Below, one piece after another: positions 1-25,118 of a stretch of 25,118 nt of DNA. Where the stretch lies: the IMG/VR virus record IMGVR_UViG_2667527914_000011; one strand, 5' to 3'. The position numbers and the translations under genes were made by a program. The notes beneath the pieces are model-generated. The model was not told where the DNA came from. It did not search any database and saw only the letters and a program-made list of their open reading frames with translations. The first letter of the stretch is position 1. Each line of letters opens with the position of its first letter. Source of the stretch: a virus (taxonomy: Duplodnaviria; Heunggongvirae; Uroviricota; Caudoviricetes).

Positions 1-139
1 CACAACATCCGAGGACAGCATCGTCCGCTGGCCCACAGAAGTCCGGAAAGTCATGGAAGGTCGTTGTTGGGAGGAGGTACAAATTCTCTCATGCAAAAAA
101 TACGTAAAATCGATAATAGCTGGAAATAATTCAATACAT

Positions 140-198
140 GCACTCTCGAAAGTGCATCAGCCAACCGCAGAACGTTATTGCATACAACGTTTCTGCGG
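140..198. other. two adjacent hairpin-forming inverted repeats downstream of tfa (gcact-ctcgaa-agtgc at about 140..156; ccgcagaacgtt-loop-aacgtttctgcgg at 165..198)
   Basis: Inverted repeats read directly from the sequence; no clear U-tract on either strand, so not a classical intrinsic terminator. Confidence 0.35.
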
Positions 199-212
199 CA
201 TAATCCCAATGA

Positions 213-797
213 TTACTCCCTGACAGGGTTCGTAGGCCACTCAATATCAGGTGCAGTTGACGTATCAACACGGTTCAGCAATACCCGATACTTTTTCCAT
301 GCTTCCAGCAACGAGATTTCTTCCTCCGTTGCAATTTCCAGATCTGCAGCATCCTGAAGCGGCGCAATATGCTCACTGGCTACCTGCATCAGGTTGTTTT
401 TTGTTTCTTCCGCCTCCCGGATCCGGAACAGTTTTTCTGCTTCCGTATCCTTCACCCAGGCTGTGCCGTTCCACTTCTGAAACTCCCCTTCCGGCGATAA
501 CCAGGTAACATTTTCCGGTAACGGACCGAGTTCAGAAATAAATAACGCGTCGCCGGAAGCCACGTCATAAACCGTTTTACCCCGATGATCTTCAACGAGA
601 TGCCACGATGACTCATCACTGTTGAAAACAGCCACGAAGCCAGCCGGAATATCTGGCGGTGCAATATCGGTACTGTTTGCTGGCAGACCTGTATGAGGCG
701 GAATATATGCATCACCTTCACCAATAAATTCATTAGTTCCGGCCAGCAGATTATAAATTTTTATGGTCCGTGGTTGTTCACTCATTCTGAATGCCAT
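213..797 (-). CDS. tfa: tail fiber assembly protein Tfa
   Basis: 194-aa ORF ([24 protein letters not shown]...DIEWP...) recognised as lambda Tfa, same length; ATG at 795..797 overlaps the stf stop (TAATG on minus strand). Confidence 0.9.
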
Positions 798-3757
798 TAT
801 GCAAGCCTCACAATATAGTTAAATGCGATGTTTTTGACGGTGTTTTCCGCGTTACCAGCAGCGTTAACGGTGATGGTGTGTCCATGTGAACCAATCGCAA
901 CGGAGTGCGTATGAGCACCAATACCGACAGTATGCGCGTGTGCACCTGCAGATGCTGCTGTGCCGGACAGTGAATGGCTATGATTACCATCTATACTGGT
1001 ATTCGCTAACCACCCCGTAGACATACCTACTGAGCCTTGTACACCCCAGGTATTTTGACCTGAGCTTGTATAACCATATTGATAAGTATCTTTAAAAACA
1101 CTGGGGTTAAATCGACGGCCATCTCTATGGCTGTGATTACCAGCTGCATTCGTGCTGCCACTTAAACTATGGGTATGCGCACCAGTGTTATTCGTGGATT
1201 TAGTGCCGTAATCAAACGACGATGTGGTTTTCGTCCCCAAATCCGTACTGGATGCGCTGGCGCTGTGGGTATGCGATTTAATGCCGTCCTGTTCCTGAGA
1301 CAATACGGCCCGACCACTGGCAGGTTTGCCCTTAATCGTCCAGCCACGCATATCAGGGATCACGCCTGACGGATAAGCCGCTGCAAGTTTCGGGTATGCA
1401 GATTTGTCAAAAGCCTGCCCCTGCATCAGGGCATAGCCAGACGGAACGGTATCTGATGGCCACGGGATTGGTGCGCCAGGCGGATAAAACTGCTCTGATG
1501 GCGTATAGAGTGAATAAACTGTACCGTCCGTTAACCCTTCCGGCTTATTAGCAGAATATGCTGGTGACGTATGAATCGTCACGCTGGCATTACTGGTATA
1601 ATCCCATTGAATATTTACACCAGTCGCATAATTTCCGATTGCAACGTAAATATCGTAAGTATCACCAGATGTATTAACCCAGGCAAAATTTGTAAACCCT
1701 GTCAATGTGCGCTGCCATAAAGCACCAGTAATCCCCTTCGGATTACCATTACCTGCACGTAAAACAAGTTCAGATATACCTGCCTGTTGAGGTGACCCCA
1801 CGTTAAATCCAGCGCCACCAATCAACGTAATTGAAACAACAGAACTCGCCTGTGGCATGGTTACCGTTGCTAATTTGAACCAACCAGCACCACCGCTGAA
1901 TGACATTGTTGTTGAGTTAAGCGTACCAATATCTTTCGGCGTCAGTGTTATATCCGCTGAAAGCGCCTTACCATTCACCTTACGGGCAGAAGGTACCCGA
2001 CCATTCGCATTGTCATTAGCTGCTTTCACTGCTTTCGGTGTCGCAGCAAGCGTTTCAGATGTGCTGTTGGTTGCACTACTGAGCTGGACAATTCCTTTTT
2101 GTGCTGTCGTAGCGTCCTGTGCGGTGTATTTCCCGTTAGCCAGGTCATACGCGGCCTTAACGGCTTTTGGCGTTGCCGCCTGTGACTCGGAAGTGCTGTT
2201 AGTCGCACTGCTGAGCTGAACTATCCCTTTCTGTGCTGTCGTTGCATCCTGTGCGGTGTATTTCCCGTTAGCCAGGTCATACGCGGCCTTAACGGCTTTT
2301 GGCGTTGCCGCCTGTGACTCGGAAGTGCTGTTGGTCGCACTGCTGAGCTGTACTATCCCCTTTTTCGTCGTGCTCGCATCCTCAAGCGCCACGGCGGATG
2401 CAATATCCTCTGCCCGTTTTGCTGCTGTCTCGGCGCGCGTTGCCGCGGATTCCGCCGTACTTTTGCTCTGTGCTGCCGCTGCCGCACTGCCAGCAGCCTC
2501 TGTCGCCTTCGTGGATGCCGTCGTGGCGCTGCCCCTCGCTGCTGACGCCTGTCTGGTCGCCTCATCTTTTGAAGCAGACGCAGATGATGCCGATGACGCC
2601 GCCGAACTGGCGGACGATGCGGCAGCCGTTTTTGAGGATTCTGCGCTGGTTTCCGACGCTTTCGCGTTCGTTTCGGATGTCTTCGCTGCGGAAGCAGACC
2701 TCGCTGCTGCGCTGGCCTGTTCAGTGGCTTCGCCAGCCTTCGTTGTGGCTGTTGAAGCGGATGATGCGGCGCTTTCTGCCGATTTTCCGGCGGCGGTGGC
2801 ACTGACTGCTGCCTCCTCTGCCTTAATGGACGCCTCACGGGCCGATGATGCAGCTGCTGTCTCAGAGTCTGCCGCAGCTGAGGCGCTCTGTTCCGCTGCC
2901 GTTTCAGAAGACTTAGCATTCGTCTCGGACGTTTTTGCCGCCTTCACGGAATTTCCTGCCGCCGTTGCCGAGGAGGCTGCACTGCTGGCGCTTGTGGAGG
3001 CGTTCGTTTCTGATGATTTTGCCGCCTCTTTGGAGGCCGCCGCATCTCTGGCTGAAGTGGCGGCTTCTGACGCTTTCGTTGTCGCAGTGGATGCAGAAGT
3101 GGCTGCTGATTTTTGTGACGCTGCAGCATTCGTTTCTGACGTTTTCGCCGCACCGGCACTGGTGGCCGCCGCGCTTTTTGAGGACTCTGCAGCGGCAGCA
3201 CTTTTTGATGCTTCAGTGGCCTTTGTTGATGCCGTTCCTGCGCTGGAAGACGCCTCCTGAGCCGAAGTCGCGGCCTGTCCGGCTGACGTGCTGGCTGCAC
3301 GCGCTGAGCCTGCAGCATCAGTCGCATGGGTTGCCGCCTCACGGGCAGATGTGCCGGCATCACTGGCTGACTTCTTCGCGGCTGCCGTGTTCTGTGCCAC
3401 CGCGGACGCGTTACGCGCCACCTCTTCCACCATCAGTTCAAAACGGCGCAGAGCCTCCGGACGGGCATCATCCTCCGTCATGGCACCGAGAAAATCATTC
3501 AGCGTACCGGGTCGGGAATCTTCATACACAGTGATGGTCCCGGCATGTGACGGCGGGAATCCTTCCACCAACAGAATAACGCTGTACTGACCGTACTCAA
3601 CGTCCATGCTGTAACGCCCGGCTTCATCCGGATTTTCTGAGGCCAGCGTGTTCACCACCACCGTGGTGCTGTTACGTTTTGCTTTCAGCTGGATTGTGCA
3701 GTTCTGTACCGGTTTTCCTGTGCCGTCTTTCAGTACACCTGAAATCTTTACTGCCAT
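797..3757 (-). CDS. stf: side tail fiber protein Stf, intact, with Ala/Ser/Thr-rich shaft and His-rich C-terminal tip
   Basis: N-terminus [35 protein letters not shown] and C-terminus [61 protein letters not shown] match lambda Stf as I recall it. The ORF track starts at a GTG at 3763; the ATG at 3757 follows a GGGGTG Shine-Dalgarno-like motif and is the likelier start. Confidence 0.85.
1996..2362 (-). repeat. in-frame tandem repeat inside stf, period 132 bp (44 aa), about 2.8 copies
   Basis: DNA repeat cctgtgcggtgtatttcccgttagccaggtcatacgcggccttaacggcttttggcgttgccgcctgtgactcggaagtgctgtt recurs at about 2116 and 2248; the protein shows [44 protein letters not shown] three times (third copy diverged). 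Confidence 0.8.
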
Positions 3758-3768
3758 ATTCACCCCAC

Positions 3769-3795
3769 AAAAAAGCCCGCCTGAACCGGCGGGCT
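3769..3795 (-). terminator. rho-independent terminator downstream of lom (minus strand: stem agcccgcc / ggcgggct followed by TTTTTT)
   Basis: GC-rich 8-bp stem with 6-nt loop and a U6 tract on the minus strand, between the lom stop and the stf start. Confidence 0.6.
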
Positions 3796-3821
3796 GTCAT
3801 AACACTGTGTTACCTGGCTAA

Positions 3822-4421
3822 TCAGAACTTATAACCGACACCCACGATGAAACCGTCAGTGCGCCAGTCGCCACTGCCGGAGCCTTCATAAGCAATATCA
3901 ATGGCCACGGATTCGGTCGGGTTAAACTGCACGCCAGCTCCCCACGCCAGAGACGTGTTGCTGTGGCGACCGTCATCACTTCCGGTCAGCACGTCGTGCG
4001 TTTTCCCCTTGTTGTCAGTTACGCGGAGATAATCCCCGGAGAAAGTCGACACACGGCTGTAAGCCACACCCGCCATCGCATACGCGCTGAACCATTCATT
4101 CACGCGCACAGACGGCCCCGCCATTACGCTGAACCAGCGGTTACGAACGGAATCTTCATGCCAGCGGGTATCGCTGTAACGGGTCAGCTGGCGATTCTTG
4201 TCTCCTGCATAGCTGAATGACGTCACCAGCCCCAGCGTATCCGTAAACTCATAACGGTATTTCACGTTAATCCCGTTCAGATCATCACTGCCGGGAACGT
4301 TGGTCCGGGCATGAAGATACCCCGCGCTCAGCGTGGACTGATGTTCAGACGCCCATGCAGGCGCACCGGATACGGCCAGACAAATGGCTGCGGACAAAAT
4401 GGCGGCACAAACTTTACGCAT
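3822..4421 (-). CDS. lom: outer membrane protein Lom (Ail/Lom/PagC/OmpX family beta-barrel), complete copy
   Basis: 199-aa ORF with signal-peptide-like N-terminus MRKVCAAILSAAICLAVSGAPAWA and C-terminus DIAYEGSGSGDWRTDGFIVGVGYKF matching lambda Lom; GAGAGG Shine-Dalgarno motif upstream of the ATG; sits between J and stf as in lambda. Confidence 0.9.
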   Translation of the reverse strand: MRKVCAAILSAAICLAVSGAPAWASEHQSTLSAGYLHARTNVPGSDDLNGINVKYRYEFTDTLGLVTSFSYAGDKNRQLTRYSDTRWHEDSVRNRWFSVMAGPSVRVNEWFSAYAMAGVAYSRVSTFSGDYLRVTDNKGKTHDVLTGSDDGRHSNTSLAWGAGVQFNPTESVAIDIAYEGSGSGDWRTDGFIVGVGYKF

Positions 4422-4444
4422 AATTACCTCTCGCTTTTCTGCAA

Positions 4445-4476
4445 TAAAAAAGGCGTCATTCCTGACGCCATTTATT
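4445..4476 (-). terminator. hairpin with flanking A/T runs between the J-3' fragment and lom copy 1 (stem ggcgtca / tgacgcc); possible bidirectional terminator
   Basis: 7-bp stem with 4-nt loop, flanked by TTTTTTATT on the minus strand and ATTTATT on the plus strand. Confidence 0.5.
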
Positions 4477-4491
4477 GGGGTTATAAATATT

Positions 4492-4656
4492 TCAACGAAT
4501 ACTGATGCCGGAAGCCGCTTTTTTGGTCACAATCACCGTACAGTCGGTGATATTGCCTGCCCCCTGATTGCCTTTCTGGAAAATCTTAAACTCCAGAGTG
4601 ACGCTACCACCACCACTAGGCATATCAATAACTGCACTGTAACTACCGGGAATGGC
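4492..4656 (-). repeat. duplicated copy of the last 165 nt of J (3' end only), abutting the scaffold gap
   Basis: 4492..4656 appears identical by eye to 5216..5380; it encodes ...[54 protein letters not shown], the J C-terminus. Confidence 0.8.
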
Positions 4657-4691
4657 NNNNNNNNNNNNNNNNNNNNNNNNNNNNNNNNNNN
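4657..4691. other. assembly or scaffold gap (35 N)
   Basis: Run of 35 n characters in the sequence. Confidence 0.98.
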
Positions 4692-5145
4692 GACCGTCAT
4701 CACTTCCGGTCAGCACATCGTGCGTTTTCCCCTTATTGTCAGTTACGCGGATATAATCCCCGGAAAAAGTCGACACACGGCTGTAAGCCACACCCGCCAT
4801 CGCATACGCGCTGAACCATTCATTCACGCGCACAGACGGCCCCGCCATCACGCTGAACCAGCGGTTACGCACGGAATCTTCATGCCAGCGGGTATCGCTG
4901 TAACGGGTCAGCTGGCGATTCTTGTCTCCTGCATAGCTGAATGACGTCACCAGCCCCAGCGTATCCGTAAACTCATAACGGTATTTCACGTTAATCCCGT
5001 TCAGATCATCACTGCCGGGAACGTTGGTCCGGGCATGAAGATACCCCGCGCTCAGCGTGGACTGATGTTCAGACGCCCATGCAGGCGCACCGGATACGGC
5101 CAGGCAAATGGCTGCGGACAAAATGGCTGCACAAACTTTACGCAT
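4692..5145 (-). CDS. lom: second copy of lom, 5' portion only (about 151 codons); 3' end lost in the N gap
   Basis: Same N-terminus MRKVCAAILSAAICLAVSGAPAWA as copy 1; about 7 nucleotide differences from copy 1 over 454 nt, one non-synonymous (DYLRV versus DYIRV). Confidence 0.75.
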
Positions 5146-5168
5146 AATTACCTCTCGCTTTTCTGCAA

Positions 5169-5200
5169 TAAAAAAGGCGTCATTCCTGACGCCATTTATT
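5169..5200 (-). terminator. second copy of the J-lom intergenic hairpin
   Basis: Same sequence as 4445..4476. Confidence 0.5.
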
Positions 5201-5215
5201 GGGGTTATAAATATT

Positions 5216-8200
5216 TCAACGAATACTGATGCCGGAAGCCGCTTTTTTGGTCACAATCACCGTACAGTCGGTGATATTGCCTGCCCCCTGATTGCCTTTC
5301 TGGAAAATCTTAAACTCCAGAGTGACGCTACCACCACCACTAGGCATATCAATAACTGCACTGTAACTACCGGGAATGGCACCTTTAGTTTCTCTGGATG
5401 CGATTAATACGCCGTTTTTGCGAACTTCAAAACCATAACCCGTGTATCGCGTGCCTCCTGGGTTATTTCCGCTCCCCGGATCGTCATACGCTATACCGTT
5501 AAAAATAATGGGCGGAATAATAATCTGGCGGTCAAAGTTATGATCATCGCTTATGGTGACTGTAACCGTCCCGTTTGGTGTTTCCGTGTTACCCCACGTA
5601 CCAGCCTGTTTCGGAAATGATTTGGATACAGCTTTAACGAAGTCACCTCTGACCTGAGTCGCCTCCAGCATGCCCTTAATCGTACAGTTTTCATTTACCG
5701 TGACATTGTTGAGCGTCCCGGCGTTCGCATTCACACTGCCACTGATATCCGCATTTTTAGCGGTCAGCTTTCCGTCCGGAGTCAGGGAAAATGCCGATGG
5801 ATTTCCACCGCTGGTAATGGTGGGGGCCGTCAGGCGTTTCAGGAACACGTCGTTCATGAATATCTGATCGCCCTGACCAACAAACATCGGTTTTGTGTTG
5901 CCATTCGCAGGATTAACCATCGCAATCCTGTCCGCCGCCAGCAGCACCTGACTCTGCATGCCGTCAGGGGTGTTCTCAATACCGGCACCAATACCCGCGA
6001 TATAAAGGCGTCCGTCCTGCATCTGCTGCAGCTTCACAGCCCACATGCTGTTCAGGTTATTATTTGTATCAACCTGAACCTTCTGTATCTGCTGAATTGC
6101 CGCACTCTGGTCTTCCAGTTTCTTATTGACGGTCTGCGTGATTTCATTGCTGACATCCGTAATGGACGTCCTGATTTCAGCCAGGTCAGGCGCAAGCTGA
6201 CCGTTATCAATCTGCGTCCACAGCTCCTGAGCCAGATGGGTTTTCCCTATCTCGCCTTTGAAAAAATCCAGATAACCGGATGCATCATCACTCGGCTGAC
6301 CAACAGCCTCCACGAATGCCGATTTGCCAACGGTGTTCACACTGCGGATATAAAAGTAATAATCATGGCCCGGTTTGATATTGATACTGGCGGCTATCCA
6401 GTACAGCGCCGTGCCAAGATAGCGTGCTGTGGTTTCAACCTGCCTGATATCCGCAATCCGCTTTTCCGAGAACCAGAACTCAAACTGTACCGTCGGATCA
6501 TAAACCGCAAGATGCGGCGTGGCGGTTATCTGAAAATAGCCCGGCGTCAGCTCAATCCGCGACAGCGCTGCCGGTGCGGCAATCCGGAACGATACCGACG
6601 CCGGATCGCCCTGCTGCCCCCACGCATTTACTGCCCGGACTGTCAGCCTGTAGTTCCCCAGCGCCAGTTGTGTGAAGCGGTAAGTGGTTTCCGTCGTCCG
6701 GGCCGTGCTGACCAGCCGCTCACTGCCGTCATCCGCTGTTACGGTCAGACGGAGCAGGAAGCTCACGCCCTTCACCACCTTCGGCGTGTCCCAGCGCGCC
6801 AGCACCTGATATTCCCCGCTGTCTGCGGTGACTTCGGCAGTCAGGTGCTGCACCGCTGGCGGCGTGACACCATTCACCGTGCCGCTCTGGTCGCCGTCAA
6901 AGTGCGCCCCGTTATCCACGATGGCTTCTTTTTCCGGCACATGCTGCACGGCGGTGATGGCATACGTGCCGTCGTCGTTCTCACGGATACTCACGCAGCG
7001 GAACAATCGCTGGTGCAGCGTCGGCAGCTTCAGCCCCCACACGCTGTATTCAGCAACACCGTCAGGAACACGGCTCACTTTTACCTTCACGCCGTCGGTG
7101 ACGGACTGGACCTCCACGCTGACCGGATTCCCCTGCCCGTCAACCAGGCTTATCAGCGTGGTGCCGGAGGATGGCAGCGTGATTTCACGGTCGAGCGTCA
7201 GCGTCCGGGTCTGGCTGTTCACCGCCAGCACGCGCCCGCCGGTGCGGATACCGGCATAGTCATCATCGCAGATTTCAATGACATCGCCCGGTACATGACG
7301 AAGCCCTTCAGCACCCACGCTGAAATCCACGGTCTGCGTCTCCAGCAGTTCCGTTTTAATCAGCCACAGCCCGGCGCGGTGTGCCTGCCCCCGGCTGGTA
7401 CAGCCAAAGGCATCCATCTTCGTGACGTTACGACCGTAACGGACAATGGCCTGCGTATCCTCCACAAGCTCTGTCGCCGTCTCCCAGCCGTTATCCGGGT
7501 CAATCCAGTTCACCTCAACGGCATTATGGCGGTCTTTCAGGGCGCTGAAACTGTAGCGGAACGGCGCGCCATCATCCGGCATCACCACATTACTGCGGTT
7601 ATAGGCCCACACCTTATCCGACTGTCGGTCCTGCACGAACGTCAGCGTCTGCCCGTTCCATACCGGCATACAGCGCATCGCCGAGCAGAAATCACTGAGC
7701 ACATCCCACGCCTTGCGCTGTGTGGTCAGCCAGGCATTACAGGTGATGCGCGGCTCCGTGCTGCCAAAGCCGTCCGGCACCGACTGGTCACAGTACTGGC
7801 CGATGACATACAGCGCCCATTTATCCACATCTGCCGCACCAAGACGTTTCCCCATGCCATAGCGCGGATGGGTCAGCATATCCCACAGACACCAGGCCAT
7901 GTTGTTGCTGTATGCCGGTTTTAACGTTCCGTCCCAGATACCGCTGTATTGCCGCGTCTGCGGATTATAGTTCGACGGCACCTGCAGAATGCGCCCGCGA
8001 AGATGATAATTACGGCTCACCTGCTGGCTGCCGAACTGCTCCGAATCCACCTGTACGCCGACCAGTGCCGTGTTCGGGTAGCACTGTTTCACATCGATGA
8101 TTTCGGTGTATGACGACCAGAGCGTTTTGTTCTGCAGCTGGTCTGTGGTGCTGTCCGGCGTCATTCTGCGCATCCGGATATTAAACGGGCGCGGCGGCAG

Positions 8201-8713
8201 GTTATCCACCACCACCGAGGCCAGATACTGCGAGGTGGTTTTGCCCTTAATGGTGATGTCTTTTTCCGTCACCCAGCCACCGTTACGCTGTATCTGAACC
8301 AGCAGGCGAACTTCAGACGGATTCCTGTCTCCCTTTGAGGTGGTTTCCACCAGTGCCTGTACACCGAAGGTAAAACGCAGTCGGTCAATGTTTGCCGACG
8401 TGATGGTCCGGGTGATCGGCGTGTCATATTTCACTTCCGTACCCAGCACCGTCTCGGAGCCGGAGGATTCAAATCCCTCCGGCGGTGACTGCTCCTGCTC
8501 ACCTGCCCGGAACACCACCGTGACGCCGGAGATGTTGGTATTCCCCTCACTGTCCAGCACCGGCGTACTGTTCAGCAGCACGCTTTTTAATCCATCCACC
8601 GGACCTTCAACCGGCCCTTCGCTGATGGCATCGATCACACTCAGCAGCTGCGTGGACTTCAGGTTGTCCTTCGCTTCGCGCGGGGTATGCCCCTTACTGC
8701 TGCCTTTACCCAT
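5216..8713 (-). CDS. J: tail tip / central tail fiber protein J (host-specificity protein), 1165 aa, with a C-terminal domain unlike lambda J
   Basis: N-terminal roughly 800 aa ([34 protein letters not shown]...) match lambda J as I recall it; the C-terminal roughly 365 aa diverge and the protein is 33 aa longer than lambda J (1132 aa). Confidence 0.9.
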
Positions 8714-8773
8714 TCGTCATGCTCCATAAACGATAAAACCGCCCGGAGGCGATTTCACATAAAACATTTTGCA

Positions 8774-9445
8774 TCAGCGACCAATCACCACAACCTGACC
8801 ACCGTCCCCTTCGTCTGCCGTGCTGATCTCCTGAGATACCACACGTGACCCCACGCGCATTTCACCATACAGAACAGGCATAACATTGCCCTGGGCAACC
8901 ATGTTATCCAGTGAGGAGAAATAGGTGTTCTGCTTACCGTTATCCGTTGTCTGTGTGCGGGGAGTTCTGGCTTTCGGTGCCAGCATCTGAGCCACACCGC
9001 CGAGCACCATACTGGCACCGAGAGAAAACAGAATGCCGGTCATACCACCGGCACCAATGGCAGCCCCCCATGCTGCAAGGGTGGCTCCGGCGGTAAAGAA
9101 TGATCCGGCAATGGCGGCTGCTCCCAGGACAATCTGGAATACACCACCTGACTTGGCCCCGGCGACTCTGGGAACAATATGAATCACAGCGCCGTCAGGC
9201 AGAGCCTCATGTAACTGTGCCGTTAATCCGGACGTGCTAACATCCTGCCCGGCAATACGCACCTGATACCAGCCGTCGCTCAGCTTCTGACGAAACGCAG
9301 GGAGCTGTGTGGCCATCGCCCGGATGGCTTCGGCACCCGTTTTCACACGAAGGTCGATGCGGCGGCCAAATCGTTGCAAATCCCCGTAAAGGCAGATGCG
9401 TGCCATGCCCGGTGACGCCAGAGGGAGTGTGTGCGTCGCTGCCAT
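8774..9445 (-). CDS. I: tail tip assembly protein I
   Basis: 223-aa ORF MAATHTLPLASPGMARICLYGDLQRFGRRIDLRVKTGAEAIRA..., same length as lambda I; position between K and J. Confidence 0.9.
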   Translation of the reverse strand: MAATHTLPLASPGMARICLYGDLQRFGRRIDLRVKTGAEAIRAMATQLPAFRQKLSDGWYQVRIAGQDVSTSGLTAQLHEALPDGAVIHIVPRVAGAKSGGVFQIVLGAAAIAGSFFTAGATLAAWGAAIGAGGMTGILFSLGASMVLGGVAQMLAPKARTPRTQTTDNGKQNTYFSSLDNMVAQGNVMPVLYGEMRVGSRVVSQEISTADEGDGGQVVVIGR

Positions 9446-10086
9446 TTGTCGGTATACCTCTCTCGTTTGCTCAGTTGTTCAGGAATATGGTGCAGCAGCT
9501 CGCCGTCACCACAGTAAATGGCGGCATGATTCGGCACCGATGAACCAAAACAGCACAGCAGCACATCGCCCGGCTGCGCCGCTGACAACGGCACCTGATA
9601 CAGCCCTGTGGCCTCCAGATTATCCAGATAGAGATTCTGACCGTGACGCCACCAGTCATCCTCACGATGAAAATCCGGCATCTCAATCCCCGCCAGATGG
9701 TAAGCATCCCGGAACAGCGTGTAACAGTCCGTCACCCCGTGCTCAAAGCGCCGCCCGGTAAGATGTGGCACACAGCGGAACTTGTGAATCGCCCCCCGGC
9801 AGACCAGCCACCACGGCAAATCACTCTGCACCTGCAGCCGCCGGTCGGCCTCACTCAGCCAGGGCAGACCACCGGGGTGGCTGTGGACCAGTGCCACAAT
9901 CTCACCCTGCATCTCTGCCTGCAGCCAGTCTTCCGGCGACATACGGAAATACGCCTCCGGCTCACCGGAGATATTCACGCAGGGGAAATATCTTTCCCCC
10001 TCCGGCGTTCTTACCACGAAGCCGCACGACTCCGCTGGAGCACATCGCCGGGCGTGCGCCAGAATCGCTGATTCTGTCTCTGTCAT
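9343..10086 (-). CDS. K: tail tip assembly protein K (JAMM/MPN plus NlpC/P60 domains); long form 247 aa, alternative internal start at 9942 gives the 199-aa form
   Basis: HSHPGG...SEAD JAMM-like motif; ORF begins 5 nt after the L stop and overlaps I by 103 nt in another frame, as in lambda. Confidence 0.85.
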   Translation of the reverse strand: MTETESAILAHARRCAPAESCGFVVRTPEGERYFPCVNISGEPEAYFRMSPEDWLQAEMQGEIVALVHSHPGGLPWLSEADRRLQVQSDLPWWLVCRGAIHKFRCVPHLTGRRFEHGVTDCYTLFRDAYHLAGIEMPDFHREDDWWRHGQNLYLDNLEATGLYQVPLSAAQPGDVLLCCFGSSVPNHAAIYCGDGELLHHIPEQLSKRERYTDKWQRRTHSLWRHRAWHASAFTGICNDLAAASTFV

Positions 10087-10091
10087 GGGAT

Positions 10092-10790
10092 TTACTGCGA
10101 AAGTTTGTTAATGGAAAGGAAGCCGCCAAAGTTGCCGACGTTATTGCGAAACTTACAGCCACTCAGGCATTTGCTGCATTTATCCTTCGTGATGTCGGAC
10201 GTTGGCTGGTCATATTCATCCGCGACCGCCGGACCGTGATAACCGCACTCATCGCCGCGATAGGTCCAGGTGCAGGTGTTGGCCAGCATGATACGTCCCG
10301 GAAAAACAGCGCCATCTGTTTCCGTCGGCGTGGACAGTACAAAAGAGGCACTCACCGCGCTCAGTTCGCTGCACTGCTCAATGCGCCAGCGGCTGATCAC
10401 CTCCTGCTCCGGATCGGCGTCACTGTTTCCGTTGACGAAGTTCACCGCATCCAGAAAACGGGCGTAAACCTTACGCCGGACCACCGTTCCGCCGACCAGA
10501 CTCTGTAGATCTTCCGCCATCCCGGTGACCATACCGTACAGGTTAGAAACCATCAGCGTGGGGCGCGTACTGGTGCCTTTGCCATTCAGTTCAAAACCAC
10601 TCCCCTGAATGGGATACGGCTGATACTGTCGCCCCTGCCAGGTGACCGGCTCACCTTTTTCGTTCTGCTCATTACAGAAAAAATAACGTTCTCCACCGAC
10701 CTCTGTCAGATCGATTTCCCAGAGCACCACGCTGGCCGACTGCTCCGCACGGGTGCATTCATTCAGTGTTTCCTGCCGGATATCCTGCAT
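10092..10790 (-). CDS. L: tail tip assembly protein L (C-terminal Cys cluster)
   Basis: 232-aa ORF MQDIRQETLNECTRAEQSASVVLWEIDLTEVGGERYFFCNEQ..., lambda L length; C-terminal CSKCLSGC cysteine motif. Confidence 0.9.
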   Translation of the reverse strand: MQDIRQETLNECTRAEQSASVVLWEIDLTEVGGERYFFCNEQNEKGEPVTWQGRQYQPYPIQGSGFELNGKGTSTRPTLMVSNLYGMVTGMAEDLQSLVGGTVVRRKVYARFLDAVNFVNGNSDADPEQEVISRWRIEQCSELSAVSASFVLSTPTETDGAVFPGRIMLANTCTWTYRGDECGYHGPAVADEYDQPTSDITKDKCSKCLSGCKFRNNVGNFGGFLSINKLSQ

Positions 10791-11119
10791 CAGTTCACCA
10801 CCTGTTCAAACTCTGCGCTGAACTCAACACGCAGCATACTGACCCGCGACGACCATTTTGCGCAGGTCACCTTTATCTGCCGCCACTCATAAGGCGGCGT
10901 CCACAGAAAGGCTTTCCAGCCCCCGTGCTCTTCCAGAAACGACTCCAGTACCATGGCCTCCTCACGGGGGACAGAAAGCGTCACGCTGTACGTTTTCAGG
11001 TTGGCATTCAGCCCGGCAGGCGCTCGCTGGGAATAGCCATCACCAAAGCGCACCTTTCTTACAGAAGGGGCCGAAGCCACATCCATACCGGGTTTCACTT
11101 TCCAGCGGAAGGTTTTCAT
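10790..11119 (-). CDS. M: tail tip assembly protein M
   Basis: 109-aa ORF MKTFRWKVKPGMDVASAPSVRKVRFGDGYSQRAPAGLNANLKTYS..., lambda M length and position. Confidence 0.9.
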   Translation of the reverse strand: MKTFRWKVKPGMDVASAPSVRKVRFGDGYSQRAPAGLNANLKTYSVTLSVPREEAMVLESFLEEHGGWKAFLWTPPYEWRQIKVTCAKWSSRVSMLRVEFSAEFEQVVN

Positions 11120-13677
11120 CGTCCACCTCCGGAGAACAGGCCACCATCACGCATCTGTGTCTGAATTTCATCACGGGCACCCTTGCGGGCCATGTCATAC
11201 ACGGCCTTCATCATCTGTGGACCTGGCAGACCATTCGTACCGTCGTTCTGAATCACCACGTGATTGTTCTGATTAAAATTAATGCCTTCAGCCCGCCGCA
11301 TCTGCGCCGGACTTCCGGCACCGCCCACATAACCACCTTCCGCATAGCCGCGCATCAGCCGGTAGAGATTCCCCACGCCAATCCGGCTGGTTGCCTCCTT
11401 CGTGAAGACAAATTCACCACGGTGAACAATCCCCGCTGGCTCATATTTGCCGCCGGTTCCCGTAAATCCCCCGGTTGCAAAATGGAATTTCACCGCAGCG
11501 GCCTGAATGGCTGTACCACCTGACGCGGATGCGCCGCCACCAACAGCCCCGCCAATGGCGCTGCCGATACTCCCGACAATCCCCACCATTGCCTGCTTAA
11601 GCAGAATTTCTGTCATCATGGACAGCACGGAGCGGGTGAAGCTGCGCCAGTTCTGTTCACTGCCGGTCAGCATCGCCGCCATATTCTGTGCAATACCATC
11701 AAAGGTCTGCGTGGCTGCACTTTTAACCTGTGACATACTGTCCGTGGCGCTCTCTTCCCACTCACTCCAGCCGGACTTCAGGCCTGCCATCCAGCTCCCG
11801 CGAAGCTGGTCTTCAGCCGCCCAGGTCTTTTTCTGCTCTGACATGACGTTATTCAGCGCCAGAGGATTATCGCCATACTGTTCCTTCAGGCGCTGTTCCG
11901 TGGCTTCCCGCGCTGCCTGCCGGTCAGTCAGCCCCCGGTTTTTCGCATCAATGGCTGCCCGTTTTGCCCGTTGCTGCTGTGCGAATTTATCCGCCTGCTG
12001 CGCCAGCGCATTCAGGTGCTCCTGATACGTAACCTTGTCACCAAGTGCAGCCAGCTGGCGTTTGTACTCCAGCGTCTCGTCTTTATGCGCCAGCAGGGAT
12101 TTCTCCTGTGCGGACAGCTGGCGACGTTGTGCCGCCTCCTCCAGTACCGCGAACTGACTTTCTGCCTTCCACAAATCCCGGCGCTGCTGGCTGATTTTCT
12201 CATTCGCTCCGGCATGCTTCTCCAGCGTCCGGAGTTCTGCCTGAAGCGTCAGCAGGGCCGCATGAGCACTGTCTTCCTGACGATCGCCCGCATACACCTT
12301 CACGCCGGACTGTTTCGGCTTTTTCAGCGTCGCTTCATAATCCTTTTTCGCCGCCGCCATCAGCGTGTTGTAATCTGCCTGCAGGATTTTTCCGTCTTTC
12401 AGTGCCTTGTTCAGTTCTTCCTGACGGGCGGTATATTTCTCCAGCGGCGTCTGCAGCCGTTCGTAAGCCTTCTGCGCCTCTTCGGTATATTTCAGCCGTG
12501 ACGCTTCGGTATCGCTCTGCTGCTGCGCATTTTTGTCCTGTTGACGCTGTTGATCTACCCTCTTTTGGGCTGCATCCCGCTCCAGGCGTTTTTTTTCACG
12601 ATCATCCCAGTAACGCGCCCGTGCTTCATCGTTAACGAAATAATCATCCTTGCGCAGATTCCAGATGTCGTCTGCTTTCTTAAACGCAGCCTCTGCCTTA
12701 ATCAGCATCTCCTGCGCGGTATCAGGACGACCAATATCCAGCACCGCATCCCACATGGATTTGAATGCACGTGCAGTCCTGTCTGCCCAGGTCTCCAGCG
12801 TGCCCATGTTCTCTTTCAGGCGGCGGGTCTGGTCATCAAACCCTTTCGTTGCGGCCTCGTTCGCCGCCTGCAATGCCCCGGCTTCATCGCCGGAACGCTG
12901 CAACTGAGCAACATACGCAATCTGCTCCGCCGTCACGTTATGGAACTGGCGTGCCATCGCCGTCAGCCCCGACGTCGGGTCTGTGGTCAGCTTCCCGAAG
13001 GCTTCAGCGACCTTGTCCACCTCCACGCCGGATGCATAGGAGAAACGCGCCACACTCTGGCTGATGGACGCAATCTGAGCCTCACCGCTTACCCCCGCCT
13101 TAACCAGTGCGCTGAGTGACTCGCTGGTCTGGTTAAACGTCAGCCCTGCCGCCTGCCCGGCTCTGGACAGGACCAGCATACGATCTGCCGTCAGTCCCGC
13201 CTGATTACCGGAAAGGACCAGCGTTTTGTTGAAATCGGACAGGGTTGAGTTGCCCTGATACCAGGCATACGCCAGCGCACCGGTCGCCACCGCCAGCGAG
13301 GTGGCCCCCACCATCGGCAGGGTGATCGCGCCGGCAAGCCCCCTGAACATGGGGATCATCCCGCCGAAGGAGTCCTTAACCTGACCACCCTGTTGCAGCA
13401 GGATCAGCCAGGGATTCTGCCCCCCTGCAAGCTGCGTGGCCACGTCGGTGAACTGTGCAGGCAGCATACGCATGGCGGCTTTATACTGCCCGACGGAAAT
13501 CCCCGCTTTCTGTGCAGCCAGCGCCTGTCGGCTCAGCGACTGTTCAACGACTGCCGCTGTTTTTTTCGCATCACTTTCCGTACCGGAAAAATGACGCCTG
13601 ACTCTGGCCATCTGCTCGTCAAATCTGGCCGCATCCAGACTCAAATCAACGACCAGATCGCCTACCGGTTCAGCCAT
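11116..13677 (-). CDS. H: tail tape measure protein H
   Basis: 853-aa ORF, same length as lambda H; coiled-coil-rich middle and Gly-rich C-terminus; 4-nt overlap with M, 8-nt overlap with T. Confidence 0.9.
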   Translation of the reverse strand: MAEPVGDLVVDLSLDAARFDEQMARVRRHFSGTESDAKKTAAVVEQSLSRQALAAQKAGISVGQYKAAMRMLPAQFTDVATQLAGGQNPWLILLQQGGQVKDSFGGMIPMFRGLAGAITLPMVGATSLAVATGALAYAWYQGNSTLSDFNKTLVLSGNQAGLTADRMLVLSRAGQAAGLTFNQTSESLSALVKAGVSGEAQIASISQSVARFSYASGVEVDKVAEAFGKLTTDPTSGLTAMARQFHNVTAEQIAYVAQLQRSGDEAGALQAANEAATKGFDDQTRRLKENMGTLETWADRTARAFKSMWDAVLDIGRPDTAQEMLIKAEAAFKKADDIWNLRKDDYFVNDEARARYWDDREKKRLERDAAQKRVDQQRQQDKNAQQQSDTEASRLKYTEEAQKAYERLQTPLEKYTARQEELNKALKDGKILQADYNTLMAAAKKDYEATLKKPKQSGVKVYAGDRQEDSAHAALLTLQAELRTLEKHAGANEKISQQRRDLWKAESQFAVLEEAAQRRQLSAQEKSLLAHKDETLEYKRQLAALGDKVTYQEHLNALAQQADKFAQQQRAKRAAIDAKNRGLTDRQAAREATEQRLKEQYGDNPLALNNVMSEQKKTWAAEDQLRGSWMAGLKSGWSEWEESATDSMSQVKSAATQTFDGIAQNMAAMLTGSEQNWRSFTRSVLSMMTEILLKQAMVGIVGSIGSAIGGAVGGGASASGGTAIQAAAVKFHFATGGFTGTGGKYEPAGIVHRGEFVFTKEATSRIGVGNLYRLMRGYAEGGYVGGAGSPAQMRRAEGINFNQNNHVVIQNDGTNGLPGPQMMKAVYDMARKGARDEIQTQMRDGGLFSGGGR

Positions 13678-14508
13678 ACCGGACTCCTCCTGCGATCCCT
13701 TCTGATACTGTCATCAGCATTACGTCATCCTCCGTCATGTCCGCCACATCCGGGGAAGCGGGGATAACTTCATTCCCGTCCGGGCCAAAGCGGACACCTC
13801 CGGCAAGCCCTGCCGCTTTCTGCATCAGCACATCATCTTCAGGCTCTTCGTCAGCCTCGCGCCGGTTCAGCAGACTGAAATCCAGCGGATGCATCTCCGG
13901 ATCGCTGAAAAACAGGCTGAGCACGGTGTACGTCAGCCCGGAAAAGTGCATATCCAGCAGAACATCATGAAAATAATGGGTACTGTAAAAGCGGTGCCAG
14001 TCGGCATACTCCGTGGATGACATCCCGGCAAGCATGGCGCGCCAGTCGGGTCGCCCCATCTCACGCGCCAGTTTCAGGGCAAAACTCAGCTCACCGTCGA
14101 ACACTTTCCCGCAGAAACAGGCTCTGCAGGCCCGGCGTCCTCTGCCTGTTCAGGAGCATCATTCACCACAAACTCATACATACCGGACAGCCGGTACACC
14201 ACGTTTTCAGCATGAGAAATTGCCTCTGTGGGCCAGGTGGTAAGCACTTCCTGCTCAATCTGTTTAACGGCTTCATTCATGGACGGCATCTGCGTCTTCT
14301 TCGGATGGTTATGCCACAGGGACATCGCAACCACAAAAGCGCCGGTTCTGATGGCGTCTTCCACAGTAAACTTCCGGTTGCTGTCTGACTCCGCCTGTTC
14401 TGCCTGCCGTTTCATCAGGTCGAGATGCTCAATACGCTGCAGGGCTGACAGTTCAGAAAGCGTGACGGTCACACCGTTATGTTCAAATGATTCGGTTTTC
14501 AGGAACAT
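13670..14508 (-). CDS. T: tail assembly chaperone G-T fusion, made by programmed -1 ribosomal frameshift at 14104..14110
   Basis: T-frame ORF (VFDGELSFALKLAREMGRPDW...GGVRYG) lacks its own ATG and begins exactly at the slippery heptamer in the G frame. Confidence 0.85.
14086..14508 (-). CDS. G: tail assembly chaperone G
   Basis: 140-aa ORF MFLKTESFEHNGVTVTLSELSALQRIEHLD..., lambda G length. Confidence 0.9.
   Translation of the reverse strand: MFLKTESFEHNGVTVTLSELSALQRIEHLDLMKRQAEQAESDSNRKFTVEDAIRTGAFVVAMSLWHNHPKKTQMPSMNEAVKQIEQEVLTTWPTEAISHAENVVYRLSGMYEFVVNDAPEQAEDAGPAEPVSAGKCSTVS
14104..14110 (-). other. slippery heptamer G GGA AAG (programmed -1 frameshift site for G-T)
   Basis: Plus strand ctttccc at 14104..14110; on the minus strand, in the G frame, codons 134-135 are GGA AAG preceded by G. 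Confidence 0.85.
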
Positions 14509-14523
14509 CGCTGACTCTCCGGA

Positions 14524-15264
14524 TTAACTGGCGGTGACGTTGATTTCTGCAACCGCAGCAAACTCACCATTACCAGATACGACCGGAATGTTGACCTTGC
14601 CTGCAGCAACACCTTTCACGGTGATGGTCATACCACTGACCGACACGGTGGCTTTTGTTTTATCCGCAGACACCGCACGGAAGCTCTTGTCGGTTGCGCC
14701 ATCCGGCTGGAATGCCACGGTCAGCGTGGTGCTCTGCCCTTTCACTACGGAAGCACTGGCGGGTGTCACCGTCATGCCGGTCGTCGCCGTCACCGTGCTG
14801 CGATCTTCTGCCATCGACGGACGTCCCACATTGGTGACCTTCACCGTGCGGGTAATCACCTCCTTCGCCGTCACCGCCTTACCGATACTGCTGACCCAGC
14901 CACGGAACACATCGACCGTGCCGTTCGGGAAGCGGATTTTATAGGCACGGGTATCACCTTCATTAAACCACGCCAGCAGCGCCTGCTGCCCCTGCTCTCC
15001 GGGCATCCACGCCAGCGTGAAGCTGGTATCTCCGGCAGATTTCTGCCCCTGCCCGGTCGCAGTCCAGTCTGCATCTTCATCATCGAGATAGCTGTCGTCA
15101 TAGGACTCAGCGGTCAGTTCGCCGGGCGTCAGGTCTTTAACTTTTGCCAGACGCGACCAGTCAACGTCTGAAAGCGGGTTCGCATAAGGGTCACCGCTCC
15201 CCTTATAAACCCACAGGGTGGTCCCGGCACCTTTCACCGGCATTGTAGGATTTGGTACAGGCAT
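14524..15264 (-). CDS. V: major tail tube protein V
   Basis: [36 protein letters not shown]...; start set at the internal Met (246 aa) to match lambda V and the 7-nt spacing after U; the ORF track extends 10 codons upstream. Confidence 0.9.
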
Positions 15265-15271
15265 AGCGTCC

Positions 15272-15667
15272 TCACATTTCATAGATAATGACATAAGTCA
15301 GATCGGCTGAACTCCACAGGCCCGCATCATCGTCGCGCCGGTAGTCATAGCCGCTGGCCACCATACTGGTGATCAAATCTGACAGTGCCGGGATATCGCT
15401 CATCACAGGATAAATCCGGGACTCCATCCACGAATCCAGCTCTGAATCCGGCACCTGAGCAGGCAGGAAAACTTCAATATGCAGCTCCGCCTGCCAGGTA
15501 TCGCTGTCCAGCTCTTCGCCCGTGTATTCAGCGCCGGTGAGATAAACGGCAATTGCCGGAAAATCTTCCTCATCAAAAACAGCGGGGCGACCATCAAAAA
15601 GCGTCGCCCCGGTGTCATGCTTCTCCAGTGCATCCAGTACGGCTGCACGGAGTTCAGTATGTTTCAT
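15272..15667 (-). CDS. U: tail terminator protein U
   Basis: 131-aa [48 protein letters not shown]..., lambda U length. Confidence 0.9.
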
Positions 15668-16242
15668 CGCTTTATTACCATTCTCAGTTGATGCTGCAGC
15701 GCATAGCCCAGCTCTTTCGGAAGACGTTCACGCCGTATCCGTTCAATATTCTGTTTAAACGCCGTGGTCAGCGGCACCGCCATCGGGATTTTCACCACAT
15801 CAATGGGGTAACGGTTTTTCCCGGCCACACGCTGCATAACATGCCACCGGCCGTTTTTCAGTTGCTGAATAAACGCGCCGGGAATACGACGGTTACCCAC
15901 CACAAGCACGCTGCCGCCACCTTTCAGGGATGAACGCTGCCCCTTTTTATGACGCCTGCGGCGGGACAGGACAACCCGCGCATTACCCAGCTTGATTACG
16001 GGCAAATCCCCCCGGTTAACTTTGATTCTGGCCTGCGGATTTTTGACCGTGGCCCTTTTCAGCCTGGCCCTTTCCTTTACCAGTTTCCGGCGTACCTTTG
16101 TCTCACGGGCAACCTGTGACGCAGACTGCGATATCGCGGATGAAGCAACGCGGTTAATGGCCATTGCGGCGGCACCGGGCACCGCCGTTTTGCTGATACG
16201 GCTGAGGTTTTCAACGGCCTGCTCAAGACCTTTTATGGCCAT
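15664..16242 (-). CDS. Z: tail completion protein Z
   Basis: 192-aa ORF, lambda Z length; 4-nt overlap with U. Confidence 0.9.
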   Translation of the reverse strand: MAIKGLEQAVENLSRISKTAVPGAAAMAINRVASSAISQSASQVARETKVRRKLVKERARLKRATVKNPQARIKVNRGDLPVIKLGNARVVLSRRRRHKKGQRSSLKGGGSVLVVGNRRIPGAFIQQLKNGRWHVMQRVAGKNRYPIDVVKIPMAVPLTTAFKQNIERIRRERLPKELGYALQHQLRMVIKR

Positions 16243-16253
16243 ACATCCCCCTT

Positions 16254-16607
16254 TCAGCGGCGACGGTTAACGGCAGGCGGTACGCCCCGTCCAAGCCAGA
16301 GATGACAACTTCCGCCATCATCCGGCGAAACCCGATCTACCCAGAAATTTTCCTCACCGATGGTCAGCGTGTCTCCACGCCGCAGCTGCCGCACCTCATC
16401 AGTCCGGACAAACAGGGACGGGCTGGAGCCTTCAACGCGCACGCCCTGTCCGGCATAGCTGATATTTTCAGGGTCATCAAAAACACCACGTATCACCGCA
16501 CCTGACTGCTCACCGGATGTCATGGTGGCTGACGTTCCCATGTACCCGCGTATCGTTTCATCGGCGCGGGCAATGGCAGCATCGAACAGGTTATCGAAAT
16601 CAGCCAC
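16254..16607 (-). CDS. FII: head-tail connector protein FII
   Basis: 117-aa ORF MADFDNLFDAAIARADETIRGYMGTSATMTSGEQSGAVIRGVFDDPE..., lambda FII length. Confidence 0.9.
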   Translation of the reverse strand: MADFDNLFDAAIARADETIRGYMGTSATMTSGEQSGAVIRGVFDDPENISYAGQGVRVEGSSPSLFVRTDEVRQLRRGDTLTIGEENFWVDRVSPDDGGSCHLWLGRGVPPAVNRRR

Positions 16608-16618
16608 AGCGCCTCCCG

Positions 16619-17017
16619 TTATTGCATTCTGGCCAGGCCGCGCTCTGTCATTTCGGCTGCCACACCGGCAGAGACACGAAACGCCGTTCCCGGCAGCACA
16701 AATGCCACAGGTTTATCCCGCGTGGCGTGAAGTGCATCAGTATGCAGCGTCACCAGTGCCACGACCGTGACCAGTTCAGCCGTATCCTGAATCACGGTAT
16801 CCGGCTGCGCTGATACCACCTCATTTTCATGCCCGGTCAGCACATTTTCCCGGCTGAGAGGGGTGTCCTGACCGGCAGTTTCATCCGTGTCATCAAGCTC
16901 TTCTTCCAGCTCTGCCACACGAAGCGCCAGTTCTTCTTTCGTTCCCGTCAAACTGACATCGCGGTTCAATTGCTCACCCAGCTCCTGAAGACGGGCAATC
17001 AGTTCATCTTTCGTCAT
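16619..17017 (-). CDS. FI: DNA-packaging protein FI
   Basis: Start set at the internal Met (MTKDELIARLQELGEQLNRDVSLTGTKEELALRVAELEEE...) giving 132 aa and the lambda-like 41-nt gap after E; the ORF track extends 13 codons upstream. Confidence 0.85.
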   Translation of the reverse strand: MTKDELIARLQELGEQLNRDVSLTGTKEELALRVAELEEELDDTDETAGQDTPLSRENVLTGHENEVVSAQPDTVIQDTAELVTVVALVTLHTDALHATRDKPVAFVLPGTAFRVSAGVAAEMTERGLARMQ

Positions 17018-17058
17018 GAACTCCTCCACAGAGAGAAAATGGCCCCGAAGGGCCATGA

Positions 17059-18084
17059 TTACGCCAGTTGAACGGACACGAACTCATCAGGATCAGCCAG
17101 CAGCATCAGCGGTGCTGACTGAATCATGGTGAACTCACGCGCCGGATCGCCGGTGGTCACCCAGTTTTTCGGGTAACGGGCAGAAGCGTTAATGCCTTCG
17201 CGCTGTGCGTCCGCATCCTGAATGCAGCCATAGGTGCGCAGACCGCGAGCCTGAGTGTTCCCCAGCACCATCGTGTTGTCCGGCAGGAAGTTCTTTTTGA
17301 CGCCGTTTTCCACGTACTGTCCGGAATACACGACGATGGCCACATCGCCATACATTCCCTTATAGGACACCGCTTTGCCCAGGTCTTTTACCGCTGTCTC
17401 CAGCTCGGAATGAGAGCCGCGACGGGTATCCAGCTTCTCCTTGACGGCTTTGAAGGAACGGAACAGCGCCCAGCCTTTCGGGTCAAACACGATGATATTC
17501 ACCACACCGCTGGCGTTCAGCGCGTAGGCTTCGATATCGTCGGTCGGGTCATACGTGGACTTGTCACGCTTGCTCCACTCCGTGACGCCGGACTGTGTGA
17601 TGTTGTTCGCCGCACTGCGGCCCATATCCACCTCAACCGGATCGAAGGCTTCACCGGTCATGGTGTATTTGCCCTTGAGCACGGCAGAAACTGCCTGCAT
17701 CTCTTCGACCTGAGCAATGGCCAGCTCTTCGTCACGCATGTTCTGCATGATGATGCGACGGCGGCGGTAAGCCGGGTCCGCCAGATTCTGCGGATCTTCA
17801 TCCGGCAGGCGACGCAGGGTCATCTGCGGATTCACCTCATGCTTGGGTTTGACATATCCCGGCGTAAATTCAGAGGTGGAGCCGCCACGGGAACGGATAA
17901 CCTCACCGGAAACAATCGGCGAAACGTACAGCGCCATGTTTACCAGTCCCGGAATTTGTGAGAGATAGACTTTCTCCGTAGTGAAGGGATAGCTCTCACG
18001 GAAAAAGAGACGCAGAAACAGCGGATCAAACTTAAATTTCTGCTCATTTGCCGCCAGCAGCTGGGCGGTTGTGTACATCGACAT
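17059..18084 (-). CDS. E: major capsid protein E
   Basis: MSMYTTAQLLAANEQKFKFDPLFLRLFFRESYPFTTEKVYLSQIPGLVNMALYVSPIVSGEV..., 341 aa from the internal Met; 55-nt gap after D as in lambda. Confidence 0.92.
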   Translation of the reverse strand: MSMYTTAQLLAANEQKFKFDPLFLRLFFRESYPFTTEKVYLSQIPGLVNMALYVSPIVSGEVIRSRGGSTSEFTPGYVKPKHEVNPQMTLRRLPDEDPQNLADPAYRRRRIIMQNMRDEELAIAQVEEMQAVSAVLKGKYTMTGEAFDPVEVDMGRSAANNITQSGVTEWSKRDKSTYDPTDDIEAYALNASGVVNIIVFDPKGWALFRSFKAVKEKLDTRRGSHSELETAVKDLGKAVSYKGMYGDVAIVVYSGQYVENGVKKNFLPDNTMVLGNTQARGLRTYGCIQDADAQREGINASARYPKNWVTTGDPAREFTMIQSAPLMLLADPDEFVSVQLA

Positions 18085-18139
18085 AAAAAAATCCCGTAAA
18101 AAAAGCCACACAGGCGGCCTTTAGTGATGAAGGGTAAAG

Positions 18140-18472
18140 TTAAACGATGCTGATTGCCGTTCCGGCAAACACGGTCCGTTTTTTCGTCTCGTCGCTGGCA
18201 GCCTCCGGCCAGAGCACATCCTCATAACGGAACGTGCCGGACTTGTAGAACGTCAGTGTGGTGCTGGTCTGGTCAGCAGCAACCGCAAGAATGCCAACGG
18301 CAGCACCGTCGGTGGTGCCATCCCACGCAACCAGCTTACGGGTGGAGGTGTCCAGCATCAGCGGGGTCATTGCAGGCGCTTTCGCACTCAATCCGCCGGG
18401 CGCGGTTGCGGTATGAGCCGGGTCACTATTGCCCAGCGGCTGGTAATGGGTAAAGGTTTCTTTGCTCGTCAT
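18140..18472 (-). CDS. D: head decoration protein D
   Basis: [41 protein letters not shown]..., 110 aa from the third codon of the tracked ORF. Confidence 0.9.
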
Positions 18473-18481
18473 AAACATCCC

Positions 18482-19087
18482 TTACACTGGTGTGTTCAGC
18501 AAATCGTTAACGGCATCAGATGCCGGGTTACCTGCAGCCAGCGGTGCCGGTGCCCCCTGCATCAGACGATCCAGCGCAGTGTCACTGCGCGTCTGTGCAC
18601 TCTGTGGTGCTGCGGCCAGAATACGGCGGGCCGTTTCCACGGTCATACCGGGGGTTTCGGCCAGCACGCGTGCCTGTTCTTCGCGTCCGTGAGCCTCCTC
18701 ACAGTTGAGGATCCCCATAATGCGACTGTTTTCTGCCGCAACCGCTGCGGTGATCTGCGCGTTCACGTCCGGCTGCGCCGCGCTGGCGTTCTCGCCCTCC
18801 GTCGCTTGCACCACGCCAGTAACGTCAGCCTGCGAAGCAGTGGCTGAAACAGTTGTTGATTGAGTCTCTTTGGTCATTCGCCCTCCTGAGAGACGGGATT
18901 TACGTGCATCCAGTGCATCACGCATGACGGTGATCGCATCGGTACTGTTAACAAGTTCATCAGCCAGTCCGGCATCAATGGCCTCCTGACCGCTGTACAC
19001 TGCAGCCTCGGTATCCAGCACAGCCTGCACGGACAGGCCGGTATATGCCGACACCTTCTGTGCAAACATCCGGCGGGTTGCATCCAT
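18482..19087 (-). CDS. Nu3: capsid scaffolding protein Nu3 (nested in-frame within the 3' part of C)
   Basis: Internal ATG in the C frame giving a 201-aa product MDATRRMFAQKVSAYTGLSVQAVLDTEAAVYSGQ..., same length as lambda Nu3. Confidence 0.8.
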   Translation of the reverse strand: MDATRRMFAQKVSAYTGLSVQAVLDTEAAVYSGQEAIDAGLADELVNSTDAITVMRDALDARKSRLSGGRMTKETQSTTVSATASQADVTGVVQATEGENASAAQPDVNAQITAAVAAENSRIMGILNCEEAHGREEQARVLAETPGMTVETARRILAAAPQSAQTRSDTALDRLMQGAPAPLAAGNPASDAVNDLLNTPV

Positions 19088-19781
19088 CCGGGACTGCAAT
19101 GTTTCCCGGACATCATCCGGTAGATGGCTGTAGGGGTTGCCATCCACCTTATGGCTGCCGCTGTAAATCAGCGTGATTTCCACGCCCTGTTTCTCCAGTG
19201 CAGCGCCGTAATTACTGTGAGCCATCATGACGCCGATGGAGCCTGTCCGGGCGGTCTGCGTGACCAGACGCCGGGAGGCGGCACTGGCAAGCAGCTGACC
19301 TGCGCTGCAGTTCATGTCATTGGCCAGCGCCCATACCGGCTTTATGTCACGCACACGGGCGATGATGTCAGCGCAGTCAAATGCTCCCGCCACCATTCCG
19401 CCCGGTGTGTCCATATCGAGCAGAATGCCGTCCACCATCGGGTCGCTGGCAGCCTGTTGCAGACGGGCGATAATGCCGTTGTAACCGGTCATCCCCGAGT
19501 ACGGCTGCAGCGCCCGCGTCCGGCTGACCAGCGTGCCGGACACCGGCAGCACGGCGATGCCGTTCATTACCTGATAACTGCGGGCCTGTCGTGGTCCGTC
19601 ATCATCACCGGATAACGCCAGCGCCGCGGGTGCCTCTCCGGCAGTCAGGCTGTCGCCGGATACTGCATCCGTCAGGCAGCTGATCCCAAGCTGGCCTGCA
19701 AGCGCACAAAAGAAAACCCGCGCATAGGCGGGTTCAAGCATCAGCGGCTCATTAAAAGCCATGCTGGCAATATGCGGGAGA

Positions 19782-19801
<20 letters not shown>
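18482..19801 (-). CDS. C: head maturation protease / minor capsid protein C (ClpP/S49-like)
   Basis: 439 aa from a GTG start at 19801 (VTAELRNLPHIASMAFNEPLMLEPAYARVFF...); 20-nt overlap with B as in lambda; the ORF track extends 45 codons upstream into B. Confidence 0.88.
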
Positions 19802-23482
<3,681 letters not shown>

Positions 23483-23508
<26 letters not shown>

Positions 23509-24028
23509 TCAGCAACCCCGGTATCAGTTCATCCAGCGCGGCTGCTTTGTTCATGGCTTTGATGATATCCCGTTTCAGGAAATCAACATGTCGGTTTTCC
23601 AGTTCCGGAAAACGCCGCTGCACCGACAGGGGGATCCCGTCGAGAATACTGGCAATTTCACCTGCGATCCGCGACAGCACGAAAGTACAGAATGCGGTTT
23701 CCACCACTTCAGCGGAGTCTCTGGCATTTTTCAGCTCCTGTGCGTCGGCCTGCGCACGCGTAAGTCGATGGCGTTCGTACTCAATAGTCCCTGGCTGGAG
23801 ATCTGTCTCGCTGGCCTGCCGCAGTTCTTCAACTTCCCGGCGCAGCTTTTCGTTCTCAATTTCAGCATCCCTTTCGGCATACCATCTTATAACGGCGGCA
23901 GAGTCATAAAGCACCTCATTACCCTTGCCACCGCCTCGCAGAACGGGCATTCCCTGTTCCTGCCAGTTCTGAATGGTACGGATACTCGCACCGAAAATGT
24001 CAGCCAGCTGCTTTTTGTTGACTTCCAT
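23483..24028 (-). CDS. Nu1: terminase small subunit Nu1
   Basis: 181-aa ORF MEVNKKQLADIFGASIRTIQNWQEQGMPVLRGGGKGNEVLYDSAAV..., lambda Nu1; winged-HTH N-terminus. Confidence 0.92.
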
Positions 24029-24039
24029 TGTTCATTCCA

Positions 24040-24330
24040 CGGACAAAAACAGAGAAAGGAAACGACAGAGGCCAAAAAGCCCGTTTTCAGCACCTGTCGT
24101 TTCCTTTCTTTTCAGGGGGTGTTTTAAATAAAAACATTAGGTTACGGCGAAGAAGAACGGAAACGCCTTAAACCGGAAAATTGTCATAAATAGCGAAAAC
24201 CCGCGCGCCTTCCGCCCCGTAACCTGTCGGATCGCCGGAAAGGACCCGCAAAATGATAATAATTATCATCTACATGTCACAACGTGCATCTACGCCATCA
24301 AACCACGTCAAATAATCAATTATGACGCAG
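24040..24330. other. cos DNA-packaging site region (cosB next to Nu1, cosN, cosQ side); joined, i.e. prophage or circular form
   Basis: Sequence either side of 24206..24217 matches the reverse complement of the lambda left end (...ccggaaaatt.tcataaatagcgaaaacccgcg) and right end (cgtaacctgtcggatc.ccggaaaggacccg...) as I recall them. Confidence 0.8.
24206..24217. other. cosN 12-nt cohesive-end position; overhang would be GGGCGGAAGGCG in lambda orientation, versus canonical GGGCGGCGACCT
   Basis: Plus strand cgccttccgccc, flanked by conserved ccgcg and cgtaacc; the six bases distal to GGGCGG differ from lambda as recalled. Confidence 0.55.
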
Positions 24331-24416
24331 GTATCGTATTAATTGATCTGCATCAACTTAACGTAAAAACAACTTCAGACAATACAAATCAGCGACACTG
24401 AATACAGGGCAACCTC

Positions 24417-24650
24417 ATGTCAACGAAGAACAGAACCCGCAGAACAACAACCCGCAACATCCGCTTTCCTAACCAAATGATTGAACAAATTAACATCGCT
24501 CTTGTTCAAAAAGGGTCCGGGAATTTCTCAGCCTGGGTCATTGAAGCCTGCCGCCGGAGACTGTGCTCAGAAAAAAGAGTTTCGCCTGAAGCAAACAAAG
24601 AAAAGAGTGACATTACTGAATTGCTCAGAAAACAGGTTAGACCAGATTGA
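24417..24650 (+). CDS. small basic protein with a possible ribbon-helix-helix (Arc/CopG-like) fold; conserved right-end ORF
   Basis: 77-aa ORF; basic N-terminus (RTRRTTTRNIRF) then NIRFPNQMIEQINIALVQKGSGNFSAWVIEACRRRL, a strand-helix-loop-helix pattern; weak Shine-Dalgarno motif. Confidence 0.45.
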   Translation: MSTKNRTRRTTTRNIRFPNQMIEQINIALVQKGSGNFSAWVIEACRRRLCSEKRVSPEANKEKSDITELLRKQVRPD

Positions 24651-24707
24651 AGCAATTTAGATAATCGTGCAGACTACGCCCCCTCATATCACATGGAAGG
24701 TACTACA

Positions 24708-25118
24708 ATGGCTCAGGTTGCCATTTTTAAACAAATATTCGATAAAGTGCGAAATAATTTAAACTATCACTGGTTTTATTCTGAACTAAAACGTCACAAT
24801 GTCTCACATTACATTTACTATTTAGCCACAGAGAATATTCATCTTGTTCTTGAAAACGATAATACGGTTTTAATAAAAGGACAGGGTAAGGTTGTAAATG
24901 TAAGATTTTCAAAAAATAAATGCCTTATAGAAGCCACCTTAAAAGGATTCAAATCAGGAGAGTTATCATTTTACGAATACAGGAAAAATCTTGCTACAGC
25001 AGGGGTTTTCAGATGGATTACAAATATCCACGAAAACAAAAGGTATTACTATACCTTTGATAATTCATTACTCTTTACTGAGAACATACAGAACACTACA
25101 CAAATATTTCCGCACTAA
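24708..25118 (+). CDS. hypothetical protein of the lambdoid right end (possibly YbcV/DUF1398-like), 136 aa from the second Met
   Basis: GGAAGG Shine-Dalgarno-like motif 8 nt upstream of the ATG at 24708; AT-rich codon usage typical of the lambda right arm; stop codon at the window end (25116..25118). Confidence 0.5.

Follow-up and report, generated by a model that had tools for sequence, protein, structure and literature searches.

In phage lambda, the alpha-helical shaft (AHS) of gpJ comprises residues 809-861, and four bottom loops of the protein contact the porin; the mechanism has been solved with LamB, the receptor that lambda binds (PMC11101478). When lambda J is exchanged for the gene of phage 434, binding moves to OmpC, the receptor of 434 (PMC3509688, PMC11101478), and natural variants of the gpJ C-terminus placed on lambda also retarget it to OmpC (PMC11338833). 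Phage 21, which has a lambda-like J and uses LamB, is able to use OmpC following a single J mutation (PMC11336670). Mathieu et al. (2020) described only four J clusters, which did not track host range.

The window analysed here is a stretch of 25,118 nt of viral DNA (IMG/VR record IMGVR_UViG_2667527914_000011). On its minus strand it carries the late (structural) arm of a temperate phage or prophage of lambda-like type, with the gene order terminase, portal, head genes, V, G/T, H, M, L, K, I, J, lom, stf and tfa. Across 92-97% of its length, the window shows 96-97% identity to the sequenced coliphages PhiR42_1, Kati, PhiR34_1, mEp332 and ev099. Based on ORF order, Pfam matches of the neighbouring genes and whole-window synteny, J sits between H-M-L-K-I and lom/stf, as does lambda gpJ. 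Six Pfam domains (FNIII-A_GpJ, Phage-tail_3, Ig_J, Ig_J_second, Phage_Tail_Tip and Ig_GpJ_C) were found in J in lambda order, each above its curated cut-off, as for the lambda gpJ family, and over its full length of 3,498 nt the gene is 96.4% identical to J of phage ev099. Feature coordinates are collected in the table. The protein is very probably a natural three-part mosaic that ends in a 434-type receptor-binding domain (RBD), for which the porin would most likely be OmpC.

Table. Features of the J locus and of the neighbouring genes in the window
Feature	Residues or size	Position (nt)	Strand	Basis or remark
J, tip attachment / central tail fibre protein	1165 aa	5216..8713	minus	intact ORF
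Module A, hub domains and two FNIII/Ig domains, lambda type	aa 1-805	6299..8713	minus	alignment
Module B, long AHS and upper beta-prism fibre	aa 806-940	5894..6298	minus	alignment
Conserved hinge	aa 941-1000	5714..5893	minus	89-94% nt identity to lambda and 434
Module C, lower fibre and Ig-like RBD, 434 type	aa 1001-1165 and stop	5216..5713	minus	predicted OmpC binder
Terminator-like hairpin and T-run, directly after J		5176..5193	minus	consensus scan; identical copy at 4452-4469
Fusion ORF	Lom aa 1-153 / 12 unknown codons (N run) / J aa 1113-1165	4492..5145	minus	translation
Upstream tail-tip genes I-H, lambda order		8774..13677	minus
I		8774-9445	minus	Pfam Lambda_tail_I
K		9343-10086	minus	Pfam Prok-JAB and NLPC_P60
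L		10092-10790	minus	Pfam Phage_tail_L
M		10790-11119	minus	Pfam Phage_min_tail
H, tape measure		11116-13677	minus	Pfam TMP_2 and Tape_meas_lam_C
lom, full-length Ail/Lom outer-membrane protein	199 aa	3822..4421	minus	Pfam Ail_Lom, E 2.5e-122, full profile
stf, intact side tail fibre gene	988 aa	797..3763	minus	Pfam phage_tail_N, Phage_fiber_2 and Collar
tfa, tail fibre assembly	194 aa	213..797	minus	Pfam Caudo_TAP; 94% identical to lambda Tfa

For comparison of the modules, J was aligned at both the protein and the nucleotide level with its counterparts from lambda, 434, phi458, Lambda_ev087, vB_EcoS-640R1 and Stx2a_F349. Module A was 97-98% identical in amino acid sequence to lambda, 434, phi458 and Lambda_ev087, and only 75% identical to Stx2a_F349; at the nucleotide level, positions 1-2400 of J were 95.6-97% identical to the first five of these phages. 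Against lambda J (NP_040600), 778 of 801 residues (97%) were identical over aa 1-801, which bears out the sequence-only reading that roughly the first 800 aa are those of lambda. Both peptides quoted in that reading were also found, one in the window J and the other, ...VQVMVIKKQALGISV(V), in lambda J. Divergence had been placed from 6310, and the first differing residue, aa 806 (6296-6298), lies 12 nt away from this position. In 90-nt windows, nucleotide identity to lambda dropped from 89-97% to 26-37% at J nt 2461-2640, and so steep a drop argues for a recombination boundary rather than for drift or scatter.

Beyond this boundary, identity to lambda J fell to 48% (175/364) over aa 802-1165 and to 35% (53/150) over the last 150 aa, where indels occur in three predicted loops. 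The last roughly 365 aa had been expected to diverge, and overall they do; the divergence is not uniform, however, being strong over aa 806-900 and aa 1011-1165, whereas aa 941-1000 remain about 90% lambda-like. The earlier claim of a non-lambda C-terminal receptor-binding region is upheld, the 35% identity of the last 150 aa being far below the more than 90% that would mark a lambda-type, LamB-binding RBD. The mosaic end is likewise non-lambda, but it consists of two independent modules, a long helical shaft and a 434-type RBD, and not of the single block that had been envisaged.

Module B is 28 aa longer than the corresponding segment of lambda or 434, with nucleotide identity to these two phages of 26-66%. 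Over aa 831-900, identity to lambda and 434 was 21-23% with a 28-aa gap, whereas phi458, Lambda_ev087, 640R1 and Stx2a_F349 were 99-100% identical, which places the window J with the long-AHS allele. A single-sequence AF2 model of aa 800-1000 contained predicted helices at aa 821-836 and 841-899; mean pLDDT was low, at 47, with moderate confidence for the helical stretch alone, and the predicted helices are weakly suggestive of a longer shaft. If this longer shaft is functional, the central fibre could be some 4 nm longer, or the threshold between binding and tail opening could be altered; selection might then act on shaft and RBD alleles together, for instance on the ability to reach through O-antigen.

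The conserved hinge is flanked on both sides by divergent sequence, and its nucleotide identity drops to 72-93% in ev087, 640R1 and F349. Phage 434 combines a window-type RBD with a short, lambda-type shaft; conversely, ev087, 640R1 and F349 have the long shaft (99-100% identical) together with other RBDs (38-41% identical). Because each module is thus found without the other, the shaft and RBD modules assort independently, and the conserved stretches that flank them fit homologous recombination among lambdoid prophages. The hinge is likely to be the site of homologous crossover between the two, judging from the pattern of identity along the gene. Most likely, the modules of J were brought together when lambdoid prophages resident in the same host underwent homologous recombination within such flanking conserved stretches. 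The gene offers a clean case of modular exchange, in which shaft and RBD swap independently around a conserved hinge, and this hinge falls within the C-terminal portion of gpJ exchanged by engineers when lambda particles are redirected to OmpC (PMC11338833).

The RBD itself aligned well with that of 434. The last 150 aa were 95% identical (142/150) to 434 J without gaps, which places the domain in the 434 type; identity was 100% over aa 1011-1030 and 94% over aa 1031-1165, the latter segment being only 33-41% identical to lambda, ev087, 640R1 and F349. At the nucleotide level, the RBD was 94.6-94.8% identical to 434 and lambda h434 imm21 (94.6% to the latter). Of the eight residues of the last 150 that differ from 434, several (Q1036K, A1037V, N1047D, D1078N and G1143W) fall within or next to predicted loops; at position 1143 the window has G, 434 has W and phi458 has R.

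For the fold of this domain, a combination of profile search, AF2 and Foldseek was used. Pfam Ig_GpJ_C matched at aa 1029-1164 (E 3e-25), and phmmer alignments to the gpJ structures of lambda and A8 covered the region from one end to the other. The AF2 model of aa 1001-1165 was all-beta (pLDDT 75.8, pTM 0.72), with medium confidence from a shallow input alignment of 10 sequences, shallow because most of the RBD homologues retrieved were fragments of near-identical proteins from E. coli. The top Foldseek match was 9wcb, A8 gpJ with OmpC (TM 0.72, 44% identity in the structural alignment), alongside matches to lambda gpJ in the closed state without LamB (8xck; TM 0.74, 37% identity) and with LamB (8xcj; TM 0.72). 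The window RBD is homologous to that of lambda and is predicted to share its fold. Indels relative to lambda fall in the predicted loops at 1038-1047, 1074-1091 and 1140-1149, consistent with contact of the bottom loops with the porin as in lambda.

Given 95% identity to the RBD of 434, OmpC rather than LamB would most likely be the porin recognised by the window J, published work having assigned both 434 and h434 to OmpC (PMC3509688, PMC11101478); the earlier prediction of a different receptor thereby becomes specific. In the sequenced lambda h434 imm21 (OM418627), lambda DNA changes to 434 DNA between positions 17619 and 17637 of that record, corresponding to J aa 705-711, and the sequence stays 434 from this switch at least through the start of stf. 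Since the hybrid also includes 434 lom and stf, it does not by itself map host range to the RBD alone. Receptor assays for phages with the same J (phi458, mEp332 and the PhiR phages) were not found in the searchable literature.

Two other receptor assignments were weighed against OmpC. It is scarcely credible that LamB has remained the receptor of this domain, as it is of lambda's: the two RBDs belong to the same fold family, and phage 21 shows that a lambda-like J can go with LamB use (PMC11336670), but only 35% of the last 150 aa match lambda, with indels in three predicted loops, and the near-identical 434 domain gives dependence on OmpC, not on LamB (PMC3509688). Alternatively, the RBD could be 434-like with loop polymorphisms that shift its specificity, either to certain OmpC alleles only or to another porin, for example OmpF. 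The eight differences from 434 include the loop positions 1047, 1078 and 1143, the gpJ chimeras A8 and 1A2 distinguish one OmpC allele from another (PMC11338833), and the addition of OmpC use in phage 21 by one mutation in J (PMC11336670) suggests that the fine specificity of the window RBD may differ. This alternative is nonetheless unlikely, with 95% identity and zero indels relative to 434 and no evidence pointing to any other receptor; moreover, the exact allele is common (cluster P0001, 99% identical, 735 member sequences), which fits a working and widespread specificity.

With OmpC retained as the preferred receptor, a mechanism can be proposed by analogy with lambda. The N-terminal 805 aa are of lambda type, in keeping with the upstream genes I, K, L, M and H, which are also lambda-type; an allele 28 aa longer takes the place of lambda's helical shaft from aa 806 onwards, and past the hinge at aa 941-1000 the protein ends in the Ig-like RBD of 434 type. 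The RBD, presumed to be trimeric, would insert its bottom loops into the trimeric OmpC porin, and binding would be relayed via the beta-prism and the longer AHS so that the tail tip opens, both the trimeric assembly and the trigger being taken from the lambda structures (PMC11101478). The host range of the prophage would then be predictable: J would most likely make it dependent on OmpC, and the side fibres are intact and lambda-like. The C-terminal 230 aa of stf are 72% identical to lambda orf314.

Downstream of J, a 724-bp tandem repeat of the J tail and the lom head was noted, in which 4692-5380 repeats 3968-4656 and the copies are separated by 35 N (4657-4691). Over the 689 nt that could be compared, the copies differ at eight positions, each of them in lom, and are identical in the J tail and the intergenic sequence. 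The resulting fusion ORF matches both Pfam Ail_Lom and Ig_GpJ_C. The best matches among complete genomes span 1,977 bp, compared with 2,701 bp in the window, and thus do not contain the duplication; a pattern scan of genome contigs for the junction of lom head, N run and J tail gave no matches. The duplication is probably a scaffolding artefact flanking the gap, with a private but real duplication as a possible alternative, and the functional J is untouched by it.

The gap and the near-duplicate just downstream of J, which is absent from complete genomes, could be taken to mean that the non-lambda end of J is itself an assembly chimera, its 3' end having come from a different prophage in that genome. 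This is very improbable. The whole of J is located to one side of the gap, the module borders show no discontinuity beyond that common to other phages with this J, and the identical three-module J is found, at 96-98% identity, in independently sequenced complete phage genomes; a chimeric assembly was rejected as the source of the mosaic on this last ground. A natural mosaic is accordingly retained as the reading of the J gene.

Joins between lom and J were also seen elsewhere. In E. coli R18, the complete chromosome (CP186506.1) contains, in this order, a J whose RBD is of A8 type, an ORF that joins a lom head to a 434-type J tail, and an intact lom. In this scar ORF, Lom aa 1-46 are joined at a shared 'SDD' to aa 1057-1165 of a 434-type J. 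As a single piece, the scar was found in that genome only, other matches having the normal J-lom order. Further in-frame fusions of Lom to a J tail are P0034 and P0050, the junction of P0050 differing from that of R18. These lom::J scars are private events, and the one in R18 indicates that recombination at J is an ongoing process in which exchange leaves scars behind. If such fusions, including the one downstream of J in the window, are expressed, they could have a role such as superinfection exclusion, rather than being dead recombination scars. Two readings are thus open but very improbable, namely that the 28-aa longer shaft is functional in the ways outlined above and that the ORFs joining a Lom signal peptide to a J tail are expressed envelope proteins.

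The RBD (5216-5713) was found at a coverage of at least 80% in 2,092 of 5,426 complete E. coli genomes (~39%). It is also present in 74 phage records, including 434, lambda h434 imm21, cdtI, 2851 and many Stx1a and Stx2c phages. Use of the h434 allele goes back to the 1960s. The mosaic J with its 434-type RBD is already known and is a very common allele, not an unusual one; with the same mosaic J many times in GenBank, its identification here adds little beyond annotation.

Among known systems, the nearest are phi458, ev099, cdtI, Ayreon, Kati, mEp332 and PhiR34_1, in which the full-length mosaic J is present at about 96% nucleotide identity, with the same three modules as in the window and point differences only. 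With phi458, 458 of the last 465 aa are identical, the differences including G1127R, Q1138H and G1143R. J of 434 (UMO75362) occupies the same slot between I and lom; its N-terminal 805 aa are 98% identical to the window, and over the last 150 aa the 434 J or h434 allele has equal length and the same C-terminus. It differs in having a short, lambda-type shaft in place of the 28-aa longer allele, so that aa 806-960 are 21-65% identical. Lambda J (NP_040600; structures 8IYK, 8XCK and 8XCJ) has the same domain order, keeps the hinge and matches over aa 1-801, but its shaft is 28 aa shorter and its RBD, which serves LamB binding (PMC11101478), is 35% identical, with indels in three predicted loops. 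The A8-type gpJ RBD, solved bound to OmpC (9wca and 9wcb), has the fold that is predicted for the window RBD and belongs to another OmpC-binding natural variant (PMC11338833). RBDs of A8 type occur in Lambda_ev087, Stx2a_F349 and the E. coli R18 prophage, and ev087 and F349 share the long shaft of the window; they nevertheless represent a different RBD sequence type, ev087 and F349 being 39-41% identical to the window over aa 1031-1165 and having other loops.

A 724-bp tandem duplication, comprising the tail of J, the intergenic terminator and the head of lom (the Ail/Lom outer-membrane protein gene), was observed at window 3968-5380. Its arms are 689 nt each, and the eight mismatches between them all lie within lom; a run of 35 N (4657-4691) lies between the two. 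The resulting fusion ORF precedes an intact copy of lom. Those complete genomes that match best lack the duplication; a scaffolding artefact is the probable explanation, a private duplication a possible one.

Genuine fusions of a Lom head to a J tail are present in finished genomes; one lies in E. coli R18 (locus L007, 6001-6468, chromosome CP186506.1), and protein P0050 is a second. In R18, Lom aa 1-46 are joined at a common 'SDD' to aa 1057-1165 of a J of the phage 434 type, and the gene order runs from J with an A8-type receptor-binding domain (RBD), through the fusion ORF, to intact lom. This junction was found in that one genome only among 5,426 complete genomes. The arrangement resembles a scar left when an RBD cassette is replaced through two crossovers, one homologous and the other illegitimate.

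Five terminator-like hairpins with T-runs were found, against 1.6 expected by chance.

Features around the J/lom junction and the side tail fibre genes
Feature	Window position	Remark
Terminator-like hairpin, T-run	5176-5193	3' of J
Terminator-like hairpin, T-run	4452-4469	3' of J duplicate
Terminator-like hairpin, T-run	3774-3795	3' of lom
Fusion ORF	4492-5145	Lom aa 1-153, 12 unknown codons, J aa 1113-1165; in frame, product of duplication
stf and tfa	213-3763	Both intact

Past the small terminase gene (24001-25118), GC drops to about 0.40; because matches to PhiR42_1 and Kati run through position 25000, this segment is still phage DNA. Inside stf (2001-3500), GC climbs to 0.59-0.61 while the AT skew goes down to -0.41, to which an Ala/Ser/Thr-rich low-complexity stretch in the N-terminal part of Stf may contribute.

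The side tail fibre Stf has 988 aa and its assembly protein Tfa 194 aa. OmpC is a reported binding partner of the Stf of Ur-lambda, so both adhesins of the window phage may target this same porin. Unlike in laboratory lambda PaPa, neither gene is disrupted; Tfa is 94% identical to lambda Tfa. The tip of Stf shares 72% identity with lambda orf314, and the His-rich repeat region is rearranged.

Follow-up and report, generated by a model that had tools for sequence, protein, structure and literature searches.

The window, by which we mean the whole 25,118-nt stretch of DNA analysed here, holds only the late region of a prophage. The gene Nu1, encoding the terminase small subunit, lies at 23483..24028 on the minus strand and is full length at 181 aa (PF07471, E=2e-101; ORF list). 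Gene A, encoding the 641-aa terminase large subunit, lies at 21583..23508 on the same strand and was identified by alignments and by Pfam (PF05876 and PF20454), with both an ATPase and an endonuclease domain in its product. The gpA of the window was 99.4% identical to lambda gpA, with four changes, T151S, D185E, L404R, and T466I. The head and tail ORFs that follow A match lambda W through tfa, and all of them are full length. An altered start codon of gpA was considered and rejected, as lambda also uses GTG. Among 78 lambda-type TerLs, L404R was private to the gpA of the window; within the endonuclease domain, this position belongs to the motif AGIDSQLDRYE and follows D401 by three residues. 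Since R is the normal residue at position 404 in a TerL group that is about 66% identical, this change would probably be tolerated.

To locate cos, we aligned the reverse complement of the window with the joined ends of lambda (NC_001416, right end followed by left end), and phage DE3, whose record annotates a 12-nt 'cos site', was used as a second reference. The plus strand of the window corresponds to the minus strand of lambda, and lambda bp 1-12, the cosN cohesive-end sequence, corresponds to window positions 24217..24206. The minus strand at 24206..24217 reads GGGCGGAAGGCG, while the lambda counterpart in both references is GGGCGGCGACCT. By homology, 24206..24217 is predicted to be the 12-nt 5' overhang of the left virion end. 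The window does not match the canonical 12-base allele, from which it differs at 5/12 bases, and every difference within the cohesive end falls in bp 7-12. In this block (24206..24211, minus strand), AAGGCG replaces CGACCT: five of the six positions differ, namely bp 7 (C>A), 8 (G>A), 9 (A>G), 10 (C>G), and 12 (T>G), and C11 is kept. NC_001416 and DE3 showed that the lambda cos sequence relied on in an earlier note on this DNA is correct; the alignment that the note proposed as a check confirmed that lambda does not share the bases of the window at the block. The clustered change that it described is therefore real, but its count of six consecutive altered bases was one too many, since bp 11 is C in both sequences.

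The 16-bp form of cosN, which includes the conserved CG dinucleotide outside each nick (as defined in PMC9026076), lies at 24204..24219 on the minus strand and consists of CG, GGGCGG, AAGGCG, and CG. Lambda has the same left half, GGGCGG, and the same CG pair beside each nick. Two-fold symmetry extends over 8/16 bp in the window and 10/16 bp in lambda. Two possible origins of the block were rejected: an inversion of lambda bp 7-12 matched it at 4/6 positions, which is not significant, and a change that restores the symmetry of cosN does not fit, as symmetry falls from 10 to 8 of 16.

Around cosN, the 16 bp upstream, up to the nick, were identical to lambda, as were the 22 bp downstream, up to a single A35C substitution at window position 24183. 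The heptamer GGGTCCT at 24241..24247 (minus strand; lambda 48473-48479), which we take to be cosQ in both position and extent, as reportedly described by Wieczorek and Feiss in 2001, was identical to lambda in the alignment and kept the lambda spacing. The 7-bp cosQ is highly conserved (PMC4669245). These three stretches bear out the statement of the earlier note that the flanks are nearly lambda-identical. On the cosB side, R3 (AGGCGTTTCCGTTCTT; lambda bp 50-65, coordinates from PMC9026076) aligned at 24153..24168, R2 (lambda bp 109-124, delimited as the 16-bp repeat common to R2 and R1) at 24094..24109, and R1 (lambda bp 151-166) at 24053..24068, all on the minus strand. All three were lambda-identical, the distance from cosN to R3 was unchanged, and R2 and R1 kept the lambda spacing. 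The R3-R2 interval aligned at 24110..24152 (minus strand), the site of IHF I1 in lambda, contained five substitutions relative to lambda (T71C, A73G, T78C, T97C, and T102C), each of which also occurs in other natural lambda-like phages. The window carries a lambda-type cos site, as indicated by the flanking CG pairs, cosQ at the lambda spacing, cosB, and the Nu1 and gpA genes. It shares with lambda (NC_001416) its architecture and spacing, cosQ, the CG pairs, GGGCGG, R3/R2/R1, and the position of Nu1 and A immediately downstream, and it differs from lambda at bp 7, 8, 9, 10, and 12, at A35C, by a few changes in the I1 interval, and in the symmetry of cosN (10/16 in lambda).

Outside the block, the 600-bp junction alignment with lambda contained 19 substitutions (3.2%). 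Calculated from this rate, at least five changes in some 6-bp window are expected about 1e-4 times per alignment of this kind, indicating that the cluster exceeds uniform drift. A second cluster, with four differences in 6 bp, was observed at 24288..24293 (lambda 48427-48432), where lambda reads CCTCCAC and the window CGTAGAT; here lambda is the outlier, as PhiR63_1 and 2H10 agree with the window. With respect to A35C, 10 of the 12 collected sites with C at this position carried the variant cosN, so the two form a partly linked haplotype.

Published work from the Feiss laboratory has already established that the two halves of cosN are not equivalent in function. Mutating bp 7-12 has minimal effects, whereas the symmetric changes are severe when made in the left half: G2C cuts yield about ten-fold, and C11G has no phenotype (PMC4669245, which gives Xu and Feiss 1991 and Hang et al. 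2001 as the primary references). The asymmetry depends on the nearby cosB, and TerS bound at R3 positions TerL, so that bottom-strand nicking is insensitive to sequence (PMC4669245). The same study states that selection does not maintain bp 7-12, that natural variants conserve cosQ and the CG pair beside each nick, that the yield with lambda terminase is equal whether cosN comes from lambda or from N15, and that yield falls about four-fold when the ends mismatch at two bases (PMC4669245). The positions at which natural variants depart from lambda are bp 9 and 12 in N15 and phiD326 and bp 8, 9, and 11 in Gifsy-1 (PMC4669245), and the cosN of mEp213 and LLS is reported as GGGCGGCGCGCT (PMC12315714). 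A survey of cosN among lambda-like phages by Vahanian, Oh, Sippy and Feiss 2017 (Virology 509:140), as summarised in citing papers including PMC9026076, found high conservation of the end's first 4 bp and of the 2 bp next to each nick, with variation in the rest; the window conforms to the rule as summarised there.

Compared with these systems, the allele of the window extends a known pattern. The cosN of N15 and phiD326 (GGGCGGCGTCCG) is likewise a variant in the right half only; it differs from lambda at two positions and from the window at bp 7-10, with G at bp 12 common to N15 and the window. The cosB of N15 is simple, with a single R3 and without I1, whereas the window has a full lambda cosB; the variant allele itself is common in N15-like phage-plasmids. 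Gifsy-1 and mEp213/LLS, whose ends are as given in the cited work, are also natural right-half variants of the 12-nt lambda-type end, in other phage backgrounds and with two to three changes against five in the window. The right half of the window allele is, by sequence, the most divergent among these named examples. We know of no report in which this five-change combination was paired with terminase, only of T12G (via N15) and of single or partial right-half mutants. A full-text search of the accessible literature, to which Vahanian et al. 2017 did not belong, found the 12-mer GGGCGGAAGGCG in no phage paper. As far as checked, right-half variation of cosN is thus an established phenomenon and this particular allele is undiscussed in the accessible literature. 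The earlier note had called a clustered change at this site unexpected; this is true of a cluster of five changes as a statistical matter, but not of variation in bp 7-12, which is known from N15, phiD326, Gifsy-1, and mEp213. As a separate observation, the TerL of N15 (gene 2) was 87% identical to the gpA of the window, a value at odds with the 64.9% given for lambda and N15 TerL in PMC4669245.

We then investigated how often the allele recurs, using as a probe a 37-mer that covers the variant cosN and the conserved right flank and is unable to seed on the lambda allele. Of 5,426 complete E. coli genomes, 155 contained exact matches, ETEC H10407 among them; the matches numbered 166, of which 150 were chromosomal and 16 were on plasmids. 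In the same set of genomes, the corresponding lambda 37-mer occurred at 7,413 places in 4,101 genomes. The variant was also present in 23 PLSDB plasmids from E. coli, Shigella sonnei, E. albertii, and E. fergusonii, in 77 IMG/VR contigs, in Escherichia sp. E1V33, and in 31 metagenome contigs, of which those with a source in their name came from human gut or food. The exact 162-bp cos haplotype of the window, including A35C, recurred in four IMG/VR contigs. The window as a whole was absent from the complete E. coli genome set, where the best match was 97.5% identical over the window length. Among the phage records, metagenome contigs, and IMG/VR contigs, none began or ended at GGGCGGAAGGCG.

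The variant was strongly enriched on plasmid replicons, accounting for 16/35 plasmid-borne lambda-type cos sites compared with 150/7,544 chromosomal ones (about 2%). The plasmid-borne elements examined were N15-like linear phage-plasmids that, unlike N15, have lambda-type Nu1, A, and cosB. Two deposited phage genomes carried the variant, PhiR46_1 and YDC107_1, both of which are N15-like, and YDC107_1 is classified in Ravinvirus. PhiR46_1, annotated with telL/telR, ParA and ParB, a replication protein of the primase type, and all of a lambda-type head-tail module, is an N15-like phage-plasmid whose cos, Nu1, and A are of the lambda type. Its growth as a phage is indicated by the host field of its GenBank record, which names the laboratory host ECOR13. 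The same cos was present on plasmid pAH01-1, whose products include a protelomerase, SopA, ParB, and a replication protein of the CyRepA1 family.

A scan of genome contigs across species returned 27 matches. Those in high-G+C genomes were rejected as chance fits to the G+C-rich pattern, with no flanking similarity. In Raphidiopsis brookii D9, an Aeromicrobium sp., and the Alicyclobacillus fastidiosus plasmid unnamed3, the cos region was lambda-identical over the roughly 115 bp displayed, and in these unrelated bacterial assemblies it is most likely contamination from lambda or a cosmid vector. The cos region in the assembly of the myxobacterium Archangium violaceum Cb vi76 was lambda-like but not lambda-identical, and it is probably contamination as well, from an E. 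coli prophage or a similar source.

To describe the spectrum of alleles, IMG/VR was scanned for sites in which bp 7 is not C. This yielded 77 cases of AAGGCG, compared with one or two each of AGACCT, TGACCT, GAGCGT, AAGCGT, and AAGGCT. With all six positions left open, and with the loci collected earlier counted in, the matches listed included at least 116 CGACCT, at least 12 AAGGCG, at least one AGACCT, and at least one CGACCG. The spectrum is sharply two-peaked. The canonical CGACCT-type allele GGGCGGCGACCT was found in lambda, DE3, HK629, HK630, 2H10, and others. At least three unrelated cosB sequences accompanied the variant, and about 25 distinct flanks bordered it on the cosQ side. Conversely, some sites with the lambda allele (such as locus L082) have the same 60-bp upstream flank as the window and only three differences from it in the 90 bp downstream. 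These shared backgrounds indicate that recombination moved the block among backgrounds, or the backgrounds around the block. We also observed rare further cosN alleles in lambda-type contexts, GGGCGGAGACCT, GGGCGGTGACCT, GGGCGGCGACCG, GGGCGGGAGCGT, GGGCGGAAGCGT, and GGGCGGAAGGCT, from PhiR70_1 (L007) and from loci L085, L196, L230, L236, and L237, and the variation in these was again in bp 7-12 only.

The relation between allele and terminase was assessed in 38 variant-linked and 36 canonical-linked lambda-type TerLs from IMG/VR and reference loci. These were retrieved by tblastn and frame scanning, and many loci lacked a full A gene. No TerL residue in this sample was diagnostic of the allele. 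The strongest associations were at residue 9 (N/D, Fisher p = 0.001) and then at residue 21, both near the N-terminus and outside the endonuclease domain (residues 322-600), and they probably reflect linkage to the type of the adjacent small subunit. In a wider sample of loci, four TerL protein sequences each adjoined both alleles. Both alleles also occurred with every TerS class, defined by identity to that of the window (at least 93%, 75-93%, and below 75%), and with each TerL class (at least 95% and below 80% identity). An intact TerL adjoined the variant in 44/77 IMG/VR loci. This comparative evidence says that the variant would not require a matched large terminase subunit.

Taken together, we consider it very probable that 24206..24217 belongs to a working cos site of a lambda-like prophage with a second natural cosN allele, which terminase would cut, because the allele recurs, its context is intact, and only the mutation-tolerant right half has changed. 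The mechanism would be that of lambda. As homology and published genetics suggest, Nu1 would bind the unchanged R3, R2, and R1 of cosB, with IHF at I1, and bound Nu1 would position gpA to nick the top strand before bp 1 and the bottom strand between bp 12 and 13. With the enzyme anchored on the cosB side, bp 7-12 would not be read, and those bases would consequently be free to differ. Nicking would occur at these homologous positions and this prophage would be packaged, its virion DNA ending in 12-nt 5' overhangs of GGGCGGAAGGCG and the complementary sequence. The two ends would always be self-complementary, since both derive from one duplex. The G+C content of the overhang is 10/12, the same as in lambda, and the calculated free energy of the duplex is -17.8 kcal/mol, compared with -18.2 kcal/mol for lambda. 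A variant end paired with a lambda-type end would have five mismatches, and no annealing would be expected. Given that a two-base mismatch already costs about four-fold (PMC4669245), mixed chromosomes would be poorly viable.

Of the three explanations offered by the earlier note, the evidence favours a variant end that still works, in view of its recurrence, the intact terminase genes, and the tolerant right half. A sequence or assembly error, for which nothing but the clustering of the changes speaks, was refuted and keeps only a negligible probability, as the same 12-mer in the same conserved context is found in hundreds of independent assemblies made with different technologies. The note's remaining option was a packaging-defective prophage, in which terminase would be unable to cut the altered cosN and only a remnant of a cos site would be left. 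In its favour, the five changes include bp 12, beside the bottom-strand nick, many lambda-type cos sites of E. coli belong to defective prophages, many IMG/VR cos loci are without a full TerL, and gpA of the window has its private L404R three residues after D401. However, the packaging, head, and tail ORFs of the window from Nu1 and A to tfa are all full length and cosQ and R3/R2/R1 are lambda-identical; R404 is normal in the ~66%-identical TerL group, and T12G is tolerated in the N15 cosN. Moreover, the allele is present in two deposited phage genomes and beside an intact TerL in 44/77 IMG/VR loci, and the exact 162-bp haplotype recurs in four IMG/VR contigs, so that this option was left unsupported and appears quite improbable. 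A nuclease could in principle read the site, and the weak association at gpA residues 9 and 21 might then hint at a co-adapted gpA endonuclease with changed cutting specificity. Against this, the window gpA is 99.4% identical to that of lambda, four TerL protein sequences each occur with both alleles, and no residue of the nuclease domain tracks the allele, the associated ones being near the N-terminus. By these comparisons a co-adapted endonuclease is largely refuted, and we regard it as extremely improbable.

A different question is whether the two alleles are merely neutral or represent discrete cohesive-end compatibility groups, kept by selection against mixed ends rather than by drift. 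Several observations would fit such groups. The spectrum is dominated by two haplotypes separated by five steps, with few intermediates (one or two of each, compared with 77 AAGGCG), the block sits in backgrounds otherwise common to the lambda allele (L082), many genomes contain several lambda-type cos sites, and even a two-base end mismatch has a roughly four-fold yield cost (PMC4669245). The plasmid enrichment (16/35 vs 150/7,544, with those examined being N15-like phage-plasmids) points in the same direction. Yet two deep haplotypes shuffled by recombination would look alike under neutrality, vertical inheritance of defective prophages inflates the number of chromosomal sites with the lambda allele, and in the literature bp 7-12 are regarded as under no constraint. 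We regard selection for compatibility as unlikely. If it did operate, a chromosome with one lambda cos end and one AAGGCG cos end would, with its five end mismatches, fail to circularise, and the allele would isolate its carriers, notably the N15-like phage-plasmids, from packaging mix-ups with co-resident lambda-type cos sites. In its most specific form, which we hold to be similarly doubtful, the lambda-type phages of Escherichia would have two cohesive-end 'mating types', CGACCT and AAGGCG, kept apart by selection, with the minor type at an advantage in N15-like phage-plasmids because it would insulate them from the many lambda-type cos sites, and the cos-dependent satellites, of the same cells.

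If the site is a functional second allele, as we favour, it would add little that is new to the mechanism, but it would provide a natural example, with five changes, of how little of the right half is read. In practical terms, and by the counts from the two 37-mers, a search for the literal lambda 12-mer would overlook about 2% of the cos sites in E. coli and almost half of the phage-plasmid ones. In cosmid work or in vitro packaging with such phages, the ends would not anneal to lambda arms.

Finally, two lom-like genes were observed in tandem downstream of J. The downstream copy at 3822..4421 (minus strand) encodes a full 199-aa Lom. The upstream copy at 4492..5145 (minus strand) encodes 217 aa, of which residues 1-153 are Ail/Lom and residues 164-216 correspond to the C-terminal receptor-binding domain of gpJ (PF12421); this chimeric gene looks like the scar of a recombination event that exchanged the C-terminus of J.
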